Program-made: the position numbers and the translations under genes | Notes under the pieces: generated by a model | The model's input: the letters and a program-made list of their open reading frames with translations, nothing else | Database searches by the model: none | What the model was told of the DNA's origin: nothing | Origin: an uncultured Gammaproteobacteria bacterium | Lineage (GTDB): Bacteria; Patescibacteriota; Patescibacteriia; UBA9934 | Direction: 5' to 3' | Length of the DNA stretch: 64,000 nucleotides | NCBI GenBank assembly: GCA_964344415.1 | Contig: CAYFMS010000002.1 | Location: forward strand, 128,196 to 192,195 | In this document: positions 1 to 64,000 of the stretch, piece by piece | Layout of the letters: each line of letters opens with the position of its first letter | Numbering within the stretch: the stretch's first letter is position 1

Positions 1-127
1 CAATCGATATGAATTTAGAGCGAGCACTCGAATACATTGATAGCGACGAATACGTGGAAATTACTCCAGAAAATGTCCGCATCCGCAAAAAATTCCTCAC
101 CGAAAACGAAAGAAAACGGCAGAAGTA
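1..127 (+). CDS. typA: 3' end (partial) of GTP-binding protein TypA/BipA
   Basis: Frame 3 reads ...[33 protein letters not shown], which matches the conserved TypA/BipA C-terminus. The CDS enters from upstream of the window. Confidence 0.6.
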
Positions 128-132
128 AAAAA

Positions 133-160
133 ATCACCACCAGTTGGTGGTTTTTTATAT
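133..160 (+). terminator. rho-independent terminator after typA
   Basis: Hairpin caccacc-agtt-ggtggt followed by a T6 run. Confidence 0.6.
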
Positions 161-221
161 AGCATTTGTAGCGGCCTGTATACTTTTCGGCTAATACAAG
201 CCAATAATTGGTAATAATATC

Positions 222-250
222 TTGACAGAGGTCCAAAAATATGCTACAGT
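222..250 (+). promoter_or_regulatory. sigma70-like promoter (TTGACA-N17-TACAGT)
   Basis: Perfect -35 hexamer, a 17-bp spacer, and a near-consensus -10, sitting upstream of the GC-rich ORF. Confidence 0.45.
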
Positions 251-402
251 GCATCTCTGTTGCTGCTGCTGCTGTGTTGATTGGCAGATGTGGCGCGAAC
301 TATCGTGCCCTGCCTACTTCTCAACACGATTGAGCAGTTCATATACAGAACAGGCTTTGGCTGTATATGGGTACAATGAAAGGCCATAAGGAGGGCACGC
401 TG

Positions 403-957
403 ATGCCTGACACGGATAATAGCATCATGATCACCACCACCCCGCTGGACCGTTGGATCGGCCCGATCCCAAACACAGTGCGGAAGGGCGAGGATCTGCC
501 CGCTTGGGGCGGCCTTGAGCCAACTCATTGGGGTGAGGGCGGGCATCCCTTCGACTGGGATTCTGGCGCCCACATGCGTCGTGATGAGCAAGGTTGGTGG
601 GTTGGATTGCCGGATCGACCCGTACTGACGGCGGTTTACATTCTGAGGGATGCCAAAACCGCTGGCGCGGACCTTACCGCGATCGAAGGTGTCTATAACG
701 CCGAGCGGATCACAGCCGACATCCCTGGCTGTCCATCGGTTGAGGAGGTGGACATCATCCACGCGGCCTTGAGTCGTTTGGGTGCTGCGCCGATCTCGGA
801 GAAGGGTGTCCGGCGCACTGCTGGGCATCTTCGCAGGGCCTTGGCGGCAGCAATCAACTTTTCGATCGAAGCTGCACAGGCATACGATCGTAAGGCGAAG
901 GACTGCAACGACAGCGGCGACGTTGTCAGACGTAGTCGCAAAAACAAAAAAACGTAA
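403..957 (+). CDS. hypothetical protein encoded on a high-GC (~60%) insert
   Basis: SD aaggaggg lies 7 nt before the ATG at 403. The product is MPDTDNSIMITTTPLDRW... with no recognisable family. A terminator follows the stop codon. The opposite-strand ORFs here are GC artefacts. Confidence 0.45.
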   Translation: MPDTDNSIMITTTPLDRWIGPIPNTVRKGEDLPAWGGLEPTHWGEGGHPFDWDSGAHMRRDEQGWWVGLPDRPVLTAVYILRDAKTAGADLTAIEGVYNAERITADIPGCPSVEEVDIIHAALSRLGAAPISEKGVRRTAGHLRRALAAAINFSIEAAQAYDRKAKDCNDSGDVVRRSRKNKKT

Positions 958-965
958 CCGTCCCG

Positions 966-1006
966 ACGACCGCCCTTGGCGACCTCGTCCGAGGCGGTCT
1001 TTTTTA
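966..1006 (+). terminator. rho-independent terminator
   Basis: Stem gaccgcc...ggcggtc followed by a T6 run. Confidence 0.5.
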
Positions 1007-1020
1007 TATATATCTCATGA

Positions 1021-1050
1021 AATGAAAGAAACGGCAGAAGTAAAAAATTA
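1021..1050 (+). repeat. degenerate direct repeat of the typA 3' end (compare 98-127)
   Basis: gaaagaaacggcagaagtaaaaaa at this position versus gaaagaaaacggcagaagtaaaaaa at 101-127. The two copies differ by one indel. Confidence 0.7.
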
Positions 1051-1107
1051 ATAAGAAAAACAATTGTAGTCAATATAAAAACCTAGTCTTTATGACTAGG
1101 TTTTTAT

Positions 1108-1191
1108 GGTGGGCCGAGCTGGACTCGAACCAGCGAAGGCGAATGCCAGCAGATTTACAGTCTGCCCCGTTTGACCACTTCGGTATCGACC
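1108..1191 (-). tRNA. tRNA-Tyr (GTA)
   Basis: Hand-folded cloverleaf on the minus strand. The anticodon loop is cuGUAaa, the variable arm is long, the T-arm is GGTTCGAGTCC, and a CCA end is encoded. Confidence 0.8.
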
Positions 1192-1213
1192 CGCAACATT
1201 GTTAATTTAAAAA

Positions 1214-1290
1214 TGGAGCCAACTGTGGGATTCGAACCCACGACCTACGGTTTACAAAACCGTTGCTCTAACCAGCTGAGCTAAGTTGGC
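1214..1290 (-). tRNA. tRNA-Thr (TGT)
   Basis: The minus-strand sequence is GCCAACTTAGCTCAGCTGGTTAGAGCAACGGTTTTGTAAACCGT...GGTTCGAATCCCACAGTTGGCTCCA. The anticodon is TGT. Confidence 0.8.
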
Positions 1291-1499
1291 ATTATTTTTT
1301 TGACGACTTAGCGAGGCTGCTTGCAGCTGCCTGTCCGACCGTAGCTACTAAGTAGCGAAGGTGAAAGCTAAGTTGACGTATTCAATGTTCGTGCGCAGAT
1401 AGTAACAAGTTTTATTAAATGAATCAAGTCTTTTGTCGTTAGAGGCTCCGATTGACCAGAACGATAAAATATGATACATTTTGTGCACATTTTAAACCT

Positions 1500-1575
1500 A
1501 GGGGAGTAGCTCAGTTGGTAGAGTAGAGGTCTCCAAAACCTTTGGTCGCAGGTTCGAGTCCTGTCTCCCCTGCCA
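1500..1575 (+). tRNA. tRNA-Trp (CCA)
   Basis: The acceptor stem pairs aggggag with ctcccct. The anticodon loop is ctCCAaa, the T-arm is GGTTCGAGTCC, and the 3' end is CCA. Confidence 0.8.
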
Positions 1576-1615
1576 AAATCAACCGAATGAATCGGTTGTT
1601 TTTGTTTATGATAAA

Positions 1616-2941
1616 ATGCTTGAATCTATGGCAAAAACCAGTGTGAAATCGAAAGGGAAAATCAAACTCACCAAGGAATTCAAGCAAGCATTTGAAACGA
1701 TTGAGAAAACAAAAAAGAATATTTTTCTTACAGGGCGAGCTGGAACAGGGAAGTCGACGCTCTTGAAATATTTTCGTAAGAAAACAAAGAAAAAGCATAT
1801 CGTTTTGGCTCCAACCGGTGTTGCAGCATTAAATGTAAAAGGGCAGACAATCCATTCATTTTTTGGTTTTCATCCACAAATCACAAAACAAATGGTGCGC
1901 AAAGCTTCCGACGAAAAGCGTGTATTGATGGGCGGTTTGCAGACAATTGTGATCGATGAGATTTCAATGGTTCGGGCTGACCTCCTTGATTGTATTGATG
2001 CATCCCTTCGACTGAACAGAAAATCGAAAGAGCCATTTGGTGGCGTGCAAATGATTTTTATTGGAGATCTTTTTCAATTACCCCCCGTTGTGACTCGCGA
2101 CGAAACTGACCGATTTAAAACCGAATATGAATCACCGTATTTTTTCTCGGCGGATGTTATGCGACATACGCCAATAGAAATTATCGAATTAAAAACAGTA
2201 CATAGGCAGACAGAGAATCATTTTATTGATCTGCTGGAAAAGGTGAGAATGAAATCACTAGATTATGATGATCTTACACATTGGAATGAATGTCATAATC
2301 CCTATTTCGACCCGCGTGAGGAAACGGGATATATTCATTTGACGACAACAAATAAAATGGCTCATCAGCGTAATCAGTATGAATTGAAACAGCTCTCCGG
2401 TAAGGAATGGAAACTCCGTGGTAAATCCGAGGGGCAAATTCCAGATAGGCGCATGCCATCAGATGCTCTTATTGCGATCAAAGAGGGCGCGAGAATTATG
2501 TTTACCGTCAATGATCCTGAAAAGCGTTTTGTGAATGGAAGTCTTGGGACGGTGAAAAAGATAAAGAAAAATGGATTATCCAAAGATCCAATTCTTGTCA
2601 TTGAATTAGAAAATGGGACACAGATCAAGGTCGCGCGGCATACATGGGAATTATTTGAATATACGCAGGGCGATAATGGACCAACCGAATCAGTTGTCGG
2701 ATCATTTAGTCAGTATCCGATTGCTCTTGCATGGGCGGTGACGATTCATAAAAGTCAGGGGAAGACATTTGATAAAGTTCTGGTTGATATTGGTTGGGGT
2801 GCATTTGCACATGGTCAAATGTATGTCGCATTGAGTCGTTGTACAACATTTGATGGATTGGTGCTGATGAAACCTCTGAAGCAAAAAGATGTCATTTTAG
2901 ATCGCGCCGTTGTTCAATTTATGAATGGATCACAGATATAG
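1616..2941 (+). CDS. PIF1/RecD-family ATP-dependent DNA helicase
   Basis: Walker A motif GRAGTGKST, DEISMV, a LPPV motif, and the C-terminal HKSQGKTFD...ALSRCT signature typical of the Pif1/RecD family. Confidence 0.75.
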   Translation: MLESMAKTSVKSKGKIKLTKEFKQAFETIEKTKKNIFLTGRAGTGKSTLLKYFRKKTKKKHIVLAPTGVAALNVKGQTIHSFFGFHPQITKQMVRKASDEKRVLMGGLQTIVIDEISMVRADLLDCIDASLRLNRKSKEPFGGVQMIFIGDLFQLPPVVTRDETDRFKTEYESPYFFSADVMRHTPIEIIELKTVHRQTENHFIDLLEKVRMKSLDYDDLTHWNECHNPYFDPREETGYIHLTTTNKMAHQRNQYELKQLSGKEWKLRGKSEGQIPDRRMPSDALIAIKEGARIMFTVNDPEKRFVNGSLGTVKKIKKNGLSKDPILVIELENGTQIKVARHTWELFEYTQGDNGPTESVVGSFSQYPIALAWAVTIHKSQGKTFDKVLVDIGWGAFAHGQMYVALSRCTTFDGLVLMKPLKQKDVILDRAVVQFMNGSQI

Positions 2942-2973
2942 GCCTTGCAATCGACCTTTGCTAGAATAATGCT

Positions 2974-3222
2974 ATGGGTAAGATGTCAAAATCACCTGCA
3001 CATAAAGCTCCAAAAGATCTTCGGGCTGCTATTGAAGCTTCAAGGGCGGCGACCGAAACGTGGGAAAAAGTTACGCCTCTTGCGGAAGGGGAATGGGCTT
3101 GCTGGGTTATGTCGGCAAAGAAACGGGATACACGTAAGCGGCGTATTTCAATTGCCGTAGATAAACTTTCAAAAGGGGATCGTCGTCCATGCTGCTGGGC
3201 TGGCTGTCCACATCGTACATAG
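2974..3222 (+). CDS. YdeI/OmpD-associated family small protein
   Basis: Basic 82-aa protein with a C-terminal CCWAGCPHR-type motif. Confidence 0.4.
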   Translation: MGKMSKSPAHKAPKDLRAAIEASRAATETWEKVTPLAEGEWACWVMSAKKRDTRKRRISIAVDKLSKGDRRPCCWAGCPHRT

Positions 3223-3324
3223 GCATTGACATCGGGCGTAATACATGCGATAATCTCAGCGCTTTCCTTGTTCGCTTGTTCGTAATAAGGTGAAGTGCTA
3301 AATCAAATGACACTCTTGTTACGT

Positions 3325-3579
3325 ATGAGCAATAAGCTATACATCGGAGGTCTCCCATGGGCGACTGACGATCAAGGTCTTCAAGAACTATTCTCATCTT
3401 ATGGTGAGGTGACCTCTGCACGCGTTGTTACAGACCGTGAAACAGGTCGCAGCCGTGGATTCGGATTCGTTGAATTCAGCGATGAAGAATCAGCGAAAGC
3501 TGCACTTGAAGCTATGGACGGTTCAGATGTCGGTGGTCGAACAATCAATGTCGACTTTGCCCGACCTCAGGAGAACTAG
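3325..3579 (+). CDS. RRM-type RNA-binding protein
   Basis: RNP-2 motif LYIGGL and RNP-1 motif RGFGFVEF. The start is ambiguous: GTG at 3295, or ATG at 3307 or 3325. Confidence 0.75.
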   Translation: MSNKLYIGGLPWATDDQGLQELFSSYGEVTSARVVTDRETGRSRGFGFVEFSDEESAKAALEAMDGSDVGGRTINVDFARPQEN

Positions 3580-3585
3580 TTCAAA

Positions 3586-3612
3586 AAAAGCCACCTTCGG
3601 GTGGTTTTTTGT
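3586..3612 (+). terminator. rho-independent terminator
   Basis: agccacc-ttcg-ggtggtt followed by a T-run. Confidence 0.6.
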
Positions 3613-3652
3613 TACAATAGGATTATGAAATATTGGCTAATGAAAATGTAAT

Positions 3653-4165
3653 ATGCCGCGGTCGAAAAAGAAAAAAATCGTCGTGCGCGATAAAATGCAA
3701 AACTATACATATTATCTGACGGAGCCTGTTGGTCGGAATTTTGATCCAGATTTTAAGCCAGAACTTACTCCGAAAGAAATGCTTAGCATTGGCGTTTTTG
3801 GTGGAAAATATTTCGCCGATAAGCCAAAAGAACTTCCTGCGTCTTGGTATAAAGGTGCGAAGCTATGCAAGAAGGAGCATGATGCTGACCTCAATTATTT
3901 TAAAATCAATGCATCTCAAACGCTCGAGCAATGGCAGGAGAAAGGGTGGATTCATAAAGATGACCCTCGAGGGTGGTTTCAATGGTATTGTCGGTATTAT
4001 TTGGGGCGTCGGCATGAAGATGATGATCGTCAGATAAAACGCTGGCGAGCATATAAACGTCATCTGTCGCAGGTGAAGAAAAATTGTCGTAAAGGCGATA
4101 AGACATGCCGTCCAAAGCAAAAGCAATCATTACTGCATTGGGCATATGATTCGCGGAAAATATAA
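3653..4165 (+). CDS. conserved hypothetical basic protein
   Basis: 170-aa ORF with motifs GWFQWYCRYYLGRR and DDRQIKRW. The family is not recognised. Confidence 0.5.
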   Translation: MPRSKKKKIVVRDKMQNYTYYLTEPVGRNFDPDFKPELTPKEMLSIGVFGGKYFADKPKELPASWYKGAKLCKKEHDADLNYFKINASQTLEQWQEKGWIHKDDPRGWFQWYCRYYLGRRHEDDDRQIKRWRAYKRHLSQVKKNCRKGDKTCRPKQKQSLLHWAYDSRKI

Positions 4166-4201
4166 AAAGCCGACTGGCATCGGCTTGAGGTAAGGGGATA
4201 T

Positions 4202-4459
4202 TCAATCAGTTATTGAGTGATTCACGTCCTGATCGAGATCCATGAATGTCGCTTTAGTGGCAATGATCGTCCAAATTATGGCGAATATCACGATATTGTA
4301 CAAAGTTATCGTCAAAATGGCTGGCAGCATGCTTAGCATTAGTCGTGATGGCATGAGTACCATGAATACGATTACATTGGACATGCTCCACAAAAATCCT
4401 CCACAGACGATTATAACCCATTTATCGACGAGTTGTTTGCCGGGGCTTGTCTGTTCCAT
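4202..4459 (-). CDS. small membrane protein (hypothetical)
   Basis: 85 aa with two hydrophobic helices. Confidence 0.4.
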   Translation of the reverse strand: MEQTSPGKQLVDKWVIIVCGGFLWSMSNVIVFMVLMPSRLMLSMLPAILTITLYNIVIFAIIWTIIATKATFMDLDQDVNHSITD

Positions 4460-4535
4460 GAAAACCTCCTAATATCAGGGTAGTTTATTGACTTATTTTG
4501 TCAATTCTGATAGCATGCGCGCATAGCAAAATACT

Positions 4536-4706
4536 ATGTCTCAAGATAATTTGATCAAATTAGAATCTGAGGGTGACGAAAACGGTGTTGGGAAAGGACA
4601 TATTATCCGATCTCATAAAAACACGAAGAAGTTGAAGGATCGTCTTCGGATCAAGAAATATAATCCTATTGCCGGAAAACATACCTGGTATAAGGAAACA
4701 AAGTAA
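4536..4706 (+). CDS. rpmG: 50S ribosomal protein L33
   Basis: 56-aa ORF below the ORF-track cutoff. It ends ...KLKDRLRIKKYNPIAGKHTWYKETK, which is L33-like. This is a Cys-less variant. Confidence 0.65.
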   Translation: MSQDNLIKLESEGDENGVGKGHIIRSHKNTKKLKDRLRIKKYNPIAGKHTWYKETK

Positions 4707-4740
4707 AAAATAGCCACATCGAGTGGCTATTTTTTAGATC
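4707..4740 (+). terminator. terminator hairpin after rpmG
   Basis: tagccacatcgagtggcta followed by T6. A near-identical copy lies at 4897-4935. Confidence 0.55.
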
Positions 4741-4896
4741 AGCTACATTTGTGATCTATCATTTCAGATCTCCATTGCTCGACACCGTACGTTTATGTAC
4801 GGCTTACTCTGCTATTCGATCTTCAATGATATCTCATCAAATGTATCATGATCATCGGAATCGGGTCCTCACATCTGCACCGATATCTTAAGAAGA

Positions 4897-4935
4897 ATGG
4901 CCACATCGAGTGGCTATTTTTTAGATCAGATACAT
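4897..4935 (+). repeat. second copy of the rpmG terminator hairpin
   Basis: ggccacatcgagtggctattttttagatcag repeats 4711-4745. Confidence 0.6.
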
Positions 4936-4949
4936 TCCGAGATCCGATC

Positions 4950-5085
4950 TCAAATCGGATCTCAATTTAGCGATATTCTAAAATTATAATCGCTCCAATC
5001 GCTAATATTAGTGAATTTATAATTCAATATTCCGCGGAGATCGGATCTCGGATGTGGATAAGTAAATCGGATCTCGGGAAGGGAA
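4950..5085 (+). repeat. short repeats of atcggatctc(gg) and a GATGTGGATAAGT box upstream of rnhB
   Basis: Four copies of cggatctc and a gagatcggatctc palindrome. The perfect DnaA-box complement tgtggataa lies at 5062-5070. Confidence 0.55.
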
Positions 5086-5103
5086 ACATGCTAAGCTGGA
5101 ACT

Positions 5104-5703
5104 ATGACTGTTTCAACACCGACGCGAGCATTTGAAGCAAAAGTATTAGAGGAGGGTTATCGCTTTGTCGTTGGGGTTGATGAAGCGGGCGCAGGTGCGC
5201 TCGCCGGCCCCGTAGTGGCAGGTGCCGTCATCTTACATCCAACAGAGTCTGTCACGGGATTGCAAGATTCAAAAAAGCTCAGTGCAAAAAAGCGCGAGGA
5301 ATTATATTCGGCTATTTTAAAATATTCAGTGGCATGGGCTTTTGGTATGGCAACAGTCGAGGAAATTATGTTGCATGGAATCCGCCCAGCAAATTATCTC
5401 GCCATGCGCCGCGCTATAGAAAAAATTGAACAGGCAGAATATGCCCTCGTCGATGCATGGACAATTCCGTCACTTCACATACCTCAACTTGGAATCATAA
5501 GAGGCGACCAACAGGTCGAATCGATTGCAGCCGCTTCAATTATTGCAAAAGTAACACGCGATCGCATGATGATGGATTATCATGCACGCTACCCGATATA
5601 TGGTTTCGATAGCCATAAAGGGTATGGCACTCGCAAGCACCGTGAAGCTATTGAAAAGCATGGGCCATCACCGGTGCATCGAATGAATTTCACATTATAT
5701 TAA
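5104..5703 (+). CDS. rnhB: ribonuclease HII
   Basis: Motifs GVDEAGAGALAGPVV and DSKKLS. Confidence 0.85.
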   Translation: MTVSTPTRAFEAKVLEEGYRFVVGVDEAGAGALAGPVVAGAVILHPTESVTGLQDSKKLSAKKREELYSAILKYSVAWAFGMATVEEIMLHGIRPANYLAMRRAIEKIEQAEYALVDAWTIPSLHIPQLGIIRGDQQVESIAAASIIAKVTRDRMMMDYHARYPIYGFDSHKGYGTRKHREAIEKHGPSPVHRMNFTLY

Positions 5704-5704
5704 T

Positions 5705-5953
5705 ATGGGGCATCTTTCCGCAGAGCAGCTTGAGCAGAAATTGACAGATGCAAGAGGGGTGGTGACTGTCGGAAAAAAGTATCGACATTATAAAACTCGC
5801 GGAATATATATTATCGAGGATATTGTTTTATCTGAAAAAGATGAGGATATTTTGGTCGTGTACGCGAATACAGAAAATGGATTGAAATGGGCGAGGCCGC
5901 TTTCCAGCTTCACCGAGAAAGTCGACGGCCAATCCCGATTCGAAATGGTATAA
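5705..5953 (+). CDS. DUF1653-like small protein
   Basis: 82 aa with the motif YANTENGLKWARP. Confidence 0.4.
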   Translation: MGHLSAEQLEQKLTDARGVVTVGKKYRHYKTRGIYIIEDIVLSEKDEDILVVYANTENGLKWARPLSSFTEKVDGQSRFEMV

Positions 5954-5962
5954 TCCTGCTGT

Positions 5963-6685
5963 ATGAATATGAAATCTTGCTATTTCGCGACAGCTGATGA
6001 AATGGCGGAGCTCGACCGACTTGCCGTTGAGTCTGGTTTAGAAATTCGGCAAATGATGGAGCTTGCGGGATGGCATATGCTGGCGGTATTGCGGCGGCTG
6101 CGAATTAAAAAGAACAAGAGAATTGTCATTGTTGCAGGGGAGGGGAATAAGGGTGGTGATGGGCTGTCTGCAGCTCGTCATCTTTTAAATTCGGGTTATT
6201 CTGTTCAGATTATTCTCGTCGGCGATCGTCGGAAAATGAAAAAAGATGCGAGGCATCATTTAAAAATGGCTGATCGCATGAATATCCCTATTTGGTATTG
6301 GAAGGCGGAATCATCGCGCTGCGTGGAAATTCTCGGCATGTCCGATGTGATCATTGATGCGATGATTGGGTATCGATTGAAAGGATCACCGCGGGCGCCG
6401 TTTCGAGATGTGATTGAGGGAATCCAACTGCAAAAATCAAAGGTTATTTCATATGATTTACCGACCGGCATTGACCCGACAACGGGAATTCCAACGGCGG
6501 CATTTGTGCATGCGGATGCAACATTGACATTGGCACTTCCCAAAAAACTATTTCAAGCAAAAGAGGCTCGCAAGCATTCTGGAAGGATTTTTATAGCCGA
6601 TATCGGCATTCCGTCGATTGTTTATGATCAAATCCATGCGAGGAGCCGGCCACATTTCCGCAGCGGCGGAATGATTGAGCTTTGA
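5963..6685 (+). CDS. nnrE: NAD(P)H-hydrate epimerase (YjeF N-terminal domain)
   Basis: GEGNKGGDG motif, and DLPTGID within the Rossmann-like YjeF_N fold. Confidence 0.7.
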   Translation: MNMKSCYFATADEMAELDRLAVESGLEIRQMMELAGWHMLAVLRRLRIKKNKRIVIVAGEGNKGGDGLSAARHLLNSGYSVQIILVGDRRKMKKDARHHLKMADRMNIPIWYWKAESSRCVEILGMSDVIIDAMIGYRLKGSPRAPFRDVIEGIQLQKSKVISYDLPTGIDPTTGIPTAAFVHADATLTLALPKKLFQAKEARKHSGRIFIADIGIPSIVYDQIHARSRPHFRSGGMIEL

Positions 6686-6928
6686 TTACTTTCGCACCAA
6701 GAAAAATAAATACACGATAAGGGCAGTTACAAAAGCAAGAATGTGAACTTGGGGAATTTCGAGTATTCCTGGGATGAAATGCTCAAGATCGAGGATATTA
6801 AAATAATTGAGATGCATGATTTCTTTTGTTCTGATCGCATGAATTGCGAGAAGTATCATGTGAGCGCCCGCAGATAGCAGCATTGTTTTGAAGAGTGCAT
6901 CGATATACTTATTTTTGTGCATTTTCAT
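6686..6928 (-). CDS. small hydrophobic hypothetical protein
   Basis: 80-aa ORF supported by compositional signal only. Confidence 0.25.
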   Translation of the reverse strand: MKMHKNKYIDALFKTMLLSAGAHMILLAIHAIRTKEIMHLNYFNILDLEHFIPGILEIPQVHILAFVTALIVYLFFLVRK

Positions 6929-7164
6929 ACAGCCGTATTATAGCAAGTTCACTTGACTGGAGTGTGATTCACGGTTATCCTTTTGCTACATTTCGAATTA
7001 GCAAGCTGTCGTCGATTGCAATTTGATGTACTTACACTACGTCAGAATAGTAAAGTCTGTTGAGTACAAGGCGCGGGTGGTGGTCGAGGAGCCGTATTTA
7101 AACATACGGTGACGAAGACCGACGGGTCCCGCAACGCCGTAATCAGCAGACTTGGACTATTCTA

Positions 7165-7240
7165 GCCGCCGTAGCTCAGTTGGTAGAGCGCATCCATGGT
7201 AAGGATGAGGTCACCAGTTCAATCCTGGTCGGTGGCTCCA
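7165..7240 (+). tRNA. tRNA-Thr (GGT)
   Basis: Sequence GCCGCCGTAGCTCAGTTGGTAGAGC...atGGTaa...GGTTCAATCC...GGCTCCA with a hand-folded cloverleaf. Confidence 0.8.
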
Positions 7241-7244
7241 ACAA

Positions 7245-7268
7245 AGCCCGTCTTCTGACGGGTTTTGT
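7245..7268 (+). terminator. terminator after tRNA-Thr
   Basis: Stem cccgtc-ttct-gacggg followed by a T-run. Confidence 0.55.
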
Positions 7269-7408
7269 TGTCTCCTGAATATGATAAAGGGTTTCCGGCA
7301 ACGCCGGACCAGGCTCCGCCTGGCAAGCCCCGACGGTGGCTCCATCACGAATATGTGAATAGATCAGGGGTTCCCCCTGTTTTTTAATAGATCAGCTTTC
7401 AACTTTGT

Positions 7409-7440
7409 AAAAATAAAAAACCGAGGCGGCGATGCCTCGG
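7409..7440 (-). terminator. minus-strand rho-independent terminator
   Basis: Stem ccgaggc-ggcgat-gcctcgg with an A-run on the plus strand, which is a T-run on the minus strand. Confidence 0.55.
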
Positions 7441-7473
7441 ATCATGGGTGAAGATGCTGTAAGGCGGCGGGAG

Positions 7474-7650
7474 TTACCGGCCATGATCTTCAACGATTGC
7501 CGTGCCTGCGCAGCTACATTCCTGCACATAGCTCGTGAACAGAAAGAGGGCCAGGGTGAAGATCACGACGAGCGCTCGACCCTTACCGCCACTGCCTTTA
7601 TGATCTTGTTGATCATCCCAGTTCGCAAGATTATTGTCTGAACTCAACAC
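7474..7650 (-). CDS. possible small membrane protein (GTG or TTG start)
   Basis: Reads ...DNNLANWDDQQDHKGSGGKGRALVVIFTLALFLFTSYV... A GGAGG sits just upstream. The region is GC-rich and open on both strands, so the call is uncertain. Confidence 0.2.
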   Translation of the reverse strand: MLSSDNNLANWDDQQDHKGSGGKGRALVVIFTLALFLFTSYVQECSCAGTAIVEDHGR

Positions 7651-7687
7651 ACCTCCATTATTCGTAGCCTGAGATTACCACTTCTAC

Positions 7688-8062
7688 TTACTTTTTTCTA
7701 TACTTGGCTGTCTTTTTTGCAATTTTTCCCGGCTGTTTTACCCATTGTTTTCCAGATTTAGTACCTTTATTTTTTGCTCGACTTGTTGCCGCCTTTTCTC
7801 CTGGTTTCAATGCTTCACGAGCTTTTTTGGGCAAGTATCGACTCTCGCCATCTTTCCCAACATATCCCCAATCCTCATCAGTCCATTTTGCTAAATCATT
7901 ATCTTCAGATTTTGATCCAATGTATTCACCCCCGCGGTCTTTATATAACTTAACTGCATATTGCATGGCTCGAGCTGAAAATTTACCATCCATTTTCTTG
8001 ATGGCGTCTTTTTTACACTTTTCCCATAATTCTGGATCCTTGCGTTCCGCTGTTTTTGACAT
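7688..8062 (-). CDS. lysine-rich hypothetical protein
   Basis: 124 aa, MSKTAERKDPELWEKCKKDAIKK...KWTDEDWGYVG. The family is not recognised. Confidence 0.5.
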   Translation of the reverse strand: MSKTAERKDPELWEKCKKDAIKKMDGKFSARAMQYAVKLYKDRGGEYIGSKSEDNDLAKWTDEDWGYVGKDGESRYLPKKAREALKPGEKAATSRAKNKGTKSGKQWVKQPGKIAKKTAKYRKK

Positions 8063-8122
8063 ATTAAATATTATACCGCAGATATTGCTTGTTCTTGTGC
8101 GAATTGCTAATCTTGAATCAAT

Positions 8123-9127
8123 ATGAAGTTACTTGTGACTGGCGGGGCTGGATTTATAGGATCAAATTTTATCCATTACTGGCTAAAAAATCATCCCGAT
8201 GATGAAATTGTGAATCTCGATGCTCTGACCTATGCTGGGAATTTGGAAAATTTGCAGGGAGTTGAAAGTGATGAACGCTATCAGTTTGTGAAAGGGGATA
8301 TTACAGATCGAGATCTTGTTTTTAGCCTTGTGAAAGATTGTGACATTGTGGTGCATTATGCGGCGGAAAGTCATGTTGATCGGTCAATTTTAGATCCGGC
8401 AGCATTCATCAAAACAAATGTACTCGGGACGCAAGTGCTTTTGGATGCAGCGCGCGAATATGGGAAGCGATTCCATCATGTTTCGACGGATGAGGTTTAT
8501 GGAACATTAGCTCCAGAGGATTCTGCTTTTACGGAAGAATCTCCTTATAAACCGCGGAGCCCCTATGCGGCATCAAAAGCAGCGAGCGATCATTTAGTGC
8601 GCGCTTACCACGTGACATATGATTTGCCTGTTACATTATCGAATTGCTCGAATAATTACGGCCCATTTCATTTTCCAGAAAAATTAATCCCACTCTTTAT
8701 TACGAATCTTATGGAGGGGAAGAAGGTGCCAGTTTACGGAGATGGGGGGCAGATTCGTGACTGGATTCATACAGAAGATCATGCCCGAGGTGTTGAAGCG
8801 ATTATTAAAAAGGGGAAAGTCGGTGAAACATATTTGCTTGGGGGTAATAATCAGCCAACGAACCTTGAAATCACAAAAAAACTTCTTGATTTACTTGGAC
8901 GAGATGAATCCTTTATAGAATATGTGAAAGATAGGCCTGGGCATGACCGACGCTATGACATCGACTTTACAAAGGCGAAAAATGAATTAGGATGGGAACC
9001 GAAAATTGATTTGAATGCAGGACTTACAATGACGGTTGACTGGTATAAGAAAAATGAAGATTGGTGGAAGAATTGTAAGTCAGGTTCTTACCAAGAATAT
9101 TACGAAAAACAGTATAAAGATCGATAG
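8123..9127 (+). CDS. rfbB: dTDP-glucose 4,6-dehydratase
   Basis: TGGAGFIGS motif with a YxxxK catalytic context. The sequence is typical of RfbB. Confidence 0.85.
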   Translation: MKLLVTGGAGFIGSNFIHYWLKNHPDDEIVNLDALTYAGNLENLQGVESDERYQFVKGDITDRDLVFSLVKDCDIVVHYAAESHVDRSILDPAAFIKTNVLGTQVLLDAAREYGKRFHHVSTDEVYGTLAPEDSAFTEESPYKPRSPYAASKAASDHLVRAYHVTYDLPVTLSNCSNNYGPFHFPEKLIPLFITNLMEGKKVPVYGDGGQIRDWIHTEDHARGVEAIIKKGKVGETYLLGGNNQPTNLEITKKLLDLLGRDESFIEYVKDRPGHDRRYDIDFTKAKNELGWEPKIDLNAGLTMTVDWYKKNEDWWKNCKSGSYQEYYEKQYKDR

Positions 9128-9128
9128 T

Positions 9129-10217
9129 ATGAAAGCAGTTATTACGGCGGGCGGGCGCGGAACGCGATTAAGGCCCGTAACCTGGACAATGAATAAACAT
9201 GTGATACCCATTGCGAATGAGCCAATGATTTTTAATGCATTTCGGAAAATTGCGGAAACGGGCATTAAAGATGTGGCCGTCATCATCAATGAGGGTGATA
9301 TTGATTTGCCTCGTATTTGTGGTGATGGGTCAAGATGGGGTATTTCTCTAACGTATATTGAACAGGTCGGTGGGCCGCTTGGGCTCGCAAACACATTGTG
9401 GCAGGCAAAGGATTTTGTTGGAAATGATGATGTCCTTCTATACCTTGGAGACAATATCGTTCTTGGTTCGCTTTCTGATCTTGTGAACAAGTTTCAGAAT
9501 GAACATCTTGATTGCTGCTTGGCTCTAACTCGCGTTGATGACCCTGAGCGTTTTGGTGTTGCTGAAATTGATGCAGATGGCAGGATTACGGCCGTTATTG
9601 AAAAGCCGGAAAATCCACCGAATAATTTAGCAGTGACGGGACTCTATATTTATAAAGGGCCGAGCTATTTTGAGGCATATGAACATATTCAACCTTCAGA
9701 TCGAGGTGAGTATGAAATTTCAGATATTCATGACTGGTTTGTGAAAAATGGCCGTACTGTTGGATATGAAGAGATGTTTGGTTGGTGGAAAGATACAGGA
9801 AAGCCAGATGATTTGCTTGAAGGGAATCAGTTGCTATTGAATGAAATGGGGCTCGAGGATGCGACGATCGACGAGGCGGCAACGGTGCATAAGGATGCGC
9901 GTATTCAAGGACGCGTGAAAATTGCTGCGGGAGCGGAGATTGAGCAAGATGTATTGATTCGAGGCCCGGTTATCATTGGTGCTAATGCCAAGCTCGAGAA
10001 TTGTTATATTGGCCCGCATACCACGATTGGAAATAACACGGTTATTTCAGATTGCGAAATCGAGCATTCTATTGTTATGGATGGTGCGAAGATATCCACC
10101 AATGAACGCATTACAGACAGCATTATCGGTCACAATGCAACGATTGTGAAGCAGGCGGCATCTCGTCCCGGAGGCCATAAAATGGTCATCGGCGAGAATA
10201 CATATCTTGAATTATAA
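9129..10217 (+). CDS. sugar-phosphate nucleotidyltransferase with a C-terminal hexapeptide-repeat domain (RmlA-like, long form)
   Basis: N-terminal AGGRGTRLRPVT motif and a C-terminal left-handed beta-helix repeat region. The ATG lies 1 nt after the rfbB stop codon. Confidence 0.7.
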   Translation: MKAVITAGGRGTRLRPVTWTMNKHVIPIANEPMIFNAFRKIAETGIKDVAVIINEGDIDLPRICGDGSRWGISLTYIEQVGGPLGLANTLWQAKDFVGNDDVLLYLGDNIVLGSLSDLVNKFQNEHLDCCLALTRVDDPERFGVAEIDADGRITAVIEKPENPPNNLAVTGLYIYKGPSYFEAYEHIQPSDRGEYEISDIHDWFVKNGRTVGYEEMFGWWKDTGKPDDLLEGNQLLLNEMGLEDATIDEAATVHKDARIQGRVKIAAGAEIEQDVLIRGPVIIGANAKLENCYIGPHTTIGNNTVISDCEIEHSIVMDGAKISTNERITDSIIGHNATIVKQAASRPGGHKMVIGENTYLEL

Positions 10218-10337
10218 GATTTATTCACGTTGCTTCTTGCATGCTCATTTGAGTTGTGAATGCAATTTATTCACAATTCCTTAGAAAAATAGTGAAATTG
10301 TGCTAAGATCGCTCTGTAATCAATAATTAATCAAATT

Positions 10338-10622
10338 ATGGAAAAGCGTTTAACAAAATCTCAACTTATGTCAGCACTAGCTGAAACTTGGGGAATTTCA
10401 AAGAAAGAAGCGGAAGAAGGGTACAATGCCTTCGTGGAGATGCTTTATAAGGAAATTAATCGAGCAGGAGAGGTAATGCTTCCAGGACTTGGTAAATTTG
10501 CAAAGAAGCACCGAAAGGCGCGAATGGGGCGTAACCCAATGACGGGTGAGTCAATTCAAATCCCTGCAAAGACGGTTTTGAAGTTCGGAGTAAACAAGGC
10601 GGCAAAAGATGCATTGCTCTAA
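10338..10622 (+). CDS. hup: HU/IHF-family DNA-binding protein
   Basis: Motif GKF...ARMGRNPMTGESIQIPA. Confidence 0.8.
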   Translation: MEKRLTKSQLMSALAETWGISKKEAEEGYNAFVEMLYKEINRAGEVMLPGLGKFAKKHRKARMGRNPMTGESIQIPAKTVLKFGVNKAAKDALL

Positions 10623-10751
10623 GGTGTAATTTGTATCTGGCTCGTACGGAGTCGGGTTTTATACAGAAATCTCCCTCATGGATTTCCTTGGGGGATTTTT
10701 GTTTAAATGCTGTAAATTTGAATGCAGCTAAGTCTGTGGTAAAGTCAAAAT

Positions 10752-11948
10752 ATGAAAGGGCGGTGGAAAAAAGTTGCAAAGATTGCAGCCCTGTTTGTGG
10801 GGATTCTTTTTGTATTGGCCGGAATTTCTTGGAGAATTTTTGTTGCATATGCAAGTCTTGAAGATGTACTCCATGTAGATGCCGTGAAAGATGAATTGCA
10901 AATTCGCCGTGATCAATTCGTGGATACATATGGCGGCACCGTGGATTTTGCGGAGGATGATGAAATCAATGTTTTACTTTTGGGACTTGATGCTCGCAAG
11001 GGTTGGGAATCGGCGCATTGCGACGCTATTCACATGTTCACACTTAATCTAACGGATTGGACAATGACCATTACATCGGTGCCGCGGGGAACATACTCAT
11101 CTCTCCCCGAGCGGTACGCGGATACGGAATACTATCTTGCAAATGCATGTGGTTATGGAGGATTGGAATATGGAATTGAGCAAATAGAAAAGACGCTTGG
11201 CGTAAGGGCTGACTATTATGCAACGGTTGGCTTTTCTCAGGTATACGGCATTTTGCGCACATTTAATTTGCCAACATCAGACTCTCTGCAATGGCTTCGT
11301 CATCGTCGAAGCTATGCAATAGGCGACCCGCAGCGTAGTCACAATCAGGCAGTGTTCATGAAGGACATGATTCTTACGCAGCTTGGCCGATTCAGAAGTG
11401 ATGTATTCAAACCAATGTTCTTGATCGTATTTAACATGCTCGATACGGATATGGACATTGTTCTGGCCCGATCGCTTCTTTTTGCATATCTTGATGCAGA
11501 TATCGACAAGAGGCCTGATGACATTGTGCTCAGCATGAAGCCGTATCATCCCGATATTCAGGATTTGCATTTTGATTTCGAGAATGGAGGTGATCAGATT
11601 GACGAATTGCTCGAACGGATTCGGCCGGTAACAAGCTCAGAGGATTTGTCGGATAAATCACTTGAAGAATATCAAATAGATTTATTGCAATTTTTGGAAG
11701 ATGGACTCACTGATGAGGAAGAGTTTGATTTAATTGTCGAGCGCCAACTCTGGCTTCAAATTGAAGATCATGAGATGCGCGAAGAAATGCATTTCAACTA
11801 TTTAGAAGCGCAAGTGAATGCTTTGGCGGAGAGTGAAATCAATGATGCTATTAATCTCATCACGGTATTCATTATCGAAAAAGAAACCTTTGGCGAAGAT
11901 CTTTCCATAAAGCGAGCCGAGGATTTGATGAAAGAAGTGATACAATAG
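10752..11948 (+). CDS. LytR-CpsA-Psr (LCP) family protein with an acidic C-terminal tail
   Basis: N-terminal TM segment, followed by LLLGLDARK...SVPRGT... characteristic of the LCP domain. Confidence 0.6.
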   Translation: MKGRWKKVAKIAALFVGILFVLAGISWRIFVAYASLEDVLHVDAVKDELQIRRDQFVDTYGGTVDFAEDDEINVLLLGLDARKGWESAHCDAIHMFTLNLTDWTMTITSVPRGTYSSLPERYADTEYYLANACGYGGLEYGIEQIEKTLGVRADYYATVGFSQVYGILRTFNLPTSDSLQWLRHRRSYAIGDPQRSHNQAVFMKDMILTQLGRFRSDVFKPMFLIVFNMLDTDMDIVLARSLLFAYLDADIDKRPDDIVLSMKPYHPDIQDLHFDFENGGDQIDELLERIRPVTSSEDLSDKSLEEYQIDLLQFLEDGLTDEEEFDLIVERQLWLQIEDHEMREEMHFNYLEAQVNALAESEINDAINLITVFIIEKETFGEDLSIKRAEDLMKEVIQ

Positions 11949-11953
11949 GACAT

Positions 11954-12784
11954 ATGAATGTGAAAAAGGAGGACGGTCGCATCGTCCCATTTGACCCAGC
12001 AAAAGTGATTGAAAGCATCAAAAGAACTGGTGCGGGCGATGAAGTTGCGGAGAAAGTTCTGAATGCTGTGCGTTCAAAAATGACAGATGGCATGACAACA
12101 GCGAAACTGTATCACCTTGTACGTGCCGAGCTTGATAAGCAAAATATTTGCTTCGCTTGTAGATATGGCTTGCGGGAGGGGATTTTAAAGCTTGGTCCGG
12201 CTGGATATAATTTTGAATATTATATTGCTGCTATTTTGCGTGCCTATGGCTATGAAGCTACAAATCCGCAAAGAGATATCGAGGGAAGTTGCGTAGCTCA
12301 TGAAGTTGATGTTATTGGCGAAAAAGACGGGAAGCGTATTTTTATAGAAGCAAAGTTTAGGAATCGTCGCAGCGATAATGTGAATTTGAAAGATATCATG
12401 GCAACATGGTCCAGGTTCGTTGATTTGGTCGATGGAGGGTCAATGGGCAAGAATCCTGGTTTTGACGAATGTCATGTTATGACAAATGCTCGTTTTTCTG
12501 ATCGAGCATTGGCATTTGGTGAATGTAAAGGAATGAAATTAACGGGATGGAGCTATCCGAAAGAGGGGGCATTTAATGAATTGGTTGATCGAGTTGAGTT
12601 TTACCCAGTGACTGTCATTGAAGATATGTCAAAAACGGAGCTTGAGCATTTCGCGAAAGCAGGACTCATTTTATGTAAAGATATTGAGGGTCTGGAACCG
12701 GAAGAGTTGGCGGACCGGACGGATATTTCTGTGCATCGCGCAGAAGAATTAATCGGACTTTGCACGAAAGTAATTGAGGGATAA
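11954..12784 (+). CDS. ATP-cone domain fused to an Mrr-like PD-(D/E)xK restriction endonuclease domain, with a C-terminal HhH-like region
   Basis: N-terminal sequence VKKEDGRIVPFDPAKVIESIKR is ATP-cone. The nuclease core has D...EVDVIG...EAK. Confidence 0.6.
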   Translation: MNVKKEDGRIVPFDPAKVIESIKRTGAGDEVAEKVLNAVRSKMTDGMTTAKLYHLVRAELDKQNICFACRYGLREGILKLGPAGYNFEYYIAAILRAYGYEATNPQRDIEGSCVAHEVDVIGEKDGKRIFIEAKFRNRRSDNVNLKDIMATWSRFVDLVDGGSMGKNPGFDECHVMTNARFSDRALAFGECKGMKLTGWSYPKEGAFNELVDRVEFYPVTVIEDMSKTELEHFAKAGLILCKDIEGLEPEELADRTDISVHRAEELIGLCTKVIEG

Positions 12785-12810
12785 AAAAACAGGCCTTTGC
12801 AGGTCTGTTT
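12785..12810. terminator. bidirectional terminator between convergent genes
   Basis: Hairpin caggcc-tttgc-aggtctg with an A-run on one side and a T-run on the other. Confidence 0.55.
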
Positions 12811-13038
12811 TTACTTATAGTCGCGGAGGTCGAATTTCTTACCCTCGGCTGCCCACTTTTGCAGCGTTCGCAGTCCTCGAGTTGAAATCTGAACCGTTTC
12901 CATCTTTCCTGTTGCAGGATTGAGCATACGCTTCTTCTGCATATTCGGATGCTGGCGACGTTTTGTCTTTACATTTGAGTGACTTACATTGTGGCCTGTA
13001 AGGGCTGTTTTTCCAGTCACTTTGCATTCTTTTGCCAT
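12811..13038 (-). CDS. rpmB: 50S ribosomal protein L28
   Basis: MAKECKVTGKTALTGHNVSHSNVKTKRR... matches the L28 signature. Confidence 0.8.
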   Translation of the reverse strand: MAKECKVTGKTALTGHNVSHSNVKTKRRQHPNMQKKRMLNPATGKMETVQISTRGLRTLQKWAAEGKKFDLRDYK

Positions 13039-13173
13039 AAATTAGTAAGTAGAGAGTAGTTAGTGGTAAGTAGGATATGACTGATAAAAATCATTCAAAT
13101 CCACGATGGCGGAATTGTAGCGGATTTTGGCTATTTTGGCAAGTGCTGGAGGGGTGATATAATCTTTGCATAT

Positions 13174-14529
13174 ATGAAGGGGGATTCCGGAGGCAAAAAG
13201 GCGCATATTGTTGCGGTGAATATGGGATATGGTCATGAGAGGCCGGCACATGTCATGCGGCAGCTTTTTGGCTATAAAAATCAGGTGATAATAGCCAATG
13301 ATTATGAGGGTATTCCCGAACGAGATCAGCGATTATGGGAGGATGGCCGCAAGGTCTATGAAAAGGTATCTCGTTTCAAAAAAGTGCCTGTTTTTGGACA
13401 AATGGTATTTGGGATCATGAATGAGATTCAGCGAATACCTCCTTTTTATCCACAAAGAGATTTATCATCCCCAAGCCTACAGGTTCGTCAATTTTATTGG
13501 TTGATTCGCCAGAAAAACATGATGCGGCACTTAATTGAGAAGTTAGGGGAGCATCCTTTGCCATTTGTCAGCACATTTATGTCGCCAGCATTTGCTGCTG
13601 AAGAATTTGGTTACCCGGAAGATATTTTTGTGCTTTGCACGGATTCCGATATAAGCAGAGCATGGGTCCCGCTCGATCCAAAAAAGACGCGCATTCAGTA
13701 CTTTGCACCGACTGGCCGCGTTGCTGCTCGTTTGAATATGTATGGCGTGCCTGAAAAGAATATTCATCTAACCGGATTCCCACTTCCTCCAAAAAATATT
13801 GGCGGGACGGAATCAAAGTTGGTCCTTTCAGATTTAAACCGGCGTATTTGTAATTTGGATCCGAATGGATATTTTATTGCACATACGGGTGTGGCATTGA
13901 ATGCCTATCTTGGCGCGCAGTATTGTCGAAATGTTCAGAAAAAGAAAGCGACAAAGATTCAATTGGCTTTTGCTGTTGGTGGAGCTGGTGCTCAAAGAGA
14001 AATCGGCGGTGCGATTATGAAATCTCTCAAGAGAGAGCTGGCGCAAAATAAAATAGTTTTGCATTTAATTGCGGGGACGAGGCTAGAGGTTGCGCGATAT
14101 TTTGAAGATGCTGCTCGGCAGTTAAGGCTTTCGAAGTTTTTAGGAAAATCGATCAAAATTCTTATCGAGCCGAGCCGCCCTCAATACTTTGATGCATTTT
14201 CTGCGCTCATGAGGAAAATCGATATTTTATGGACAAAGCCAAGTGAATTGTCTTTTTATGCTGGGCTTGGAATTCCGATTATTATGGCACCGACCGTTGG
14301 GTCTCAGGAAGATTTTAATAAGCAATGGTTGACGCAAATGGGGGCGGGGATTGATCAAATGGATCCGCGCTATACAAATGAATGGCTTTTTGATTGGATT
14401 GAATCTGGTGCACTTGCGCGGATGGCTTGGAATGGATACATCGAGGCGCCGACGCATGGTGTTTACCGAATCCATGAGACGATTAGTGGGCGTAAGCATG
14501 ATATTCACCCATTACCACTCATAGTCTAG
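13174..14529 (+). CDS. putative GT-B fold glycosyltransferase (MurG/MGDG-synthase-like)
   Basis: N-terminal NMGYGHERPAH and C-terminal PIIMAPTVGSQEDFNKQWL...GAG, which resembles GT28 C-terminal motifs. Confidence 0.4.
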   Translation: MKGDSGGKKAHIVAVNMGYGHERPAHVMRQLFGYKNQVIIANDYEGIPERDQRLWEDGRKVYEKVSRFKKVPVFGQMVFGIMNEIQRIPPFYPQRDLSSPSLQVRQFYWLIRQKNMMRHLIEKLGEHPLPFVSTFMSPAFAAEEFGYPEDIFVLCTDSDISRAWVPLDPKKTRIQYFAPTGRVAARLNMYGVPEKNIHLTGFPLPPKNIGGTESKLVLSDLNRRICNLDPNGYFIAHTGVALNAYLGAQYCRNVQKKKATKIQLAFAVGGAGAQREIGGAIMKSLKRELAQNKIVLHLIAGTRLEVARYFEDAARQLRLSKFLGKSIKILIEPSRPQYFDAFSALMRKIDILWTKPSELSFYAGLGIPIIMAPTVGSQEDFNKQWLTQMGAGIDQMDPRYTNEWLFDWIESGALARMAWNGYIEAPTHGVYRIHETISGRKHDIHPLPLIV

Positions 14530-14850
14530 GTGTCGCTCGTGAGTTAGCGATCTTTCGCTTCAGTTTTCCGTTGCTCATTCACCGTACGTTTCAGTACGGC
14601 TCATTCCGCTACTCAAACTTCAACGAAATATCATCTAACTCACTTCGCGACCACAATCGTAATCCCAAACTTGATATGGGATCCATACGATGCGCCTCTC
14701 GACTACTTACTATTTTCTACTAACTACTTACTGCTAAATCACTGCGCGACCCTATTCGAAATCCTGAGCCTGTCGAAGGATCTTTCCAAATTGCGACCAG
14801 AATCTCCTCAATCTCCTAAATCTCCTTTATCTCCGTTTCACGCATATAAT
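14530..14850 (+). repeat. mosaic intergenic repeat element, copy B (modules M1-M2-M3-M4)
   Basis: Starts immediately after a stop codon. Shares gtcgctcgtgagttagcgatc, the hairpin ccgtacgtttcagtacgg, cacttcgcgacc, and gatcgaaatcctgagcctgtcgaaggatct with the other loci. Confidence 0.7.
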
Positions 14851-14918
14851 CCTCTTGCCAGACAAGATTTTTTAATTTAATGTAAATATATCTTGGTGGA
14901 CATTCATGTAAACGATTG

Positions 14919-15107
14919 TCACGGAAACTGTAAGACTTCATGGATTGAGTGCCTGTTTGCAATTTCTAGAGTTGCTTGAACGGGATGGGTAATAGAAAGC
15001 CCTTCATTCTCCAGGTCGATCAGCCGCGTCTCCTCAAAAACGCCTTCTTGCAGTGCCTGTGCTGATTCCAACCTCTTCGCAAAGGGATGGCATTGAATGC
15101 TCACCAT
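14919..15107 (-). CDS. questionable small ORF embedded between repeat copies
   Basis: 62 aa with no SD. It may be a gene fragment. Confidence 0.15.
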   Translation of the reverse strand: MVSIQCHPFAKRLESAQALQEGVFEETRLIDLENEGLSITHPVQATLEIANRHSIHEVLQFP

Positions 15108-15109
15108 TT

Positions 15110-15180
15110 TTTTTATTTTGTCGCTTGTGAGTGAGCGATCTTGATCGAAATCCTGAGCCTGTCGAATTGACGATTGCTCT
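15110..15180 (+). repeat. mosaic intergenic repeat element, copy D (M1 fused to M3)
   Basis: The segment ttgtcgcttgtgagtgagcgatcttgatcgaaatcctgagcctgtcgaa. Confidence 0.7.
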
Positions 15181-15236
15181 AATTCTTGCTATTTTTACTA
15201 CTCGCATTTAGCGAGATTACTTCAAAAGGAGGGGGT

Positions 15237-15620
15237 ATGTACTGTGCGATCTTGGCCATTATCATCACGATCATGGCTATCTCAACGAGGCGGTATATGC
15301 AATTCAAGAACGAATGGCATGGTAAGCCGATCAGATTTCAAGATCCAAATACGGCAATCATTTGGTTCGTGGAGGGTTTCACTCGCGCCGAGGCGAAAGC
15401 TGTCTATCTACAAAACGATAAATGGTGTGTAGTGCTACGTTTCAATAGAAGCACATGGGTGTCATTGGCGGCCAAGCAATCATTGCATTTGAGTCATTTA
15501 CGGACAGAGATGATCACAAAGCCATGCCGTGGAACCGAATGCGTCCAAGGTAATGAAGTCGACAATGAGGAGCGCCGCCGAATTGCTGCCCGGCATCGAG
15601 CAGCACAGAAAAAGAGGTAA
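15237..15620 (+). CDS. membrane-anchored hypothetical protein
   Basis: Strong SD aaaggaggggg 3 nt before the ATG, an N-terminal TM helix, and a basic C-terminus. Confidence 0.5.
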   Translation: MYCAILAIIITIMAISTRRYMQFKNEWHGKPIRFQDPNTAIIWFVEGFTRAEAKAVYLQNDKWCVVLRFNRSTWVSLAAKQSLHLSHLRTEMITKPCRGTECVQGNEVDNEERRRIAARHRAAQKKR

Positions 15621-15699
15621 TCAACCCACGGTGATTTGCAATGGTGTACGCTCTCCCAAATAGATGGGAGAGATTTTTTTATGCTAAAATGCCTTCACT

Positions 15700-17775
15700 A
15701 TGAAGGAATTCGTTTTAACAGGTTCTTCACCGAGAGATTTGAAAATTGATTATGATGCTGAGCTTAATGATCAGCAATTGCAGGTCGTGAAAGAGGCGGA
15801 TGGTGCATCACTCGTTTTGGCTGGGGCCGGTTCGGGAAAAACACGTACCATTACCTATCGTGTTGCATGGCTGATGGAGCATGGAGTGAGTCCAGAAAAT
15901 ATCTTGCTTGTCACATTCACAAATAAGGCATCACGCGAAATGATCGAACGAGTGGAGGGGTTGCTTGGGTCTTATCCAAAAGGGCTTTGGGCTGGAACAT
16001 TTCACTCAATTGCGAATCGATTGTTGCGTAAATATGCTCACACAATTGGGTATCAATCGAATTTTTCTATTCTAAGTGAGGAAGATGCGCGCGACCTAAT
16101 TTCCCTCTGCGTAAAAGATTTAAAAATTGACACGAAAAAACGTCGCTTTCCAAGTAATAAAGTTTTGCTTGGCTACATTTCATATAGTCGGAATAGGCAA
16201 GATGATTTTGAATGGTTTATCGAGCATAATCATCCGAAAATGCTACCAATTATTGGCGACATGAAGGCAGTTGCGAATAAGTATGCCGAAGTAAAGAAAT
16301 TGCAGAATGCAATGGATTTTGACGATTTGCTTATTAATTTACTTGAGCTACTTCAAAATCCGGAAATTATTAGTCGGCTGTCGAATCAATTTCAGTATGT
16401 ATTGGTTGACGAGTTTCAGGACACAAATATCGTGCAGGCAAAAATTATTAAACTCATATCGAGTACGCATAAAAATGTCCTCGTCGTGGGGGATGATGCG
16501 CAGAGTATTTACTCATTCCGAGCGGCTGAAATCCGAAATATTCTCGATTTTCCAAATAGCTATGAACAGGCGAAGACATTCAGATTAACGAAGAATTATC
16601 GTTCAACACCGCAGATTCTCTCGATTGCAAATGCAGTTATTCAACATAATGAAGAACAATTCGATAAAGAATTATCTGCGACACGGGGCGGAGGTTCGCT
16701 TCCGGAATTAATCCCTGCTCGCAGCACAAGTCAAGAGGCGCAATATATTGCCGAAAAGATTTTAGATTTGCATGCAAAGGGGACGGCGCTCAGTGAAATT
16801 GCTGTGCTATTCCGCGCCGCATTTCATTCACAGGCACTTGAATTCGAGCTCATGAAACGCGACATTCCATATGACTATCGTGGCGGGATGAAATTTTTTG
16901 AACGTTCACATGTGAAAGATATTGTTTCGCATCTGCGTCTCCTCAATAATTTGAAAGATGGAATGGCTTGGGTGAGGGCACTTCGTATTCATCCAGGAAT
17001 TGGATTGGTAACGGCGGGGAAAATATCTGCCAAAGCGGGTGCATTTGATTCACTCAGGGATGCAGTAGACGCTTTGGGTCCTGGAGGAAAAAGGGCGCAA
17101 GCAGGATTTGAGGGATTTAGGCGCATTATTCGGAAGATGCTTTCCGTCCCAGATATGCCATCGGAACTCATACGAGCCCTTGCTTCAAGCGACGATTATA
17201 AAGCATATATCGAAAATGAATTTCCAAATTATCAGGATCGTTTGGATGATTTAGAGCAATTTGCCGTTTTCGCTGAGCAATTTAATGATCTCGGTGAATT
17301 TTTGGATGCAGTGAGCTTAACGGATGAATATGGTGTGAATACAAAGCAAAATCAGCCAATCGATAGTGATCGCATTATTCTTTCTACCATTCATCAGGCA
17401 AAGGGGCTTGAATGGGATGCGGTATTTATTATGAATTTGGCGGATGGAAAATTCCCGAATAAGCGCGCAATGGAAGAAGCGGATGGTGTTGAAGAAGAGC
17501 GCCGGCTTTTTTATGTCGCGACGACGCGTGCCCGCAGCGCACTTTTCATGACTTATCCAATCACGGCTGGATACGAACATGTTGAATTACAGCAACCGTC
17601 TATGTTTATCGATGAAATTCCAAAGGAAATGTATGAAACGGTGAAATTGCGCCATGAGAGGCCTCGGTATAATCATTCCCGACGCTCGGATGATTTTGAT
17701 ACTATTGTTCTTGATGAGCTTGGTGAACAGATTAAAAAACCAATGCCATCGTCATTCTTAAAAGATATTACATAA
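15700..17775 (+). CDS. pcrA: UvrD/PcrA-family ATP-dependent DNA helicase
   Basis: Walker A motif AGAGSGKTRTI, LLVTFTNKA, VLVDEFQDT, and YRS. The length of 691 aa is typical. Confidence 0.85.
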   Translation: MKEFVLTGSSPRDLKIDYDAELNDQQLQVVKEADGASLVLAGAGSGKTRTITYRVAWLMEHGVSPENILLVTFTNKASREMIERVEGLLGSYPKGLWAGTFHSIANRLLRKYAHTIGYQSNFSILSEEDARDLISLCVKDLKIDTKKRRFPSNKVLLGYISYSRNRQDDFEWFIEHNHPKMLPIIGDMKAVANKYAEVKKLQNAMDFDDLLINLLELLQNPEIISRLSNQFQYVLVDEFQDTNIVQAKIIKLISSTHKNVLVVGDDAQSIYSFRAAEIRNILDFPNSYEQAKTFRLTKNYRSTPQILSIANAVIQHNEEQFDKELSATRGGGSLPELIPARSTSQEAQYIAEKILDLHAKGTALSEIAVLFRAAFHSQALEFELMKRDIPYDYRGGMKFFERSHVKDIVSHLRLLNNLKDGMAWVRALRIHPGIGLVTAGKISAKAGAFDSLRDAVDALGPGGKRAQAGFEGFRRIIRKMLSVPDMPSELIRALASSDDYKAYIENEFPNYQDRLDDLEQFAVFAEQFNDLGEFLDAVSLTDEYGVNTKQNQPIDSDRIILSTIHQAKGLEWDAVFIMNLADGKFPNKRAMEEADGVEEERRLFYVATTRARSALFMTYPITAGYEHVELQQPSMFIDEIPKEMYETVKLRHERPRYNHSRRSDDFDTIVLDELGEQIKKPMPSSFLKDIT

Positions 17776-17776
17776 T

Positions 17777-18349
17777 ATGGGTTATCAAAGATTTGGTTCG
17801 GGAAATGGGCCTGCCGGCAAAGCAAAGGGTACAATTATTGCTTTGATTGGATTACTTGCAGCCGTGGCATTTTTTCTTATTATTCTCATCACATTCTTCA
17901 TTGATATGGCGGCGGAAGATATAGATGATGTTGAAATGGTGGAAGTGGTGGAAGAATCGACGAGTCAAATCGAGGAACAAATTCCATCGGTCAACATTGC
18001 GGTTGAGGAGATTGAATTGCATGGTTCCGAAGGATTTACAGCAAGTGGAATTGCACGTCGCGGCGTGGAAAATGGCATTTTTACACATGTCGTTGTTGCG
18101 GATTTACCGGCCATTAATACGGATGCCTATTTTTATGAGGGATGGCTTGTGCGTCCAGGAGTAACCGAATTCTTTTCAACGGGTGCTATGTTCCCGCGTG
18201 AAGATGGGAAGTGGGGATTGGTTTATGACATTGAACTTGATGATAGGGACGATGTATACGATTTTTATCGAGTGATTTTAACGCGCGAGCCATTTGATAA
18301 TGATCCGGCGCCGGATGTTCATGTCGCAGAAGGAGACTTCGTGAACTAG
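17777..18349 (+). CDS. membrane protein with an anti-sigma-K (RskA)-like C-terminal domain
   Basis: TM helix, an acidic linker, and a C-terminal YEGWLV...ILTREPFDNDPAP pattern. Confidence 0.35.
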   Translation: MGYQRFGSGNGPAGKAKGTIIALIGLLAAVAFFLIILITFFIDMAAEDIDDVEMVEVVEESTSQIEEQIPSVNIAVEEIELHGSEGFTASGIARRGVENGIFTHVVVADLPAINTDAYFYEGWLVRPGVTEFFSTGAMFPREDGKWGLVYDIELDDRDDVYDFYRVILTREPFDNDPAPDVHVAEGDFVN

Positions 18350-18560
18350 CTGTCGCTTGTGAATGAGCGCTCTTTCGGCTCAGATCTGCGCTACTCGACG
18401 TCGCACCTTTCAGTGCGCCTTACTGCGTGTGCTCGATCTTCACCGAAATAGCATCTCATTCACTTCGCGACCCGGATCGAAATCCTGAGCCTGTCGAAGG
18501 ATCTTTCTGTATCTACAAGCTACCAGCTAAAACCTACCAGCTACTTACTGCGCAACTCGC
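18350..18560 (+). repeat. mosaic intergenic repeat element, copy C (M1-M2-M3-M5)
   Basis: gctgtcgcttgtgaatgagcgctc, hairpin cgcac-ctttca-gtgcg with compensatory substitutions, cacttcgcgacc, and gatcgaaatcctgagcctgtcgaaggatct. Confidence 0.7.
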
Positions 18561-18587
18561 TACAGATCATGATATAATGAATGCATT

Positions 18588-19322
18588 ATGAAAGCGTTCA
18601 AATCTCAGGGTAGCGAAGATACATGCCGCATGCCGCTTACGCCGGCTGAGCGTGAAATGTGCAAGACGCAAAATGGCCAGCAAACGAGAATGTCAGACAT
18701 AACCTGGCGGATTTTTCGCATCATGGCTGAATTTGTGGACGGCTTTCAATTTCTGTCATCCATGTCTCGCGAGGTGACGATTTTTGGATCAGCAAGATTG
18801 CCTGCAGAAAATAAATACTATCAGGAAGCTCGAAAGCTCGGTGCACTTCTGGCGGACGGTGGATTTACGGTTATTACCGGTGGTGGCCCTGGAATCATGG
18901 AAGCGGCAAATCGTGGAGCATATGAAGCTGGCGGAACATCTGTAGGGCTCAATATTCAGCTTCCAATGGAGCAGCGAGTAAACCCATATGTGAATAAGGC
19001 AAAAGCTTTTCATTATTTTTTCACGCGAAAAGTTATGCTCGCGGCGTCAGCGCAGGCCTATGTCTATTTTCCAGGCGGCTTCGGAACAATGGATGAACTT
19101 TTTGAAATTTTAACACTCATTCAAACAGAAAAATCAGAAAAAATTCCTGTTGTATTGGTTGGAAAAGAGTATTTTGGAGGATTAAAAGACTGGATGGACA
19201 AAACAATGCTCGGCACATTCGATGCAATTGATAGAGATGATATGGAATTATTTCATATTGTTGACACAGCAGAGGAGGCATTTAATCTCATAAAAAATTC
19301 TGGTGAGCGCACCTTTTTCTAA
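18588..19322 (+). CDS. LOG-family protein (TIGR00730, cytokinin riboside 5'-monophosphate phosphoribohydrolase-like)
   Basis: Motifs TGGGPGIMEAANRGA and PGGFGTMDEL. The true start may be internal. Confidence 0.75.
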   Translation: MKAFKSQGSEDTCRMPLTPAEREMCKTQNGQQTRMSDITWRIFRIMAEFVDGFQFLSSMSREVTIFGSARLPAENKYYQEARKLGALLADGGFTVITGGGPGIMEAANRGAYEAGGTSVGLNIQLPMEQRVNPYVNKAKAFHYFFTRKVMLAASAQAYVYFPGGFGTMDELFEILTLIQTEKSEKIPVVLVGKEYFGGLKDWMDKTMLGTFDAIDRDDMELFHIVDTAEEAFNLIKNSGERTFF

Positions 19323-19324
19323 TT

Positions 19325-20899
19325 ATGTCAGAATCAATGCTACAACTTGCATCCGCTTTAAAGGAATCTGATGATGTTCGAGCGAAAGAGGGGGAGGAAA
19401 CGATTGAAGTCAGTTTACCGGCGCGAAGTGCGGGAACACTTTATGAAAAAGCCCGAAGTGCGATTGATTATCAGGAAGAACATCTTTTGCGTCGCAATGC
19501 CATTTTGCGCATATTGCGTCGATACATTGGAAGTGACACGCCTGTTCAGGAAATTGCTGAGAAATTATTAAAAGAACTCGTTTGGGCAAAACATCTTCCA
19601 AATAAAGAAGTTCCAACGCGCTTGCAGGAAGAAGTTGTCCCGATTCTCGAAAAATATGAACCGCTTCTTGAGGAAGTGGATGATTTTGATGGAAATGATA
19701 AAGAGCATGCTTTTAAATTTGTTCTCGATGCATTATCGACAGAAATTGAATACGCCGTAACGCCTCCGCTTGGTGATGAAGCCTTGGTTAGTTACATGTA
19801 TCAGGAAATGATGCCACGCATTGAATGGGATAGAAATATCATTTTGACCGATGAGCAAAAGGATTTGCTTACCTATATTGCCATTCATAGGACACTCCTG
19901 AAATCGAATAAGGCGACATTGCGTTTTCGTGTTTTGACGCTTTATTATCCAGACTGGCCAGGCGCATCAACTGCAGAGCGCATCGAGGATGTAAAAACGC
20001 ATTTAATGCATGTCATTGAAACAGTGGATAGCGATATCGAACATCCCGTTATTGAGAAGTTATCAATGCAGCTTCGTCGAAAGGCGGGTGTGTTTCATGT
20101 ATTGCGTGAAGCGATCGATCAAGATCCTGAAGAATTGCCGCGACTCATTGACGATCCAGGATTAATGGACCGGCTCATTGCAAGAACATTAAAAAAGCGC
20201 ACGGCTGAATTCCGTAAACGTCTTCGTAGGACGGTATCTCGATCCATTATCTTCCTCCTGATCACGAAGAGTATTTTTGCACTTATTATCGAGCTTCCGT
20301 ATGAATTGCTCGTTCTCGATAAAATCATTTACGGTCCGCTTGCAGTAAATATTCTCTTCCCGCCAATTCTCCTTGCTGTTATTGCGCTTACCATAGGAAT
20401 TCCTGAACGAAAGAATGCCAAGGACTATCAGGAAGCTGTGCGTGCGCTTTTGGTTGGTACCGATCATGAACATCTTAATGTCCGATTAAAGCGAAGTACA
20501 TTTTCAAAATGGAGTATTTTCTTCAATGTGATTTATGCATTGACCTATTTGATTGTGTACGGCGGTATTGCAATTATCCTTGCAAATCTTCACTTCACTT
20601 GGGTGTCGATTATGCTCTTCCTCTTCTTCCTTTCTCTTGTTGCATTCTTTGGAATCCGCGTTCGATTCTCAACAAGAGATATTATTGTTTCAAGTACAAG
20701 AAGAGGGATATTCGGAACTATTTTCGACATCTTTATGATTCCGGTTGTCAGGGCTGGACGTTGGCTATCGACGAATGTCGCGAAAATAAATGTTTTCATC
20801 TATTTCTTTGATTTTATTCTAGAAGCGCCGGTGAAGGTTGCGATTCAATTCTTTGACAGTTGGATGGATTATATTAGAGAAAAACGGGAGGAAATATGA
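19325..20899 (+). CDS. hypothetical protein with a soluble N-terminal half and a C-terminal polytopic membrane domain
   Basis: 524 aa with four or more TM helices after residue 300. No family recognised. Confidence 0.5.
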   Translation: MSESMLQLASALKESDDVRAKEGEETIEVSLPARSAGTLYEKARSAIDYQEEHLLRRNAILRILRRYIGSDTPVQEIAEKLLKELVWAKHLPNKEVPTRLQEEVVPILEKYEPLLEEVDDFDGNDKEHAFKFVLDALSTEIEYAVTPPLGDEALVSYMYQEMMPRIEWDRNIILTDEQKDLLTYIAIHRTLLKSNKATLRFRVLTLYYPDWPGASTAERIEDVKTHLMHVIETVDSDIEHPVIEKLSMQLRRKAGVFHVLREAIDQDPEELPRLIDDPGLMDRLIARTLKKRTAEFRKRLRRTVSRSIIFLLITKSIFALIIELPYELLVLDKIIYGPLAVNILFPPILLAVIALTIGIPERKNAKDYQEAVRALLVGTDHEHLNVRLKRSTFSKWSIFFNVIYALTYLIVYGGIAIILANLHFTWVSIMLFLFFLSLVAFFGIRVRFSTRDIIVSSTRRGIFGTIFDIFMIPVVRAGRWLSTNVAKINVFIYFFDFILEAPVKVAIQFFDSWMDYIREKREEI

Positions 20900-21894
20900 G
20901 GAAAAAGAAATTTTTTGGAGCTATCGCAGGACTCATTATTACTGTCCTCATTTTTGCTTTTTTGAGCATATTCATTGGAACTCCAAAAAATCAAATTATT
21001 GGTGCTACATTTTCCGTGCATTATGCGGAAGAATTGGGTCTTGATTGGCAAGAAATGTATATTGCATCACTCGAAGAACTTGAACTAAACCATTTGCGCA
21101 TTCCGGTATATTGGAATCGAATTGAATTTCAACCGGGTGATTATCTCTGGGAGGAAATCGATTTCATGATGGATGAAGCAGCGGCGCGCAATGTTGATAT
21201 TACGCTTGCAATTGGGCAGAAAGTGCCTCGATGGCCGGAATGTTTTGTGCCAGCTTGGGCTGAGGGGTATGAGGAGGATGATCGTCAAAGTGCCTTGCTC
21301 TCATTTATCGCAGCTACGACGGATAAGTACAAAGATCATCCGGCCCTTGATCGCTGGCAAATTGAAAATGAGGCGCAATTTCCATTTGGTGAATGTGATC
21401 CGCTTGGTCCAGCATTTGTAAACGAAGAAATAAAAACCGTGAAAGATATTGATGCTAGTACGGATATTCAAGTCACGGCAAGTGGCGAGCAGGCCTTGTG
21501 GCTCTTTCGGTCTTTACAGGGGGATATCGTGGGAGTGAGCCTCTATCGAACTGTGAAAAATGAATTGGGAACAATAACATTCCCGCATTCGCCATTCTTT
21601 TATCGCGTGCAGGCTTTGATTTCACGGCCATTTTCTCGAGTCATCATATCTGAATTGCAGGCAGAGCCATGGGGCATTCATTCCTACAGTATTCCGGAAG
21701 ACGAAAGCGCATCTGAAGCATATGAATCATTCACAGCGCGAGATTTAACGGCGCATGTTGAGTTTGCGCGCGCGACGAAACTCGATGAAGTGTATTTGTG
21801 GGGAATTGAGTGGTGGTACTTGCTACATGTAAATGGTGATTCCAGGCTATGGGATCATGGAAAAAATCTAATACGAGCATGGAATAGCTATTAG
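20896..21894 (+). CDS. putative glycoside hydrolase (clan GH-A, cellulase-like TIM barrel)
   Basis: Signal or TM segment, and a WQIENEAQ motif (NEP/ENE catalytic acid context). Confidence 0.4.
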   Translation: MRKKKFFGAIAGLIITVLIFAFLSIFIGTPKNQIIGATFSVHYAEELGLDWQEMYIASLEELELNHLRIPVYWNRIEFQPGDYLWEEIDFMMDEAAARNVDITLAIGQKVPRWPECFVPAWAEGYEEDDRQSALLSFIAATTDKYKDHPALDRWQIENEAQFPFGECDPLGPAFVNEEIKTVKDIDASTDIQVTASGEQALWLFRSLQGDIVGVSLYRTVKNELGTITFPHSPFFYRVQALISRPFSRVIISELQAEPWGIHSYSIPEDESASEAYESFTARDLTAHVEFARATKLDEVYLWGIEWWYLLHVNGDSRLWDHGKNLIRAWNSY

Positions 21895-21895
21895 T

Positions 21896-23287
21896 ATGAA
21901 GAAATATGACATTGTCATTATCGGGTCCGGAGCGGCAGGCTTTCCGGCGGCAGAAGCAGCGAGCCGTGCTGGTAAAACAGCTTGCATGATTGAAGCAGGT
22001 GAGCTTGGCGGCGAATGCCCAAATTGGGCTTGCATTCCAACGAAAGCGCTTTTAAAGGCGGTTCGAATGTATACACTTGCAAAAAGCGACTTGAGTGAAT
22101 TTGGAGTGAATGTGTCGAATATTTCGTATGATTTTAAGAAAATGATGCAGTACCGCCATCATGTCGTTGATACGATCACGGATGGTGGAAAGAGAACAGA
22201 AGCTCTTCTGAAAAAACTTGGCGTCGATCTTGTTCGCGGATTTGCTGTTTTTAAAGATGATCACACTGTCATCGTGAATGAAGAAGAAATAGAAGGAAAG
22301 GTGATCGTGATTGCGACGGGAGCTACGGATTTTGTACCTCCAATCGCTGGTATTCAGGAAATAGGATACTGGAATTATCAAGATGCCGTTACGGCTGAAG
22401 AACAACCAAAAAGCCTCGCCATTATTGGGGCAGGTCCCGTTGGATGTGAATTTACCACTATCTATTCGGGTATTGGGACAAAGGTGACACTTATAGATCA
22501 CGGAGATCATATCTTGGGCCGTGAAGAGCCGGAGATCGCTCAAATCGTTCATGACGCATTCACGGAAAAAGGCGTCGACATTGTGAATAAGGGGGCGGTA
22601 CTTTCCGTGCAACATGATCGCGGGAAAATACTTTTGACCTATCAAAAAGAGGGCTCAGAATCGGAAGATATATATGTAGATAAGATAATGCTTGCAGCAG
22701 GAAAGCGAGCGAATATTCATAAAATGGGTCTTGATCGCACTGGTGTGCAGGTTGACGAAAGGGGTCGGCTCATTCTTTCTGAATCCTTGCAAACAACAGT
22801 TCCGCATATTTTTGCGGCCGGAGATGTAACATCGAATATGATGTTCACGCATACGGCGCATCATGAAGGTGCCATTGTCGCAGAGAATGTTTTGGAATTG
22901 TTGAGCGGGGGAAATGACATGCAAAAAAGAGATTTAGGTATTGTGCCACGCGTGACATTTACGCATCCAGAAGTTGCTTCCGTGGGCATGACTTTGCAAG
23001 AAGCAAAGAAAAAAGGAGGGGTTATGATGGGGCAATTTGAAATGGCATCGCTTGGCAGAAGTGTGACGGAAGCGGTGCGTACAGGGCTTGTTCAAATTAT
23101 TACAGATGAAAAAGGACTCATTCTTGGCGGACATATTGCCGGACCGCATGCGGGGGAAATGATTCATGAAATAGCCATCGCAATGAAAGCAAAAATGAAA
23201 GCAGAGGATTTGGGGAATACCATTCATGCATTCCCAACATTCAGCGAAGCAATTGTAGCGGCTGCAGCAATGGTTCAGCAAATATGA
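21896..23287 (+). CDS. pyridine nucleotide-disulfide oxidoreductase (dihydrolipoyl dehydrogenase-like)
   Basis: FAD-binding GSGAAG and the redox centre GGECPNWACIPTK. A second Rossmann fold is present. 463 aa. Confidence 0.75.
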   Translation: MKKYDIVIIGSGAAGFPAAEAASRAGKTACMIEAGELGGECPNWACIPTKALLKAVRMYTLAKSDLSEFGVNVSNISYDFKKMMQYRHHVVDTITDGGKRTEALLKKLGVDLVRGFAVFKDDHTVIVNEEEIEGKVIVIATGATDFVPPIAGIQEIGYWNYQDAVTAEEQPKSLAIIGAGPVGCEFTTIYSGIGTKVTLIDHGDHILGREEPEIAQIVHDAFTEKGVDIVNKGAVLSVQHDRGKILLTYQKEGSESEDIYVDKIMLAAGKRANIHKMGLDRTGVQVDERGRLILSESLQTTVPHIFAAGDVTSNMMFTHTAHHEGAIVAENVLELLSGGNDMQKRDLGIVPRVTFTHPEVASVGMTLQEAKKKGGVMMGQFEMASLGRSVTEAVRTGLVQIITDEKGLILGGHIAGPHAGEMIHEIAIAMKAKMKAEDLGNTIHAFPTFSEAIVAAAAMVQQI

Positions 23288-23841
23288 TCGTGTCGATTAT
23301 TATTTTATTTGCACTTCTTGCTATTGCGCTTCTCATGCTTATTTTTGTTTTCGCATTTACGTCGAGCATTCTTTTTGGTGCTCCGTATGTTGGAACCAGA
23401 AGTGAAGTTGCACATGGGATGCTTGAAACGGTCGGTGCTGGTAAGGATGATGTCGTTCTAGACGTCGGATGCGGTCTTGGAAATATTTTACGGTCTGCAC
23501 TTGATGATTTTCATGTAAAAAAAGTGATTGGCATTGACGTGAATCCATTTATTTTGCTTCTTACACGTTTCAGATTTCGAAAGGCTATTAAAAATGGCAG
23601 GGCGGAGTTTTATCGTGCAGATCTTCGGAGAATGAAAAAGCATTCTGATGTCACAATTGTTACGACATATCTTCTTTCTGGATTGATGGCAGAGATGCCA
23701 AGAGTACTCAAAGCGCGCGTCCCGACATCTGCAACATTTATTTCTCATGGATTCAAAATTCCCGGCATTGATCCAGAAAAGGAACTTCGAGTCGAGAATG
23801 CAAGAATGTTCATTTATAATATGCATGCTGTGGTAGAATAG
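23284..23841 (+). CDS. class I SAM-dependent methyltransferase, membrane-anchored
   Basis: N-terminal TM helix and the motif LDVGCGLG. Confidence 0.55.
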   Translation: MIVSIIILFALLAIALLMLIFVFAFTSSILFGAPYVGTRSEVAHGMLETVGAGKDDVVLDVGCGLGNILRSALDDFHVKKVIGIDVNPFILLLTRFRFRKAIKNGRAEFYRADLRRMKKHSDVTIVTTYLLSGLMAEMPRVLKARVPTSATFISHGFKIPGIDPEKELRVENARMFIYNMHAVVE

Positions 23842-23848
23842 TTCTGAT

Positions 23849-24430
23849 ATGAAAGGGGAAGTGGTACTTGATATTGAAACAAAAAATACGTTTCAAGATG
23901 TCGGGGGATATTTTACAGATAAGCTGGAAGTATCTGTTGTCGTTGCCTATTATTATGATTCTGATGAATATGAATCATATCTTGAGTCAGATTTGCCAAA
24001 GCTCTTTAAGAGGCTCGAGCATGCATCGCGGATTATAGGTTTCAATAGTAAGCATTTTGATATGCCTGTACTTAACAATTACTATGCGGGTGATTTACTG
24101 CAGATTCCACAGCTAGATATGCTTGAAAAGGTTCAGGCATCGCTTGGTCACCGTTTAAAATTGGATTCAATTGCATCATCAACGCTTGGAACGAAAAAAA
24201 GCGCACATGGCTTACTTGCTGTGAAGTGGTGGAAAGAAGGAAAGATTCAAGAAATCATAGATTATTGTCAGCAGGATGTGAAAGTGACGAAGGATGTGTA
24301 TGATTTTGGTCTTGAAAAAGGTTATGTTTTATTCGATGATAGGACTGGAGAGCGAAGGCAGGCATTTGTTGATTTTGCCGATGCAAATCAGGAACAAGAA
24401 GCGGTGCTCAATTTAACACTAGGATTTTAA
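23849..24430 (+). CDS. DEDD-type 3'-5' exonuclease domain protein
   Basis: LDIETKN, GFNSKHFDMPVL, and YCQQDV motifs (Exo I, II and III). Confidence 0.6.
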   Translation: MKGEVVLDIETKNTFQDVGGYFTDKLEVSVVVAYYYDSDEYESYLESDLPKLFKRLEHASRIIGFNSKHFDMPVLNNYYAGDLLQIPQLDMLEKVQASLGHRLKLDSIASSTLGTKKSAHGLLAVKWWKEGKIQEIIDYCQQDVKVTKDVYDFGLEKGYVLFDDRTGERRQAFVDFADANQEQEAVLNLTLGF

Positions 24431-24441
24431 TCAATTATTTT

Positions 24442-24780
24442 ATGAAAAAAGAAGGTTTACAAATTTGGGATATCATTGTGCTTTTTCCACTCATTTTTAT
24501 GGGGCTGGTTATTCTTATGCTTATTGTTGTTGCACAGCAGGCTGCGATAGGAAATGTACCGACAGAATCTGCCGCATTGACATATGGTTCACTTGTTGGT
24601 CTTGGATATGTGCTCACAATTGTATCGATGTTTGCATCGTATTTTTATGCCATTCACCGCATGTATACTCGAACATCGCTTGACGACAAGTCGAAGCTGT
24701 TCTGGCTTTGGATGATCGCACTTTTCAGTCCGATATCCATTCCAATCTTGCATTTTAAGCATCTTCGAGACCTGAATTAG
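24442..24780 (+). CDS. hypothetical membrane protein
   Basis: 112 aa with three predicted TM segments. Confidence 0.4.
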   Translation: MKKEGLQIWDIIVLFPLIFMGLVILMLIVVAQQAAIGNVPTESAALTYGSLVGLGYVLTIVSMFASYFYAIHRMYTRTSLDDKSKLFWLWMIALFSPISIPILHFKHLRDLN

Positions 24781-24846
24781 TCCTGAAAATGAAAGGTTTT
24801 TGACAGCGGCTTTACAATCATTTTTTTGCTGTTATACTTCGCGATT

Positions 24847-25278
24847 ATGACCATAGACCAAGCAATACAATTATTGATGGATGGCGATCCAATTGTGATT
24901 AGCGATAAGACATTCCATGCGACAAACCTTGAACAAATCCGTCTTAAAACGGGCGAAATGATTTATTTAGCAAAAGATGATCATGATGTTTGGGTTGGAC
25001 TCGATGCCAATTCAGATGAGGTGACGCTTTATCAAGAGCTGGAAGAGGGTATAGATGCTTCGGAAGATGTTTTGGTATATTCAGGCGATGACTTCGAGCT
25101 TTCTCTTGAGAGCGATGGATCAGTGATTGAGGGCGATGAGACTATTGATGATATTTCTATTCGAGATTTTGAATCTGGTTCCGGCCAGCGCATGCGTGTT
25201 ATTGAATACAATGTCAGCGGTGAAACAATTGGAATGATTGGAAGAATTGTCGCGGAAGAAGAATTACAGGGGGTTTAG
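24847..25278 (+). CDS. acidic hypothetical protein
   Basis: Begins MTIDQAIQLL. Highly acidic. Lies upstream of PBP2. Confidence 0.4.
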   Translation: MTIDQAIQLLMDGDPIVISDKTFHATNLEQIRLKTGEMIYLAKDDHDVWVGLDANSDEVTLYQELEEGIDASEDVLVYSGDDFELSLESDGSVIEGDETIDDISIRDFESGSGQRMRVIEYNVSGETIGMIGRIVAEEELQGV

Positions 25279-25343
25279 GGAGATGCGTTGAACCCTATCT
25301 GTCCGTCATCGACTACTAACTATCATCACTTTCTACTCCCTAA

Positions 25344-27245
25344 TTGCTGCTGTATAATGCCTGCATGGCTTGGGGAAGAAAAACCAAAAATATACCGCCA
25401 GCCGATATTCGGATGAAAATCATCCGAACTATCTTTATTGCATCTGCCATTATCCTCATCGCACGTCTTTTTATGATTCAAGTGGCGGATGCGGCATTTT
25501 ATCGAACGCTCGCTGAGGGTCAGCATTCATTCGAAGCAGAATTATTTGCAGAGCGTGGCGACATTCTTATACGAGATTGGGTGGATGATATTGAGTATAA
25601 AGCTGCGACAAATACACGAACAGCACTTGTGTATGCGGAGCCGTCGCGTATCACCAATCCCGACATTGCTGCCCGTAAATTAAGTGCCATTTTTGATTAT
25701 GAAGTTCCTCGAGAATATGATGAGCAATCAAGTTCGTCGATTTTTGATGGGCTTGATATTGTTGAAGATGAACCAATCGAAGAAGAGGCGGTGGATGAGA
25801 ACCCAGAGACGGAGATTGAAAATCCATTTGAGGATTTTGAAACATTATTAGCTCGCTTATCCAAAGAAGATGATCCGTATGAACCTCTGAAGCGCGGTGT
25901 GAGCGAAGATGACCTTGACCGCATTCTTGCACTCGAAATCACTGGCATTGGTTATCTATTTGAAAATTCGCGCATGTATCCAGAAGAGAATATCGGAGGT
26001 CATATTTTTGGATTTTTGGGGCAGGACAATGAAGGAAATCCCAAGGGTCAATATGGAATTGAGGGCTATGAAGATGAATTCTTGGCTGGCGTGAATGGAT
26101 ATTTAGACTCAATCACCGACCCTTCAGGTAGATGGATTGGCGTGGGTAGTCGCTCATTTGAACCTGCGATAGACGGAGGTGATATTTTGCTGACCATTGA
26201 TCGCACGGTCCAGTATATTGCTTGTAATGCACTTCGTGATGGAGTCGAGCGCTATCAGGCTGATGCGGGTGCTGTCATTATTATAGAACCGTCATCAGGT
26301 CGAATTATTGCCATGTGCAGCGCTCCAGACTTTGATGCAAATACATATAATGAGGTGGAAGATATTTCGGTTTACAATAATCTTGCAGTGACGCATACAT
26401 ATGAACCGGGGTCCATTTTCAAACCGATTATTATGGCTGCAGCGATTGACGCGGGTACGGTGACTCCAACGACACTTTATAATGATACGGGTGAAGAGAA
26501 AATTGACCGTTTCACCATTCGAAATTCAGATCATGAATCGCATGGATGGCAAACAATGACAGATGTGCTTGCTAAATCCCTCAATACGGGGATGATTTTT
26601 GCAATGCGAGCGCTTGGAATGGAGCCAATGCTTGGCTATATCGAAGATTTTGGATTTGGTAAAAAGACGGGAATAGAATTACCGGCAGAGCGATCGGGAG
26701 ACATCTCATCCCTCGATATTGTTTCGGAAATTTTCTATGCGACGGCAAGTTATGGTCAAGGAATCACGGCGACGCCAATGCAAATGGCGGTGGCATATAG
26801 TGCTCTTGCCAATGGTGGTGATATTATGCGTCCGTATATCATTGAAGAAAAGAGACATTCGAGTGGATTCACGGAAACGACGCCGGTACATAAAGTACGA
26901 AATGCCATTTCGAGTAAAACGGCAACGACTGTCGGGGCCATGATGGTACAGGTAATCGAAGAAGGGCATGGTAATTTGGCTGGTGTTCCGGGATACTATT
27001 TGGCTGGGAAAACAGGAACAGCGCAGGTGGTGAAAGAGGGTTCAACTGTTTATGATGCGAATCACACAAAGGCATCCTTCGCTGGATTTGGTCCTGTTGA
27101 AAATCCTCAATTTGCTATGGTAGTTATGCTCGATCACCCCAAAACATCTCCATGGGCATCGGGTACCGCTGCGCCAATTTGGGGAGAAATTGCTGATTTT
27201 ATGCTTCAATATTTTGAAATAGCTCCAACCAGGGAAGTGAATTAA
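25344..27245 (+). CDS. penicillin-binding protein 2/FtsI-type peptidoglycan D,D-transpeptidase
   Basis: SxxK as GSIFKP, SxN as KSLNTG, and KTGT. There is an N-terminal TM segment and a ~70-aa acidic insertion. Confidence 0.85.
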   Translation: MLLYNACMAWGRKTKNIPPADIRMKIIRTIFIASAIILIARLFMIQVADAAFYRTLAEGQHSFEAELFAERGDILIRDWVDDIEYKAATNTRTALVYAEPSRITNPDIAARKLSAIFDYEVPREYDEQSSSSIFDGLDIVEDEPIEEEAVDENPETEIENPFEDFETLLARLSKEDDPYEPLKRGVSEDDLDRILALEITGIGYLFENSRMYPEENIGGHIFGFLGQDNEGNPKGQYGIEGYEDEFLAGVNGYLDSITDPSGRWIGVGSRSFEPAIDGGDILLTIDRTVQYIACNALRDGVERYQADAGAVIIIEPSSGRIIAMCSAPDFDANTYNEVEDISVYNNLAVTHTYEPGSIFKPIIMAAAIDAGTVTPTTLYNDTGEEKIDRFTIRNSDHESHGWQTMTDVLAKSLNTGMIFAMRALGMEPMLGYIEDFGFGKKTGIELPAERSGDISSLDIVSEIFYATASYGQGITATPMQMAVAYSALANGGDIMRPYIIEEKRHSSGFTETTPVHKVRNAISSKTATTVGAMMVQVIEEGHGNLAGVPGYYLAGKTGTAQVVKEGSTVYDANHTKASFAGFGPVENPQFAMVVMLDHPKTSPWASGTAAPIWGEIADFMLQYFEIAPTREVN

Positions 27246-27246
27246 T

Positions 27247-28071
27247 ATGAAAAAAATCATTATACCCCTTATACTCATTACTCTTGGTGCCGGTTCACTT
27301 TATATTTTGCGGCAAGGCGGAGCTGAAAAAACCGTGCCAGATATTCAGCTAACAACGGCAGGGCCGGTCTTAAAATCTGCGGAATCATATGGACGGACAT
27401 CGAGAATGGCATATGATGTTTTTTATAGAGATAGTTATGAAAATGCGCCCGTGGCATTTTTAATACATGGCGGGTCCAATGGATCTGGCGTAAAGGAAAC
27501 ACTCGAGCCGATGGTTGATATGTATACGGATCTAGGATTTGCTGCGGTACTTGTTGAATATAGGACGGGACGACAAAATGCGCTTGTCGATATTCCATGT
27601 GCCGTTTCGCATTTCAGTTTGCAAGCTGAAGAATTTGGTGTAAATCCTGAAGCCTCAATTATTCACGGTTTTTCATTTGGTGGGAATAATAGTTCGAATA
27701 TTGTTTTCACGGATAATTACGATTGGACATCATCCTGCAGTGTTGATCAGAATGATTCTGAGGTACTCGCATTTATTGGGCATAGTGCGAATAATCTTGG
27801 GCATCAAGGTCCGCGTGGAGCTTTCGATAAAATCAGTAAAAATGACCCACCAACACTTCTTCTTTTTGGCGCGGATGATCCAGACCTAAATCCTTCGGAG
27901 CCGCAATCATTCATTGATCGTTTGTATGAAAAGGGGATTGATGGGCAACTCGAAATCATTGATGGGATTGGACATGGTCCATCGGGACATCTCCAGAATG
28001 CAGAAATTACATCTATCATTCAGGAATTTTCAATGGATATACTAAATGAATATGCGAACATTATTGATTAA
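27247..28071 (+). CDS. alpha/beta hydrolase (esterase/lipase-like)
   Basis: Signal peptide, an HGGS oxyanion-hole motif, and the nucleophile elbow GFSFGG. Confidence 0.6.
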   Translation: MKKIIIPLILITLGAGSLYILRQGGAEKTVPDIQLTTAGPVLKSAESYGRTSRMAYDVFYRDSYENAPVAFLIHGGSNGSGVKETLEPMVDMYTDLGFAAVLVEYRTGRQNALVDIPCAVSHFSLQAEEFGVNPEASIIHGFSFGGNNSSNIVFTDNYDWTSSCSVDQNDSEVLAFIGHSANNLGHQGPRGAFDKISKNDPPTLLLFGADDPDLNPSEPQSFIDRLYEKGIDGQLEIIDGIGHGPSGHLQNAEITSIIQEFSMDILNEYANIID

Positions 28072-29371
28072 CATTTTATATGCGAGAGCGAAGAGATATG
28101 TCGAGCTCTGCAGACCTATTGTTATTGCGGTAACGGGATCTCATGGGAAAACAACGACGAAAAATGCCATTGCCGCAGCGGCGCATGCCTTATATCCAAG
28201 TAGAAGTATTCGGCAGGCAAAAAAAAGTTTCAATAATGAATTCGGTGTTCCGCTCTCTATTCTTGGTGAAGAGAGTCCGGGTAGGTCTATTTTTGGATGG
28301 CTCGGATTGCTATGGCGCTTATTTCGATTAAATGCGAAGGATTGCCCCGAGGTGCTGATTCTTGAGTATGGAGCTGACCGACCGGGTGAAATTGAGCATT
28401 GGTGCAAATTAGCTGCACCTGATATTGGAGTGATTACGGGGGTTTCAGCGGTGCATGCAGCGAATTATCCAGGTGGAATCAGCGATGTGATTCAGGAGAA
28501 ATCCACTCTTGCAAAGTATACAAAGCAGGTACTTGTTTTGAATGGCGACGATGCTGAGGTCGAGAAGATGAAATCTCATGCGGGTGAACATGTCAAAACA
28601 GTTTTTTATGGTGAGAAGAGTAATAATCTTTCATTTTCGATGAATATTGAAATGGCAGATGATGGAAGCTTTGATGCAGGTGAAACATTCATGGTCACAA
28701 GGGCAGAGCTTGGCGGAGGTATTGGGCAAGGTCATGAAATGCATCTTCGCAATTTGATCGGCTATGCGCCGGTGATGTCCTCGCTTGCTGCCATTCTTGC
28801 CGTGAATGCTCTTGCCGAGATTTCTGATAGACAAACAACATTGCAAGAAATCATTATATCGATTGAGGATCGATTCGGGCCAACACCGGGCCGACTCCGC
28901 CCAATCGCTGGAATCAAAAAATCCTTGATTATTGACGATTCATACAATGCAGCACCTGCAGCCATGGTGAATGGTTTGCATGTACTCCAGAGTATTCCCG
29001 TGCAGGATGAGGGGCGTCGAATTGCTGTACTCGGAAAAATGGCAGAATTAGGGGAGGAATCAGAGCAAGCTCATTATGATATTGGAAAAACAGTTGCGGA
29101 GATAGCAGATACATTCATTGCTGTTGGTGAAGAAATGAAAACAGCAAAAGGGTCCGCCATGCAATTTGGCATGAATACGGATTCGATTGAATGGTTTGCA
29201 ACATCTGAAGAGGCTGGGAGGTATTTAGACAATTATATTCAGCGGGGCGACATTATTTATGTGAAAGGGTCTCAGTCAGCCCGAATGGAAAAAGTGGTGA
29301 AAGATATTATGGCCGATCCACTGAAAGCTGTCGATCTTTTGGTTCGACAAGAGAAAATATGGCTCAATTAG
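28046..29371 (+). CDS. murF: Mur ligase (UDP-MurNAc-tripeptide--D-Ala-D-Ala ligase-like)
   Basis: AVTGSHGKTTTK and DDSYNAAP motifs. The start is ambiguous. Confidence 0.75.
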   Translation: MNMRTLLINILYARAKRYVELCRPIVIAVTGSHGKTTTKNAIAAAAHALYPSRSIRQAKKSFNNEFGVPLSILGEESPGRSIFGWLGLLWRLFRLNAKDCPEVLILEYGADRPGEIEHWCKLAAPDIGVITGVSAVHAANYPGGISDVIQEKSTLAKYTKQVLVLNGDDAEVEKMKSHAGEHVKTVFYGEKSNNLSFSMNIEMADDGSFDAGETFMVTRAELGGGIGQGHEMHLRNLIGYAPVMSSLAAILAVNALAEISDRQTTLQEIIISIEDRFGPTPGRLRPIAGIKKSLIIDDSYNAAPAAMVNGLHVLQSIPVQDEGRRIAVLGKMAELGEESEQAHYDIGKTVAEIADTFIAVGEEMKTAKGSAMQFGMNTDSIEWFATSEEAGRYLDNYIQRGDIIYVKGSQSARMEKVVKDIMADPLKAVDLLVRQEKIWLN

Positions 29372-29388
29372 CCGAGCATTGACCAAAC

Positions 29389-29445
29389 TTATCCACAGTC
29401 AATGCCCGACTTAGATGTGGATAAGTCGGGAAGGGGATTTGAGGT
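29389..29445 (+). promoter_or_regulatory. nested palindrome containing inverted DnaA-box sequences (cttatccaca / tgtggataag)
   Basis: Sequence acTTATCCACAgtcaatgCCCGACTTAgatgTGGATAAGTCGGGaaggg. It lies between murF and the GC-rich island. Confidence 0.5.
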
Positions 29446-29493
29446 TTTGATGTAGGGTAAAATGGCATCTACGCTACGTGTAAGGAGGATACG

Positions 29494-30291
29494 ATGCAAT
29501 ATAAGCCCGAAATGCTTCGTGCTGCAGAGGTCGTCCTTCGCGGCGGCTGTGCTGAGCTCTCATATGACTTCATGTCCACGGTTGAGTCGTTGTACCCAAT
29601 TTTCGAAACGAGAGACTCGCTGGACGATCATCTACATACACTGCTTCAAGTCGACAGAAGCAAGGACGGAAAGGATCCAGACGATGGATTCATCGTCCGT
29701 GACCAGAAAATGCGGAATCACATCGGAGAGCTTTACGATCCGAAAGACGTGTTCATGTACCGGCCTGATCTTTGGTCGCGTCACTACTGCGACACCCTGC
29801 CACCACGTGTGCTCGACAGATTGCGGTCGTATTGGAATCCGTTGCGTACGGTCCATGGGAAATGTGACAGGATTCACCGTGAATTCTGTCTAGCTCTTGG
29901 TGAGGTTTCTGGAGAGCGGGAGCTTTTCGACCAACTGTCTCACAGGGATCATTCCGAGTTTGCTGGTTCAAAGCTTCGACTGCTCCGTTACCGCGAGCCG
30001 CGAGAGACGGATCCAGCAAAGGTCGGAAAATTCCACACCGACCGATGCGCGATCACGTATCACTTGGCTCAAAATCATCCTGGACTCGTTGGTCCAGACA
30101 ATGAGCTGGTAGATGTTCGACCTGACAAGATCCGTATTTTCCCATCTGATCAGCTGCAAGTTGTGACGAGTGGAAGGATTCCGGCATGGCGTCATGGCGC
30201 AAGGTATGTCGAACCATACCCGCCCGGCGGGCGTCGCATGGCCGTGTACTTCGCTAGGTTCTTCAAGGGCCAGAACGACAGAGGTATCTGA
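29494..30291 (+). CDS. 2OG-Fe(II) oxygenase superfamily protein on a high-GC (~57%) island
   Basis: SD aaggagg upstream. Contains LRLLRYRE...FHTDRCAITYHLAQ...GLVG...WRHGARY, which is an IPNS-like HxD...H pattern. Overlapping ORFs here are GC artefacts. Confidence 0.55.
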   Translation: MQYKPEMLRAAEVVLRGGCAELSYDFMSTVESLYPIFETRDSLDDHLHTLLQVDRSKDGKDPDDGFIVRDQKMRNHIGELYDPKDVFMYRPDLWSRHYCDTLPPRVLDRLRSYWNPLRTVHGKCDRIHREFCLALGEVSGERELFDQLSHRDHSEFAGSKLRLLRYREPRETDPAKVGKFHTDRCAITYHLAQNHPGLVGPDNELVDVRPDKIRIFPSDQLQVVTSGRIPAWRHGARYVEPYPPGGRRMAVYFARFFKGQNDRGI

Positions 30292-30326
30292 CACCTTTCT
30301 TCAAGAGGGGTGTTTTTATTTTGCCC

Positions 30327-30356
30327 TTGCATCGCATAGAATGAGTGGTCTATAAT
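30327..30356 (+). promoter_or_regulatory. sigma70-like promoter TTGCAT-N18-TATAAT
   Basis: Consensus -10 hexamer about 50 nt upstream of the riboflavin kinase ATG. Confidence 0.45.
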
Positions 30357-30409
30357 GACCAATTAGTCATTGCAAAATAGATGAAACCATGTAAGATATT
30401 CGAAATTCT

Positions 30410-30775
30410 ATGTTACTTGCACAATACAAAGGAATTGTTGTCAAAGGAGAGGGTATTGCGGGTATTGAGTATTCAACACCCACAGCGAATCTCGACTTAG
30501 GCAAAATCGCACTTGAGCATGGTATTTATGCTGCGAGGACAGTTTATGACGGAGATACATACAATAGCGCTGTTTGCTATGGTGCTGATGGGAAGTATAA
30601 ATTTGAAGTTCATTTGCTGAATTTTGACAAAGATATTTACGGTGAGGAATTAGAAGTGACTGTTATTGAGAAGATCAGTGAAGTCATCCCATGGGTTTCG
30701 AAAGAGCGGATGCGTCAAAAAATTCTAGATGATTTGCATCAAATTAGAGAGTATTTCAAAAAAAGAGCCGTGTAG
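30410..30775 (+). CDS. riboflavin kinase (stand-alone RFK domain)
   Basis: Motifs GEGIAGIEYSTPTANL and E.H...F..DIYGEELEV. Confidence 0.65.
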   Translation: MLLAQYKGIVVKGEGIAGIEYSTPTANLDLGKIALEHGIYAARTVYDGDTYNSAVCYGADGKYKFEVHLLNFDKDIYGEELEVTVIEKISEVIPWVSKERMRQKILDDLHQIREYFKKRAV

Positions 30776-30783
30776 GCTCTTTT

Positions 30784-32079
30784 TTATTTCCCGGTCACGA
30801 TTTCTACCATTTTTTCAATTCGTCGCTTGTCAGCAAGTAATTTTGATCGACTCTTATTAAAGAGAATCACATTGAATACGGATTTACCACCATGTTTTGA
30901 GAATCGGACCATGTCGCCAATCTTTTTGTTGATATCAATACTCACAAAAGAATCAATTTCCCGAATTTTCTTTACCCCCTTCATTTTCTTAATTCGACCC
31001 TCTTTTTTCGGATAGTATTTCAGAACGGCCGAATAGCCTTTTCTCCGTCTTGGGATCTGTAGCTTCTCAGGGATGCGAATCAAGACATCATTGAGTGAAT
31101 GATTAATGCCAAATGACATTTCATAAAATTTATGTCTGAATCCACCAATACGGGCACCAATTTCAATAATTTTCCAGCCTGTTTCCGTTCGCATTAATTC
31201 AGTATGTGCTGTTGTACTTCGAAGGCCAAGCGCATGAATGCCTTTTTCGGCCGTTTCTTTGAGAGCCTTCAATGTTGATGCGCTCAGTGTTGTCGGAGTA
31301 ATTTGGAAATAATTGAAGAAATCATCAATCCCAATGTCCTGACCTGTTTTTACGGCAACAACGGGGCAATGGAAGACTTTTCCTCGTGATGAGACATATG
31401 AATCGATTGAATACATATCTCCCTCCATGAATTCTTCTACCAATACTTTGGCTTCATCATCTAATTTTCGTTCACGATAATGTTTCTTGATTTTTCTAAA
31501 TGTCTTTCGAAGTGTCGATTCGAGCTCATCGCGATGATAGCAAATGGTTACGAGTAGACTCTGAGCTAGTCCAGCGGGTTTTACAACACATGGATAATTA
31601 ATCTTCCGCTCAATTTTCTTAATCGATTCAATTCCGCTATCTGAAACAAGCGTGTACTTCGGAGTAATAGATTTATCATAAGCAGAAAAGCGGCGGCGCA
31701 TTTGCGTCTTGTCGATTGCCCAGGCGACAGAATCTGCCGTTGGCGTTCGAAGATAGGGGACATTTGGAATAATTTTTTTGAATGAACCCATATGCGCCTC
31801 ACTTCTACATGTGACGGCAAGCAATCGATTCTCATATGGCTTCAATGCCTTTCGAATATCTGAATGAGAATTGAGTTTTGCTTTTATGACAAGGTCAAAT
31901 CGGTCATTTAGCTTATCGGTAAACTTCTTTTTTCTCTTACTGTCGACAATAACAGCGAAGACGATATCTCTTTTTTGAGCAGCAAAAACATCGCGCAATT
32001 CCTCAATTGCATAATCTGGTGCTGTTTGGACATAGAGAATCATGTCTCGTCCTTGTTTCCAGTTTTTACTCCTCGCCAT
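30784..32079 (-). CDS. ATP-grasp domain protein (carboxylate-amine ligase-like)
   Basis: YPCVVKPAG, EEFMEGDMYSID, and IEIGARIGG motifs. There is a 150-aa N-terminal extension. Confidence 0.6.
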   Translation of the reverse strand: MARSKNWKQGRDMILYVQTAPDYAIEELRDVFAAQKRDIVFAVIVDSKRKKKFTDKLNDRFDLVIKAKLNSHSDIRKALKPYENRLLAVTCRSEAHMGSFKKIIPNVPYLRTPTADSVAWAIDKTQMRRRFSAYDKSITPKYTLVSDSGIESIKKIERKINYPCVVKPAGLAQSLLVTICYHRDELESTLRKTFRKIKKHYRERKLDDEAKVLVEEFMEGDMYSIDSYVSSRGKVFHCPVVAVKTGQDIGIDDFFNYFQITPTTLSASTLKALKETAEKGIHALGLRSTTAHTELMRTETGWKIIEIGARIGGFRHKFYEMSFGINHSLNDVLIRIPEKLQIPRRRKGYSAVLKYYPKKEGRIKKMKGVKKIREIDSFVSIDINKKIGDMVRFSKHGGKSVFNVILFNKSRSKLLADKRRIEKMVEIVTGK

Positions 32080-32098
32080 ATGCGCAAATAGTATTTGG

Positions 32099-33133
32099 TT
32101 AATGCGTCGCGGTCAATAGCCGCTCTTCGTCATTAGAATAAGAATGCAAAATCTGATCAAGAAGATTGAAAACCTCATTTTTGGTCGTCGCTGTCATGAG
32201 TGGCTGTTTGAATGATTTGAAATGAGGGATTCCTTTAAAATACCATGAAAGGTGTTTGCGGAATGTTCGGACTCCTTTTTCGCCATATTGCTCCGTATGT
32301 AAATCCAAGTGCCGCTTCACAACGCGAATTCTTTCTTCCATTGTGACTTCAATCGGTTCTTCACCGGCGAGACGCTGTTCAATCTGTTTGAATATCCATG
32401 GATTACCAAGTGCGCCGCGCGCAATGAGCACACCGTCGCATTTCGTGTATTCAATTGCTTCAAAGAAATCTTCATGCGTAAAGATGTCGCCATTATACAG
32501 TACGGGAACAGAAACGGCTTCTTTGACAGCTTTAACAACATTACGATTCGAAAGGCCAGCATAGCCCTGTTCCTTTGTGCGTCCATGGACGGTGATGAGG
32601 TCAGCTCCGGCCGCTTCCATTTTTTTTGCAAAAGAAATGCATTCATCATGCTTCGACCAGCCAGCTCGCATTTTGACAGAAATTGGCGCATTGACGGCCG
32701 CTTTCATTTTTTTAACGATTTCCGTTGCGAGCTCTGCATCTTTCATCAATGCTGATCCATTGAAATTCGATGTAATTTTATAAACGGGGCATCCCATATT
32801 GATATCAATCCCTTCAGGGTGATGTCCTTCTTCGACAATAGCAGCAGATGCAGCCATTGTTTCTGGATTGGCTCCAAAAATTTGCTGGACAAGAGGTCGC
32901 TCTTCCGGATGAATGTCTGTCATTTCCATCGTTTTATCATTCCCGCGTACAACAGCCTCAGAAGAAACCATTTCACGAAAAACAATCGGAGAAGCGATTT
33001 CCTTCACGACACGACAAAAAGCCGAATCAGTCATATCGGCCATTGGAGATAGGGCCACGATGGGCCGTTTTGTCGTCTTCCAATCAATATACATAGAAGC
33101 GGTGATTCTGACAGAAAATAAGCGAATTGTCAA
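32099..33133 (-). CDS. dus: tRNA-dihydrouridine synthase
   Basis: ALSPMADMTD, DINMGCP, and VKMRAGW motifs. The start is possibly internal (MYIDW...). Confidence 0.8.
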   Translation of the reverse strand: MTIRLFSVRITASMYIDWKTTKRPIVALSPMADMTDSAFCRVVKEIASPIVFREMVSSEAVVRGNDKTMEMTDIHPEERPLVQQIFGANPETMAASAAIVEEGHHPEGIDINMGCPVYKITSNFNGSALMKDAELATEIVKKMKAAVNAPISVKMRAGWSKHDECISFAKKMEAAGADLITVHGRTKEQGYAGLSNRNVVKAVKEAVSVPVLYNGDIFTHEDFFEAIEYTKCDGVLIARGALGNPWIFKQIEQRLAGEEPIEVTMEERIRVVKRHLDLHTEQYGEKGVRTFRKHLSWYFKGIPHFKSFKQPLMTATTKNEVFNLLDQILHSYSNDEERLLTATH

Positions 33134-33163
33134 TATAAGTATAAGGGTTTAGAATACTCGTAT

Positions 33164-33544
33164 ATGAAATTATCTTCGACAACATCAATGCTACTTCTTG
33201 CTGGCGGAATTATCGCCCTTCTTATCGGTGCTGCTATTTGGCGCAGTGCTGGTCCATCTAAATATGACGGTTTTGCGCAGTGTCTTGCGGAAAAGGATGC
33301 CTTTGTATATGAGGCATGGTGGTGCAGTGCATGTACGCAGCAAAAAGACTTATTCGGTAGTGCTTGGCGACATGTTCCAAAGAAAGAATGTGCTCCAGCG
33401 GGGCAGAGTGGAAGTTTGTCGCTTTGTGCAGATGATAATATCACGGCGACGCCAACATGGCAGTACCCTGATGCATCAACGCGATCGGGCGTTCATCCAC
33501 TTTCAGAATTAGCAACAATTTATGGCTGCGAACTTCCTGAATAA
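33164..33544 (+). CDS. thioredoxin-like protein (VKOR partner, CxxC)
   Basis: TM anchor and the motif WWCSACTQQK, with two further Cys residues. Confidence 0.5.
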   Translation: MKLSSTTSMLLLAGGIIALLIGAAIWRSAGPSKYDGFAQCLAEKDAFVYEAWWCSACTQQKDLFGSAWRHVPKKECAPAGQSGSLSLCADDNITATPTWQYPDASTRSGVHPLSELATIYGCELPE

Positions 33545-33989
33545 GATAAAGCGCGAAACGTTGATTGCGATTATTATTGCAGCAGCACTTGTTGGTGTTG
33601 TTGCGGCAAGTTATACGGCTTTGGCAAAGCTTGGGGCAGCATCTCATGAAGTATGTTCGGTGAGCGAGAGTTTTAACTGTGAAATTGTTAATACAAGTCA
33701 ATGGTCCGAAATCGCCGGAATTCCCGTTTCAGTTTTGGGATTGATCTCGTATGTTCTGTTCATTATCGGATCACTCATTGTTCTGAAAAAACCACAGGAG
33801 AATATCGAAACGCTTTTAGGCGCTTTGGCAATCGTAGGTTTGCTGTTCAGTCTTTATCTGACATCCATTGAGGCATTTGTTTTGCATGCTTGGTGCATGT
33901 TCTGTATTGCTTCACAAATTGCCATTCTTATTATCGCCGCGGCTGTTATGATGCTGCGGTATAAAGATTTCGGAGGAAAAAATGCTTAA
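33522..33989 (+). CDS. vitamin K epoxide reductase (VKOR) family membrane protein
   Basis: Loop Cys pair CSVSESFNC and the active site WCMFC in TM4. Confidence 0.6.
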   Translation: MAANFLNKIKRETLIAIIIAAALVGVVAASYTALAKLGAASHEVCSVSESFNCEIVNTSQWSEIAGIPVSVLGLISYVLFIIGSLIVLKKPQENIETLLGALAIVGLLFSLYLTSIEAFVLHAWCMFCIASQIAILIIAAAVMMLRYKDFGGKNA

Positions 33990-35343
33990 ATTATCATTTC
34001 ATGGCGCGGTTCGGGGGGTGACGGGATCTGCTCATCTTGTTGAAACCGAAATGGGAAAATTGCTTGTTGATTGCGGGATGCATCAAGGGGAGCGGCTTTG
34101 TAGTAAAACAAATCATGAAGAATTTGATTTCGACCCAGCAGAAATCGATGCCGTTCTGGTAACGCATGCACATTTTGATCACACTGGGCGTTTACCTCTT
34201 CTCATCAAGCGAGGATTTAAGGGGTCCATATACACGACACCACCAACAAAGGCATTGATGCATTATATTTTGGAAGACGCGCTTCGGATTATGCAATACA
34301 ATGCTCAGAAATGCGGGGATGATATTTTATATTCCGGCGATGATTTGCAGGAAATGATGTCACGCGTAAAGGGGATTGGTTATCACACGGAATTTGAAGC
34401 GGCGCCGAAAATGCATGTCATGTTTCATGATGCTGGTCATATTTTAGGTTCAGCATTTATATCGGTGAAGACTCCTGAAAAGAAAATCGTATTCAGTGGT
34501 GATCTTGGAAATGATGATGTACCGATTCTCCCAGACACGGAGTATATTGAGCAGGCAGATTTTATCGTCTGTGAATCAACATATGGAGATAAGGATCATA
34601 ATCCGTCCAGTGAGAGAAAAGAGCAATTATTGCAGGATGTCATGAAAATTACTGGTCGTGGCGGCACAGTCATCATTCCCGCTTTTTCCATCGAGCGGAC
34701 ACAGGAGCTTCTTTATTTGCTTGATGAATTGGTCGATGAGGGGTCCTTGCCGGATATTCCCGTATTTTTAGACAGTCCACTTGCGATTCATGCGACGGAG
34801 GTGTATGAAAAATACAAAAATTATCTTCGTTTTGATCGGTCAACGAATGAGAGTAAGGATGGAGACTTTTTCTCTTTTCGAAATTTGCATATTACATTGA
34901 GAGTTGAGGATTCGAAAAATATTAATCAGCATAAGGGTCCAAAAGTTATCATTGCCGGAAGTGGAATGATGACGGGAGGACGTGTTCTGCATCATTTGAA
35001 ACGTTATCTACCAGATCCAGATAGCGGAGTCATTATTATCGGTTACCAAGCTCAGCATACGCTTGGTCGGAAGATTCAGGACGGGGCGCATCAAGTTGTG
35101 ATTCATCGAGAAACGGTGCCTGTGCATGCCGAGATTTTTGAAATTGAGTCATTTTCTGCACATGCGGGTAGATCGAAATTGGCAAAATGGGTGCAGCCAA
35201 GATCGGGCCCAGCTGAAAAAATATTTTTAGTGCATGGCGATTTAGAGGTGCGTCCGCAGCTTAAAGATTTTATGAAAAAAAATGGAGTTGAGAGCACGAT
35301 TATTTTGCCAGGATTTCAGCAAGAATTTGAATTGGATTTTTAA
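33982..35343 (+). CDS. MBL-fold beta-CASP ribonuclease
   Basis: THAHFDHTG motif and C-terminal beta-CASP motifs. Confidence 0.7.
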   Translation: MLKLSFHGAVRGVTGSAHLVETEMGKLLVDCGMHQGERLCSKTNHEEFDFDPAEIDAVLVTHAHFDHTGRLPLLIKRGFKGSIYTTPPTKALMHYILEDALRIMQYNAQKCGDDILYSGDDLQEMMSRVKGIGYHTEFEAAPKMHVMFHDAGHILGSAFISVKTPEKKIVFSGDLGNDDVPILPDTEYIEQADFIVCESTYGDKDHNPSSERKEQLLQDVMKITGRGGTVIIPAFSIERTQELLYLLDELVDEGSLPDIPVFLDSPLAIHATEVYEKYKNYLRFDRSTNESKDGDFFSFRNLHITLRVEDSKNINQHKGPKVIIAGSGMMTGGRVLHHLKRYLPDPDSGVIIIGYQAQHTLGRKIQDGAHQVVIHRETVPVHAEIFEIESFSAHAGRSKLAKWVQPRSGPAEKIFLVHGDLEVRPQLKDFMKKNGVESTIILPGFQQEFELDF

Positions 35344-35372
35344 TAAAAAAAGCGGGTTCGAAAACTCGCTTA

Positions 35373-35645
35373 TTACGCTATTCTCCTTTTGGTTTCCTCT
35401 GGGGGGAGTCCGCTTACTGGTTTTACTTGGATTGAGTAGGTCGTGATTTGGCCACTGAAGGCACATTTGTGTTCGTGACCGTGCACATGCCGAAGTATGA
35501 GTTCGGCATCCTCAGGAGTTGTTTGATATTCCTGATGTCCACTGGTTTGGGTGAGCTTTGTATAAACATGACAATTCTCACATGTCCCTTTCGCCCCAAA
35601 GAGTTGAACTGTGTCTGCCTTTTTCGATCTATAGAGTTCAAGCAT
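35373..35645 (-). CDS. small Cys/His-rich hypothetical protein
   Basis: SD ggaggg upstream. Starts MLELYRSKK and contains GTCENCH...HVHGHEHKC. The longer ORF 35373..35945 is probably a GC artefact. Confidence 0.4.
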   Translation of the reverse strand: MLELYRSKKADTVQLFGAKGTCENCHVYTKLTQTSGHQEYQTTPEDAELILRHVHGHEHKCAFSGQITTYSIQVKPVSGLPPEETKRRIA

Positions 35646-35977
35646 GTTTCCCTCCATATATGAAGCTAGCATAGATAGGGGGTTGTGCCAAATATCTTCT
35701 ATCACGTCATCTCGAGCCCTGCCTCTACCTGACGGTAGACAGGTGCAGGCAGGCACGGCTGGGATTTCGCTGCCCGAATCTGCCGCCACCTGTGAGACTG
35801 TCACACTGCATGCGGCAAGAGCGAGGAATTGCAAAACAGCCGAATGAAATGAACAATGAATTGTCCTTTCGGAAAATAAAGACATTTCCGTTCTCTGTTT
35901 TGCCCAGCTCAGCTGGGTTTGCCCGAGCGATGACGCTCTATGCATGTGACAAAGCGAGCACTGGCGGCGTTCTTTTG

Positions 35978-36003
35978 CTTACTTTTCTTTAAAGAAAAGT
36001 AAG
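35978..36003. repeat. perfect 26-bp palindrome cttacttttctttaaagaaaagtaag
   Basis: 13 plus 13 perfect inverted repeat in a GC-rich non-coding region. Confidence 0.8.
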
Positions 36004-36099
36004 AAGAAAAACAAGGGATGCCGGATCGAGTCCGGCATGACGGTTGCTGATGGATTCCGGCTCGGAGGCCAGAATGACGATCACGGATTGAAGCCGTAA

Positions 36100-36390
36100 C
36101 TCGTGACCTTGATCGAAATCCTGAGCCTGTCGAAGGATCTATTCCCGCCTTTGCTCTTCCCCCCTTCGCTCGGCTAGCCGAGCTTCGGAGGGACATGTAG
36201 AGCTACAGCGGACATGTATGCCCGGAATGACGCGAAGCTCCTAAAATCTCCTTTCAATCTCATTTATCTCCTCCACATAAATCCGTATATTCGTACTATC
36301 CGTAAATCTGTAACGGTGACCCCACAAGCTACGAGCTAAAACCTACAACCTAAAATTCGTGCTATCCGTAAATCAGTAACGACACCCTAA
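36100..36390 (+). repeat. mosaic intergenic repeat element, copy E (M3-M4-M5 plus internal tandem)
   Basis: gatcgaaatcctgagcctgtcgaaggatct, ctcctaaaatctcctttcaatctc, and two cgtactatccgtaaatctgtaacg-like units. Confidence 0.7.
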
Positions 36391-36938
36391 TCACTCAAAA
36401 TATTTAAATAGAAATCAGCTGAACTTGATGATTCGGGGACGAGCGGGTCAATTGGGTAAAAGGTTTGATCAATCGTATCAATGTGTATGTTCTTATGCTG
36501 ATGTCCAATAGCTTCATCCTCGGCATATAAATCAAAAATGCTTTCTTTACTCATCGCATGCACATCCATTTCATCGAGCCAGCTATAATGAACAATGCTT
36601 ACGATCCCTTGACTGGATACACGAAGATCTCGTACATGTGTATTTAAATCACCATTCACGACAATGCGCCCTTGCACAAGTGAAATAGCTTCTTCGCCAT
36701 CAAGTGTATTCACAAGCTCAACTTCTGTATTCCTATCAAGATGAACGAAGGACCCTCCAATCTCGAAATCTGAAAACGCATCTCCGGAAGCGATGACTTC
36801 GCCGCGATGATATTCCCGTCCCTCAACAAAAATGCTCGGATGCGACACATTGTTTGAAAGGGAATTATGTATGAGGACGGATGTGGAAATGACAGCAATG
36901 GCTGTGATGATTATGCTAAGATGAATACGATTATTCAT
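36387..36938 (-). CDS. membrane-anchored hypothetical protein (FecR-like beta-rich domain?)
   Basis: N-terminal TM helix. The family call is tentative. Confidence 0.4.
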   Translation of the reverse strand: MNNRIHLSIIITAIAVISTSVLIHNSLSNNVSHPSIFVEGREYHRGEVIASGDAFSDFEIGGSFVHLDRNTEVELVNTLDGEEAISLVQGRIVVNGDLNTHVRDLRVSSQGIVSIVHYSWLDEMDVHAMSKESIFDLYAEDEAIGHQHKNIHIDTIDQTFYPIDPLVPESSSSADFYLNILSD

Positions 36939-36948
36939 AAAAATAGAT

Positions 36949-37212
36949 ATGGCTTTACAAGAATATTACGGTGAAACATGTCCGCATTGCAATGCAATGA
37001 AACCAATTGTCGCGAAGGCGGAAGAGAAATTCGGAGTAGAATTTGAAAAATACGAAGTATGGGAAAATGAGGAGAATGCAAAGATGATGGAGGAAGTTGA
37101 TGACGGAAAATGCGGTGGAGTTCCATTTTTCTACAGTACAACCACAAAAGAATTCATTTGCGGGAGCACCGATGAAGAGACATTCTTGAAATGGGTGGAA
37201 GAGAATAAATAA
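36949..37212 (+). CDS. glutaredoxin/thioredoxin-like small protein (CPHC)
   Basis: CPHC motif near the N-terminus within a thioredoxin fold. 87 aa. Confidence 0.55.
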   Translation: MALQEYYGETCPHCNAMKPIVAKAEEKFGVEFEKYEVWENEENAKMMEEVDDGKCGGVPFFYSTTTKEFICGSTDEETFLKWVEENK

Positions 37213-38067
37213 TTAATACGTCATTCTATCAACCCAATGCGGATCGACTTGAACTTCCAGGTCTAAGAACCATTTCTTCTGAGATATAGCTTCAAGTTCG
37301 CGGCGGGCAGATTGGCCAATTTCCTTGATACCGCGCGCACCTTTTCCAATAATCATCCCTTGATACCGTTTATTGGTAACGAGAACATTGGCATGGACGT
37401 ACATCATGCCATTTTTTCGTTCATGTAATTCATCCACTTCAACATGCACAGCATAGGGCACCTCTTCGCGGAGTCGAAGAAAGAGCTTTTCGCGAATAAT
37501 CTCAGCTATTTGCTGTTCGCTGCTTAGACTCGAGAATTGATCATCTGGATACATAAATTCACCCTCAGGTAGCTGCTCGAATATCCACTGCTTTAACAGG
37601 TCTAAATTCGATCCTTTTTTTGCTGAAATTTCAACCATGCCATCGAATTGGGGGAGGAGGTCGCGGTAAAAGTCTATATATTTCTTAGCTCCTGGATCAT
37701 CAATTTTATTAATAACAAGCAGTTTTGGCTGGCTTGCATTCTCAATCATTTTCATTGTTTGCTTTTCTTCATTGCCGATATCTCGCGTAGCATCAACAAT
37801 ATAAAGAATGACATCGATTCCTTCGAGAGAATCCCTTGTCCATTTCAAGAGCTTCTTTGTTAACGGATCTTTTGCTTTTTGCATGATCCCAGGAGTGTCG
37901 ACAAAGACAATTTGGCCTTCTTCGGTTGTAACAACGCCTTGCAGTGGCATACGCGTTGTTTGAGGCTTTGGTGTTGTGATGGCAATTTTGGTGCCAATAA
38001 GATTATTCAAAAGAGTTGACTTTCCAACATTTGATCGTCCAATAAGGACGGCGAATCCGCTTTTCAT
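37213..38067 (-). CDS. era: GTPase Era
   Basis: G1 GRSNVGKST, G3 DTPG, G4 NKID, and a C-terminal KH domain. Confidence 0.85.
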   Translation of the reverse strand: MKSGFAVLIGRSNVGKSTLLNNLIGTKIAITTPKPQTTRMPLQGVVTTEEGQIVFVDTPGIMQKAKDPLTKKLLKWTRDSLEGIDVILYIVDATRDIGNEEKQTMKMIENASQPKLLVINKIDDPGAKKYIDFYRDLLPQFDGMVEISAKKGSNLDLLKQWIFEQLPEGEFMYPDDQFSSLSSEQQIAEIIREKLFLRLREEVPYAVHVEVDELHERKNGMMYVHANVLVTNKRYQGMIIGKGARGIKEIGQSARRELEAISQKKWFLDLEVQVDPHWVDRMTY

Positions 38068-38114
38068 ATGCCTCGAGTTTAGCAGAGATTAGAGAGCTGC
38101 GCTATAATACAACC

Positions 38115-38588
38115 ATGAAATACCATATTGGAGCGATAGCAATTGTCGGGCTTGCGACACTTAATATTGTGGCTATTTTGCGTCTGGCGATTATCGATAC
38201 TGGTCCTGCATTAGAAGATATTGAACAGCAAGCACTCGAAATCCGATCCCAAAACCTTATTCCTGAACTAGATGCCGCCCTTGTTATGCAAATCGAAGGT
38301 GCGGTCGAAGCCCAGACGGAAACAGATTTTCGTTTCATAGGTAATGCAATTATTCAGAATGCGCAGGGAATCCCAATTAATGACGCAATTTTAACCTATC
38401 AATTCATCACGTCGAATGATGTACAAATTTTGCAATCTCGTACGAATGCAAATGGAGAAGCGATTATTGATGTTTTTTTCTCTGATCGCGGAACATATCG
38501 TGTAGAGATCTTAGACATTACGGGCGAGGGTATTCAGCTTGATCGAGAGTTAAGTGAACAGCTGAATTTAACACAGTCGCATTCTTGA
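38115..38588 (+). CDS. hypothetical secreted protein
   Basis: Signal anchor. No family recognised. Confidence 0.4.
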   Translation: MKYHIGAIAIVGLATLNIVAILRLAIIDTGPALEDIEQQALEIRSQNLIPELDAALVMQIEGAVEAQTETDFRFIGNAIIQNAQGIPINDAILTYQFITSNDVQILQSRTNANGEAIIDVFFSDRGTYRVEILDITGEGIQLDRELSEQLNLTQSHS

Positions 38589-38636
38589 GCTATACACATT
38601 GATAAAAAAATATAATCCAAGGTATTCTGGATAGAT

Positions 38637-39611
38637 ATGAAAAAATATCTACCATACATTGGAATTGCTATTGTACTTATTGCTGCCATACTTCTTATCA
38701 TGCAAGCGAATACACCAAATATACCTGAAACGGATCCAGATATTTACAAACAAGTTGATAATGGAGATGTGCTCGAGGATCTTGCTGATCATTTGGTAAG
38801 CGGCGGACCTCCTCCAGACGGCATCCCTCCGATTGAGGAGCCGGAGTTTATTGCGGTATCCGATGTCGATTTTTTGGAAGATGAAGACAGAGTGTTTATC
38901 GCCGAAAGAAATGGAATCGTAAAAATATATCCGCAATCCGTTCTTGTTTGGCATGAAATTGTGAATGATGAATTTGCGGGTGAACATGCGTCAATTACAT
39001 ATTGCCCTTTAACGGGTACGGTGATTGGAATGGAAAATGAACTCGAAGATGGCTCGCAAACGGATTTTGGTACATCGGGCAGTCTCGTGAATAGTAATCT
39101 CGTCATGTATGACAGGGATTCGGGAAGCTATTGGCCGCAAATCGCAAGAAAAGCGGTGACGGGTGAGAGAACGGGGGAAGAGCTTGGCATGTTCCCAGTA
39201 ATCTGGAGTTCATGGGAAAAAGCGTCGGTCGAATTTCCTGATGCATTTGTCCTAACCGAGGAAACGGGTTTTTTGCGAAATTATAATAATGACCCCTATG
39301 GGTCCTACACATCCGGCAAAGGGTATTATGTCGAGGGTCCGCCCCTGTTCGCAACGATGCATACCGACAATCGGCTGACTCCAAAAACAGTTGTTTTGGG
39401 TGTTTATGATGAGGATGGTGAAATTGCCTTTGTAAAGGAATCAGTAAAAATTCAGGGGTCCATGACGCAGCGCGGGTATACAGCTCATTACATTGAATCG
39501 CTTGATGCAGTTGAGGTTGTGATCGAAGGAACGGATGAGCATGCGGATTTCGTTGAAGGATTTTGGTTTGCTTGGTCTTCATTCTTCCCAAATACAGATC
39601 TCTTTGAATAA
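38637..39611 (+). CDS. DUF3179 domain protein
   Basis: Motif YCPLTGT...SGSLVNSNLVMYDRDSGSYWPQ. Confidence 0.6.
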   Translation: MKKYLPYIGIAIVLIAAILLIMQANTPNIPETDPDIYKQVDNGDVLEDLADHLVSGGPPPDGIPPIEEPEFIAVSDVDFLEDEDRVFIAERNGIVKIYPQSVLVWHEIVNDEFAGEHASITYCPLTGTVIGMENELEDGSQTDFGTSGSLVNSNLVMYDRDSGSYWPQIARKAVTGERTGEELGMFPVIWSSWEKASVEFPDAFVLTEETGFLRNYNNDPYGSYTSGKGYYVEGPPLFATMHTDNRLTPKTVVLGVYDEDGEIAFVKESVKIQGSMTQRGYTAHYIESLDAVEVVIEGTDEHADFVEGFWFAWSSFFPNTDLFE

Positions 39612-39613
39612 AT

Positions 39614-40189
39614 ATGATAAAGCGACTTCAAAAAGATAAAAAAGCTCTCAGTATTGCACTTACAATCGCGTCTGTATATTTTCTGTTTTATCTCTGGAGT
39701 ATTCAAAATATCGTCTTTGATTCATTTGGTCATATCATGCAATTTGAATTCGCGAGTGATTGGATATCGTTGATCTTCCGCCAGCGTGTGGCATTATTAT
39801 GGGAACCAATTGGTGTATGGCATATCTTTGACGGACTCAGTATATTTATCGCCCCGCTTAATATTGTGCTAGCGCTCATACTGTCAGTTCTCGTTTATAT
39901 GAATATTCTGGTTGCGGTGTATACATATCGCATGGGAAGCGTATGCAATATTCGACCGAAATTTCATGGCATTATTGGGTTCTTGCCTGCATTTTTAACG
40001 GGATTTGCCTGCTGTGCGCCAACATTCATCATCGCATTTGCTGCTGCATTTTCAAGCATTACCACATTATTCATCGCCATACGACCCTGGCTTATACCAG
40101 CATCGATTCTCATCATGATTTTCGGATATTGGTATAGCGCAAATAGAATAAAGCCCGGACAAATGGAAACATATGAACGCAGCCTATGA
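39614..40189 (+). CDS. hypothetical polytopic membrane protein
   Basis: 191 aa with five TM helices. Lies immediately after the DUF3179 gene. Confidence 0.45.
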   Translation: MIKRLQKDKKALSIALTIASVYFLFYLWSIQNIVFDSFGHIMQFEFASDWISLIFRQRVALLWEPIGVWHIFDGLSIFIAPLNIVLALILSVLVYMNILVAVYTYRMGSVCNIRPKFHGIIGFLPAFLTGFACCAPTFIIAFAAAFSSITTLFIAIRPWLIPASILIMIFGYWYSANRIKPGQMETYERSL

Positions 40190-40638
40190 TCATCATCGCT
40201 CATAATATTCGCAGCATGTACAATGTCGGTTCAATTTTTCGGAATTGCGCTGCATTTGGAATTGAAAAATTATATCTTACTGGAATAACGGCGACACCGC
40301 CACGTAAAGAAATTGCAAAAGTGGCCCTGGGAAGTGAGCGACTTGTTGATTGGGAAGAGGGGGATATTGGAGATATTATTCTCAAGCTCCGTAGTGAAGA
40401 TTATGCTATTTACGGCCTCGAAACGACGGAAAATGCGAAAAATCTACATGAAGTCTCTGACGAAAAATTAGCAATAGTACTCGGTAATGAAGTAGATGGA
40501 ATTGATGCGGAAACACTTGAGAAGCTCGATGGATCTGTTATCATCCCCATGAATAAGAAACAATCACTCAATGTCTCTGTCGCTTCAGGGATAGCTATGT
40601 ATGCCTACACTTGCGATTATCATTCCAACAAAAAATGA
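40186..40638 (+). CDS. SpoU/TrmH-family RNA 2'-O-methyltransferase (TrmL-like)
   Basis: Motifs HNIRSMYNVGSIFRN, GNEVDG, and IPMNKKQSLNVS. Confidence 0.65.
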   Translation: MIIIAHNIRSMYNVGSIFRNCAAFGIEKLYLTGITATPPRKEIAKVALGSERLVDWEEGDIGDIILKLRSEDYAIYGLETTENAKNLHEVSDEKLAIVLGNEVDGIDAETLEKLDGSVIIPMNKKQSLNVSVASGIAMYAYTCDYHSNKK

Positions 40639-41329
40639 AGACGAGAATCTTGGCAATCTTTTGCGAGACATTAAAAATCAAAGTTTGCAGCCAAATGAGG
40701 TCATTATTGCGGATGCCCAATCGACGGACAGAACATGTGAAATAGCAGAAGACTTTGACGCGAAGGTGGTTGACGGTGGTTTGCCGGGCCCTGGCAGAAA
40801 TAGAGGTGCGGAAGCAGCGAAAAGCGATATTTTCATGTTTATTGATGCCGATGCACGACTTTTTGATACCGATTTTCTCAAAGACGCAATGCATGAATTC
40901 GAAGAAAGAGAGCTTGGTATTGCTGGTTGTGATCTTGTGCCTGTAACGCATCGGCTATTCGATAGATTTGGTCATCGAGTTTACAATTGGCTTGTCAGGC
41001 GTTGGGAAAAGAAGCGTCCGCATGCCGCCGGAAGCTTTATCATGGTGCGATCAAGTATTCATGATCGTTTGAACGGTTTTGACGAAGATATTCTGCTTGC
41101 AGAGGATAGAGATTACACATTCAGAGCGAATAAAATCTCGAAATTTGGTATGCTGAATGAAGTAGAAATTGGTGTATCGGTTCGACGTTTTGACAAAGAT
41201 GGTCGTTTGAAAACAATCATAAAATATCTAGCGGCTGAACTTCACTACAGACTCTTAGGTCCGATTAAGCATAACTATTTCAATTATGGTTTTGGGTACG
41301 AAAAAAAGCGAAGCTCCACAAACGAATAA
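40601..41329 (+). CDS. family 2 glycosyltransferase
   Basis: Motifs IIIPTKNE and IDADA (DxD). Confidence 0.7.
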   Translation: MPTLAIIIPTKNEDENLGNLLRDIKNQSLQPNEVIIADAQSTDRTCEIAEDFDAKVVDGGLPGPGRNRGAEAAKSDIFMFIDADARLFDTDFLKDAMHEFEERELGIAGCDLVPVTHRLFDRFGHRVYNWLVRRWEKKRPHAAGSFIMVRSSIHDRLNGFDEDILLAEDRDYTFRANKISKFGMLNEVEIGVSVRRFDKDGRLKTIIKYLAAELHYRLLGPIKHNYFNYGFGYEKKRSSTNE

Positions 41330-41993
41330 ATTATTTGATCAGCGTGCTGTTGATCATGCAGCGGTTATCGACAAAATCGTTCAAGAAAGTTCGCCACGAA
41401 AAACATTTCTCCTTCTCATTATTGTTTCAAGTGTTATGGCCGCTATCGGTCTTTTGAATGATTCTGCTGCCATTGTAATTGGAGCGATGCTTGTTGCGCC
41501 GCTTTTGTGGCCAATTCTTGGAATTTCAATGGGCTTACTTCTTAGGGATTTTAAAATGATTTGGCTTTCTACACTCAGTATTATTTTTTCAATTATTTTA
41601 GCGCTCGGTACGGCAATACTGATCACATTCCAATACATCCCGCTTGGGGCATCGAATGAAATCATGAATCAAACAACAGTGAATTTTATGATTCCTGTTG
41701 CTATCGCTTCTGGAATCGCTGCCGCTTTTGCCGTGAGTTATGAACATATTAAAGAGGCCGTAACGGGCGTCGCAATATCCGTAGCGCTTATTCCGCCGCT
41801 TGTCACAATAGGAATTGGTCTTGGCGGAACAGATTGGTCTCTCGTAACACGCGCGAGCAATGTCTTTGTTATCAATCTATTTGGTATAATCATTACATCA
41901 CTCATTATTTTTGCGCTTTTAGGATTTGGATCTCAACGTCGCGCGGCTGAAAATGCCGTAAAGAAGGAAGAAAAGGTTTTAAAAACGCAATAA
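41286..41993 (+). CDS. DUF389 family membrane protein
   Basis: Motif IGAMLVAPLLWPI and a repeat architecture of about six TM helices. Confidence 0.5.
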   Translation: MVLGTKKSEAPQTNKLFDQRAVDHAAVIDKIVQESSPRKTFLLLIIVSSVMAAIGLLNDSAAIVIGAMLVAPLLWPILGISMGLLLRDFKMIWLSTLSIIFSIILALGTAILITFQYIPLGASNEIMNQTTVNFMIPVAIASGIAAAFAVSYEHIKEAVTGVAISVALIPPLVTIGIGLGGTDWSLVTRASNVFVINLFGIIITSLIIFALLGFGSQRRAAENAVKKEEKVLKTQ

Positions 41994-42013
41994 TGTCCTG
42001 ATAAAAGGGAGGT

Positions 42014-42925
42014 ATGGCTCATGACATCGTTGGCGGCAAGGAATTTGTTTGGTGGCATTTCTCAGAATTTGAGGAAGGTGATTTTGAGACTCTTGAAAAG
42101 AATTTTAAATTTCATCCACTCGATTTTGATGACTTGAGAGATGATACCGAGCTGACAAAGCTCGATCATTACAAACATTATCTGTTTTCCATCATTAATA
42201 TTCCCGTTTTTGACACAAGGACAATGTCAATCACGAAAAGGAATTTGGGAATTTTCATCGGTAAGGATTATGTCGTGACCGTGACGAGGCAGCCCATTCA
42301 GGCTGTTGATCGTTTTTTTAGTCGTGTACAGCGAAGTAGTGGATTGAAGCGCGAATCATTTTCAAAGACGACAGGATATCTTCTGTATAAATTGCTTGAT
42401 TATGTTTTGCGGGATGTGAAAGTCATTTTGCGCGAATTAGTGCGCGAAGCAGAGCAGGTTGAGAAACGTGTTTATGATCGCCATACTCGCGTTACAACGA
42501 AACGACTTGGCATTTTGCGCCGCAATGTTCTTTTTATGCGGCATATGATTGAGCCAAAAAAGATTTTACTTGAACAATTCATCAATGCTCGCAAGACATA
42601 TATTCCAAAAACGCTTGAAATTTACTTCGATGACATACGGGATACATTGAATAGTATTTCTGTCGTACTCGAAAATCAGAAAAATATTGTTGATGGACTC
42701 TTTGACGTTAATGAAGCATTTTTGTCCCATCGAACAAATGAAATCATCCGCTTTCTCACAATTATTTCTGTTGTATTGATGCCACCAACACTTATCACGA
42801 GTTTTTATGGAATGAATGTAGATGGACTGCCATTTGCAAATAATATTCTCACCGTTTCGGGCGTCCTTCTGGCTTCACTGATCATCTTCATTTTTATTAT
42901 TCTAAGAATAGATCGTAGAAATTAA
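42014..42925 (+). CDS. corA: CorA-family magnesium transporter
   Basis: YGMN motif before the two C-terminal TM helices. Confidence 0.75.
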   Translation: MAHDIVGGKEFVWWHFSEFEEGDFETLEKNFKFHPLDFDDLRDDTELTKLDHYKHYLFSIINIPVFDTRTMSITKRNLGIFIGKDYVVTVTRQPIQAVDRFFSRVQRSSGLKRESFSKTTGYLLYKLLDYVLRDVKVILRELVREAEQVEKRVYDRHTRVTTKRLGILRRNVLFMRHMIEPKKILLEQFINARKTYIPKTLEIYFDDIRDTLNSISVVLENQKNIVDGLFDVNEAFLSHRTNEIIRFLTIISVVLMPPTLITSFYGMNVDGLPFANNILTVSGVLLASLIIFIFIILRIDRRN

Positions 42926-42926
42926 T

Positions 42927-43496
42927 ATGCGACCCATTCCGGTATATATCATCCCATCGCATGTCTATCTGTCGGCTGAAGATCAGGTAAAGCTTTTTGG
43001 TTCTGGACATGCAATGACTATTCTTGAAGATCATATTCATGCGGGGCAATATGTCTATCAGGAGAAGGTTAATGTTTCCGGAAGACTAAAGCGCGATTTG
43101 GATTTGCATGTGCTTGGCCCAAATTGGAAGAGAAGTCATGTTGAGCTGACGCCGACGGAAGCAGTTTATCTGGGCTATAAGCTCGACGAGGTAAAAACAG
43201 GGTCACTTCTAGATGCAGCGCCAATTACCATCACGGGGCCGAATGGATCGGTCGACCTCGATCACGGTGTGATTATTCCAAAGCCTCATATGACATGTAA
43301 TATTGAGGATGCGAGGCGATTGAATCTTGCGAATGGGGATAGAGTCGCTGTTGAGATACTTGGTGATCACCTAAGGAAAGTCGAGGAGGCGGTTGTGCGT
43401 GTACATCCGACATTCTCATTGAGTGTTGAATTGCATCAAGATTATGCAAGGGGGCTTTGGGTAAATCACCGAGTTCATGCTCATATTATTTCATGA
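42927..43496 (+). CDS. PduL-like phosphate acyltransferase family protein
   Basis: Two half-domains, with PHMTCNIEDARRLNLANGDRVAVE and VRVHPTFSLSVELHQD matching PduL-type motifs. This is a from-memory match. Confidence 0.4.
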   Translation: MRPIPVYIIPSHVYLSAEDQVKLFGSGHAMTILEDHIHAGQYVYQEKVNVSGRLKRDLDLHVLGPNWKRSHVELTPTEAVYLGYKLDEVKTGSLLDAAPITITGPNGSVDLDHGVIIPKPHMTCNIEDARRLNLANGDRVAVEILGDHLRKVEEAVVRVHPTFSLSVELHQDYARGLWVNHRVHAHIIS

Positions 43497-44569
43497 TTAT
43501 GTTTAAGAAAATCATCATTCTGGCAGCATTATTATTCATGCCTATTACAGCCTTGTCTGCCGAAGGGGCTGATTTGGCGCTTCTTACGGGCAATATTCGT
43601 TTCTCAACAGATACATTCGTTGTCGGGGAAGAGGTACGCATTTATGCGACCGTTCGTAATGCGGGTACGGAAGATGTTGCCGGATTTGTTCGATTTAATC
43701 TCGGAAATAAAGTTATAGGCGATTCCCAGCCCATTTCATTGGTATCTAAGGGCGCGCAGGAAGAGGTTTGGGTAGATTTCACAGTTCCGGACAACCCATT
43801 TAATATTCAAATACAAATTAAGGGCACAGATCCGCAAGATATAAATGCAGCAAATGATTCGTATTTATCACCACTTTATAATCCTATTGTAGACGATGAT
43901 GGTGACGGTGTTTCAAATGACAGCGACAATTGCCCTCAAGCATCAAATGCTGATCAGGTGGATAGCGATGGTGATGGAATTGGCGATGCTTGCGATGAAC
44001 CAGATATTGTCGAGCAGAACGAGGAGGATGAGCCAGAAGAATTGCCTGCAACCGAAGAAGTGGCCCAAGAAGAAGCGCAAACTGAGCCGGTCATCGAAAC
44101 AAGTCAGCCAGCATCTCAATCGCCTGTGCAGAACTTGCCAGATATTTCAGTAGACATTACTTCAGAGTCAGGAATTGAAGAATTGCAAAAGAGTATTGTA
44201 CCGAATTCGAATCTTAGCCTCTCTCCACGTGCTGGATTTGTATTCGCACCGGTAAATTGGAAGACCTATGATTTTAAGGCACTTTACGGAGATCGAAGTG
44301 AGCATCAATATCATTGGGAATTCGGTGATGGCGCTATTTCAGCTCAAAGTTCTGTACAGCATGCATTCCCCGGGCCAGGGAAATATGAAGTCAGATTAAC
44401 CGTTACTGCACCGGATGGGACGGAGCAAATTGATTCGCAGATGATAGAGATTTCCTTCTTTCATATGCAGAATCCGGTTGTGATTGCATTAACGGTTGTG
44501 CTATTACTTCTCATCATCACCATGTTTATTCTGGCGGTGAAGAGAAAGAATGCAGAGCGGAGCTCATGA
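43493..44569 (+). CDS. secreted/cell-surface protein with thrombospondin type 3 Ca-binding repeats and a PKD domain
   Basis: Signal peptide, DDDGDGVSNDSDNCP...DSDGDGIGDACD, YHWEFGDG, and a C-terminal TM helix. The ATG overlaps the upstream stop codon as ATGA. Confidence 0.55.
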   Translation: MIMFKKIIILAALLFMPITALSAEGADLALLTGNIRFSTDTFVVGEEVRIYATVRNAGTEDVAGFVRFNLGNKVIGDSQPISLVSKGAQEEVWVDFTVPDNPFNIQIQIKGTDPQDINAANDSYLSPLYNPIVDDDGDGVSNDSDNCPQASNADQVDSDGDGIGDACDEPDIVEQNEEDEPEELPATEEVAQEEAQTEPVIETSQPASQSPVQNLPDISVDITSESGIEELQKSIVPNSNLSLSPRAGFVFAPVNWKTYDFKALYGDRSEHQYHWEFGDGAISAQSSVQHAFPGPGKYEVRLTVTAPDGTEQIDSQMIEISFFHMQNPVVIALTVVLLLLIITMFILAVKRKNAERSS

Positions 44570-46179
44570 TTAAGAAAATCTTACAAAATAGTTCGAAGAC
44601 GATTACGAGCGCGGCAATCATTGTCGCGGTCTTTTCTGTATTGTCGCGCATTGTTGGATTTATTCGTGACCGTATTCTTGCAGGTCAATTTGGTGCGGGC
44701 GAAGAACTCGATGTCTATTTTGCAGCTTTTCGTATCCCAGATTTCTTTTTTCAGATGATTGTTGTAGGGGCATTGTCAGCAAGTTTTATCCCCTTATTCA
44801 CGAAATACTATCGAGTAAAAGGACATGAGCGGGCTTGGAGGATGACAAATACGGTTCTCAATCTGGTGCTTACCACATTTGTTATTTTGTCAGGACTTGG
44901 CATTATTTTTGCGGATTATCTGGCACCATTTATCGCTATTGGTTATAGCGCAGAATTGCAGGCTCAGGTTGCTGATTTGTCGAGAATTATGTTCGGGGCT
45001 CAGATTCTGCTCGCTATTTCGATGGTATTCGGATCTGTCTTACAGAGCGTTCGACGATTCCTGATCTATTCAATGGCTCCTGTCTTTTATAATTTTGGAA
45101 TCATTGCGGGTGCATTATTCTTAGCGCCCGAATATGGAGTGATGGGACTTGGTTTTGGTGTTCTCATCGGTGCTGCGCTTCATCTTCTTGTGCAATCTAT
45201 TGGTGTCTTTGCTCTTGGGTATCGATACCGGCCCATACTTCGCCTTCGCAGTCCGGAAGTGAAATACATCATAAAGCATATGCCACCGCGTGTACTTGGG
45301 CTTGCGGTCAATCAATTAAATTTTGTTTTGATGACGATATTCGCAACACTTCTTGGGACAGGTGCGGTGACTATTTTGCAATTCGCGTATAATCTCAATT
45401 TTTTCCCAATTGGAGTCATTGGCGTTTCCTATGCTATCGCGGCTTTCCCGACATTATGTGATTATGCTCAGCACAAGAAGCAAGAAGAATATAGGCGAGC
45501 TTTTTCACTCACCGTTAGGCAAATCATTTTCTTTATTATGCCAGCAACGGTGCTTTTTATTTTAATGCGCGCGCAAATTGTACGAGCCGTCGTGGGGGCG
45601 GGGGAATTTGATTGGCCGGCGACCATTGCAACGGCAGATTTACTTGGATTATTTGCAATTAGTTTCTTTGCACAGGCGATTTCGTATTTACTTATCCGTG
45701 CTTTCTTTGCAAAAAATGACACCATGACTCCATTTTGGATTGCACTTCTGTCGCTCATTATCAATATTGGTTTGGCATGGCCACTCACGCAGCATTTTGG
45801 GCCAATAGGATTTGGGATGGCCTTTTCGGCATCTGCTATTGTTCAAATGCTTGCACTTTGGACGATTTTACGAGGTCGCGTTGGCGGACTCGATGAAGGA
45901 AAAATATTTAAATCCACAGCAATTTTACTTGTTGCCGCAGCGCTTGCAGCGATCACAATTCAGCTGCTCGAGCAAGTCGTTGTTGTCTTTTTCACGCTCG
46001 ACACTTTCCTCGGCATTGTCGGTCAGATTGTGATTGCCGGTGGAATGGGAATGCTGATGTATGGACTTTCTGCGTATTTGATGAGGTCAGAAGAGATGAT
46101 TGATTTCCTCGCTGGATTCAAGAAACGTTTCCTGAAACGGGCAAAGCCGGAAGAACCAATTGCCGCCGCCTCGCAATAG
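44566..46179 (+). CDS. murJ: lipid II flippase MurJ
   Basis: N-terminal LSRIVGFIRDRILAGQFGAG and DVYFAAFRIP. The membrane topology is MOP-type. Confidence 0.8.
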   Translation: MIKKILQNSSKTITSAAIIVAVFSVLSRIVGFIRDRILAGQFGAGEELDVYFAAFRIPDFFFQMIVVGALSASFIPLFTKYYRVKGHERAWRMTNTVLNLVLTTFVILSGLGIIFADYLAPFIAIGYSAELQAQVADLSRIMFGAQILLAISMVFGSVLQSVRRFLIYSMAPVFYNFGIIAGALFLAPEYGVMGLGFGVLIGAALHLLVQSIGVFALGYRYRPILRLRSPEVKYIIKHMPPRVLGLAVNQLNFVLMTIFATLLGTGAVTILQFAYNLNFFPIGVIGVSYAIAAFPTLCDYAQHKKQEEYRRAFSLTVRQIIFFIMPATVLFILMRAQIVRAVVGAGEFDWPATIATADLLGLFAISFFAQAISYLLIRAFFAKNDTMTPFWIALLSLIINIGLAWPLTQHFGPIGFGMAFSASAIVQMLALWTILRGRVGGLDEGKIFKSTAILLVAAALAAITIQLLEQVVVVFFTLDTFLGIVGQIVIAGGMGMLMYGLSAYLMRSEEMIDFLAGFKKRFLKRAKPEEPIAAASQ

Positions 46180-46180
46180 T

Positions 46181-46262
46181 TATCCCCACCAAGGTTAAAC
46201 CTTGATGTGGATAAGTGCCGTTCAAGGTTTAACCTTGCTGTGGATAAGTAAAGTCTGTTAAT
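46181..46262 (+). promoter_or_regulatory. cluster of three DnaA-box-like sites with two tandem palindrome-plus-box units
   Basis: ttatcccca, then caaggttaaaccttg-aTGTGGATAAGt, then caaggtttaaccttg-cTGTGGATAAGt. These are revcomp TTATCCACA. Lies directly upstream of alaS. Confidence 0.5.
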
Positions 46263-46273
46263 ATCAAGTCATT

Positions 46274-48043
46274 ATGACAAGCGCTGAACTTCGAAAGAAA
46301 TATATCGATTTTTTTACACAGAATGGACATGTAGAAATCCCGTCCGCATCTGTTATTCCCGAAAATGATCCATCTGTTCTCTTTACAACGGCGGGCATGC
46401 ACCCACTCGTTCCGTATTTGATGGGTGAATCGCATCCTTCGGGCAATAGAATTGTGAATTCCCAAAAATGTGTCCGAACTGGTGATATTGATGAAGTCGG
46501 TGATGAAACGCATCTGACATTCTTTGAAATGCTTGGAAATTGGTCGCTTGGTGACTATTTTAAAGATGAATCTATTTCATGGAGCTTTGAATTTTTGACT
46601 TCGGATGAATGGCTGGGAATTCCTACTCAGAAATTAGCGGTGAGTGTATTCGCTGGTGATGACGATGCTCCATTTGATCAAGAAGCATATGACAAATGGT
46701 TATCTCTAGGTCTTCCGGAGGCGCGCATCGCTAAGCTCGGAAAAGAAGATAATTGGTGGCCAGCTGGTGGAAAGCATGCGGGACCTCAAGGGCCAGACAC
46801 GGAAATATTCTATTGGACTGGCGACGGAGAAGCTCCGGATAGCTTTGATCCTGAAAATGAAGCTTGGGTTGAGATTTGGAATAATGTTTTCATGCAATTT
46901 AATAAGGATGAATCAGGTAATCTCTCACCACTTGCGCAGAAAAATGTGGACACGGGCATGGGGCTTGAACGTGTGGTAGCGGTTCTGCAAGGAAAGAAAT
47001 CCCCATATGAAACGGATATATTCGCTGGGATACTTCAAAAAATTGCTGAACTTTCTCAAAAAGAATATGAAGGTGAGTACAAGGAATCGATGCGTGTAAT
47101 TGCGGATCATATTCGAAGTGCTATTGTCATTATTTCGGATGGGATCACTCCGTCGAATAAAGATCAGGGGTACATTTTACGTCGGCTCATTCGCCGCGCT
47201 GTTCGTCATGCACGAAAACTTGATATTGCTGGCGTGGATTTGATGCAGCCATTAACAGACGAGGTTATTTCATCACTTGGCGAGGCTTATCCGAGCATTC
47301 CTGAACAAAAAGATCATATTATTCAAACGCTTGAAGCAGAGGCGCAGAAATTCGACAAAACAGTTGAAAAGGGGCTTCGAGAGCTTAAGAAGTTCTGGGA
47401 TAAGAATGGAAATATTACTGGTGAAGATGCATTTAATTTGTATCAAACATTTGGATTTCCATTTGAGCTTACGGAAGAGGTGGCGAAGGAATATGGTCAG
47501 ACGGTGGAGGCTGGGGAGTTCAGGAAGGCATTTGAAGCACATCAGGCTAAGTCTCGCGAGGGCGCGGGGCAGAAATTTGCTGGTGGCCTTGCGGATACGA
47601 GTGAGGAAACGACGCGATTGCATACTGCAACGCACTTGCTTCATAAGGCCCTTAGAATGGTGCTTGGTGAGCATGTTCAGCAAAAGGGGTCGAATATCAA
47701 TCAAGAACGATTGCGGTTTGATTTTTCGCATGACAAAAAGGTGACGCCCGATGAGATTGCTGAAATTGAAGAGATTATAAATGAGCAGATTGATGCTGCC
47801 TTGCCAGTTTCATTCGGTCTCATGTCGGTTGAGGATGCAAAAGCCGCAGGGGCTCTCGGATTCTTCGAAGACAAATATGCACAGCAAGGCGGAAAGATAA
47901 AAGTTTACTCTGTTGGTGATTTTAGTAAGGAGATTTGCGGTGGACCACATGTCGCGAATACATCAGAACTCGGGAGCTTCAAAATCAAGAAAGAAGAGGC
48001 CTCATCTGCAGGCGTAAGAAGGATTAAAGCAGTGCTTGGTTAG
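46274..48043 (+). CDS. alaS: alanine--tRNA ligase (short form lacking the C-Ala domain)
   Basis: N-terminal FTTAGMHPLVPY, the editing motif HTATHLLH, and GGPHV. 589 aa. Confidence 0.8.
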   Translation: MTSAELRKKYIDFFTQNGHVEIPSASVIPENDPSVLFTTAGMHPLVPYLMGESHPSGNRIVNSQKCVRTGDIDEVGDETHLTFFEMLGNWSLGDYFKDESISWSFEFLTSDEWLGIPTQKLAVSVFAGDDDAPFDQEAYDKWLSLGLPEARIAKLGKEDNWWPAGGKHAGPQGPDTEIFYWTGDGEAPDSFDPENEAWVEIWNNVFMQFNKDESGNLSPLAQKNVDTGMGLERVVAVLQGKKSPYETDIFAGILQKIAELSQKEYEGEYKESMRVIADHIRSAIVIISDGITPSNKDQGYILRRLIRRAVRHARKLDIAGVDLMQPLTDEVISSLGEAYPSIPEQKDHIIQTLEAEAQKFDKTVEKGLRELKKFWDKNGNITGEDAFNLYQTFGFPFELTEEVAKEYGQTVEAGEFRKAFEAHQAKSREGAGQKFAGGLADTSEETTRLHTATHLLHKALRMVLGEHVQQKGSNINQERLRFDFSHDKKVTPDEIAEIEEIINEQIDAALPVSFGLMSVEDAKAAGALGFFEDKYAQQGGKIKVYSVGDFSKEICGGPHVANTSELGSFKIKKEEASSAGVRRIKAVLG

Positions 48044-48103
48044 TCAAGGTAAGTTTTTACCAACAAAAAACCCCATGAAAATTTCAGGGGTTACGTTGGT
48101 ATA

Positions 48104-48865
48104 TCAGGGGAAGCCCAGCTTGCGCCTATTGTATCGATCAGCAAAAGCATGCACTGCGATGATACGCTCCATTTCGTCATCGACCACTAAGCAATGCTTT
48201 GCAATCCTACCACTCGGTGTCTCGAGTAATACAATACGATCATCCTGTTCGTACTGACTCTGTGAGACAGGGTCAAGACCGAAAATAGTTCGGAATTTAA
48301 GCACAACGTAAATGATGGTACCTTCAAGCTCGACTGGCTCGGCATAATCCTCACTCAGATACCGCACCCATTCATCCTGCGAGATTGTTGGTCGAGGTGG
48401 GCGCATGATTGATGCAGGGACATCGCTTGAGAGCTTCGTGCACGACCCGCATCTCTGTTGACCTTTTGACGCGATTCGCCACCTGCAATGACTGCACCAG
48501 TGCAGCGGGGCAGGTTTTTTCTGGCAGATCTCTAAGTTGCTTATCGCGCGTTTATAATTGATGTGATCGGTATTTTCAAACCAGTATCTGTAGTGAGGAT
48601 CATTGTACCTGGGATCATCATATACAAACACGACGCGCACTCTATTCTTTTTGATCCAGTCGCGTACATGACCGATCAGTAGGGGGGTTGCAGGGATTTC
48701 TCCCTGCTTCATCAGTCCATTCTGTACCGCAAATGCGCGGAGATTAACAACGGCTTGTGAGCAATACTTGGCACTGCCCGGATTTTTTATTACTTCTTCG
48801 ATGATGGCAAGTCCTTTTTTTCGGATTGCTGGCTTTATTCGTGTATGATTTGTCATTTCAGACAC
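48104..48865 (-). CDS. hypothetical protein with a central Cys4 zinc ribbon
   Basis: 253 aa. Contains CSHCRW...CGSC. No family recognised. Confidence 0.5.
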   Translation of the reverse strand: MSEMTNHTRIKPAIRKKGLAIIEEVIKNPGSAKYCSQAVVNLRAFAVQNGLMKQGEIPATPLLIGHVRDWIKKNRVRVVFVYDDPRYNDPHYRYWFENTDHINYKRAISNLEICQKKPAPLHWCSHCRWRIASKGQQRCGSCTKLSSDVPASIMRPPRPTISQDEWVRYLSEDYAEPVELEGTIIYVVLKFRTIFGLDPVSQSQYEQDDRIVLLETPSGRIAKHCLVVDDEMERIIAVHAFADRYNRRKLGFP

Positions 48866-49031
48866 TCCTTGTTAATGAACGACATGAGACTTTATCAAGA
48901 ATATATAGACGAGTCAATATTGTGCTGAGTGATTCCTTGACACAATTACATATATTGAGTACACTCCTCATGCGATTTAATAGTTCATTCTCTTGCTAAA
49001 TCGATGAATTACTGTTATATTCCAAGCGATT

Positions 49032-49247
49032 ATGGCAGAAAAACAATTTATCGAGATGCGCGGAACGGTTGAAGAACCTCTTCCAGCCGGAAAATTCCGC
49101 ATCAAGCTTGAAAATGACCAAGAAATCATCGGTCATCTATCTGGAAAACTTCGGAAATTCAGAATCCGAGTTATGCCAGGGGATGACGTCAAAGTCGAGA
49201 TCAGTCCGTATGACTTGACGAAAGGTCGCATCACGTATCGCTTCTGA
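49032..49247 (+). CDS. infA: translation initiation factor IF-1
   Basis: S1-like OB fold: [42 protein letters not shown]. Confidence 0.85.
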
Positions 49248-49319
49248 TACGACATGTCGGTCTTTAAAAACATCACCAAATTTTAGAGGTGATGTTTTGA
49301 TTAGTAAAAACCTTAAACT

Positions 49320-49433
49320 ATGAAGGTACGAGCATCTGTAAAAAAAATGTGCCGAGACTGTCGGACAATTCGTCGCAAAGGTCGCGTGCATGTTATTTGT
49401 AAAAACCCAAAGCATAAACAGCGCCAAGGGTAA
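49320..49433 (+). CDS. rpmJ: 50S ribosomal protein L36
   Basis: [37 protein letters not shown]. 37 aa, below the ORF-track cutoff. Confidence 0.8.
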
Positions 49434-49458
49434 TTAATTCAAAAGGACACTGAATAGT

Positions 49459-49845
49459 ATGGCAAGAATTGCTGGAGTATTGATTCCGTCAAATAAACAA
49501 GTTGTGATTGCCCTCACATACATTTATGGTATTGGGCTGTCAACATCAAAGAAAATCCTTGCGCAAGCTGGAGTTGACGAATCTACAAAATCAAAAGATT
49601 TAACGGCTGAAGAAGAAAATAAAATCCGTACACTTGTTGAAAAAGAACACAAGGTAGAGGGTGAGCTTCGTCGTCAAACAATGGCGAATATTAAACGTCT
49701 AAAAGAAATTGGTTCATACCGCGGAGAGCGTCATAAGGCGCATCTGCCAGTACGTGGTCAGCGAACAAAGTCAAATTCACGAACGGTTCGTGGAAATGTA
49801 CGTCGAACAGCTGGAAGCGGACGTCGTATAATCTCTAAGACCTAA
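49459..49845 (+). CDS. rpsM: 30S ribosomal protein S13
   Basis: MARIAGV...YGIG motif and a basic C-terminus. Confidence 0.9.
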
Positions 49846-49848
49846 ACT

Positions 49849-50301
49849 ATGTCTGAAGAAGCAGTAAAGGAAGTAAAAAAGAATGAAGCCGCTGAGAAGA
49901 AAGTCCAGGCAAAGTTCATCCGAACAGCCAAGGGTAAAAAGCGTCAATTCAAGTCAATTCCACGAGGTCGAGCCTATGTAAATGCATCCGTGAATAATAC
50001 GATTATCACGATTACAGATCCAAATGGAAATGTAGTGACATGGGCAAGTTCAGGAAATTGTGGATTTAAAGGACCAAAAAAGGCAACGCCATATGCAGCA
50101 AGTGTTGTTGTAAATAAAGTAGCCGATAATTTGGAGCCATACGGAATGCGAGAATTGCATATCATCACCAATGGTATTGGAGGTGGACGTGATTCGGCAA
50201 TCCGAACACTTAATTCAAAAGGGTTTAGCATTCTTTCAATCAAAGAAGTAACTCCGGTACCTCATAATGGTTGCCGCCCACGTCGCGTACGACGCGTTTA
50301 A
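49849..50301 (+). CDS. rpsK: 30S ribosomal protein S11
   Basis: Motifs ASFNNTIVTITD-like and GGGRDSAIR. Confidence 0.9.
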   Translation: MSEEAVKEVKKNEAAEKKVQAKFIRTAKGKKRQFKSIPRGRAYVNASVNNTIITITDPNGNVVTWASSGNCGFKGPKKATPYAASVVVNKVADNLEPYGMRELHIITNGIGGGRDSAIRTLNSKGFSILSIKEVTPVPHNGCRPRRVRRV

Positions 50302-50309
50302 TTGTTTGT

Positions 50310-50930
50310 ATGGGAAAAACACTTAAGAAAATGGGAAAAATGAGTCGACGCGATAGCGTTGCACTCTCAACGAGTGGAAAGGTGCTGAAAGTAATGCAGC
50401 GTCGTCCATATGGCCCTGGTCAGCATGGAAATACTCGACGTAGAAGGCGTTTATCTGTTTACGGTCAGCAATTGCGCGAAAAACAGAAGGCAAAACGACT
50501 ATACGGAGTTCTTGAAAAGCAATTCCGAAACTATTTCTCAAAGGCATCAAATATGCCTGGAAATACGCCAGATAACTTGAGTCGACTTCTTGAAACTCGA
50601 CTTGATAATGTTGTATTTCGCCTTGGACTTGCAAAAACACGTCCTCAGGCTCGTCAAATGGTTTCACATGCTCTCTTCACGGTTAATGGAAACAAGGTTA
50701 ATATTCCTTCATACCAAGTACGTGTTGACGATGTAATTGCTGTTCGCGAAAACAAACAGAAAAAGGGAGTATTTGCTGATCTTGATGAAAGAATGAAGAA
50801 TCACACAGTCCCTGGATGGTTGCATATGGATGCATCAGTAAAGGAGGGGAAGGTTGTGAATATGCCAGAAGGTGAAGATCTGAAAGAGGTATATGATCCT
50901 ACACTCATTGTTGAGTTCTATTCACGCTAA
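50310..50930 (+). CDS. rpsD: 30S ribosomal protein S4
   Basis: An S4 domain follows the N-terminal zinc-finger-less region. The start is the first ATG after the rpsK stop. Confidence 0.85.
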   Translation: MGKTLKKMGKMSRRDSVALSTSGKVLKVMQRRPYGPGQHGNTRRRRRLSVYGQQLREKQKAKRLYGVLEKQFRNYFSKASNMPGNTPDNLSRLLETRLDNVVFRLGLAKTRPQARQMVSHALFTVNGNKVNIPSYQVRVDDVIAVRENKQKKGVFADLDERMKNHTVPGWLHMDASVKEGKVVNMPEGEDLKEVYDPTLIVEFYSR

Positions 50931-50938
50931 TATATATT

Positions 50939-51709
50939 ATGGAAAATATTCTACTTCCATCAAAGATGACGTTCACGGATGGTGAACGAGAACATGAAAC
51001 GATTCTTACAATTGAACCGCTTCATCATGGTTACGGAACGACAATTGGAAACAGTTTGCGCCGTGTCCTACTTTCTTCACTTGAAGGAGCTGCGGTTACA
51101 GCTGTAAAAATCAAAGGTGCACAGCATGAATTCTCAACAGTAGACGGAATCAAAGAAGATGTTCTTGAAGTTATTCTTAATCTCAAGAAACTTCGAATGA
51201 AAATGCATGCAAATGATTCTGTGACACTACAAATTGAAAAAACAGGTCATGTTGGTTCGGTAACAGCAAAGGACATTGAAGCAAATGCTGATGTTGAAAT
51301 CATGAATACCGACCTTGTTCTTGCAACACTTACGGACAAGAAGGCTACGCTTAACATGGAAATCACGGTAAGTCGTGGTCGAGGGTTCCTTCCAACAGAA
51401 GAAATGGACACAACAGGAAATGAAATTGGTCTTATTGCCGTTGATGCAATGTTTAGCCCAATTGTGAATGTTGGAATGAAAGTTGAAAACACGCGTGTTG
51501 GTGAGATTACGAACTATGACCGTCTTGTAATGGCTATTACAACAGATGGAACGGTTACAGCTCAGGAAGCGGTGACGAATGCAGCGCAGGTGATCATGAA
51601 TCACTTCAACTGGATTGATGGACAGCTTTCTCATGCATCGCTTACGGAAAAAATTAATACCGCTCAGGAAGAAAAAAAGGAAACGGAGGATGATTCTGAC
51701 GAAGAATAA
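50939..51709 (+). CDS. rpoA: DNA-directed RNA polymerase alpha subunit (NTD only, acidic tail)
   Basis: 256 aa of alpha-NTD only (IEPLHHGYGTTIGNSLRRVLLSS). It ends in an acidic tail and has no alpha-CTD. Confidence 0.8.
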   Translation: MENILLPSKMTFTDGEREHETILTIEPLHHGYGTTIGNSLRRVLLSSLEGAAVTAVKIKGAQHEFSTVDGIKEDVLEVILNLKKLRMKMHANDSVTLQIEKTGHVGSVTAKDIEANADVEIMNTDLVLATLTDKKATLNMEITVSRGRGFLPTEEMDTTGNEIGLIAVDAMFSPIVNVGMKVENTRVGEITNYDRLVMAITTDGTVTAQEAVTNAAQVIMNHFNWIDGQLSHASLTEKINTAQEEKKETEDDSDEE

Positions 51710-51711
51710 TT

Positions 51712-52062
51712 ATGCGACATAGAAATACGACAAAAACACTTGGCCGAAAGGTATCTGCTCGCAAGGCGCTTCTACGCGACCTCGCGACGAGTGTTATTGT
51801 CTATGAAAAAATTCAGACAACAGAGGGGAAGGCAAAGGCAGTAAAGCCTGTTGTTGAAAAGCTCATCACGACAGCTAAAAAGGGAGATTTGGCGGCTCGA
51901 CGAAAGTTGATCGCTTTCTTCACGACAAAGCAGCCGGTTGATAAGCTCATGGATGTTATTGGACCTCGTTATAAGAAACGCGAGGGAGGCTACACGCGTA
52001 TCCGCAAAGTTGGTTTCCGTCAGGGTGATGGAGCGCGAACGGTTGAATTAGAACTTGTATAG
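51712..52062 (+). CDS. rplQ: 50S ribosomal protein L17
   Basis: MRHRNTTKTLGRKVSARKALLRDL... Confidence 0.9.
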   Translation: MRHRNTTKTLGRKVSARKALLRDLATSVIVYEKIQTTEGKAKAVKPVVEKLITTAKKGDLAARRKLIAFFTTKQPVDKLMDVIGPRYKKREGGYTRIRKVGFRQGDGARTVELELV

Positions 52063-52063
52063 T

Positions 52064-52417
52064 ATGGAAATGACAAGAGAAACATATAAGATTGATGCTG
52101 AGAACCAGGTGCTCGGTCGTCTGGCAACAGATATTGCAATGCATTTGATGGGAAAGCATCGTCCTAATTATCAACCACATATCGATAGTGGAGATATTGT
52201 TGAGGTATCAAATGTTGGTAAAATCCAGGTTTCTGGAAAGAAAATGCAGCAGAAGAAGTATTACCGTCATTCAGGATACCCAGGTGGATTAAAAACGAAG
52301 GTAATGGAAAAGATTTGGGCGGAAGATCCAGCTCAGATTTTGAAAGCTGCCGTATCTCGAATGCTTCCAAAGAATAAATTACGCGCAGATAGAATGAAGC
52401 GCCTCATTATCAAGTAA
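52064..52417 (+). CDS. rplM: 50S ribosomal protein L13
   Basis: Contains IDAENQVLGRLAT. The alternative start at 52055 overlaps the rplQ stop. Confidence 0.85.
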   Translation: MEMTRETYKIDAENQVLGRLATDIAMHLMGKHRPNYQPHIDSGDIVEVSNVGKIQVSGKKMQQKKYYRHSGYPGGLKTKVMEKIWAEDPAQILKAAVSRMLPKNKLRADRMKRLIIK

Positions 52418-52418
52418 T

Positions 52419-52817
52419 ATGGCAGATCAGAAATATATACAAAGCATTGGGCGGCGTAAAACTGCTATTGCACAGGTAAGAATTTATCCAGGTGGAACCG
52501 GTAAATTTACCGTGAATGAACGAGATTTGAGTGATTACTTCAAAGTTTCATCACAAATCGACACGGTAATGAAGCCGCTTAAGACAACGGGTAAGACGGA
52601 ATCGATGGACATTACGGTTCGTGCGGTCGGCGGAGGTCATACCGGTCAAGCCGATGCAATCAGCCTCGGTGTTGCACGCGCGCTCGTAAAGTATGACGAG
52701 ACGCTGAAAACAACAGTAAAGTCAGAAGGATTGCTTACACGCGATGCTCGAAAGAAAGAACGAAAGAAATTTGGAAAACGCGGTGCTCGACGTTCACGTC
52801 AGTGGCGCAAACGATAA
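52419..52817 (+). CDS. rpsI: 30S ribosomal protein S9
   Basis: GGGHTGQADAISLGVARAL and a C-terminal ...RRSRQWRKR. Confidence 0.9.
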   Translation: MADQKYIQSIGRRKTAIAQVRIYPGGTGKFTVNERDLSDYFKVSSQIDTVMKPLKTTGKTESMDITVRAVGGGHTGQADAISLGVARALVKYDETLKTTVKSEGLLTRDARKKERKKFGKRGARRSRQWRKR

Positions 52818-52845
52818 AAACAGGCAATTGCCTGTTTTTATCTTG
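52818..52845 (+). terminator. rho-independent terminator after rpsI
   Basis: Perfect palindrome caggcaattgcctg followed by T5. Confidence 0.65.
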
Positions 52846-52896
52846 CCTGAATTGAAATGCAGAGTACCAAGTTGACAGTTGATACACTTTAAATAT

Positions 52897-53115
52897 ATGG
52901 CTACGACAAAACGTAGGGTGAATGTTAGTCTCCCCAAGCAAACCGACACTGCTCTAAAAAAACTAGCAATGCGAGATGATGTTCCAGAAGCTACAAAAGC
53001 CTTGGAGCTTATTCAAATTGCGCTCGAAATTGAAGAGGACGAAATACTAGACTCCCTTGCAGGTGCTAGAAGTGGCAAGGGTACTTTTGCTTCACATGAC
53101 GATGCATGGGCATGA
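52897..53115 (+). CDS. ribbon-helix-helix (CopG/antitoxin-like) DNA-binding protein
   Basis: Begins MATTKRRVNVSLPKQTDTALKKLA, which has an RHH beta-strand signature. No adjacent toxin is visible. Confidence 0.5.
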   Translation: MATTKRRVNVSLPKQTDTALKKLAMRDDVPEATKALELIQIALEIEEDEILDSLAGARSGKGTFASHDDAWA

Positions 53116-53221
53116 TCTTCACCATCAAATATCATGAGAAAAAGGTTATCATTATTCTACATCGGAGAGAGGTGTATAAACGATCTGAGGATAGGATCTG
53201 ATTTAATAATAGTGAGCACCG

Positions 53222-53590
53222 ATGATAGCTTATTGGTCAAATTTCTTTGCTTTGGAGATTATCTTCATTAATAGTACAATTCGTCATATGAAGCGTATAT
53301 TTGCACTATTCAAACAAACTCCGATCTACTTTAGGGCCGGTTTTATCATCTTGCTTATTAGTCTCACTGTTCTTATTCTCGGACTTACCGCAGATATGTA
53401 TGACATTCCAGCATTTGGTTATATATCGGACATTTTTCTTTTTCCGGCAATAATTACACTTGGGTGGGGATTGGATAGAGCGGTCGATAATACCGTCTGG
53501 TTCAATATATTATTTGCATTCGTCTATCTATTTTTCTGGCCAATCGTCATTTCACTCCTTGTATACGTAACAACGCGTGGTAAAAAATAA
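53222..53590 (+). CDS. hypothetical membrane protein
   Basis: 122 aa with three TM helices. Confidence 0.4.
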   Translation: MIAYWSNFFALEIIFINSTIRHMKRIFALFKQTPIYFRAGFIILLISLTVLILGLTADMYDIPAFGYISDIFLFPAIITLGWGLDRAVDNTVWFNILFAFVYLFFWPIVISLLVYVTTRGKK

Positions 53591-54173
53591 AACAAAAATA
53601 ATCATAGGAATTCTCGGCGCCACATATATCCTATTTTGGCTGCCATTTGTTTTTATTTTCTCGAATACGGAGATGTACGACGAAGGTACGGATGGGTTCG
53701 ATACCGCCTTGGTCCTTGGAGGACTCCATATTCCGAGTACTGAATTGACTCCACTAAATAAAGAGCGCCTGGATGTAGCGAGATATTTGTATGAACAAGA
53801 TAAGATAGGGAATATTATTGTTTCAAATACGGTCGACGCTGCCTCGGCAATGAAAGGTTATCTTATAAAAAACGGCGTAGATACTGATGATATACAGTTG
53901 GATTCAAATGCAGATATCACAAGTGATAGTTGTCGGTATGTAAAGAGAAATCTCGAGAATGAGTCGGTCATAATTATTTCCCAACATTTTCATCTCCCAA
54001 GAGCATTGTTTTTGTGCAAGAAGGCTGGAGTGCATGCTTTTGGTTATGCAGCTGAAGAAATTCGCGGTCCAGAGAATGTTTCATCATGGATCGGCGCATT
54101 GCCAACAAGAGTTTATCGGTATCACCGTGAAGCATTGCTTCTAAATCTCGCGATTTTAAATATATATAAATAA
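53577..54173 (+). CDS. DUF218 (SanA/ElyC/YdcF-like) protein
   Basis: N-terminal TM helix, then ALVLGG... and IIVSN. The fold is DUF218-like. Confidence 0.55.
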   Translation: MVKNKTKIIIGILGATYILFWLPFVFIFSNTEMYDEGTDGFDTALVLGGLHIPSTELTPLNKERLDVARYLYEQDKIGNIIVSNTVDAASAMKGYLIKNGVDTDDIQLDSNADITSDSCRYVKRNLENESVIIISQHFHLPRALFLCKKAGVHAFGYAAEEIRGPENVSSWIGALPTRVYRYHREALLLNLAILNIYK

Positions 54174-54221
54174 TAAGTTCGGCTTGCCACCGCATGTAAA
54201 TTTACGTACGATGGGGACATT

Positions 54222-55649
54222 ATGAGCCGAATACTCATAAAAAATACGGCCTATTTTACGGCTGCAAGCATCGCTCAAAAAGTGATCGCTTTTTTGTATT
54301 TTGCTTTGATCGCGAAATACATGGGAGTTGAAAATACGGGGTCATATTTCCTTGCAACATCTATCGTGGTGATGCTTAGCGTCCTCGAAGATATTGGGCT
54401 AAATTCTGTGATCATACGAGAAATTGCAAAAAAGCAAGAGGCTGCATCTCAATGGCTCTCAGCCGTGATGGGGTGGAAACTGATCACGGTGCCGCTTACA
54501 CTTATTCTCGTTTACTTTCTACCGCTTTGGCTTGGTTATGATCAAGAAGTGACATCCCTTATTCGATTTGGATCGATTATCTTGGTTGCCGATACGCTGT
54601 CATTGTCATTTTATGGGGTGTTACGAGGAATGCGGCGATTACGATTCGAATCAATCGGTATATTTTTGGCTCAGCTCACAATAACCATCGTCGGATCAAT
54701 ATTTATATTATCCGGCAAAGCGACGGTTCAGATTCTGGTCTTGGCACTTGGTGCTGGATCTATTGTAAATATGCTGTACTCCGGAAGTGTTGTCTTTCGG
54801 AAGCTTGGCCTACGATCGATAATTCCGCGTTGGGATATGGGATTGAAACCGGTGAAAATGGCATCCGCATTTTTTCTCGCTGCAATATTCACAAAAGTCT
54901 ATTCTTATATTGATACCATTGTTATTTCAAAGGTGTTGGGCGAGGCATCTGTTGGTATTTATGCCATCGCCTATAAATTGACATACTCTTTTCAATTTTT
55001 GCCACTCGCTTTTGTCGCAGCACTTTATCCGAGTATGAGTCATGCGTCGCATGATTCAGAGGCTCTGAAACGTCAATTGCTCCAAAGCTATTGGTATATG
55101 TTCTTGCTTGCAACGCCGATTGTATTTGGAATTTGGGCACTTGCTGAGCCCATCGTTGTAACATTTTCATCTGAGGAATTTATCGATGCTGTGCCGGTTC
55201 TACGAACCATGATTTTCGTTTTATATTTCGTTTTTCTTGATTTTCCCATTGGATCTTTGCTGAATGCAACGAATAGACAAGCAACCAAGACAGCGATCAT
55301 GGGCGTATCAATGCTCGTGAATATCGCATTGAATGTCATATTAATCCCGATGATTGGGATTATGGGGGCTGCAATAGCTGCATTATGCAGTTTAGGGCTA
55401 TTATTTGTACTTGACTGGGTCTTTTCTCAAAAAACGGTTAGGGTACGTATATTTGAGTTTTTAAGCATTACTTGGGGAATATTGCTCGCAGGTCTTCTTA
55501 TGGCATTTATTGTGTCGTCGTTGAGTGATTCAGTTCACTTTGTCGCATTAATCCCGCTCGGTGCCATTATCTTTTTTGCTGTTCTTATTCTCACGAAATC
55601 CATCGATATTCGTAAAATACATGCAATACTCATAGGGAAGGTAATATGA
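54222..55649 (+). CDS. oligosaccharide/polysaccharide flippase (Wzx, MOP superfamily)
   Basis: 475 aa with about 12 TM helices, and the N-terminal pattern KNTAYFTAASIAQKVIAF. Confidence 0.65.
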   Translation: MSRILIKNTAYFTAASIAQKVIAFLYFALIAKYMGVENTGSYFLATSIVVMLSVLEDIGLNSVIIREIAKKQEAASQWLSAVMGWKLITVPLTLILVYFLPLWLGYDQEVTSLIRFGSIILVADTLSLSFYGVLRGMRRLRFESIGIFLAQLTITIVGSIFILSGKATVQILVLALGAGSIVNMLYSGSVVFRKLGLRSIIPRWDMGLKPVKMASAFFLAAIFTKVYSYIDTIVISKVLGEASVGIYAIAYKLTYSFQFLPLAFVAALYPSMSHASHDSEALKRQLLQSYWYMFLLATPIVFGIWALAEPIVVTFSSEEFIDAVPVLRTMIFVLYFVFLDFPIGSLLNATNRQATKTAIMGVSMLVNIALNVILIPMIGIMGAAIAALCSLGLLFVLDWVFSQKTVRVRIFEFLSITWGILLAGLLMAFIVSSLSDSVHFVALIPLGAIIFFAVLILTKSIDIRKIHAILIGKVI

Positions 55650-56638
55650 AGCATATATTAATTCCCACAATTGATTATTTCCCAAAAACGGGAGGCGTTG
55701 CACGTTATTTGAAAACAATGGCAGATGCATTTCCTGAACATATCACTGTTCATTATTGGGACACGAATCCTCCAAAACGACTACGTCTTTTGAAAGAATT
55801 ACATCGATTGTCAAAGCAGTATGATGAGGTTTGGACGAGCCATATTTATCCAATCGGGTTTGCAGCGTATTTACTTTCATTTTTTGGGAAACCATATACG
55901 GTCATGCTTCATGGGATGGATTTTGATTTAGCAAGACGCAATTGGATAAGAAATGTGTTCAGTAATCTCATTCTGCGTCGTGCGACGAATATCATTACAA
56001 ATACAAATCACTTGGCTGAAGAGGTGAGGAATTTTTGTGGCAGGCAGGCTACGGTTATTTACCCAACGCTTCCTGTGGCATTTGAGCAGTGTGAGATGGC
56101 GGAAGCAAAGAAAAATGGAAAAACATTGTTGACGGTTGGGCGTTTGGTTAAGCGTAAAGGGCATGAAAAGGTTATTCGATCTATACAAAATACAGATGTA
56201 TATTATGTCATTATTGGCGACGGGCCTTATCGCGGAGAAATTGAACGTTTAATAAATGAACTTCAATTACAGGACCGAGTGCAAATTATTGCAGATGCGA
56301 ATGATGAATTACTCATGCACTATTATCGAGCGGCGGATATATTCATTATGACTCCTGATCGAATAGAGAATGACCGCGAAGGATTTGGTATTGTATATCT
56401 TGAGGCCTCATGGTTTGGAGTCCCTATCATCGCATCGAATCTGCCGGGCATTGATGAAGCGGTTCAAGATAATGAAACAGGAATTCTAATTTCAGATGAT
56501 GACGATATTGAAGCAGCGATTCAAGCGCTATTATCGAATGCCGATGAAAGAAAACGGCTTGGCGTTCATGGTCATGAACGAGTTAAACAGCAATTTCTTG
56601 CAAAACATCAAATGAAAAAACTGGAAGAATTATTATGA
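55646..56638 (+). CDS. family 4 glycosyltransferase (GT-B)
   Basis: E(x7)E-type C-terminal motif: GFGIVYLEASWFGVPIIAS...ETGIL. Confidence 0.75.
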   Translation: MKHILIPTIDYFPKTGGVARYLKTMADAFPEHITVHYWDTNPPKRLRLLKELHRLSKQYDEVWTSHIYPIGFAAYLLSFFGKPYTVMLHGMDFDLARRNWIRNVFSNLILRRATNIITNTNHLAEEVRNFCGRQATVIYPTLPVAFEQCEMAEAKKNGKTLLTVGRLVKRKGHEKVIRSIQNTDVYYVIIGDGPYRGEIERLINELQLQDRVQIIADANDELLMHYYRAADIFIMTPDRIENDREGFGIVYLEASWFGVPIIASNLPGIDEAVQDNETGILISDDDDIEAAIQALLSNADERKRLGVHGHERVKQQFLAKHQMKKLEELL

Positions 56639-57483
56639 TAGATATTTCAGTCATTGTCATAACATATAATACGAGGCTTGATTTGCTGAAGGCATGTTTT
56701 GATAGTGTATATGCTTCCAAAGATATCGATGTTGAGCTGATTGTTGTCGATAATGGAAAGATTTTGGGGCTCGAAGGATTGCTGAAAGCGTATGAAGGCA
56801 GTCAATATGTGAGAAATGAATATAATGTAGGTTTTGCAAAAGCTGTAAATCAGGGAATAGAACGTTCAAAAGGAGAGTACATTGTTCTTGTGAATCCGGA
56901 TGTGCAATTTGATTCAGACATTCTATTGAAAATGAAGAATCATTTAGATAGAGACACAGATGTAGAGATTGCAAGCTGTCGAATGCATTACCGATCCGGT
57001 GAATTGCAAAGAAGTATTCGCCGTTTCCCAACATTCAAGGATCAAGTAGAAATCATGCTTAAAGTCCCGCATTTTAGAAAAACAGATGCGAATAGTTCAT
57101 ATCTCATGCTTGATTCAAATTTGCATGAGACGCAAGATGTAGACTCGATCATGGGTGCATTTATGTGGATGCGAAGGTCGATTGTTGAAAGAATAGGGGG
57201 TTTTGACCCAAGGTTTTTCTTATGGTTTGAAGAGGTTGATTATTGCAAAAGGGCAGTGGATGCTGGTGCGACAATACGTCATTATGGCGATATTGTGATC
57301 ACACATGTGAAAGGTCATGATTTCAGTAAAATTCCAACATTTCGCAAACAGAAATGGATGCGTAGCAGTTTGAGAAAATATGCATTTAAACATTTTGCGC
57401 TTCATGAATGGGCATTTTTATGGTTATTGACACCTCTTTTTATTCTCATTTCACTCATCGCATCAATCATAAAGCCAAAATAA
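56635..57483 (+). CDS. family 2 glycosyltransferase
   Basis: VIVITYNT motif and DxD at VNPDV. Confidence 0.7.
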   Translation: MIDISVIVITYNTRLDLLKACFDSVYASKDIDVELIVVDNGKILGLEGLLKAYEGSQYVRNEYNVGFAKAVNQGIERSKGEYIVLVNPDVQFDSDILLKMKNHLDRDTDVEIASCRMHYRSGELQRSIRRFPTFKDQVEIMLKVPHFRKTDANSSYLMLDSNLHETQDVDSIMGAFMWMRRSIVERIGGFDPRFFLWFEEVDYCKRAVDAGATIRHYGDIVITHVKGHDFSKIPTFRKQKWMRSSLRKYAFKHFALHEWAFLWLLTPLFILISLIASIIKPK

Positions 57484-57484
57484 T

Positions 57485-59098
57485 ATGCTGAAGCAGCAGT
57501 TTTTATCGCATGTCACGTGGAAATTATTAGCAGGCGCAGGTGCAATGCATATACTTGCATTTTTCGTATTCATGAATTGGATTCCCGCACTTATCATCAT
57601 TATTCCGGTCATTGCTACCATGATATATCTTGGCTATAAAAAACCGTTTGTGGGAATGATGATAGCCCTTTTCGAAGCAGCAATAGGAGGGCATGGGATA
57701 CTCATTTCAGATAGTTTATTCGGTCAGGGATTGTCGCTTCGAATAGCTATATTCCTTGGTTTTTTCATCGGGTATGCATGCAATATCATTCTCAATCGAA
57801 AGAAGGTGCAGATTGATTTTAATAGATTCCTACCATTTTTAAGCTTGATGATTATTGTTGGATTAGCATCCGTAAACGGTTATTTGCTGGGTAATGGCGC
57901 TGGGGCCGTATTTGACGATGCAAATGGGTATCTGTGGTTTCTCTATGCTATTCCAATGCTGACAATACAGTGGACGAGTGAAAAAAGAGCTGGGCTTTTA
58001 CAAATGGTATTCGCTGCAGTCATTTGGCTATCATCGACAACATTGATTCTATCCTATGCATTCACGCATATTGATGGAGATACGCTCGATATTCTCTATC
58101 GATTCGTGCGAGACAGTCGCTTGGCTGAGATTACTTTGCAGGTGACGAATCAACCAGGGATAGTCAAAAATATACTCTCAATTTTCATCGGAAATGAGAG
58201 TTACTGGTTTAGAATATTTCAACCATCACAATTATGGATTATTTTATTTGGCTTCTTGCTTATATCCTCTCACTTTTTTATCGGGAAAAAATCTGACTGT
58301 GGTTGTTTTGCGGACTCTTGGATCATTGTTATATCCGCAGCACTTATAACAAGTCTGTCCAGAAGCTTTCTTGTCGCATTTATTTTTGGATTAATACTTG
58401 GTCTATTTTATCTTCTAAAATTTACTGATAGGAATTGGAGAGAATTTTTCATTCTGTCTCTAAAAACTGCGGGATATGCATTGCTTGGAATACTGATAGC
58501 TATCATTATCGCGGTAATGCCAATACCGGGACGTCCAGATTTGCAAGATGCCGCTTTTTACCAAACGGCCGCTGATACAGGGAGGTCTGAAGCGGTTATT
58601 TCTCGATGGAATTTACTTGATCGTCTGCATGAACACATTTTTGATTCACCAATTATCGGATCTGGTATGGGATCTGCTGTCAGTTATATTTCAGAAGATC
58701 CAAGGATCATTGAATCAGAGGGCGGCGAATACACGACATATCGATTTGAATGGGGCTATCATGACATTTGGCTCAAAATGGGCATTGCGGGACTCGCTGT
58801 TTATGCATGGATTTTCTTTGCAATTATGAAGGGCTTATTACTACGAATAAAAGAAAGCGAATCAAAGTGGATACCAATCGGATTATCTCTTGCAATTATT
58901 GCGGTATTCACGTCACACATCTTTTCACCATTCTTAAATCATCCAATAGGGATTTCTATGCTGCTATTTACGATTCCGTTTATTGGGAATCATCTTGTAC
59001 CGGGCAGGGTAGTAGAACAAGGACAGAAAACTACTAGATTACGCGTTAATAATTTAAAAATGACAAATGCTTCGACAATTGTGAATAAGATGGAGTAA
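57485..59098 (+). CDS. O-antigen ligase/polymerase-like polytopic membrane protein (Wzy_C-like)
   Basis: 537 aa with more than 10 TM helices and a large periplasmic loop containing HNxxLxxxxExG-like residues. Confidence 0.45.
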   Translation: MLKQQFLSHVTWKLLAGAGAMHILAFFVFMNWIPALIIIIPVIATMIYLGYKKPFVGMMIALFEAAIGGHGILISDSLFGQGLSLRIAIFLGFFIGYACNIILNRKKVQIDFNRFLPFLSLMIIVGLASVNGYLLGNGAGAVFDDANGYLWFLYAIPMLTIQWTSEKRAGLLQMVFAAVIWLSSTTLILSYAFTHIDGDTLDILYRFVRDSRLAEITLQVTNQPGIVKNILSIFIGNESYWFRIFQPSQLWIILFGFLLISSHFFIGKKSDCGCFADSWIIVISAALITSLSRSFLVAFIFGLILGLFYLLKFTDRNWREFFILSLKTAGYALLGILIAIIIAVMPIPGRPDLQDAAFYQTAADTGRSEAVISRWNLLDRLHEHIFDSPIIGSGMGSAVSYISEDPRIIESEGGEYTTYRFEWGYHDIWLKMGIAGLAVYAWIFFAIMKGLLLRIKESESKWIPIGLSLAIIAVFTSHIFSPFLNHPIGISMLLFTIPFIGNHLVPGRVVEQGQKTTRLRVNNLKMTNASTIVNKME

Positions 59099-59156
59099 AT
59101 AGCTTCACGTGGGCCTTCTCGAAACTTTTCGGGGAGGCTCTTCTTTTTTTACAAAA

Positions 59157-59594
59157 TCACTTCTGAATCTTGTAAAATAATCGTATGCAGGCATCCAAAT
59201 CTCGGATCAAGGGCATGCTCAAGGCATTTTTTGGAGTGGTCCATTTAGAATCCTTATGTTCAGTATGGCTAATAACAACATCTTTTTTCTTCTCTAGTTC
59301 CGTATGAAAAATATGATACACAAAATCATAATCAGGATATCTGACGAAGAGTTTTTCATGGTGTGAAAGTTCTGAAGGGTAGATCCTAAAACCCGTTTCT
59401 TCATGTACCTCTCTCATTGTGGCTTCCAAAATATCTTCACCTGGATCGACTTTCCCAGCAGGAACTCCCCATGTATTGCCCTCTGGTTTATGGTCATGTC
59501 TGTGCAATAAAAGAATTTCTCCATTGCATTCAACAAAGCAGCTCGTGACGGTAAATTTTGCATCAAAGTTTGGTGGTTCTTCAATGTAAATCAT
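59157..59594 (-). CDS. NUDIX hydrolase
   Basis: Nudix box GKVDPGEDILEATMREVHEETG. Confidence 0.8.
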   Translation of the reverse strand: MIYIEEPPNFDAKFTVTSCFVECNGEILLLHRHDHKPEGNTWGVPAGKVDPGEDILEATMREVHEETGFRIYPSELSHHEKLFVRYPDYDFVYHIFHTELEKKKDVVISHTEHKDSKWTTPKNALSMPLIRDLDACIRLFYKIQK

Positions 59595-59608
59595 GGAGAA
59601 TTATTAAA

Positions 59609-60550
59609 CTATTTGAGTACGGATCCTTCTATCTTAGAATATCCTGCAATAAAGGCCTTAGCGGGCATTTTTTGCTTGCCCTCGATTTGAAGCTCTGTGA
59701 TTTCGACGGGATAAGTGGATGTTCCGATATATATTTGACCGTCACTGACTTTGACTTCTCCTGGCGAGAGTGTCAGGTTTGAATCTCTTGCTATTTCAAT
59801 GCTATGCAATTTCAGCATTTTGCTATTCCATTTTGTATAAATTCCTGGCCAAGGACGATAAGCGCGCAATTGAGCATCAATTAATTCTGCAGAATTATTC
59901 CAGTTAACATTTCCATCCTCTTTTTTGATCAATTTGCAGAATGTCGCTTCATCGTGATTTTGTTCTTTGGGAATAAGATCTCCGGCCACAAATCGCTTCA
60001 TCGATTCAACAAGCATAGGAGCTCCGATTTCAGCAGATGAATTCAATATAGACATGGTGTCATCCTGATCCGATATCTCTATCGTTTTTTGCATCAGAAT
60101 TGGGCCATGATCCATTTTTTCATCAATAAGCATAATGCTAACGCCAGTTTCCTTATCTCCAGCTGCAATCGCCGCCTGTACAGGACTTGGGCCACGGTAT
60201 TTAGGGAGAAGGGATGGGTGAACATTTATATTTCCATATTTTGGAATATCTAGCAGTTTTTGAGGAATAATTTTTCCATATGCAACAATAATGAACAGAT
60301 CTGGCTTCAGATCTTGAATATGGTTTATGAATTCCGGATTTCGCAATTTTTCTGGCTCAAAGACCGAGATACTCTTATCCTCTGCGAAAACTTTAACAGG
60401 AGAGGGGGTTAATATCTTTTTCCTACCAACGGGTTTATCAGGCTGCGTGACGACCGCAGATACAAAAATATCCTCGTCTGCATGAAGCGATTCGAGGAAT
60501 TTTTTTGAAAAGTCAGGAGTCCCAAAGAAAACAATATTCATATTAAGCAA
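59609..60550 (-). CDS. fmt: methionyl-tRNA formyltransferase
   Basis: Motifs NIVFFGTP, INVHPSLLPKYRG, and a C-terminal domain. Confidence 0.85.
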   Translation of the reverse strand: MLNMNIVFFGTPDFSKKFLESLHADEDIFVSAVVTQPDKPVGRKKILTPSPVKVFAEDKSISVFEPEKLRNPEFINHIQDLKPDLFIIVAYGKIIPQKLLDIPKYGNINVHPSLLPKYRGPSPVQAAIAAGDKETGVSIMLIDEKMDHGPILMQKTIEISDQDDTMSILNSSAEIGAPMLVESMKRFVAGDLIPKEQNHDEATFCKLIKKEDGNVNWNNSAELIDAQLRAYRPWPGIYTKWNSKMLKLHSIEIARDSNLTLSPGEVKVSDGQIYIGTSTYPVEITELQIEGKQKMPAKAFIAGYSKIEGSVLK

Positions 60551-61049
60551 GAATTTCAGCTTCTTTTTCTGGTGTCAAATCATGAATTTTATGCGCTCTA
60601 TCAATGAAGAGAATTCCGTCCAAATGATCAATTTCATGCTGAAAAATCACTGCAAGTAATCCGCCTGTTCCAATATGAACTGGATTTCCCTTTCTATCGA
60701 GAGCTGAAGCCTTAATCTGCTTATGCCGTTTAACAATTCCATATACACCCGGAACGGAAAGGCATCCCTCTTCGCTATCAATCATTTTCGATGATGTCTT
60801 TGTGATGATCGGGTTAAAGAAGGCCTTATGTCCTTGCTTCGTTTCTGCCACAAAAAGTCGAATATGTTTACCAATCTGTGTAGCAGCGAGTCCTACACCG
60901 TCCTCGTCTTTCATTGTTTTTAACATGTCATCGACAAGAGTTTGCATTTCATCAGAAAGAATCTCTTCAACCGAAAGTTCCCGCGCTTTTTCACGCAGTT
61001 CATCATTTGGATGATGTAGTACTGGAATTCGGTTCATAAGGTGTTTCAT
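60543..61049 (-). CDS. def: peptide deformylase
   Basis: Motif 1 GVGLAATQ, motif 2 EGCLS, and motif 3 HEIDHL. Confidence 0.85.
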   Translation of the reverse strand: MKHLMNRIPVLHHPNDELREKARELSVEEILSDEMQTLVDDMLKTMKDEDGVGLAATQIGKHIRLFVAETKQGHKAFFNPIITKTSSKMIDSEEGCLSVPGVYGIVKRHKQIKASALDRKGNPVHIGTGGLLAVIFQHEIDHLDGILFIDRAHKIHDLTPEKEAEILA

Positions 61050-62724
61050 TTGTGATGATAATTGAATCTGGCAAACTCTTCAAAATCTTCTTAACATGTG
61101 GCCATGCGTCGGTAGATATTTGAAGAAGAAGTGTATCAGATTCTTGGATAAAATCAAGTGCTCGTAATGGTTCGGGAATATCAGAAGAGGGAAGTTTGAT
61201 TCGAATTCTTTTACCAAATGGCGGGATCTGTAGGCTGCGACGATCTTGATATTCTTCCAATTCAGCTTCAAAGCTTAATGCATGCTGTGTTGAGTCGAAT
61301 GTACCAGTCTGGCAAAGAAATGATGCGCGCAGGTCTTCTGAAACGAGGCGACTTCTCGCAAGTTTATATCGTAATTCATGCTTGCTATCTATTCCAGGAG
61401 GGAATAAGTGCAGTTCTGAACGTAATTCAATGAGTGACCCTATGTTCTGCTGGAGATGCTTATGGTAATGCTTGAAGAAATATTCCGTCGCGACAATGAT
61501 ATTTGCATTGAGATCTGTATGCAATGCATCATAGACGGAAGATTTCACATTGAATAACTTTTGTATTCGATCTGCGATTGCTTCATTTCCAATTCCTTTC
61601 TCTTTCATCTTTTTTGATGAACAGGCGGGGCACTGGGGTGGTTTATACATTTCTACATTACAGATAGTGCAGGCTAAGTCATGAATGCGTACAGTTGGCG
61701 CATTCCCGCAGCCCGCACAAAATGGTATATGTCCACAATCATGACATTCTAATATCTTTGCCGCGCCTTTTCGATTATAGATAAGCACTGCCTTCTTACC
61801 TTGCTTGATTGTTTTTTCTATCTTGCTCTGGGCTGTTTGACTAAGCCAGAACACATCTGTCTTTTCATTCGGTGCATGCATGTCGATGAGTGGGATAGAT
61901 TCACCTTTGATCGGATGTGCATGCGGCGAGCGATAATAACCTAATTCTGTGTATTTTGTATTGTATTGATCAGATAGTTTACGGGCAGAATGTACAGCAT
62001 GATAGCGTGGGTTTTGGTCGAGCATTTGATACTCGGACGAATTAGGATGCATGACGATTACGTGATCAATATCGTGACCTGGAAGTAGGCTTGCTACGCG
62101 TGTGCCAACCAAAACCTGAATTGATCCTGATCGCCATTTCTGAATGATTGTCGACGCGATGGCTCTCTTCGTTTTTCCTGTAAGCGTATGGACATTATGC
62201 GATGCAGCGAGTTGTAACGATATCCAATGAGCTAATTCATCATTCGGGCAAATAATGAGTACTTGATTCTTGGTATGTGAAATATATTCATGCAATCGAA
62301 TAAGTTGCGATCGTAAATGAACACATTTTTTATCCGATTGTGCTTCGGATATATCACGACGTGAATAGGTGAGAGGAGAGGTGGTCTTGGGAGTGGCATC
62401 TTCCTTATCGTCATCAGGTCGATAATGTCGATACATGACATAGAATAGATTTGCAGGTGATTGCAAAATTTCATCGGCAATCCATTCAATGCGCTGAATA
62501 TCGGACTCGCTCAGCATATTCTTTGACACGATGCCCTCGACCGAAGAAAGTCGTTTAAAATTACTTGTCTTGCTCACATTTCTGACAATGCCGCGTATAC
62601 GATTTCTTCGCAGAGAAATTTCAACCATATCTCCCGTTGATACATCCATATCATCTGGAATGCGATAATCAAAAAAACCAAGCCTCCTTGGGCTCCTTCT
62701 GATTGGATAAACTTGTGCGATCAT
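61003..62724 (-). CDS. priA: primosomal protein N' (PriA) homolog with degenerate helicase motifs
   Basis: N-terminal 3'-DNA-binding domain (IAQVYPIRR...FDYRIP...G..V.ISLRRNRIRGIV) and the Cys-rich Zn region CHDCG...CAGCG...CTICN...CPACS. Walker A GSGKT is absent. DEEH is replaced by VMHPN. Confidence 0.65.
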   Translation of the reverse strand: MIAQVYPIRRSPRRLGFFDYRIPDDMDVSTGDMVEISLRRNRIRGIVRNVSKTSNFKRLSSVEGIVSKNMLSESDIQRIEWIADEILQSPANLFYVMYRHYRPDDDKEDATPKTTSPLTYSRRDISEAQSDKKCVHLRSQLIRLHEYISHTKNQVLIICPNDELAHWISLQLAASHNVHTLTGKTKRAIASTIIQKWRSGSIQVLVGTRVASLLPGHDIDHVIVMHPNSSEYQMLDQNPRYHAVHSARKLSDQYNTKYTELGYYRSPHAHPIKGESIPLIDMHAPNEKTDVFWLSQTAQSKIEKTIKQGKKAVLIYNRKGAAKILECHDCGHIPFCAGCGNAPTVRIHDLACTICNVEMYKPPQCPACSSKKMKEKGIGNEAIADRIQKLFNVKSSVYDALHTDLNANIIVATEYFFKHYHKHLQQNIGSLIELRSELHLFPPGIDSKHELRYKLARSRLVSEDLRASFLCQTGTFDSTQHALSFEAELEEYQDRRSLQIPPFGKRIRIKLPSSDIPEPLRALDFIQESDTLLLQISTDAWPHVKKILKSLPDSIIITNETPYEPNSSTTSSK

Positions 62725-63509
62725 AAATCGAAATCTGCAACGAGAAGTCCGACACCAAATGGCGCTTCATAACTCAGTATGCGTGGCTTGGCGCTCATTC
62801 TGTCGAGAATTCCCATCAGAATGGCGAGCGGGCGATAGGCGGTTTCCTGTGCATGCTCAATCAGATCCTCAGACATTGAAAGAAGACTCGATACATTTTT
62901 CGATGCAATAATGTCTTGTATGCGTTCATCGAATATTTTTCCATCTTCATGAAATGGTGCGGGACTATCATCGGTAAGTGCATGTGATAAATCTCCAGCA
63001 GCAATAACGGCGATTCGTTCACGGCATCCATGTAATATATCCTTCAAAGAACGTCCAAAATCAAAATGCGCCTTAGCGTCCAGTTCAGAATATGTGATGG
63101 GAATAATCTTCATATTATTGAGCCTCCTTGTCATAAATCCAAGTGGTATCGCAGCGGCATAATGAAGAGCAGAATCCGTGGTGAGAGAAATCGGTTGATC
63201 ATCAATACGTAATTGTCTTTGAATGCGATCGATAATTTTAAGTGCCGGGTGAAGTGTACGTTTAAAACCGAGGTCTCCAAATGCGGAAAGATCGAATTGA
63301 TAAGGATCGTCTACGTTGATGGAGAAGGCATTTTTATAAATGGTTGGGTGTTCGCTGATCAGGACAATAATATCCGGCTTAGAATCGTAAAGAGCATCAG
63401 ACAATTCATACATTGCTGTTCTTGTTTTTTCGAAATAAACTCTCAAATCCTTGCTAATTGATGAAAGCAGGAGAGGGGAATGCGGCGTAAATCCCGCGAA
63501 TACAATCAT
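62721..63509 (-). CDS. MEMO1/AmmeMemoRadiSam system protein B family protein
   Basis: N-terminal AGFTPHSP and IAAGDLSH motifs of the extradiol-dioxygenase-like MEMO fold. Confidence 0.55.
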   Translation of the reverse strand: MIVFAGFTPHSPLLLSSISKDLRVYFEKTRTAMYELSDALYDSKPDIIVLISEHPTIYKNAFSINVDDPYQFDLSAFGDLGFKRTLHPALKIIDRIQRQLRIDDQPISLTTDSALHYAAAIPLGFMTRRLNNMKIIPITYSELDAKAHFDFGRSLKDILHGCRERIAVIAAGDLSHALTDDSPAPFHEDGKIFDERIQDIIASKNVSSLLSMSEDLIEHAQETAYRPLAILMGILDRMSAKPRILSYEAPFGVGLLVADFDL

Positions 63510-64000
63510 AATTCTAGACTGATAGAATCGCCAATTGAGTGAAAGTCAAACAGTGATTGATTAACGGTGATGACTGAGTCGAAGCTCCAACCATATGATC
63601 TGAAAACCTCCTCAGATGTGATTTCGCGTGCAACATCTTCAGAAATAAGGTAAACGGATGGACTATCAGCTGTTTTTACAAGATAGCCGTCGGGAATAAG
63701 TATGGGCCTACCTTCGGATAATTGTTCAATCTCAGATCCACCAACAATCTCAGCTCGTAATCCGTGAAGGGCGATATCAACGAGTGCACTGTCTGCGACA
63801 AAGTGCCGCTTACCGTCTTCTAAATAGAAAAGTGATCCACCGTCGCCAATTTGAACCAATCGTCCCGTTGGATGCAGCGTATCGAGTGTAATTGGTCGTC
63901 CAATATCGAAGTCTACGATGTCATCATAATCAACTTCAATGGCTTCATCGATATTAAAGCCTATGCTTCTGAATGTTTCCCAGTCGCTAATATGTCGTAG
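63506..64000 (-). CDS. hypothetical protein, 5'-partial (the ORF continues past the window end)
   Basis: The minus-strand frame stays open from 63859 to 64000 (...LRHISDWETFRSIGFNIDEAIEVDYDD...). The C-terminus is 63506. Confidence 0.4.
   Translation of the reverse strand, partial: LRHISDWETFRSIGFNIDEAIEVDYDDIVDFDIGRPITLDTLHPTGRLVQIGDGGSLFYLEDGKRHFVADSALVDIALHGLRAEIVGGSEIEQLSEGRPILIPDGYLVKTADSPSVYLISEDVAREITSEEVFRSYGWSFDSVITVNQSLFDFHSIGDSISLEL

What the first reader, a model, noticed from the sequence alone, without database searches (positions are those of the whole stretch)
11954..12784. ATP-cone domain fused to an Mrr-like PD-(D/E)xK nuclease and a C-terminal HhH-like tail
The N-terminal ~90 aa match the ATP-cone, the allosteric (d)ATP sensor of NrdR and ribonucleotide reductases. 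The middle has the Mrr catalytic signature D...EVD...EAK. This suggests a nuclease whose activity is gated by the nucleotide pool. No methyltransferase or specificity subunit is adjacent. It lies between an LCP envelope gene and rpmB, so it is a solitary nuclease and probably a type IV-like or defence/maintenance endonuclease.
Basis: partly seen in the sequence, partly recalled or inferred. Interest (0 to 1): 0.5.

Follow-up and report, generated by a model that had tools for sequence, protein, structure and literature searches.

The report
ATP-cone-gated AF1548-type nuclease
This gene encodes a DNA/RNA-cutting enzyme fused to the adenine-nucleotide sensor that normally controls DNA-precursor synthesis; it belongs to a large, never-studied family that sits beside nucleotide-recycling genes in other microbes, so it probably recycles nucleic acids rather than defending against viruses.

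Summary

The protein belongs to a large, catalogued but uncharacterised family: 524 clusters at 50% identity and 437 GTDB species, in Patescibacteria, DPANN, Bathyarchaeia, Bacteroidota and Chlamydiota. Architecture and catalytic residues are essentially invariant.

The "type IV/defence" reading is not supported. No defence or methylase neighbours recur. The gene is absent from phage genomes and present on 2 of 72,556 plasmids. Its closest clade keeps a housekeeping synteny (HU-LCP-gene-L28-DUF6938-UvrD).

In a ~30%-identical clade the gene heads operons with a beta-CASP nuclease (25/58 loci), a thymidine/AMP-phosphorylase-family enzyme (12/33) and a PRPP-synthetase-like enzyme (11/33). In a Bathyarchaeon it follows ribose-1,5-bisphosphate isomerase and AMP phosphorylase.

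Best reading: an adenine-nucleotide-gated endonuclease that feeds nucleic-acid-to-nucleotide-to-pentose salvage. Nothing has been tested biochemically.

The parts
11954..12784 (+). Complete gene for the 276-aa ATP-cone / AF1548-type nuclease / HhH protein (stop codon included)
   Evidence: ORF list. The same gene is called on public contigs. There are 258 full-length homologs. AF2 model pLDDT 92.6, pTM 0.84.
11954..12187 (+). ATP-cone sensor domain (aa 1-78): a beta-hairpin plus helices. Residues V3, K5, G8, F13 and K17 occupy the positions of NrdR V48, K50, G53, F58 and K62.
12191..12217 (+). Invariant linker LGPAGYNFE (aa 80-88; G81, P82, G84, F87, E88). It joins the last ATP-cone helix to the first catalytic helix. 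E88 is the first acidic catalytic residue.
   Evidence: G81, P82, G84, F87 and E88 are conserved in 146-149 of 150 diverse representatives. The ATP-cone-less AF1548 begins at about this point (alignment).
12191..12595 (+). PD-(D/E)xK nuclease core (aa 80-214). Catalytic residues: E88 (12215-12217), D119 (12308-12310), E132 (12347-12349), K134 (12353-12355). Further invariant residues: E117, R154, D157, N178, W199.
12602..12772 (+). C-terminal HhH-type domain (aa 217-273), AF1548-like_C
12785..12812 (.). A/T-flanked 12-bp hairpin between the convergent nuclease gene and rpmB. It is probably a bidirectional terminator.
   Evidence: RNA fold gives -14.4 kcal/mol, z -3.4 against shuffles. The simple terminator scan did not list it.

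Best explanation
The gene encodes a stand-alone nuclease regulated by adenine nucleotides. The C-terminal two-thirds is an AF1548-type module: an active PD-(D/E)xK metal-dependent phosphodiesterase followed by an HhH domain that holds nucleic acid without sequence specificity. The N-terminal ATP-cone binds adenine nucleotides (ATP, dATP, possibly ADP). As in ribonucleotide reductases and NrdR, it should change the protein's oligomeric or conformational state. That change would be passed through the invariant GPAG-x-FE linker to the first catalytic helix (E88) and switch cleavage on or off. Physiologically the enzyme is most likely the entry step of nucleic-acid turnover and salvage. It would cut DNA and/or RNA when the adenylate or deoxyadenylate pool signals shortage. 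A beta-CASP nuclease would then trim the fragments to nucleotides, which are phosphorolysed and recycled (AMP/thymidine-phosphorylase family, ribose-1,5-bisphosphate isomerase, PRPP-synthetase-like enzyme). In this small-genome Patescibacterium the function would be housekeeping, which would explain the vertical inheritance among core genes. What is shown: the domain identities, the intact and invariant catalytic residues, the family size, the synteny and the operon partners in other clades. What is inferred: nucleotide binding, the direction of regulation, the substrate, and transfer of the pathway role from the ~30%-identical clades to this protein.
For: Architecture and fold. Selection on catalytic and sensor residues: E88, E117, D119, E132, K134, R154, D157 and N178 are conserved in at least 149 of 150 representatives. 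K5 and K17 are 143/150, G8 is 141/150, and V/I3 and F/Y13 are also conserved. These sensor positions map to NrdR residues whose mutation abolishes nucleotide binding (PMC9110341). The same paper shows that an ATP-cone acts through nucleotide-dependent oligomerisation, with hinge movement of its last helices, and also senses ADP. Family size: 524 clusters at 50% identity with E<=1e-30, and the top 150 are nearly all full-length three-domain proteins of 265-295 aa. There are 437 GTDB species matches. Not mobile and not defence-linked. Conserved housekeeping synteny in the closest clade. Pathway context: Pontibacter and Criblamydia both carry the operon ATP-cone nuclease, beta-CASP MBL, thymidine-phosphorylase family, PRPP synthetase. 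In 80 metagenome loci of that clade, a beta-CASP gene lies within 1 kb downstream on the same strand in 25/58 loci, the phosphorylase in 12/33 and the PRPP-synthetase-like gene in 11/33. Gene order varies but linkage is kept. In Bathyarchaeia locus L073 the gene follows ribose-1,5-bisphosphate isomerase (397 bits, cutoff 314) and AMP phosphorylase (610 bits, cutoff 535) on the same strand with a 38-bp gap. An MBL / PRPP synthetase / thymidine-phosphorylase-family trio is among the core microoxia-induced proteins of Bradyrhizobium (PMC6515984). Other neighbours in Bacteroidota are stress and energy genes: Usp x2, phosphoketolase, acetate kinase, glgP.
Against: The pathway partners are not adjacent in this window or in its Patescibacterial clade. 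Only 2 of about 60 CPR loci have a beta-CASP gene within 4.5 kb. The window's own beta-CASP homolog lies 21 kb away in an unrelated context. No AMP phosphorylase or ribose-1,5-bisphosphate isomerase is in the window. The clade with operon evidence is only 30-33% identical to this protein. The window protein lacks two canonical ATP-cone contact side chains. The NrdR R51 equivalent is Glu6 here and mostly Ala in the family. The E56 equivalent is Val11 here, though it is Glu in 105/149 of the family. The ligand or its affinity may therefore differ. The substrate (DNA or RNA) is unknown. No paper in the searchable library describes an ATP-cone nuclease, so no biochemistry supports any step. Gene neighbourhood is correlative evidence only.
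Confidence: 0.5

Rival explanations
1. Nucleotide-regulated DNA repair or recombination nuclease. The PD-(D/E)xK core plus HhH domain would recognise DNA structures (flaps, forks, junctions, mismatches), as XPF/Mus81, Hjc or NucS do. The ATP-cone would couple cutting to dNTP availability, so that processing happens only when repair synthesis can follow.
Against: The structural matches to Hjc and NucS are no better than those to restriction or CRISPR-ancillary nucleases. HU and UvrD linkage is confined to one clade. No repair gene recurs as a neighbour across clades, whereas nucleotide-catabolic genes do.
Confidence: 0.2
2. Anti-phage or anti-foreign-DNA defence nuclease. It would be a type IV-like or abortive-infection enzyme whose ATP-cone senses the disturbance of the dATP/ATP pool during infection and unleashes the nuclease.
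Against: PADLOC gives no hit (best E 0.043) and NCBIfam GapS1 gives E 0.12. The protein has no modified-DNA reader domain. Neighbours are housekeeping or catabolic genes, and only generic single PADLOC hits appear among 150 neighbour clusters. Synteny is stable across genomes whose proteins are only ~50% identical. The gene is absent from phages and essentially absent from plasmids.
Confidence: 0.15
3. The ATP-cone no longer senses nucleotides. It would serve only as an oligomerisation or structural domain of a constitutive nuclease, or it would bind a different ligand.
For: The canonical Arg of the K-R-D-G motif is missing from most of the family. The window protein also lacks the Glu that reads adenine N6 in NrdR. 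The Pfam match covers only the first 60 residues.
Against: K5, G8, F13, K17, T49, R/K70, Y71 and K/R74 are conserved in 132 to 148 of about 150 diverse members. This argues for a maintained binding pocket. The fold superposes on nucleotide-loaded NrdR ATP-cones over 88 residues. AF1548 shows that the nuclease module works as a unit without the cone, so keeping the cone in hundreds of lineages implies a selected function.
Confidence: 0.1

Closest known systems
AF1548 of Archaeoglobus fulgidus (PDB 1Y88; Pfam PF22357 AF1548-like_C plus Mrr_cat core), a structural-genomics protein of unknown function
   Different: AF1548 has no ATP-cone. It starts at about the GPAG linker. AF1548 has never been characterised biochemically, so it gives a fold but not a function.
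ATP-cone of NrdR and of ribonucleotide reductases (Pfam PF03477)
   Different: The cone is attached to a nuclease rather than to a reductase or a Zn-ribbon repressor. The equivalents of NrdR Arg51 and, in this protein, Glu56 are not kept. Ligand and stoichiometry are unknown.
Mrr / type IV modification-dependent restriction endonucleases (Mrr_cat PF04471; MspJI, AspBHI)
   Different: There is no N-terminal modified-DNA recognition domain, no defence-island context and no mobility.
Ligand-gated PD-(D/E)xK effector nucleases of CRISPR/CBASS (Can2, Card1, Cdn1, NucC, Cap4)
   Different: The sensor here is an ATP-cone reading primary metabolites, not a CARF or SAVED domain reading cyclic oligonucleotide second messengers. 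No signalling cyclase or CRISPR genes are nearby.
Archaeal AMP phosphorylase / ribose-1,5-bisphosphate isomerase nucleotide-degradation pathway.
   Same: Family members sit directly next to AMP phosphorylase and ribose-1,5-bisphosphate isomerase (L073). In Bacteroidota, Chlamydiota and metagenome loci they sit next to archaeal-type thymidine/AMP-phosphorylase-family genes.
   Different: No nuclease has been assigned to that pathway as far as I know. In this window the pathway genes are not adjacent.

Membership tests
ATP-cone domain (PF03477) | Profile HMM match above Pfam gathering score | tested here: met
   37.3 bits against a cutoff of 25.8, E 4.1e-9, aa 1-60.
ATP-cone domain (PF03477) | Beta-hairpin plus helical bundle fold that superposes on solved ATP-cones | tested here: met
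ATP-cone domain (PF03477) | Nucleotide-contacting residues (equivalents of NrdR V48, K50, R51, E56, K62) | tested here: inconclusive
   V3, K5, F13 and K17 are present and conserved in the family (K5 143/150, K17 143/150). The R51 equivalent is Glu in this protein and mostly Ala in the family. The E56 equivalent is Val here and Glu in 105/149 of the family.
ATP-cone domain (PF03477) | Binds ATP/dATP and changes oligomeric state | not testable with these tools
   Needs ITC or DSF, plus SEC-MALS or mass photometry.
PD-(D/E)xK nuclease, Mrr_cat (PF04471) | Profile match above gathering score and restriction-endonuclease fold | tested here: met
PD-(D/E)xK nuclease, Mrr_cat (PF04471) | Catalytic acidic residues and Lys (E...D...ExK) present and conserved | tested here: met
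   E88 is 149/150. D119, E132 and K134 are 150/150 across diverse representatives.
AF1548-like family (PDB 1Y88; PF22357) | Contiguous nuclease core plus C-terminal HhH domain homologous to AF1548 | tested here: met
Type IV (Mrr-like) modification-dependent restriction enzyme | A domain that recognises modified DNA (Mrr_N, SRA or similar), fused or partnered | tested here: not met
   Only the ATP-cone, Mrr_cat and AF1548-like_C domains are detected. No such domain or partner gene is present.
Type IV (Mrr-like) modification-dependent restriction enzyme | Defence-island or mobile context; match to defence-system models | tested here: not met
   PADLOC best E 0.043. Neighbour census. Searches of phages, plasmids and IMG/VR.
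Type IV (Mrr-like) modification-dependent restriction enzyme | Cleaves modified DNA only | not testable with these tools
   Needs an in vitro or in vivo restriction assay.
NrdR repressor | N-terminal Zn-ribbon with two CxxC motifs in front of the ATP-cone | tested here: not met
   The ATP-cone starts at residue 1 and there is no Zn-ribbon. NrdR architecture is taken from PMC9110341.
Archaeal Hjc Holliday-junction resolvase (JGI label on some homologs) | Hjc-family sequence match and a compact nuclease of about 120-140 aa | tested here: not met
CARF/SAVED-gated effector nucleases (Can2, Card1, NucC, Cap4) | CARF or SAVED sensor, or activation by a cyclic oligonucleotide | tested here: not met
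   No CARF or SAVED domain is present. Only the nuclease cores superpose. The protein may work like these enzymes but is not a member.

The most novel reading that the evidence does not exclude
This family is the missing entry nuclease of the nucleotide-degradation (AMP-phosphorylase / pentose-bisphosphate-type) route in CPR bacteria, DPANN and other archaea, Bacteroidota and Chlamydiota. An ATP-cone would read the cell's adenylate or deoxyadenylate state and license cannibalisation of DNA or RNA for nucleotides, pentose carbon and ATP. It would be the first ATP-cone shown to control an enzyme other than ribonucleotide reductase or its repressor.
Probability: 0.3. Interest if true: 0.7.

Novelty: new variant of a known kind. 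Interest (0 to 1): 0.5.

Why it matters
The ATP-cone is known experimentally only as the switch of ribonucleotide reductases and of their repressor NrdR. A nuclease governed by the same sensor would extend that logic from making DNA precursors to recovering them from nucleic acids. Patescibacteria and DPANN archaea cannot make nucleotides de novo and are thought to live on scavenged nucleic acids (my own knowledge, not checked here). A conserved, pool-gated nuclease would be a concrete and testable piece of that lifestyle. The family is large, small in protein size (about 280 aa), predicted with high confidence and present in cultivable Bacteroidota such as Pontibacter. Biochemistry and genetics are therefore feasible. 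It would also give a function to AF1548, a structure that has been orphaned since 2004.

Tried and rejected
- Defence reading. PADLOC and NCBIfam scans of the protein gave nothing significant. A PADLOC scan of 150 neighbour-cluster representatives gave only eight single, generic hits, for example a cysteine desulfurase matching DndA/SspA. Rejected as the primary explanation.
- Mobile-element cargo. tblastn found no match in 50,697 phage genomes. The IMG/VR pattern scan confirmed no relative. Only two plasmids carry the gene. Those two hits turned out to be the most useful lead, because of their operon context.
- Universal functional partner. All-against-all clustering of neighbours in 90 loci found none. 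The HU / LCP / L28 / DUF6938 / UvrD neighbourhood is clade-specific.
- Literature. Six full-text searches for an ATP-cone combined with nuclease, endonuclease, Mrr, restriction endonuclease, Patescibacteria or Holliday junction found no description of this fusion. The only relevant AF1548 mention is the 2007 GOS paper.
- Longer ORFs in L050, L054 and L057 (465-563 aa) as possible informative N-terminal fusions. Pfam finds nothing in the extensions, so they are probably artefacts of my ORF caller taking the first start codon.
- The window's beta-CASP gene as a local partner. It lies 21 kb away among Dus, Era and Mur-ligase genes, with no evidence of linkage.
- AMP phosphorylase and ribose-1,5-bisphosphate isomerase. 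Neither is found in the window or the CPR loci.
- Simple terminator scan. It missed the hairpin after the gene. Direct folding supports the hairpin.
- Rfam and tRNA scans of the window found only four tRNAs, none near the gene.
- Model coordinates are not exposed to scripts. I could therefore not measure whether the conserved Cys/His residues cluster or how the cone packs on the active site.

Full report
**1. The observation**

The + strand carries an ORF from ATG 11954 to the stop ending at 12784, encoding 276 aa. The identical protein is called as a gene on a 768-kb metagenome contig (ENA ERZ930061) and on a Logan assembly of the same run.

Pfam finds three domains, each above its curated threshold:
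- ATP-cone, aa 1-60: 37.3 bits against a cutoff of 25.8.
- Mrr_cat, aa 84-196: 26.9 bits against 21.
- AF1548-like_C, aa 217-273: 26.5 bits against 23.9.

The stated neighbours are right. An LCP (LytR_cpsA_psr) gene ends 5 nt upstream. rpmB (L28) converges from the minus strand. No methyltransferase or specificity gene lies within +/-8 kb.

**2. Anatomy**

phmmer against PDB sequences gives a single hit. It is AF1548 of Archaeoglobus fulgidus (1Y88, "unknown function"), E 2.8e-31, covering aa 89-276. AF1548 lacks the ATP-cone and starts at about the linker of the present protein.

- Nuclease core, next best matches: AspBHI (11.7), NucS (10.3), MspJI (9.8), LlaBIII (9.8), Can2/Card1 (8-9), Hjc (6-7).

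A 12-bp hairpin flanked by A and T runs lies between the stop codon and rpmB (12785-12812; -14.4 kcal/mol, z -3.4). With the 5-nt gap to the LCP gene, this suggests co-transcription with the upstream gene and termination right after.

**3. The family**

A word-indexed search found 258 homologs. Practically all are full length, share 44-64% identity, and come mostly from Patescibacteria (Uhrbacteria, Parcubacteria). Their names are "ATP cone domain-containing protein", "restriction endonuclease", "Holliday junction resolvase" or "hypothetical".

A profile search of 1.84 billion cluster representatives found 1,580 hits. Of these, 524 have E<=1e-30. The best 150 are almost all 265-295 aa and match the profile end to end.

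A scan of one genome per GTDB species confirmed 437 loci. They come from Patescibacteria, DPANN archaea (Altiarchaeota, Micrarchaeota, Aenigmatarchaeota), Bathyarchaeia, Bacteroidota, Nitrospinota, Methylomirabilis and Binatia. Many records titled "uncultured Gammaproteobacteria" carry CPR-like synteny, so that label looks like a placeholder.

Conservation across 150 representatives that are at most 50% identical to each other:
- E88, E117, D119, E132, K134, R154, D157, N178 and W199 are conserved in at least 149 of 150.
- The linker G81-P82-x-G84-x-x-F87-E88 is equally fixed.

D119, E132 and K134 correspond to AF1548 D38, E51 and K53, which were predicted catalytic in the 2007 GOS paper (PMC1821046).

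In the ATP-cone, V/I3, K5 (143/150), G8, F/Y13, K17 (143/150), T49, R/K70, Y71 and K/R74 are conserved. By spacing, V3, K5, F13 and K17 match S. coelicolor NrdR V48, K50, F58 and K62. Mutation of V48, K50, E56 or K62 impairs nucleotide binding (PMC9110341). Two contacts are not kept here. The R51 equivalent is Glu6 in this protein and mostly Ala in the family. The E56 equivalent is Val11 in this protein, although it is Glu in 105/149 members. The cone is therefore clearly under selection, but its exact ligand preference cannot be read from sequence.

**4. Context: not defence**

PADLOC and NCBIfam give nothing significant for the protein.

In the clade closest to the window (about 50-64% identity), the order HU, LCP, this gene, L28, DUF6938, UvrD-type helicase recurs in genomes from different samples. 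Clustering neighbours in 90 loci gave these counts: L28 in 28 loci, LCP in 27, DUF6938 in 26, HU in 17 and UvrD in 12. Other Patescibacterial clades have different but equally ordinary neighbours:
- leucyl aminopeptidase and small membrane proteins;
- a Zn-uptake ABC system;
- MnmA.

A Pfam and PADLOC census of 150 neighbour-cluster representatives shows diverse housekeeping genes. No methyltransferase or defence family recurs.

The protein has no match in 50,697 phage genomes. An IMG/VR scan with two family peptide patterns confirmed no relative. Only 2 of 72,556 plasmids carry it.

This is the signature of a vertically inherited chromosomal gene. It is not the signature of a restriction or abortive-infection module.

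**5. Context: a link to nucleotide catabolism**

The two plasmid hits are in cultured and unrelated bacteria: Pontibacter actiniarum (Bacteroidota) and Criblamydia sequanensis (Chlamydiota). Both show the same four-gene operon:
1. ATP-cone nuclease.
2. "MBL fold metallo-hydrolase".
3. "Thymidine phosphorylase family protein".
4. "Ribose-phosphate pyrophosphokinase".

The MBL protein is a beta-CASP nuclease (Lactamase_B + Beta-Casp + RMMBL; aCPSF1-like core). The phosphorylase matches the archaeal-type families TIGR02645 and PRK04350 and comes close to AMP phosphorylase. The kinase belongs to the PRK07199 subfamily. In Criblamydia the operon is flanked by phosphoketolase, glycogen phosphorylase and acetate kinase.

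I then scanned metagenome contigs with an alignment of this clade. It gave 80 loci, 45-62% identical to the Pontibacter protein. The window protein is 30% identical to the Pontibacter protein in alignment A5. The counts:

| Partner gene | Criterion | Loci |
|---|---|---|
| beta-CASP nuclease | same strand, within 1 kb downstream (loci with at least 1.5 kb downstream) | 25/58 |
| beta-CASP nuclease | within 6 kb downstream (loci with at least 7 kb downstream) | 20/33 |
| Phosphorylase-family gene | within 7 kb downstream | 12/33 |
| PRPP-synthetase-like gene | within 7 kb downstream | 11/33 |

Gene order varies between loci. In L096 the order is phosphorylase, kinase, beta-CASP. L155 has the phosphorylase and kinase but no beta-CASP. 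Varying order with retained linkage argues for selected linkage.

Other recurrent neighbours there are tandem universal stress proteins, a P-type ATPase, MgtC/DUF4010 and a response-regulator/cNMP/Crp-type regulator.

Independently, in a Bathyarchaeia genome (L073) the gene follows two others on the same strand with a 38-bp gap. These are ribose-1,5-bisphosphate isomerase (TIGR00511, 397 bits against 314) and a bona fide AMP phosphorylase (TIGR03327, 610 bits against 535). From my own knowledge, these are the first two enzymes of the archaeal nucleotide-degradation route.

In Bradyrhizobium diazoefficiens, an adjacent trio of an MBL hydrolase, a PRPP synthetase and a thymidine-phosphorylase-family protein (bll3115-3117) belongs to the core microoxia-induced proteome and transcriptome (PMC6515984). 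I did not verify that bll3115 is a beta-CASP ortholog.

**6. Limits of that inference for this window**

In the Patescibacterial clade the partners are not adjacent. Only L052 and L057 have a beta-CASP gene within 4.5 kb. The window does encode a beta-CASP homolog (33982-35343, 35% identical to the Pontibacter one). It lies 21 kb away among Dus, Era and Mur-ligase genes. No AMP phosphorylase or isomerase is in the 64 kb. The pathway role is therefore transferred by homology of an invariant architecture, not shown for this genome.

**7. Mechanism proposed**

Shown:
- An intact metal-dependent phosphodiesterase core.
- A non-specific nucleic-acid-binding HhH domain.
- A selected ATP-cone.
- An invariant linker that connects the cone's last helix directly to the helix bearing catalytic E88.

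Inferred: adenine-nucleotide occupancy of the cone alters oligomerisation or the position of its C-terminal helices. This is what happens in NrdR, with up to 6 A of hinge movement and dodecamer, octamer and tetramer states (PMC9110341). That change would gate substrate access or active-site geometry. Given the operon partners, the enzyme would most plausibly start nucleic-acid breakdown when the adenylate or deoxyadenylate pool signals shortage. A beta-CASP nuclease and a nucleotide or nucleoside phosphorylase would act downstream.

The direction of the switch and the substrate (DNA or RNA) are open. I put this at about 0.5. The rivals are a nucleotide-coupled repair or recombination nuclease (0.2), a defence nuclease (0.15) and a cone that no longer senses nucleotides (0.1).

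**8. Comparison with known systems and novelty**

The protein is a member of the AF1548-like family and carries genuine ATP-cone and Mrr_cat domains. It is not an Mrr/type IV enzyme, because it has no modified-DNA reader and no defence context. It is not NrdR, because it has no Zn-ribbon. It is not Hjc, and it is not a CARF- or SAVED-gated nuclease. It may nevertheless work like the last group, as a small-molecule sensor fused to a restriction-fold effector.

The architecture is already in databases under the RefSeq name "ATP cone domain-containing protein". In the literature I could search there is no description and no experiment. I therefore rate it a new variant of a known kind: a known sensor on a known effector fold, in a combination and biological context that have not been characterised. 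Interest is moderate (0.5). The window gene itself is an ordinary member of its family. The family, however, would extend ATP-cone regulation beyond ribonucleotide reduction and may supply a missing nuclease for nucleotide scavenging in small-genome symbionts.

Noticed in passing
window 11954-12784 (aa 66, 69, 113, 116, 133, 136, 191, 241) and family alignment: The family has a conserved Cys/His set near the active site: C113 (143/150), H116 (140/150), a Cys between catalytic E132 and K134 (107/150), H136 (118/150), C191 (142/150) and C241 (71/150). The window's clade has Ala133 and Arg136 instead, and carries an extra CxxC (C66, C69) at the end of the ATP-cone. This may be a metal or redox site. 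AF1548 keeps three of the Cys.
   Followed up: partly
window 33982-35343 (+): A beta-CASP nuclease of 453 aa (Lactamase_B + Beta-Casp + RMMBL), 35% identical to the beta-CASP that is operon-linked to ATP-cone nucleases in Bacteroidota and Chlamydiota. Here it sits among Dus, Era and Mur-ligase-like genes. Whether it is the functional partner is unknown.
   Followed up: partly
window 18588-19322 (+): A LOG/'Lysine_decarbox' family protein (LDcluster4), about 6 kb downstream of the nuclease. From my own knowledge this family comprises nucleotide 5'-monophosphate N-glycosidases. It is not syntenic in the related genomes examined.
   Followed up: no
window 13174-14529 (+): A DUF6938 protein (451 aa) is conserved next to rpmB and upstream of a UvrD/PcrA-type helicase (15700-17775) in the same Patescibacterial clade. 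It was found in 26 of 90 loci. Its function is unknown.
   Followed up: no
L087 and L090 (4230-8216); L145, L150, L153, L159, L162, L169: In Flavobacteriaceae-type loci the ATP-cone nuclease is preceded by two tandem universal stress proteins and followed by the beta-CASP gene. In Chitinophagales and Saprospiraceae (L088, L089) it lies between a response-regulator/cNMP-binding/Crp-HTH regulator and an MgtC/DUF4010 membrane protein. This looks like a stress or low-energy gene island.
   Followed up: partly
L011, L012, L014, L023, L024, L027, L028 and others (record titles): Many MAG records titled 'uncultured Gammaproteobacteria bacterium' (TPA_asm, SRP..._co / binchicken) carry the same HU-LCP-nuclease-L28-DUF6938 synteny as Uhrbacteria MAGs. 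The organism label in those records looks like a placeholder or an error.
   Followed up: no
window 9036-10217 vs 8123-9127 (+): The mechanical ORF list starts the sugar-nucleotidyltransferase gene at TTG 9036, overlapping the preceding dehydratase/epimerase gene by 92 nt. The public gene call starts it at about 9129 (362 aa), directly after the upstream stop.
   Followed up: no
PMC6515984 Table 2 (Bradyrhizobium bll3115-bll3117): An adjacent trio of an MBL hydrolase, a PRPP synthetase and a thymidine-phosphorylase-family protein is strongly induced by microoxia at both protein and transcript level. No function is discussed. The same trio follows the ATP-cone nuclease in other phyla.
   Followed up: partly

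Follow-up and report, generated by a model that had tools for sequence, protein, structure and literature searches.

Between murF and ribK in the genome of an uncultured Patescibacteria-type bacterium lies a GC-rich island with one oxygenase gene, which raises the question of whether its composition marks a recent arrival or a property of the gene itself. The island sits in a 64,000-nt stretch of DNA, referred to here as the window, and an earlier note made from the letters alone had read it as foreign DNA carrying a probably horizontally acquired enzyme. The gene has not come in recently from a high-GC phylum; its sequence and setting fit best with an accessory gene that is old, belongs to the clade and has a putatively DnaA-controlled promoter. 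The explanation that best accounts for the locus as a whole, and which is regarded as probably correct, combines a functional dioxygenase, an accessory gene of the clade, a GC excess belonging to the family and control by DnaA. New here are the GC excess, which recurs across the family and is confined to coding sequence, and the recognition of two perfect DnaA boxes in the palindrome upstream of the gene. The features of the locus are as follows.

28046–29371, + strand: murF (UDP-MurNAc-tripeptide--D-Ala-D-Ala ligase), left flank of the insert; Pfam Mur_ligase_M and Mur_ligase_C, TIGR01143 E 6.6e-65
29387–29397, + strand: distal DnaA box, extended 11-mer ACTTATCCACA; its 9-mer starts 105 nt before the ATG
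29405–29430, + strand: nested 9-bp hairpin CCCGACTTA/TAAGTCGGG, overlapping the proximal DnaA box
29416–29426, − strand: proximal DnaA box, TGTGGATAAGT on the + strand; start 78 nt before the ATG
29427–29435, + strand: CGGGAAGGG motif, immediately 3' of the proximal DnaA box
29458–29463, + strand: putative −10-like hexamer TAAAAT, 31–36 nt before the ATG, found by reading
29482–29488, + strand: Shine-Dalgarno sequence AAGGAGG, 5 nt before the oxygenase ATG
29494–30291, + strand: 2OG/Fe(II) dioxygenase, 265 aa, from ORF, Pfam, homolog alignment and structure model
30034–30036, 30040–30042 and 30193–30195, + strand: codons of the predicted Fe ligands H181, D183 and H234
30232–30234, + strand: codon of R247, which together with Y166 is predicted to bind 2OG
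30290–30324, + strand: intrinsic-terminator-like hairpin and T tract, 11 pairs including G-T, overlapping the oxygenase stop codon
30327–30356, + strand: promoter-like TTGCAT-N18-TATAAT, read directly, with a putative function for ribK
30410–30775, + strand: monofunctional riboflavin kinase (ribK), right flank of the insert; Pfam Flavokinase E 2.9e-20

Two DnaA boxes, a promoter, a Shine-Dalgarno sequence, a coding sequence and a terminator would make the oxygenase gene a self-contained unit; it occupies the ~1.04 kb between murF and ribK. The island and both of its junctions are base-for-base identical in two further independent assemblies (L002, L003), which excludes an assembly chimera. The 265-aa ORF and its ribosome-binding site are present as first described, and the position of the latter favours the 265-aa start over the public 259-aa call. 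That this is the one credible gene in the island is borne out by Pfam, profile and model matches; as reported before, the island is overlapped on both strands by six other ORFs of 60 aa or longer, and by eight when the threshold is lowered to 50 aa. An overlapping antisense gene was considered and set aside, the antisense ORFs being short and expected in GC-rich DNA.

Downstream, a scan recovers the terminator hairpin (30290–30314) with its T tract. An integron cassette with attC was likewise discarded as a reading, since the hairpin and its T tract make up a terminator of the usual kind and a cassette array is absent. The ribK promoter sequence is also found by direct reading, with TTGCAT at 30327–30332 and TATAAT at 30351–30356; the promoter scan omits it because the −35 matches at three of six positions. 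Since the insert has cost murF and ribK their adjacency, a fresh promoter for ribK is a reasonable inference, and TTGCAT-N18-TATAAT may well drive this gene.

The ORF encodes an Fe(II)/2OG oxygenase of the IPNS/ANS/T7H/EFE-type structural clade, within a subfamily of ~250–300 aa that has no characterised member. Both motifs first noticed in it, FHTDRCAITYHLAQ and WRHGARY, are present. In a Pfam scan at the gathering threshold, residues 163–252 match PF03171 with 29.6 bits (cut-off 23); 27 of 30 aligned homologs also match this family. PF14226 (DIOX_N) gives no match at E<=1 in the Pfam scan; the N-terminal region does align with 3OOX and 3ON7, both in structure and by profile. The family profile matches these two PDB entries over their full length (E 2e-17 and E 4e-16, respectively), while a phmmer search of PDB with the single sequence yields a chance match only (E 1.8) and NCBIfam holds no family for the oxygenase. 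AlphaFold run from the single sequence reaches a pLDDT of 33.8, and the alignment-based model (pLDDT 90.1, pTM 0.90) was used instead. This model has the double-stranded beta-helix fold and is distinctly more similar in structure to the IPNS/DAOCS/ANS/T7H-type clade than to the other clades of 2OG oxygenases. The label IPNS-like stands only for fold and clade; the protein is not IPNS proper, to which it is 11% identical.

The conservation of the HxD...H...R residues, proposed earlier as a check, was confirmed: all 30 sequences share D82, K84, R162, Y166, H181, D183, H234, R247 and F253, and these include both residues of the 2OG-binding Arg/Tyr pair, R247 and Y166. Fe(II) is predicted to be held by H181, D183 and H234 and 2OG by R247 and Y166; as in other enzymes of the clade, activation of O2 would then lead to a ferryl species, with a small molecule as the substrate to be oxidised. 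As in the earlier note, no particular substrate is assigned. The serine of the RxS motif is replaced by Met249 in the subclade formed by the window protein and the homologs P0002, P0004 and P0005, which also have an H-G/A-A motif in common. This substitution, and the ease with which long chance ORFs arise in GC-rich DNA, could suggest a decaying, non-functional remnant or a spurious ORF. Such a reading is scarcely credible given that the catalytic and family-invariant residues are all intact, that the full-length model is confident and that a good Shine-Dalgarno sequence and a terminator are present. The enzyme is probably functional, and its sequence predicts catalytic activity.

The family is defined by a full HMMER scan of 1.84 billion representative proteins, which returned 93 homologs at E<=1e-3 and no match above 38% identity over the matched stretches. 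It is reachable only by such a scan: a word-index protein search found the query itself only, and one with a 30-sequence profile found five proteins only. The closest hits had been expected in Actinobacteria or Proteobacteria. This expectation failed, as the best non-self match (36% identical) comes from the same clade. The best matches, P0002 and P0004, are encoded directly upstream of ribK/ATP-grasp in loci L014 and L016, whose hosts are related small-genome bacteria from a sister lineage within the clade, and a neighbour-joining tree groups the window protein with P0002, P0004 and P0005. Elsewhere, family members sit in unrelated gene neighbourhoods, and the L025 homolog lies directly after thyA-dcd-MTHFS-folA. 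A literature search found nothing on 2OG oxygenases in CPR bearing on the oxygenase family, and no publication for PRJEB17505.

The composition of the island is deviant, if less so than first stated. At 29460–30300 the GC content is 52.7% instead of ~57%; the stretch is nonetheless GC-rich, and the second most GC-rich in the window, whose mean is 42.7% with a standard deviation of 2.8 points (800-nt windows). The window's first GC island (134–1019) is flanked by a 29-nt direct repeat. The oxygenase ORF itself has 53.0% GC, with 42.3% for comparison, and a GC3 of 0.553 versus a median of 0.371. Codon choice supplies 6.7 of the 10.9 excess GC points. These values, together with the absence of the gene from L004, L026 and L030 and the unrelated neighbourhoods of the family, are what a recent transfer from a high-GC donor (Actinobacteria or Proteobacteria), its excess being an unameliorated relic, would produce. 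However, the excess is limited to the coding sequence, ending at the start and stop codons, and the four-fold sites are already close to the host (0.47 versus 0.42). Moreover, the same kind of GC offset recurs in family homologs of nine other hosts, and in a host of 66% GC the homolog's offset is reversed. Neither a homolog above 38% identity among the 1.84 billion representatives nor repeats, an integrase or a tRNA speak for an import, the promoter contains host-specific motifs, and the best matches come from the same clade and the same slot. Recent transfer from such a donor is therefore considered highly improbable, and high GC as a signature of foreign DNA does not hold here: the excess is family-wide and limited to coding sequence, and so is no mark of recent import.

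The GC excess instead belongs to the family's coding sequences, whichever host carries them. It is stronger in the genes for P0002 and P0004 than in the window gene, and the L014 and L016 oxygenases have a GC3 of 0.75–0.77 despite saturated divergence, with flanks that are only 55–78% identical. Codon-level selection left no trace in the form of a difference between conserved and variable columns (GC3 0.68 and 0.65, respectively). A more elaborate joint reading, in which coding sequences are held at ~55–65% GC irrespective of host, for example by GC-biased gene conversion at an accessory locus prone to recombination, while the gene belongs throughout the family to the DnaA regulon and perhaps catalyses a T7H-like reaction, is thought unlikely in its entirety.

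How the gene came to its present place can be approached from its relatives. In three syntenic loci (L004, L026, L030), which share the order PBP-murF-ribK-ATPgrasp-Dus-x-VKOR-bCASP, murF is followed directly by ribK and the oxygenase is absent. This adjacency identifies the gene as a lineage-specific 1-kb insert; a metagenome scan with MurF added one distant locus only. Of the features of genomic islands, deviant composition and absence from relatives are thus found here, while a donor, flanking repeats, a tRNA and mobility genes are not: the flanks of the island have no direct repeats (alignment score 16 versus a shuffle mean of 15.5), no tRNA was found near it, and no integrase or mobility gene lies beside it. 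A tblastn search of plasmids and phages gave no match for the oxygenase, nor did PADLOC or PHROGs, so that nothing points to a role in mobile elements or in defence. Horizontal acquisition, as proposed before, is only partly upheld, by the three relatives that lack the gene but not by any donor, repeats or mobility genes.

The host tree consists of three cherries, (WIN,L004), (L026,L030) and (L014,L016), with WIN denoting the window, joined at a centre without branching order. It does not discriminate between two gains and one gain with two losses. Under strict vertical inheritance, the gene would have stood beside ribK in the clade ancestor, and the L004 and L026/L030 lineages would each have lost it separately. 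Its high GC3 would then be kept up actively, either through selection acting on the coding sequence or, at a locus prone to recombination, through GC-biased gene conversion. In line with this, the oxygenase occupies the same slot relative to ribK/ATP-grasp in the window, L014 and L016, its identities (32%, 30% and 45%) track the host tree and are comparable to those of the fast-evolving neighbours RibK (31%) and VKOR (31–38%), derived motifs are common to the four proteins of the subclade, and GC3 stands at ~0.75 in both L014 and L016 in spite of their diverged flanks. P0002 and P0004 in the equivalent slot thus bear out in part what the earlier note said would count against its reading, homologs inherited across the lineage with similar GC. 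Strict descent nevertheless requires one gain and two losses against two gains, and the 2-nt gap or overlap between murF and ribK in L026 and L030 resembles a long-standing operon junction. Furthermore, the left flank differs, with murF here versus an O-methyltransferase in L014 and L016, and the maintenance of GC has no demonstrated mechanism, GC3 not being raised at conserved columns. Strict vertical inheritance is considered less likely than not. In the preferred reading, the oxygenase gene would be an accessory gene of this Patescibacteria-type clade that was either gained laterally within the clade gene pool or kept since the common ancestor of the clade, with losses in other lineages; whether gain or loss took place, and when, is inferred.

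The upstream palindrome was first taken as a boundary of the island, and its nested pairing is confirmed: the distal ACTTATCCACA (29387–29397) pairs with TGTGGATAAGT (29416–29426) at 11 of 11 positions, and within it the 9-mer at 29405–29413 pairs with that at 29422–29430. It is more than a boundary: two perfect DnaA boxes in inverted orientation, at −105 and −78, form a putative promoter element that is conserved in the family. The perfect box TTATCCACA occurs six times in the window (0.72 expected; none of 100 shuffles reached six), and the 11-mer has five copies there, all intergenic (0.94 expected). Two further genes of this genome, rnhB and alaS, have the same 11-mer ahead of them, and the only other window copy of CGGGAAGGG, at 5075–5083, follows the DnaA box ahead of rnhB.

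Across the family, the perfect box lies at −78 (window), −79 (L017), −81 (L019/L020) and −77 (L021/L022), although these relatives are only 25–29% identical to the window protein; L023 has a box with two mismatches at −82. At L014, L016, L015, L018 and L025, which include the two closest homologs, there is no box within one mismatch. Finding at least four of ten independent loci with a perfect box in an 80-nt upstream window has a chance probability of ~6e-8, the ten loci having been picked from the family tree and not sampled at random. The hexamer TAAAAT at 29458–29463 is not listed by the consensus promoter scan, and the window has no good −35 at the spacing found in L017 and L021; in other family members a −10-like hexamer starts 37–45 nt before the ATG.

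Alternatively, the palindrome could be just a terminator or attenuator hairpin of the murF RNA, or resemble a DnaA site by chance, and play no part in transcribing the oxygenase gene. It lies 16–60 nt after the murF stop codon and can form a 9-bp hairpin, and its three overlapping inverted repeats could give alternative structures. The RNA fold predicted for the murF-oxygenase spacer does centre on the nested hairpin, but this fold is weak (z = −2.2), no T tract follows the hairpin and Rfam has no match for the spacer or the island at E<=1. What makes this explanation rather improbable is that the 9-mer is equidistant from the ATG in three unrelated loci with different upstream genes and that the identical 11-mer stands ahead of rnhB and alaS. 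Because a perfect box recurs ~78 nt before the start codon in four family members, control by DnaA is proposed. DnaA would be expected to bind the upstream boxes, oxygenase transcription most likely lies under its control, and expression would thereby be tied to replication status.

The enzyme class is well known, so that the gene taken alone would be a routine hypothetical 2OG oxygenase. Enzymes dependent on O2 and 2OG are, on the other hand, unexpected in metabolically minimal Patescibacteria-type genomes, and a DnaA box at a fixed distance in distant homologs offers a testable lead to a replication-linked function as well as to the DnaA regulon of uncultured bacteria. If the more elaborate joint reading is true, a family in Patescibacteria-type and other uncultured bacteria would couple an O2/2OG reaction to replication initiation in organisms relying on scavenged precursors, and in this reaction a pyrimidine base or nucleoside might be oxidised in the manner of T7H. 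The case also warns against taking GC-rich islands as recent horizontal transfer: a GC offset that is limited to coding sequence, family-wide and persistent between diverged orthologs is not predicted by standard amelioration models.

Among known systems, the best full-length profile matches are the structural-genomics 2OG-Fe(II) oxygenases 3ON7 (SO_2589, Shewanella oneidensis) and 3OOX (CC_0200, Caulobacter crescentus). Both are similarly short (270–310 aa) and have the YD.K, LRLL.Y, HxD...H and R.S motifs in common with the window enzyme, although they are only 18–20% identical to it and the window subclade differs in having R-x-M for R-x-S as well as HxDR. They are listed among enzymes of undefined function (PMC10467617) and thus give no substrate clue for the window enzyme. 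The IPNS/DAOCS/ANS/ACCO “iron/ascorbate oxidoreductase” clade shares the PF03171 core. IPNS itself is not among the top sequence matches and does not use 2OG, whereas the window protein retains the Arg/Tyr 2OG site. The gene resembles genomic islands and single-gene islets in its deviant composition, its absence from relatives and its own promoter and terminator. It differs from them in the lack of direct repeats, a tRNA target and mobility genes, and in a deviation that is GC-rich, confined to the coding sequence and recurrent in the homologs of other hosts.

DnaA-regulated promoters include those of dnaA and nrdAB in E. coli and of sda and others in B. subtilis. The oxygenase promoter resembles these in its perfect boxes just upstream of the core promoter, two of them inverted, and in the presence of rnhB among the other boxed genes of the genome. 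To our knowledge, no 2OG oxygenase is a member of a DnaA regulon, and a literature search returned nothing tying the DnaA regulon to a dioxygenase. T7H (PDB 5C3P) and PDN2'H (9HDL) are related 2OG oxygenases of nucleobases and nucleosides, that is, of small-molecule substrates. T7H is longer (~330 aa) and 15% identical to the window protein, and family loci other than L025 have no nucleotide-related context; at L025, however, the position of the homolog behind thyA-dcd-MTHFS-folA recalls T7H, and control through DnaA boxes would fit a nucleotide- or replication-linked gene of this kind.

The GC-rich region at 29460-30300 (the island) is real and reproducible, but its GC content is 52.7% (53.0% for the oxygenase ORF) and not the ~57% first claimed, compared with a window mean of 42.7% and a standard deviation of 2.8 points in 800-nt windows; GC is higher only in the window's first kilobase. 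With a GC3 of 0.553 vs. a median of 0.37 (z 2.8), the oxygenase ranks third among 68 plausible ORFs, behind two overlapping ORFs of the first GC island. Its overlap with six alternative ORFs (60 aa or longer) on both strands was confirmed, and the Shine-Dalgarno sequence, two sequence motifs, nested inverted repeats, terminator-like hairpin and promoter-like TTGCAT-N18-TATAAT sequence described in the earlier note were all found. The window lies within a 768,188-bp contig (metagenome ERZ930061), and an assembly chimera is excluded because the island and both junctions were recovered with 0 mismatches in two independent assemblies (Logan ERR2281800 and ERR2281801). The public gene call (P0001, 259 aa) starts at Met7 (29512 vs. 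29494); the 265-aa start is favored by the Shine-Dalgarno sequence AAGGAGG, placed 5 nt ahead of the ATG at 29494, and by the way the N terminus aligns with homologs.

Genes at the oxygenase locus (window positions)
28046-29371, murF, left flank of the oxygenase
29494-30291 (+), 2OG/Fe(II) oxygenase ORF, 265 aa
30410-30775, monofunctional riboflavin kinase (ribK), right flank of the oxygenase

Beyond these flanks lie a convergent ATP-grasp ligase gene, dusB, a small ORF, VKOR and a beta-CASP nuclease gene. Named relatives of the ATP-grasp protein belong to Candidatus Uhrbacteria, Kaiserbacteria, Paceibacterota and "Patescibacteria group" and those of MurF to Doudnabacteria and Saccharibacteria, which points to a Patescibacteria/CPR-type host. 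The block PBP-murF-ribK-ATPgrasp-Dus-x-VKOR-bCASP occurs without the oxygenase in three relatives, L004 (MurF 59% and ATP-grasp 70% identical to the window), L026 and L030 (ATP-grasp about 59% in both). Since murF and ribK are separated by 2 nt in L026 and 18–70 nt in L004 and overlap in L030, the window carries about 1.04 kb of extra DNA (29372-30409), consisting of 122 nt of 5' non-coding sequence, the oxygenase ORF and 118 nt of 3' non-coding sequence. With its adjacency to murF broken, ribK could reasonably be expected to have gained a promoter of its own. A second lineage-specific gene of the murF operon, encoding an alpha/beta-hydrolase (BD-FAE/Peptidase_S9, 274 aa) of host-like GC (42%), lies at 27247-28071 between the PBP gene and murF, whose start it overlaps by 26 nt; it is missing from the three relatives, where the PBP gene abuts murF.

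The earlier note had expected a foreign island from a high-GC phylum, with closest relatives in Actinobacteria or Proteobacteria. This was not borne out: the best homologs, P0002 (locus L014) and P0004 (L016), belong to the same clade, and GC-richness is seen across the family. The P0002 gene lies directly upstream of ribK and the P0004 gene directly upstream of the ATP-grasp gene; to their right follows the same ATPgrasp-Dus-x-VKOR-bCASP block as in the window, and to their left an O-methyltransferase gene takes the place of murF. This gene of the cation-dependent O-methyltransferase type (Methyltransf_3/24; L014 626-1219, L016 1898-2482, same strand as the oxygenase) is 55% identical between the two loci, has host-like GC and lacks a homolog in the window; the L016 copy is set apart from the oxygenase gene by a terminator hairpin. 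In a host tree from a four-protein concatenate, three cherries, window with L004, L026 with L030 and L014 with L016, were each recovered in 200/200 bootstraps. Oxygenase identities track this tree (window-L014 32%, window-L016 30%, L014-L016 45%) and are similar to those of fast-evolving neighbors (RibK 31%, VKOR 31–38%). Furthermore, the window protein groups with P0002, P0004 and P0005 in a neighbor-joining tree of 95 family members, and these four have derived features in common, such as R-x-M replacing R-x-S. With six genomes, a single ancestral gene that was lost twice is indistinguishable from two separate gains at this border; both scenarios place the origin in the gene pool of the clade itself or in an unsampled relative. 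The oxygenase gene is probably an old accessory gene of the clade.

No direct repeats flank the island, no tRNA lies near it, and it has no match in plasmid, phage, defence or PHROG libraries. Unlike it, the first GC island looks in its sequence like a site-specific insertion with target duplication. Its 196-aa ORF (367-957; 58.7% GC, GC3 0.645; no Pfam family) lies between the two copies of a 29-nt direct repeat, AAA(C/T)GAAAG(A)AAACGGCAGAAGTAAAAAA, at 104-132 and 1020-1047, a duplication of the upstream gene's 3' end together with its stop codon (score 46 vs. a shuffle mean of 15.7, reached by 0/500 shuffles), and tRNA-Tyr and tRNA-Thr adjoin it.

The GC excess is a trait of the oxygenase family.

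GC3 of oxygenase genes and their neighbors (locus; oxygenase; neighbors)
Window; 0.55; 0.37
L014; 0.77; 0.38
L016; 0.75; 0.45
L015; 0.64; about 0.48
L017; 0.50; rest of contig, 43% GC (not codon-based)
L018; 0.73; about 0.49
L019/L020; 0.78; 0.48
L021; 0.70; 0.52-0.68
L023; 0.64; about 0.53
L025 (66% GC host); 0.81, below neighbors; about 0.92 (0.87-0.95)

The excess ends at the start and stop codons of the oxygenase, and the 10.9 excess GC points of the window gene comprise 6.7 from codon choice and 4.2 from amino-acid composition. Its four-fold sites are host-like (GC3 0.47 vs. 0.42), with two- and three-fold sites strongly raised (0.61 vs. 0.26; for example, TTC 11/12 and GAC 16/25); a similar asymmetry between degeneracy classes is seen in the ORF at 51712-52062 (0.55 vs. 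0.33). Because the methyltransferase-oxygenase arrangement is common to L014 and L016, their common ancestor probably had the oxygenase gene. Both copies stand at a GC3 around 0.75 with conserved flanks 55–78% identical, a distance over which foreign DNA persisting as a passive relic would be expected to ameliorate. Simple selection for translational accuracy is not supported as the cause, since GC3 is not higher at conserved columns (0.68 vs. 0.65 at variable ones); GC-biased gene conversion, selection on the coding sequence and repeated replacement are candidates. Several other genes of these contigs are GC-rich compared with their neighbors (58–63% GC, GC3 0.57–0.85; L014 144-614 (-); L018 104-1399, 2393-2797 and 11434-12531; L015 1117-5704), so mosaic GC may characterize these genomes in general rather than the oxygenase in particular.

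The upstream palindrome, previously taken as the island boundary, is present, but reads as a conserved DnaA-box promoter element found at the same distance in distant loci. The perfect box TTATCCACA occurs six times in the window vs. 0.72 expected, and five copies of the extended 11-mer ACTTATCCACA, all intergenic, lie before rnhB (one), the oxygenase (two) and alaS (two). The rnhB copy (5053-5063) precedes the RNase HII gene (5104-5703) by about 50 nt; the two copies upstream of alaS (46274) are accompanied by a one-mismatch copy at 46180 (46180-46249) and interleaved with two copies of the palindrome CAAGGTT(T)AAACCTTG, and these rnhB and alaS boxes may mark promoters under DnaA regulation or form a DnaA-box cluster. 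As the sequence CGGGAAGGG after the proximal oxygenase box has its sole other window copy after the rnhB box, and ACTTATCCACA recurs at rnhB and alaS, the oxygenase promoter region looks native to this genome. In front of distant family members whose neighborhoods are unrelated, TTATCCACA likewise precedes the start codon by a fixed distance.

DnaA boxes upstream of oxygenase genes (position relative to the start codon)
Window: perfect box at -78, second at -105
L017 (P0006): perfect box at -79
L019/L020 (P0008): perfect box at -81
L021/L022 (P0011): perfect box at -77
L023 (P0013): two-mismatch copy at -82

A -35-like hexamer follows the box after 6–7 nt in L017 (TTGCCG), L021 (TTGCCA) and L023 (TTGATA) and after about 15 nt in L019 (TTGACC), and a -10-like hexamer starts 36–45 nt before the ATG in all five boxed loci. 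The chance of at least 4 of 10 loci having a perfect box anywhere in an 80-nt upstream stretch is about 6e-8, calculated from the box density of all fetched DNA, these boxes included; five loci (L014, L016, L015, L018 and L025) have no box within one mismatch. The enrichment and fixed position of the box suggest that the oxygenase promoter is probably under DnaA control. The spacer RNA folds weakly better than shuffles (z -2.2) and has no Rfam match. A perfect box also lies 75 nt before the ATP-grasp gene start, inside the 3' end of dusB, in the oxygenase-free L026 (6926-6934) and in L027–L029. Both the DnaA link and the persistence of the GC offset merit follow-up.

Homolog neighborhoods are inconsistent (pyruvate kinase, PGI, malic enzyme, RNase J, an LPG-synthase-like gene, thyA-dcd-MTHFS-folA), which suggests that the oxygenase probably functions on its own, with a common small molecule as substrate. 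Nucleobase or nucleoside chemistry is a rather unlikely assignment, for which there are three weak hints: structural proximity to T7H and pyrimidine nucleoside hydroxylase, the gene context in L025, and the predicted DnaA-box control in common with rnhB. In L025 (3409-6786), a 66% GC contig of small-genome type, the homolog P0075 follows thyA, dcd, the 5-FTHF cyclo-ligase gene and folA on the same strand, with tmk and glyA just upstream, the only nucleotide-linked context among the homolog loci seen.

The protein passes the threshold of Pfam PF03171 (2OG-FeII_Oxy; 29.6 bits, cut-off 23). A word-indexed search of 5.8 billion proteins matched only the protein itself, whereas 93 relatives at E<=1e-3 were detected when 1.84 billion cluster representatives were scanned in full with HMMER. 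Apart from the protein itself, the top match had 36% identity (E 1.8e-15), and none of the matches listed above the E 1e-6 range exceeded 38% over the matched stretch. An alignment of 30 relatives shows no variation at D82, K84, R162, Y166, H181, D183, H234, R247 and F253; these residues comprise the HxD...H iron triad, an Arg/Tyr pair and family-specific positions, and the proposed HxD...H...R motif is thereby conserved. In this oxygenase clade, the Arg/Tyr pair binds the C5 carboxylate of 2OG. The alignment-based AlphaFold model is confident (pLDDT 90.1, pTM 0.90; single-sequence model poor, pLDDT 33.8). Full-length matches of the family profile in the PDB are 3OOX (E 2e-17) and 3ON7 (E 4e-16), both classed among enzymes of undefined function (PMC10467617), followed by thymine dioxygenase, AdaV, GA2ox, DAOCS, EFE, ANS and ACCO. 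Sequence and structure therefore uphold the label "IPNS-like" for fold and clade, and at that level only; the enzyme call was right, and the oxygenase is a new member of an already known kind of enzyme.

Follow-up and report, generated by a model that had tools for sequence, protein, structure and literature searches.

The locus described here raises the question of what a PriA protein without recognisable ATPase motifs does in the cell that encodes it: does it still serve replication restart, has it been turned to another task, or is it simply decaying? The gene lies in a window of 64,000 nucleotides (64 kb), by which we mean the whole stretch of DNA analysed, in an operon with the order LigB/Memo-like, priA, def, fmt:

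62721..63509, minus strand: LigB/Memo-like upstream operon partner (Pfam LigB, 3e-27)
61003..62724, minus strand: complete PriA-like ORF of 573 aa without ATPase motifs, a PriA orthologue by homology and fold
59609..61049, minus strand: the downstream operon partners, def and fmt (Pfam)
60543-61049, minus strand: def (Pfam Pep_deformylase, 4e-47), overlapping the 3' end of the priA-like gene by 47 nt
59609-60550, minus strand: fmt (Pfam Formyl_trans_N/C)

The stop codon of the LigB/Memo-like gene overlaps the start of the priA-like gene (ATGA), and the N-terminus of the protein, MIAQVYPIRR, is the consensus start of the PriA-like family. Two assemblies made independently from run ERR2281801 contain the identical protein, in one case on a 768-kb contig. 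The priA-def-fmt arrangement, already reported in an earlier note on this DNA, is indeed present in the window and is widely shared, with def lying 3' of the priA-like gene in 62 of 64 related loci and fmt in 59. Linkage to the LigB/Memo-like gene is stricter still (64/64 loci, plus L067 and L068), and an upstream gene for a protein of about 450-470 aa (451 aa in the window) is linked in 61 of the 64. The locus comprising the LigB/Memo-like gene, PriA, def and fmt is kept throughout the family and also in Patescibacteria that are more distantly related. Within the 64-kb window there is a single PriA-like locus. An Rfam scan of the window returned four tRNAs only, none relevant to this locus.

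The 573-aa protein is a PriA orthologue. Pfam PriA_3primeBD (PF17764) matches residues 17-97 (E 3e-11), the strong phmmer matches in the PDB are PriA chains only (E about 1e-14), and profile-profile comparison with canonical PriA (hhalign) gave a probability of 100% and an E value of 1.6e-64 over 532 columns, covering both lobes. The best structural match of an AF2 model of the protein (pLDDT 81, pTM 0.78) in Foldseek is PriA 8fak_H (E 2.6e-28, TM 0.70); PriA chains as a whole match with TM 0.61-0.70 and E 1e-21 to 1e-28, the next fold class only at E > 1e-7. All four approaches thus agree with the homology to PriA claimed in the earlier note, and both the model and hhalign place an SF2 two-lobe RecA-like core fold in the protein. 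Its scores against the NCBIfam PriA equivalogs (TIGR00595, PRK05580) are below every cut-off, the best being 116.6 bits vs. 813; for TIGR00595 the score is 100.5, against a cut-off of 230.35. From the N- to the C-terminus, the protein can be mapped as follows (family percentages and pooled dN/dS values refer to the relatives described below):

62425..62724, minus strand: 3'-DNA-binding domain (3'BD), residues 1-100 (PF17764, E 3e-11; pLDDT about 90-95)
62665-62673, minus strand: F18-D19-Y20 of the 3'-end pocket, D19 and Y20 being invariant in 67 family members
62320..62424, minus strand: short low-confidence linker, residues 101-135, at the site of the canonical winged-helix (WH) domain (pLDDT < 50 at 105-121)
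61939..62319, minus strand: RecA-like lobe 1, residues 136-262, catalytically dead by its motifs (pLDDT 84-93; pooled dN/dS 0.079)
62302-62319, minus strand: site of the deleted P-loop, with HLRSQL (136-141) remaining (motif alignment)
62224-62265, minus strand: motif Ia, QVLIICPNDELAHW (154-167; motif alignment)
62026-62061, minus strand: former Walker B, VIVMHPNSSEYQ (222-233), aligned with IIIDEEHESSYKQ (motif alignment)
61990-62013, minus strand: retained loop next to motif II, NPRYHAVH (N238 and P239 invariant, R240 in 87% of the family)
61927-61950, minus strand: former motif III region (motif alignment)
61759..61839, minus strand: start of RecA-like lobe 2, containing motif IV
61765-61782, minus strand: retained motif IV, IYNRKG (N317 in 99% and G320 in 88% of the family)
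61609..61758, minus strand: cysteine-rich region (CRR), residues 323-372, with four CxxC pairs
61621-61746, minus strand: the eight cysteines C327 to C368 (327/330/336/339/352/355/365/368), invariant in alignments A1 and A2
61300..61608, minus strand: rest of RecA-like lobe 2, residues 373-475 (pooled dN/dS 0.066)
61468-61494, minus strand: former motif V, VATEYFFKH (motif alignment)
61306-61359, minus strand: former motif VI, ARSRLVS--EDLRASFLCQT, without the arginine-finger GRAGR and with a 2-residue deletion
61006..61299, minus strand: probable C-terminal domain (CTD), residues 476-573 (R495 conserved; hhalign to residue 521)
61216-61230, minus strand: I-P-P-F of the CTD (P501 and P502 conserved in the family and in canonical PriA)

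None of motifs I, II, III, V and VI is recognisable in the motif alignments of the window protein. The Walker A signature GxGKT is absent, the P-loop itself being deleted, and DEEH of motif II is replaced by MHPN. The alignment bears out the loss of Walker B claimed previously, and likewise the position of the still alignable motif Ia. The earlier note had also put RLHEYISHTKN (residues 143-153) in the place of Walker A; Walker A is lost, as it said, but this peptide aligns with the helix following Walker A, and the GSGKT site corresponds to HLRSQL. The extent of the damage was understated, since the WH domain as a whole and motifs III, V and VI are missing in addition to Walker A and B. These alignments strongly suggest that the window protein is unable to hydrolyse ATP. 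Walker A and B are intact in other helicases encoded in the window, and the genome is therefore not degrading its ATPases in general. Two candidate remnants of a motor were rejected. A GKT tripeptide at residues 183-185, considered as a relocated P-loop, aligns with canonical LHSxLS and has E, K, H or D at the K position across the family, while a Pfam Helicase_C match at residues 143-231, considered as a domain swap, is placed on lobe 1 of canonical PriA (Ia to II) by both hhalign and MAFFT.

The remainder of the protein is recognisably PriA, including the 3'BD and the Cys-rich zinc region that the earlier note had identified. In E. coli, the residues aligned with D19 and Y20 are D17 and Y18, both in contact with the 3'-terminal nucleotide (PMC5778457); the equivalents of E. 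coli G37 and K61 are R39 and S60, so that two of the four positions of the E. coli 3'-end pocket are not conserved. The loop next to motif II is known to bind the fork junction (PMC5175346), and N317 and G320 of motif IV are also invariant across the six canonical PriAs in the same alignment. The CRR is the most constrained part of the protein (pooled dN/dS 0.045), and its four CxxC pairs are enough for two predicted zinc sites; in E. coli, the CRR, lobe 2 and the CTD form a pore around the lagging-strand ssDNA (PMC10175261). T413 and Q472-T473 are kept in lobe 2. Pfam PriA_C (PF18074) has no match in the window protein, though it does in relatives, and the model is confident to residue 560, with the last 9 residues disordered. 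Across the family, the retained elements are FDY, the P of motif Ia, NPR near motif II, NRKG, the eight Cys, GT, QT, R495 and PP.

The WH domain is absent: the spacer between the 3'BD and lobe 1 is 43 residues long vs. 133-140 in canonical PriA, and hhalign leaves a gap over the WH columns. Some fully catalytic PriAs also lack this domain, which is therefore not a universal feature of PriA. An E. coli PriA with the WH deleted (6DCR), which is among the best structural matches of the AF2 model, and the naturally short PriAs P0228, P0230 and P0247 resemble the window protein in having lost the WH while keeping the rest of the fold, but they retain the full set of ATPase motifs. Compared with canonical PriA (E. 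coli, K. pneumoniae; 4NL4, 6DGD, 8FAK; TIGR00595), the window protein shares the D/Y pocket of the 3'BD, the two-lobe SF2 fold, the PRY loop after motif II, NRxG of motif IV, the four CxxC pairs of the CRR and the PP motif of the probable CTD; it differs in lacking the ATPase motifs and the WH, and in falling far below the NCBIfam cut-offs.

The earlier note had proposed checking whether relatives share the loss, and they do. Related loci were gathered by a profile search of genome contigs seeded with a six-sequence alignment. Across 64 species-level Uhrbacteria/Patescibacteria genomes, 63 orthologues that are intact or nearly so show the same motif loss and likewise have no WH domain. In at least 64 species the loss is fixed, and neither GxxxxGK[ST] nor DEEH occurs in any of 143 additional family representatives (50%-identity clusters) among the best 150 profile matches, all of which are motif-less. 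Less eroded PriAs were found at the same locus in Patescibacteria of the P0218 group, which keep DEED and lack the WH domain and P-loop. Conversely, some relatives at the orthologous locus lack half or all of the CRR, which appears to have been lost repeatedly (NJ tree, indicative only).

Over its full length, the priA-like gene has a dN/dS of 0.05-0.13 across the family, and the dead RecA lobes taken separately give 0.05-0.09. For def and fmt, compared between the same pairs of genomes, the values are 0.03-0.11 and 0.05-0.16, respectively; the constraint on the priA-like gene thus equals that on def and fmt. Given a shared loss, intact ORFs, conserved synteny and low dN/dS, the absence of the motifs does not reflect decay at the level of the family. 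The comparison of dN/dS that the earlier note had suggested thus comes down, together with the fixed loss and intact ORFs, on the side of a constrained scaffold rather than a pseudogene.

Taking homology, architecture, motif loss, lineage-wide fixation, purifying selection and synteny together, all of them observed, we consider it probable that a PriA orthologue has here turned into a pseudohelicase, the most likely role of which would be that of an ATP-independent scaffold for fork recognition and helicase loading. By analogy with E. coli priA300 (K230R) and with D. radiodurans PriA, the 3'BD pocket (D19/Y20) would capture the nascent leading-strand 3' end at an abandoned fork or D-loop, and the inert lobes, with the NPRY loop, the CRR and the CTD, would then hold the fork junction and the lagging-strand template in a clamp. 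Once bound, the protein would offer a platform onto which the replicative helicase DnaB is recruited, either directly or via a partner. Such a protein would bind DNA and load the helicase with no ATPase of its own; any unwinding of a duplex lagging arm would require a separate enzyme, such as the intact UvrD/PcrA-type helicase encoded in the window. No gene for DnaB, a loader, DnaD, DciA, PriB or SSB was found by Pfam among the ~60 ORFs of the 64-kb window. PriB/DnaT partners would not be expected for this protein, given that PriB conservation is poor beyond the Proteobacteria (PMC10175261).

The two precedents differ in how closely they fit. E. coli PriA with K230R has no ATPase activity and still supports restart (PMC5778457; PMC10175261). 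The priA300 (K230R) and K230A/D mutants provide a functional model, in that they lack ATPase, helicase and translocase activity and remain competent for primosome assembly and PriA-PriB restart (PMC5778457). Unlike the window protein, they are single-residue laboratory mutants in which the other motifs, the WH and the partner interfaces are intact; they need PriB and DnaT, and fail in the PriA-PriC pathway. The Deinococcus-Thermus pseudohelicase (Lopper, Boone and Morrow 2015, PMC4504706) is closer, being a PriA orthologue with lineage-wide loss of the catalytic residues of motifs I and II. D. radiodurans PriA is devoid of ATPase and helicase activity and binds ssDNA, forks and DnaB (PMC4504706); the lack of ATPase and helicase activity, together with fork binding and replisome reloading, is shown in Deinococcus and only expected in CPR. 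The erosion in CPR goes far deeper. Motifs I and II of Deinococcus-Thermus PriA match the consensus poorly yet can be aligned, with the catalytic Lys changed to Arg (PMC4504706), whereas the window protein has lost the P-loop by deletion, has no WH, and its motifs II, III, V and VI can no longer be recognised, motif VI also being shortened by 2 residues. It is also short, at 573 aa. Judging from the published description of the Deinococcus protein, the CPR pseudohelicase probably arose independently, because an erosion series exists inside Patescibacteria and the lesions reported in PMC4504706 are different. After Deinococcus, the only lineage from which this type was known, the window PriA would be the second example, and a more radical one.

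Could the protein in this particular genome be a relic, a pseudogene-to-be that has yet to acquire a stop codon? The window lineage is fast: its PriA-like protein is only 37% identical to that of its sister L001, compared to 79, 65 and 68% for Def, Fmt and LigB (65-79% for the neighbours), and dN is 0.66 vs. 0.15-0.28 for the neighbour genes, i.e. about threefold higher. At eight positions that are otherwise conserved in the family the protein departs from the consensus, and a further ~14 aa are deleted where beta1 and the P-loop used to be. From these features it follows that constraint in the window genome is weaker than the family average. Yet the 573-codon ORF is intact; it begins and ends as is typical of the family and overlaps the gene on either side. 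Every domain of the AF2 model is predicted with confidence, the eight Cys, FDY, NPR, NRKG, QT and PP are all retained, and the sister L001 is also intact. Although with dS to the nearest relative saturated the window lineage can be judged only by relative dN and a crude dN/dS, the latter is still about 0.3-0.4, and family-wide the ratio is 0.05-0.13. Decay therefore seems very unlikely to us. Continued use of nucleotide, at a non-canonical site or at a composite site formed with a partner ATPase, would account for dead lobes that are as constrained as real enzymes, and E. coli PriA has in older reports been credited with a second nucleotide site, weaker than the first and never located in a structure (PMC5778457). 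With the P-loop physically deleted, the acidic pair of Walker B, the residues of motif III and the arginine finger of motif VI absent with no conserved substitute in 67 sequences, and the sole GKT tripeptide unconserved, such use is barely plausible.

A different kind of alternative keeps structure-specific DNA binding but abandons replication restart, the protein acting as a recombination or repair accessory, as a nucleoid or regulatory protein, or as a partner of the LigB/Memo-like and 451-aa proteins. The strict linkage to the genes for these two proteins would fit such a change of role, as would the repeated loss in relatives of the CRR, which in E. coli is the dock for PriB and part of the ssDNA pore (PMC10175261), and the lack of restart partners nearby in the 64-kb window. 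Operon neighbourhood in tiny genomes is nonetheless weak evidence of function, and the priA-def-fmt arrangement argues for plain orthology. The most faithfully kept element is the 3'-end pocket, the hallmark of fork/D-loop recognition, and helicase-dead PriA sustains restart in E. coli and binds DnaB in Deinococcus; repurposing thus appears rather unlikely, with some weight nevertheless. Finally, a motif-complete PriA elsewhere in the genome might do the work, leaving the window copy as an accessory. The single-locus result covers the 64-kb window only, and roughly 700 kb of the contig lies beyond it. Against such a paralogue, the window copy occupies the conserved priA-def-fmt position, the less eroded PriAs of the P0218 group sit at the same locus and form an orthologous erosion series with it, and the best 150 profile matches are all motif-less. 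In CPR genomes of 0.5-1 Mb, housekeeping replication genes seldom have paralogues. We consider this alternative quite improbable.

If the preferred reading, that of a fork-recognition and helicase-loading scaffold, is extended to the relatives, the locus may record a stepwise dismantling of PriA in CPR/Patescibacteria, although we hold this wider proposal only tentatively, at somewhat less than an even chance. The order of losses would be the WH and P-loop (P0218 type), then all ATPase motifs (window), then half and then the whole of the zinc region; the irreducible restart initiator would consist of the 3'-end-binding domain, an inert two-lobe clamp and the CTD. Some relatives lack the whole CRR, and a clamp-and-dock model based on the E. 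coli CRR therefore cannot be applied unchanged to those lineages. If the proposal is true, fork restart would be independent of ATP, of PriB and, in some lineages, of the CRR, with DnaB recruited in another way. The graded series, running from partial motifs to none, to half a zinc region and to no zinc region, would also provide a ready-made natural deletion map of the minimal parts of PriA. Our literature search found no paper linking PriA with CPR, Patescibacteria or Uhrbacteria.

These genomes would represent a second natural experiment, independent of Deinococcus and on a much larger scale: throughout a CPR clade the motor is gone, while selection on the protein is as tight as on def and fmt. 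They would support the idea that PriA is selected at its core for recognising forks by their structure and for recruiting the helicase rather than for unwinding.

The few source names seen for the PriA-like family are 'helicase-related protein' and 'hypothetical protein'. With such names, and with scores far below the curated PriA cut-offs, surveys could wrongly score replication restart as absent from CPR. P0222, a member of the P0218 group, is named 'primosomal protein N'' by NCBI.

The PriA-like gene lies inside a run of overlapping minus-strand genes:

63506 to beyond 64000, minus strand: 451-aa gene without assigned function, at the upstream end of the run and running off the window
62721-63509, minus strand: LigB/Memo-like (AmmeMemoRadiSam-B-like) gene, directly upstream of the PriA-like gene
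61003-62724, minus strand: PriA-like gene, a 573-aa ORF
60543-61049, minus strand: def, overlapping the 3' end of the PriA-like gene by 47 nt
59609-60550, minus strand: fmt, following def
after fmt, minus strand: NUDIX gene in the same run

Within one ATGA, the LigB-like gene stops and the PriA-like gene starts. Identical copies of the protein occur in two independent assemblies of run ERR2281801 (a 768-kb metagenomic contig, ENA ERZ930061, and Logan). The priA-def-fmt order reported in the earlier note is indeed present in the window and widespread in 64 related loci, where LigB-like is adjacent in all 64, def in 62 and fmt in 59. A gene of about 451 aa upstream of the LigB-like/PriA-like pair was also seen in 61 of the 64.

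Sequence comparison and structural modelling both identify the window protein as a PriA, as proposed earlier. Residues 17-97 match the PriA 3'-DNA-binding domain (3'BD; Pfam, E 3e-11), and PriA chains are the sole strong matches in a sequence search of the PDB (E about 1e-14). A family profile aligned with a profile of 14 canonical PriAs over 532 columns (residues 1-521; probability 100%, E 1.6e-64), the only large gap being the winged-helix (WH) domain. An AlphaFold2 model made with 15 family sequences (mean pLDDT 81, pTM 0.78) folds the two lobes, the zinc region and the C-terminal domain (CTD) with confidence. Its top PDB match is PriA 8fak_H (E 2.6e-28, TM 0.70), followed by 6dgd, 6dcr (E. 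coli PriA with the WH domain deleted) and 4nl4, all PriA; Mfd, DEAD-box, RecQ and RecG structures match only at E > 1e-7. The protein falls far under every curated PriA family threshold, and the few named family members are called 'helicase-related protein', 'hypothetical protein' or, once, 'primosomal protein N''.

Alignments of the window protein and its family with canonical PriA show what has been lost.

Motifs of canonical PriA and their counterparts in the window protein
Walker A: LxGVTGSGKTEVY; deleted, HLRSQL (136-141) left
Helix after Walker A: RLHEYISHTKN in the window protein
Motif Ia: VLVPEISLTPQ; IICPNDELAHW, Pro retained
Walker B: IIDEEHESSYKQ; VIVMHPNSSEYQ
Motif III: GSATPS; unrecognisable
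Motif V: GTQMxxKGxDFP; ATEYFFKHYHK
Motif VI: QVAGRAGRG; absent, 2-residue deletion
Spacer between 3'BD and lobe 1: 133-140 residues; 43 residues

The spacer is too short for a WH domain. The Walker B replacement and the alignable motif Ia are as first described; the loss of Walker A also stands, but RLHEYISHTKN, previously placed at the Walker A site, aligns with the helix that follows it, the P-loop itself being deleted. By contrast with these losses, many positions are both conserved in at least 85% of 67 family sequences and common to canonical PriA: F18-D19-Y20, G31, V34, G45 and V47 in the 3'BD; P160, P239-R240, N317 and G320 (NRKG), G379, T413 and Q472-T473 in the helicase core; and all eight cysteines, R495 and P501-P502 elsewhere, in agreement with the earlier claim that the 3'BD and Cys-rich zinc region are retained. 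N238 is family-specific; together with P239-R240 it makes up the NPR in the loop that follows motif II. In E. coli PriA, D17 and Y18 touch the 3'-terminal nucleotide (PMC5778457), lagging-strand ssDNA is encircled by a pore made of the cysteine-rich region (CRR), lobe 2 and CTD (PMC10175261), and the fork junction can be crosslinked to the loop that follows motif II (PMC5175346). Since the kept positions match these DNA-contact elements, the alignments indicate that the DNA-recognition residues survive and the catalytic ones are gone.

The relatives share the loss, which is lineage-wide by sequence. Scanning one genome of each GTDB species with a degenerate pattern gave 64 loci, those with informative record titles being Candidatus Uhrbacteria, Parcubacteria-group or Patescibacteria-group MAGs. 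ORFs are complete in 62 (513-614 aa), the other two being truncated by contig ends, and none of motifs I, II, III, V and VI was found in the 63 aligned orthologues. Similarly, neither GxxxxGK[ST] nor DEEH occurred in the 143 new sequences among the best 150 matches (all E < 1e-88) of a profile search over 1.84 billion cluster representatives. Many TPA bins bear the title 'uncultured Gammaproteobacteria bacterium' (L001, L002, L006, L010, L012 and many more) although their loci, with dead PriA, def and fmt, are of the Uhrbacteria type; as taxonomy, the titles look wrong or like placeholders.

Such a protein could be a constrained scaffold or the product of a decaying gene, the two alternatives raised earlier. 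The kept synteny and a whole-gene dN/dS of 0.05-0.13 in genome pairs with usable dS (e.g. L032/L034, dS 0.61, omega 0.094; L053/L054, dS 0.99, omega 0.051) favour the scaffold and argue against decay at the family level. In six pooled pairs, dN/dS was 0.094 for the 3'BD, 0.21 for the WH-less linker, 0.045 for the CRR, and 0.079 and 0.066 for dead lobes 1 and 2. The same pairs gave 0.03-0.11 for def, 0.05-0.16 for fmt and 0.03-0.14 for LigB-like; the inert lobes are thus constrained like genuine enzymes, and the gene is not decaying as a family. The window's own sub-lineage evolves faster. Between the window and its sister L001 (6001-7737), PriA-like identity is 37% vs. 79%, 65% and 68% for Def, Fmt and LigB-like (dN 0.66 vs. 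0.15, 0.26 and 0.28, respectively, with dS saturated), a roughly threefold faster rate. In the comparable pair L003/L064 PriA-like identity is 57%; closer pairs show equal dN for PriA-like, def and fmt, and other family branches have similar rates. The window protein departs from the family consensus at L164, A190, H242, R265, L424, E437, S462 and L498, and about 14 further residues are missing from it where beta1 and the P-loop used to be. Constraint here is relaxed, but not absent, since the intact ORF still encodes the key residues and the crude omega comes to about 0.3-0.4 (dS saturated). Globally, the original observation is confirmed and its interpretation supported: the motif loss is real, lineage-wide and under selection.

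The best-supported reading, by analogy, is that the window protein would act as an ATP-independent fork-recognition and helicase-loading scaffold. Besides the mapping of conserved residues to DNA-contact elements, this rests on two precedents: E. coli PriA K230R, devoid of ATPase, helicase and translocase activity, nevertheless is nearly wild-type and supports the PriA-PriB pathway (PMC5778457; PMC10175261), and D. radiodurans PriA, a natural pseudohelicase, has near-normal affinity for ssDNA and forks and binds DnaB (PMC4504706). If a duplex lagging arm has to be unwound, another helicase would have to supply this activity. The window encodes a PIF1/RecD-like helicase (1616-2941, plus strand; GRAGTGKS, IVIDE) and a UvrD/PcrA-type helicase (15700-17775, plus strand; GAGSGKT, VLVDEFQ), both with intact Walker A/B; the genome thus keeps functional-looking helicase ATPases while that of PriA is erased. 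That either takes over lagging-arm unwinding is speculation.

The Deinococcus-Thermus PriA, the only PriA pseudohelicase lineage previously described, is of the same kind; according to a 2017 review, helicase activity is conserved 'except in Deinococcus' (PMC5778457). There, motifs I and II are poor consensus matches and the GKT lysine is an arginine (PMC4504706), whereas the CPR form is far more eroded, lacks the WH domain and falls under all curated PriA thresholds. We infer from the sequences an independent origin for the CPR form. A literature search of incomplete coverage turned up no work connecting CPR, Patescibacteria or Uhrbacteria with PriA. It is already established that PriA can function without its motor; the CPR series offers a natural dissection of the protein.

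Several stages of erosion can be seen at one and the same locus. Patescibacteria PriAs P0218-P0223 (632-637 aa; NCBI calls P0222 'primosomal protein N'') are devoid of WH domain, P-loop and motif VI, where they show the 2-residue deletion of the window protein, but still hold IIIDEEDN and, from motif III, a TPS remnant. P0218 (L067, gene 5001-6899) has equivalent neighbours, in the order 467-aa gene without assigned function, LigB/Memo, AMMECR1, PriA, def, fmt, the AMMECR1 gene sitting between LigB/Memo-like and PriA. In the window's family, the CRR is a single 4-Cys knuckle in 6/153 representatives (P0101, P0111, P0115, P0136, P0146, P0148) and absent in 19/153, including P0075, P0088, P0090, P0100, P0102-P0104, P0107, P0116, P0119, P0121, P0124, P0129, P0131, P0134, P0139 and P0154. 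A rough NJ tree puts these reduced forms at eight or more separate positions, suggesting that the CRR was lost repeatedly after motor death. Their ORFs are still intact, in the LigB-like, PriA, def, fmt locus. The CRR-less P0100 (520 aa; locus L068, 5001-6563) has this order as in the window. Beyond fmt, again as in the window, come Wzy_C and two glycosyltransferases, encoded on the other strand; no counterpart of the NUDIX gene that separates fmt from Wzy_C in the window was called. Unrelated degenerate lineages (P0020 with P0171-P0174; P0204/P0206/P0208; P0215; P0216) likewise lack P-loop and/or DEEH and arginine finger, so that in uncultured bacteria PriA pseudohelicases look polyphyletic.

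Elsewhere in the window, the RNA polymerase alpha subunit (50939-51709, plus strand; 256 aa) has no Pfam match to the alpha C-terminal domain. The alanyl-tRNA synthetase (46274-48043, plus strand) has a catalytic core and tRNA_SAD domain; typical bacterial AlaRS is longer than its 589 aa, suggesting that the C-terminal part is missing. An Rfam scan yielded four tRNA genes only, three clustered at 1110-1572 and one at 7165-7237. A 276-aa protein (11954-12784, plus strand) combines an ATP-cone, an Mrr-type restriction-endonuclease catalytic domain and an AF1548-like C-terminal domain.
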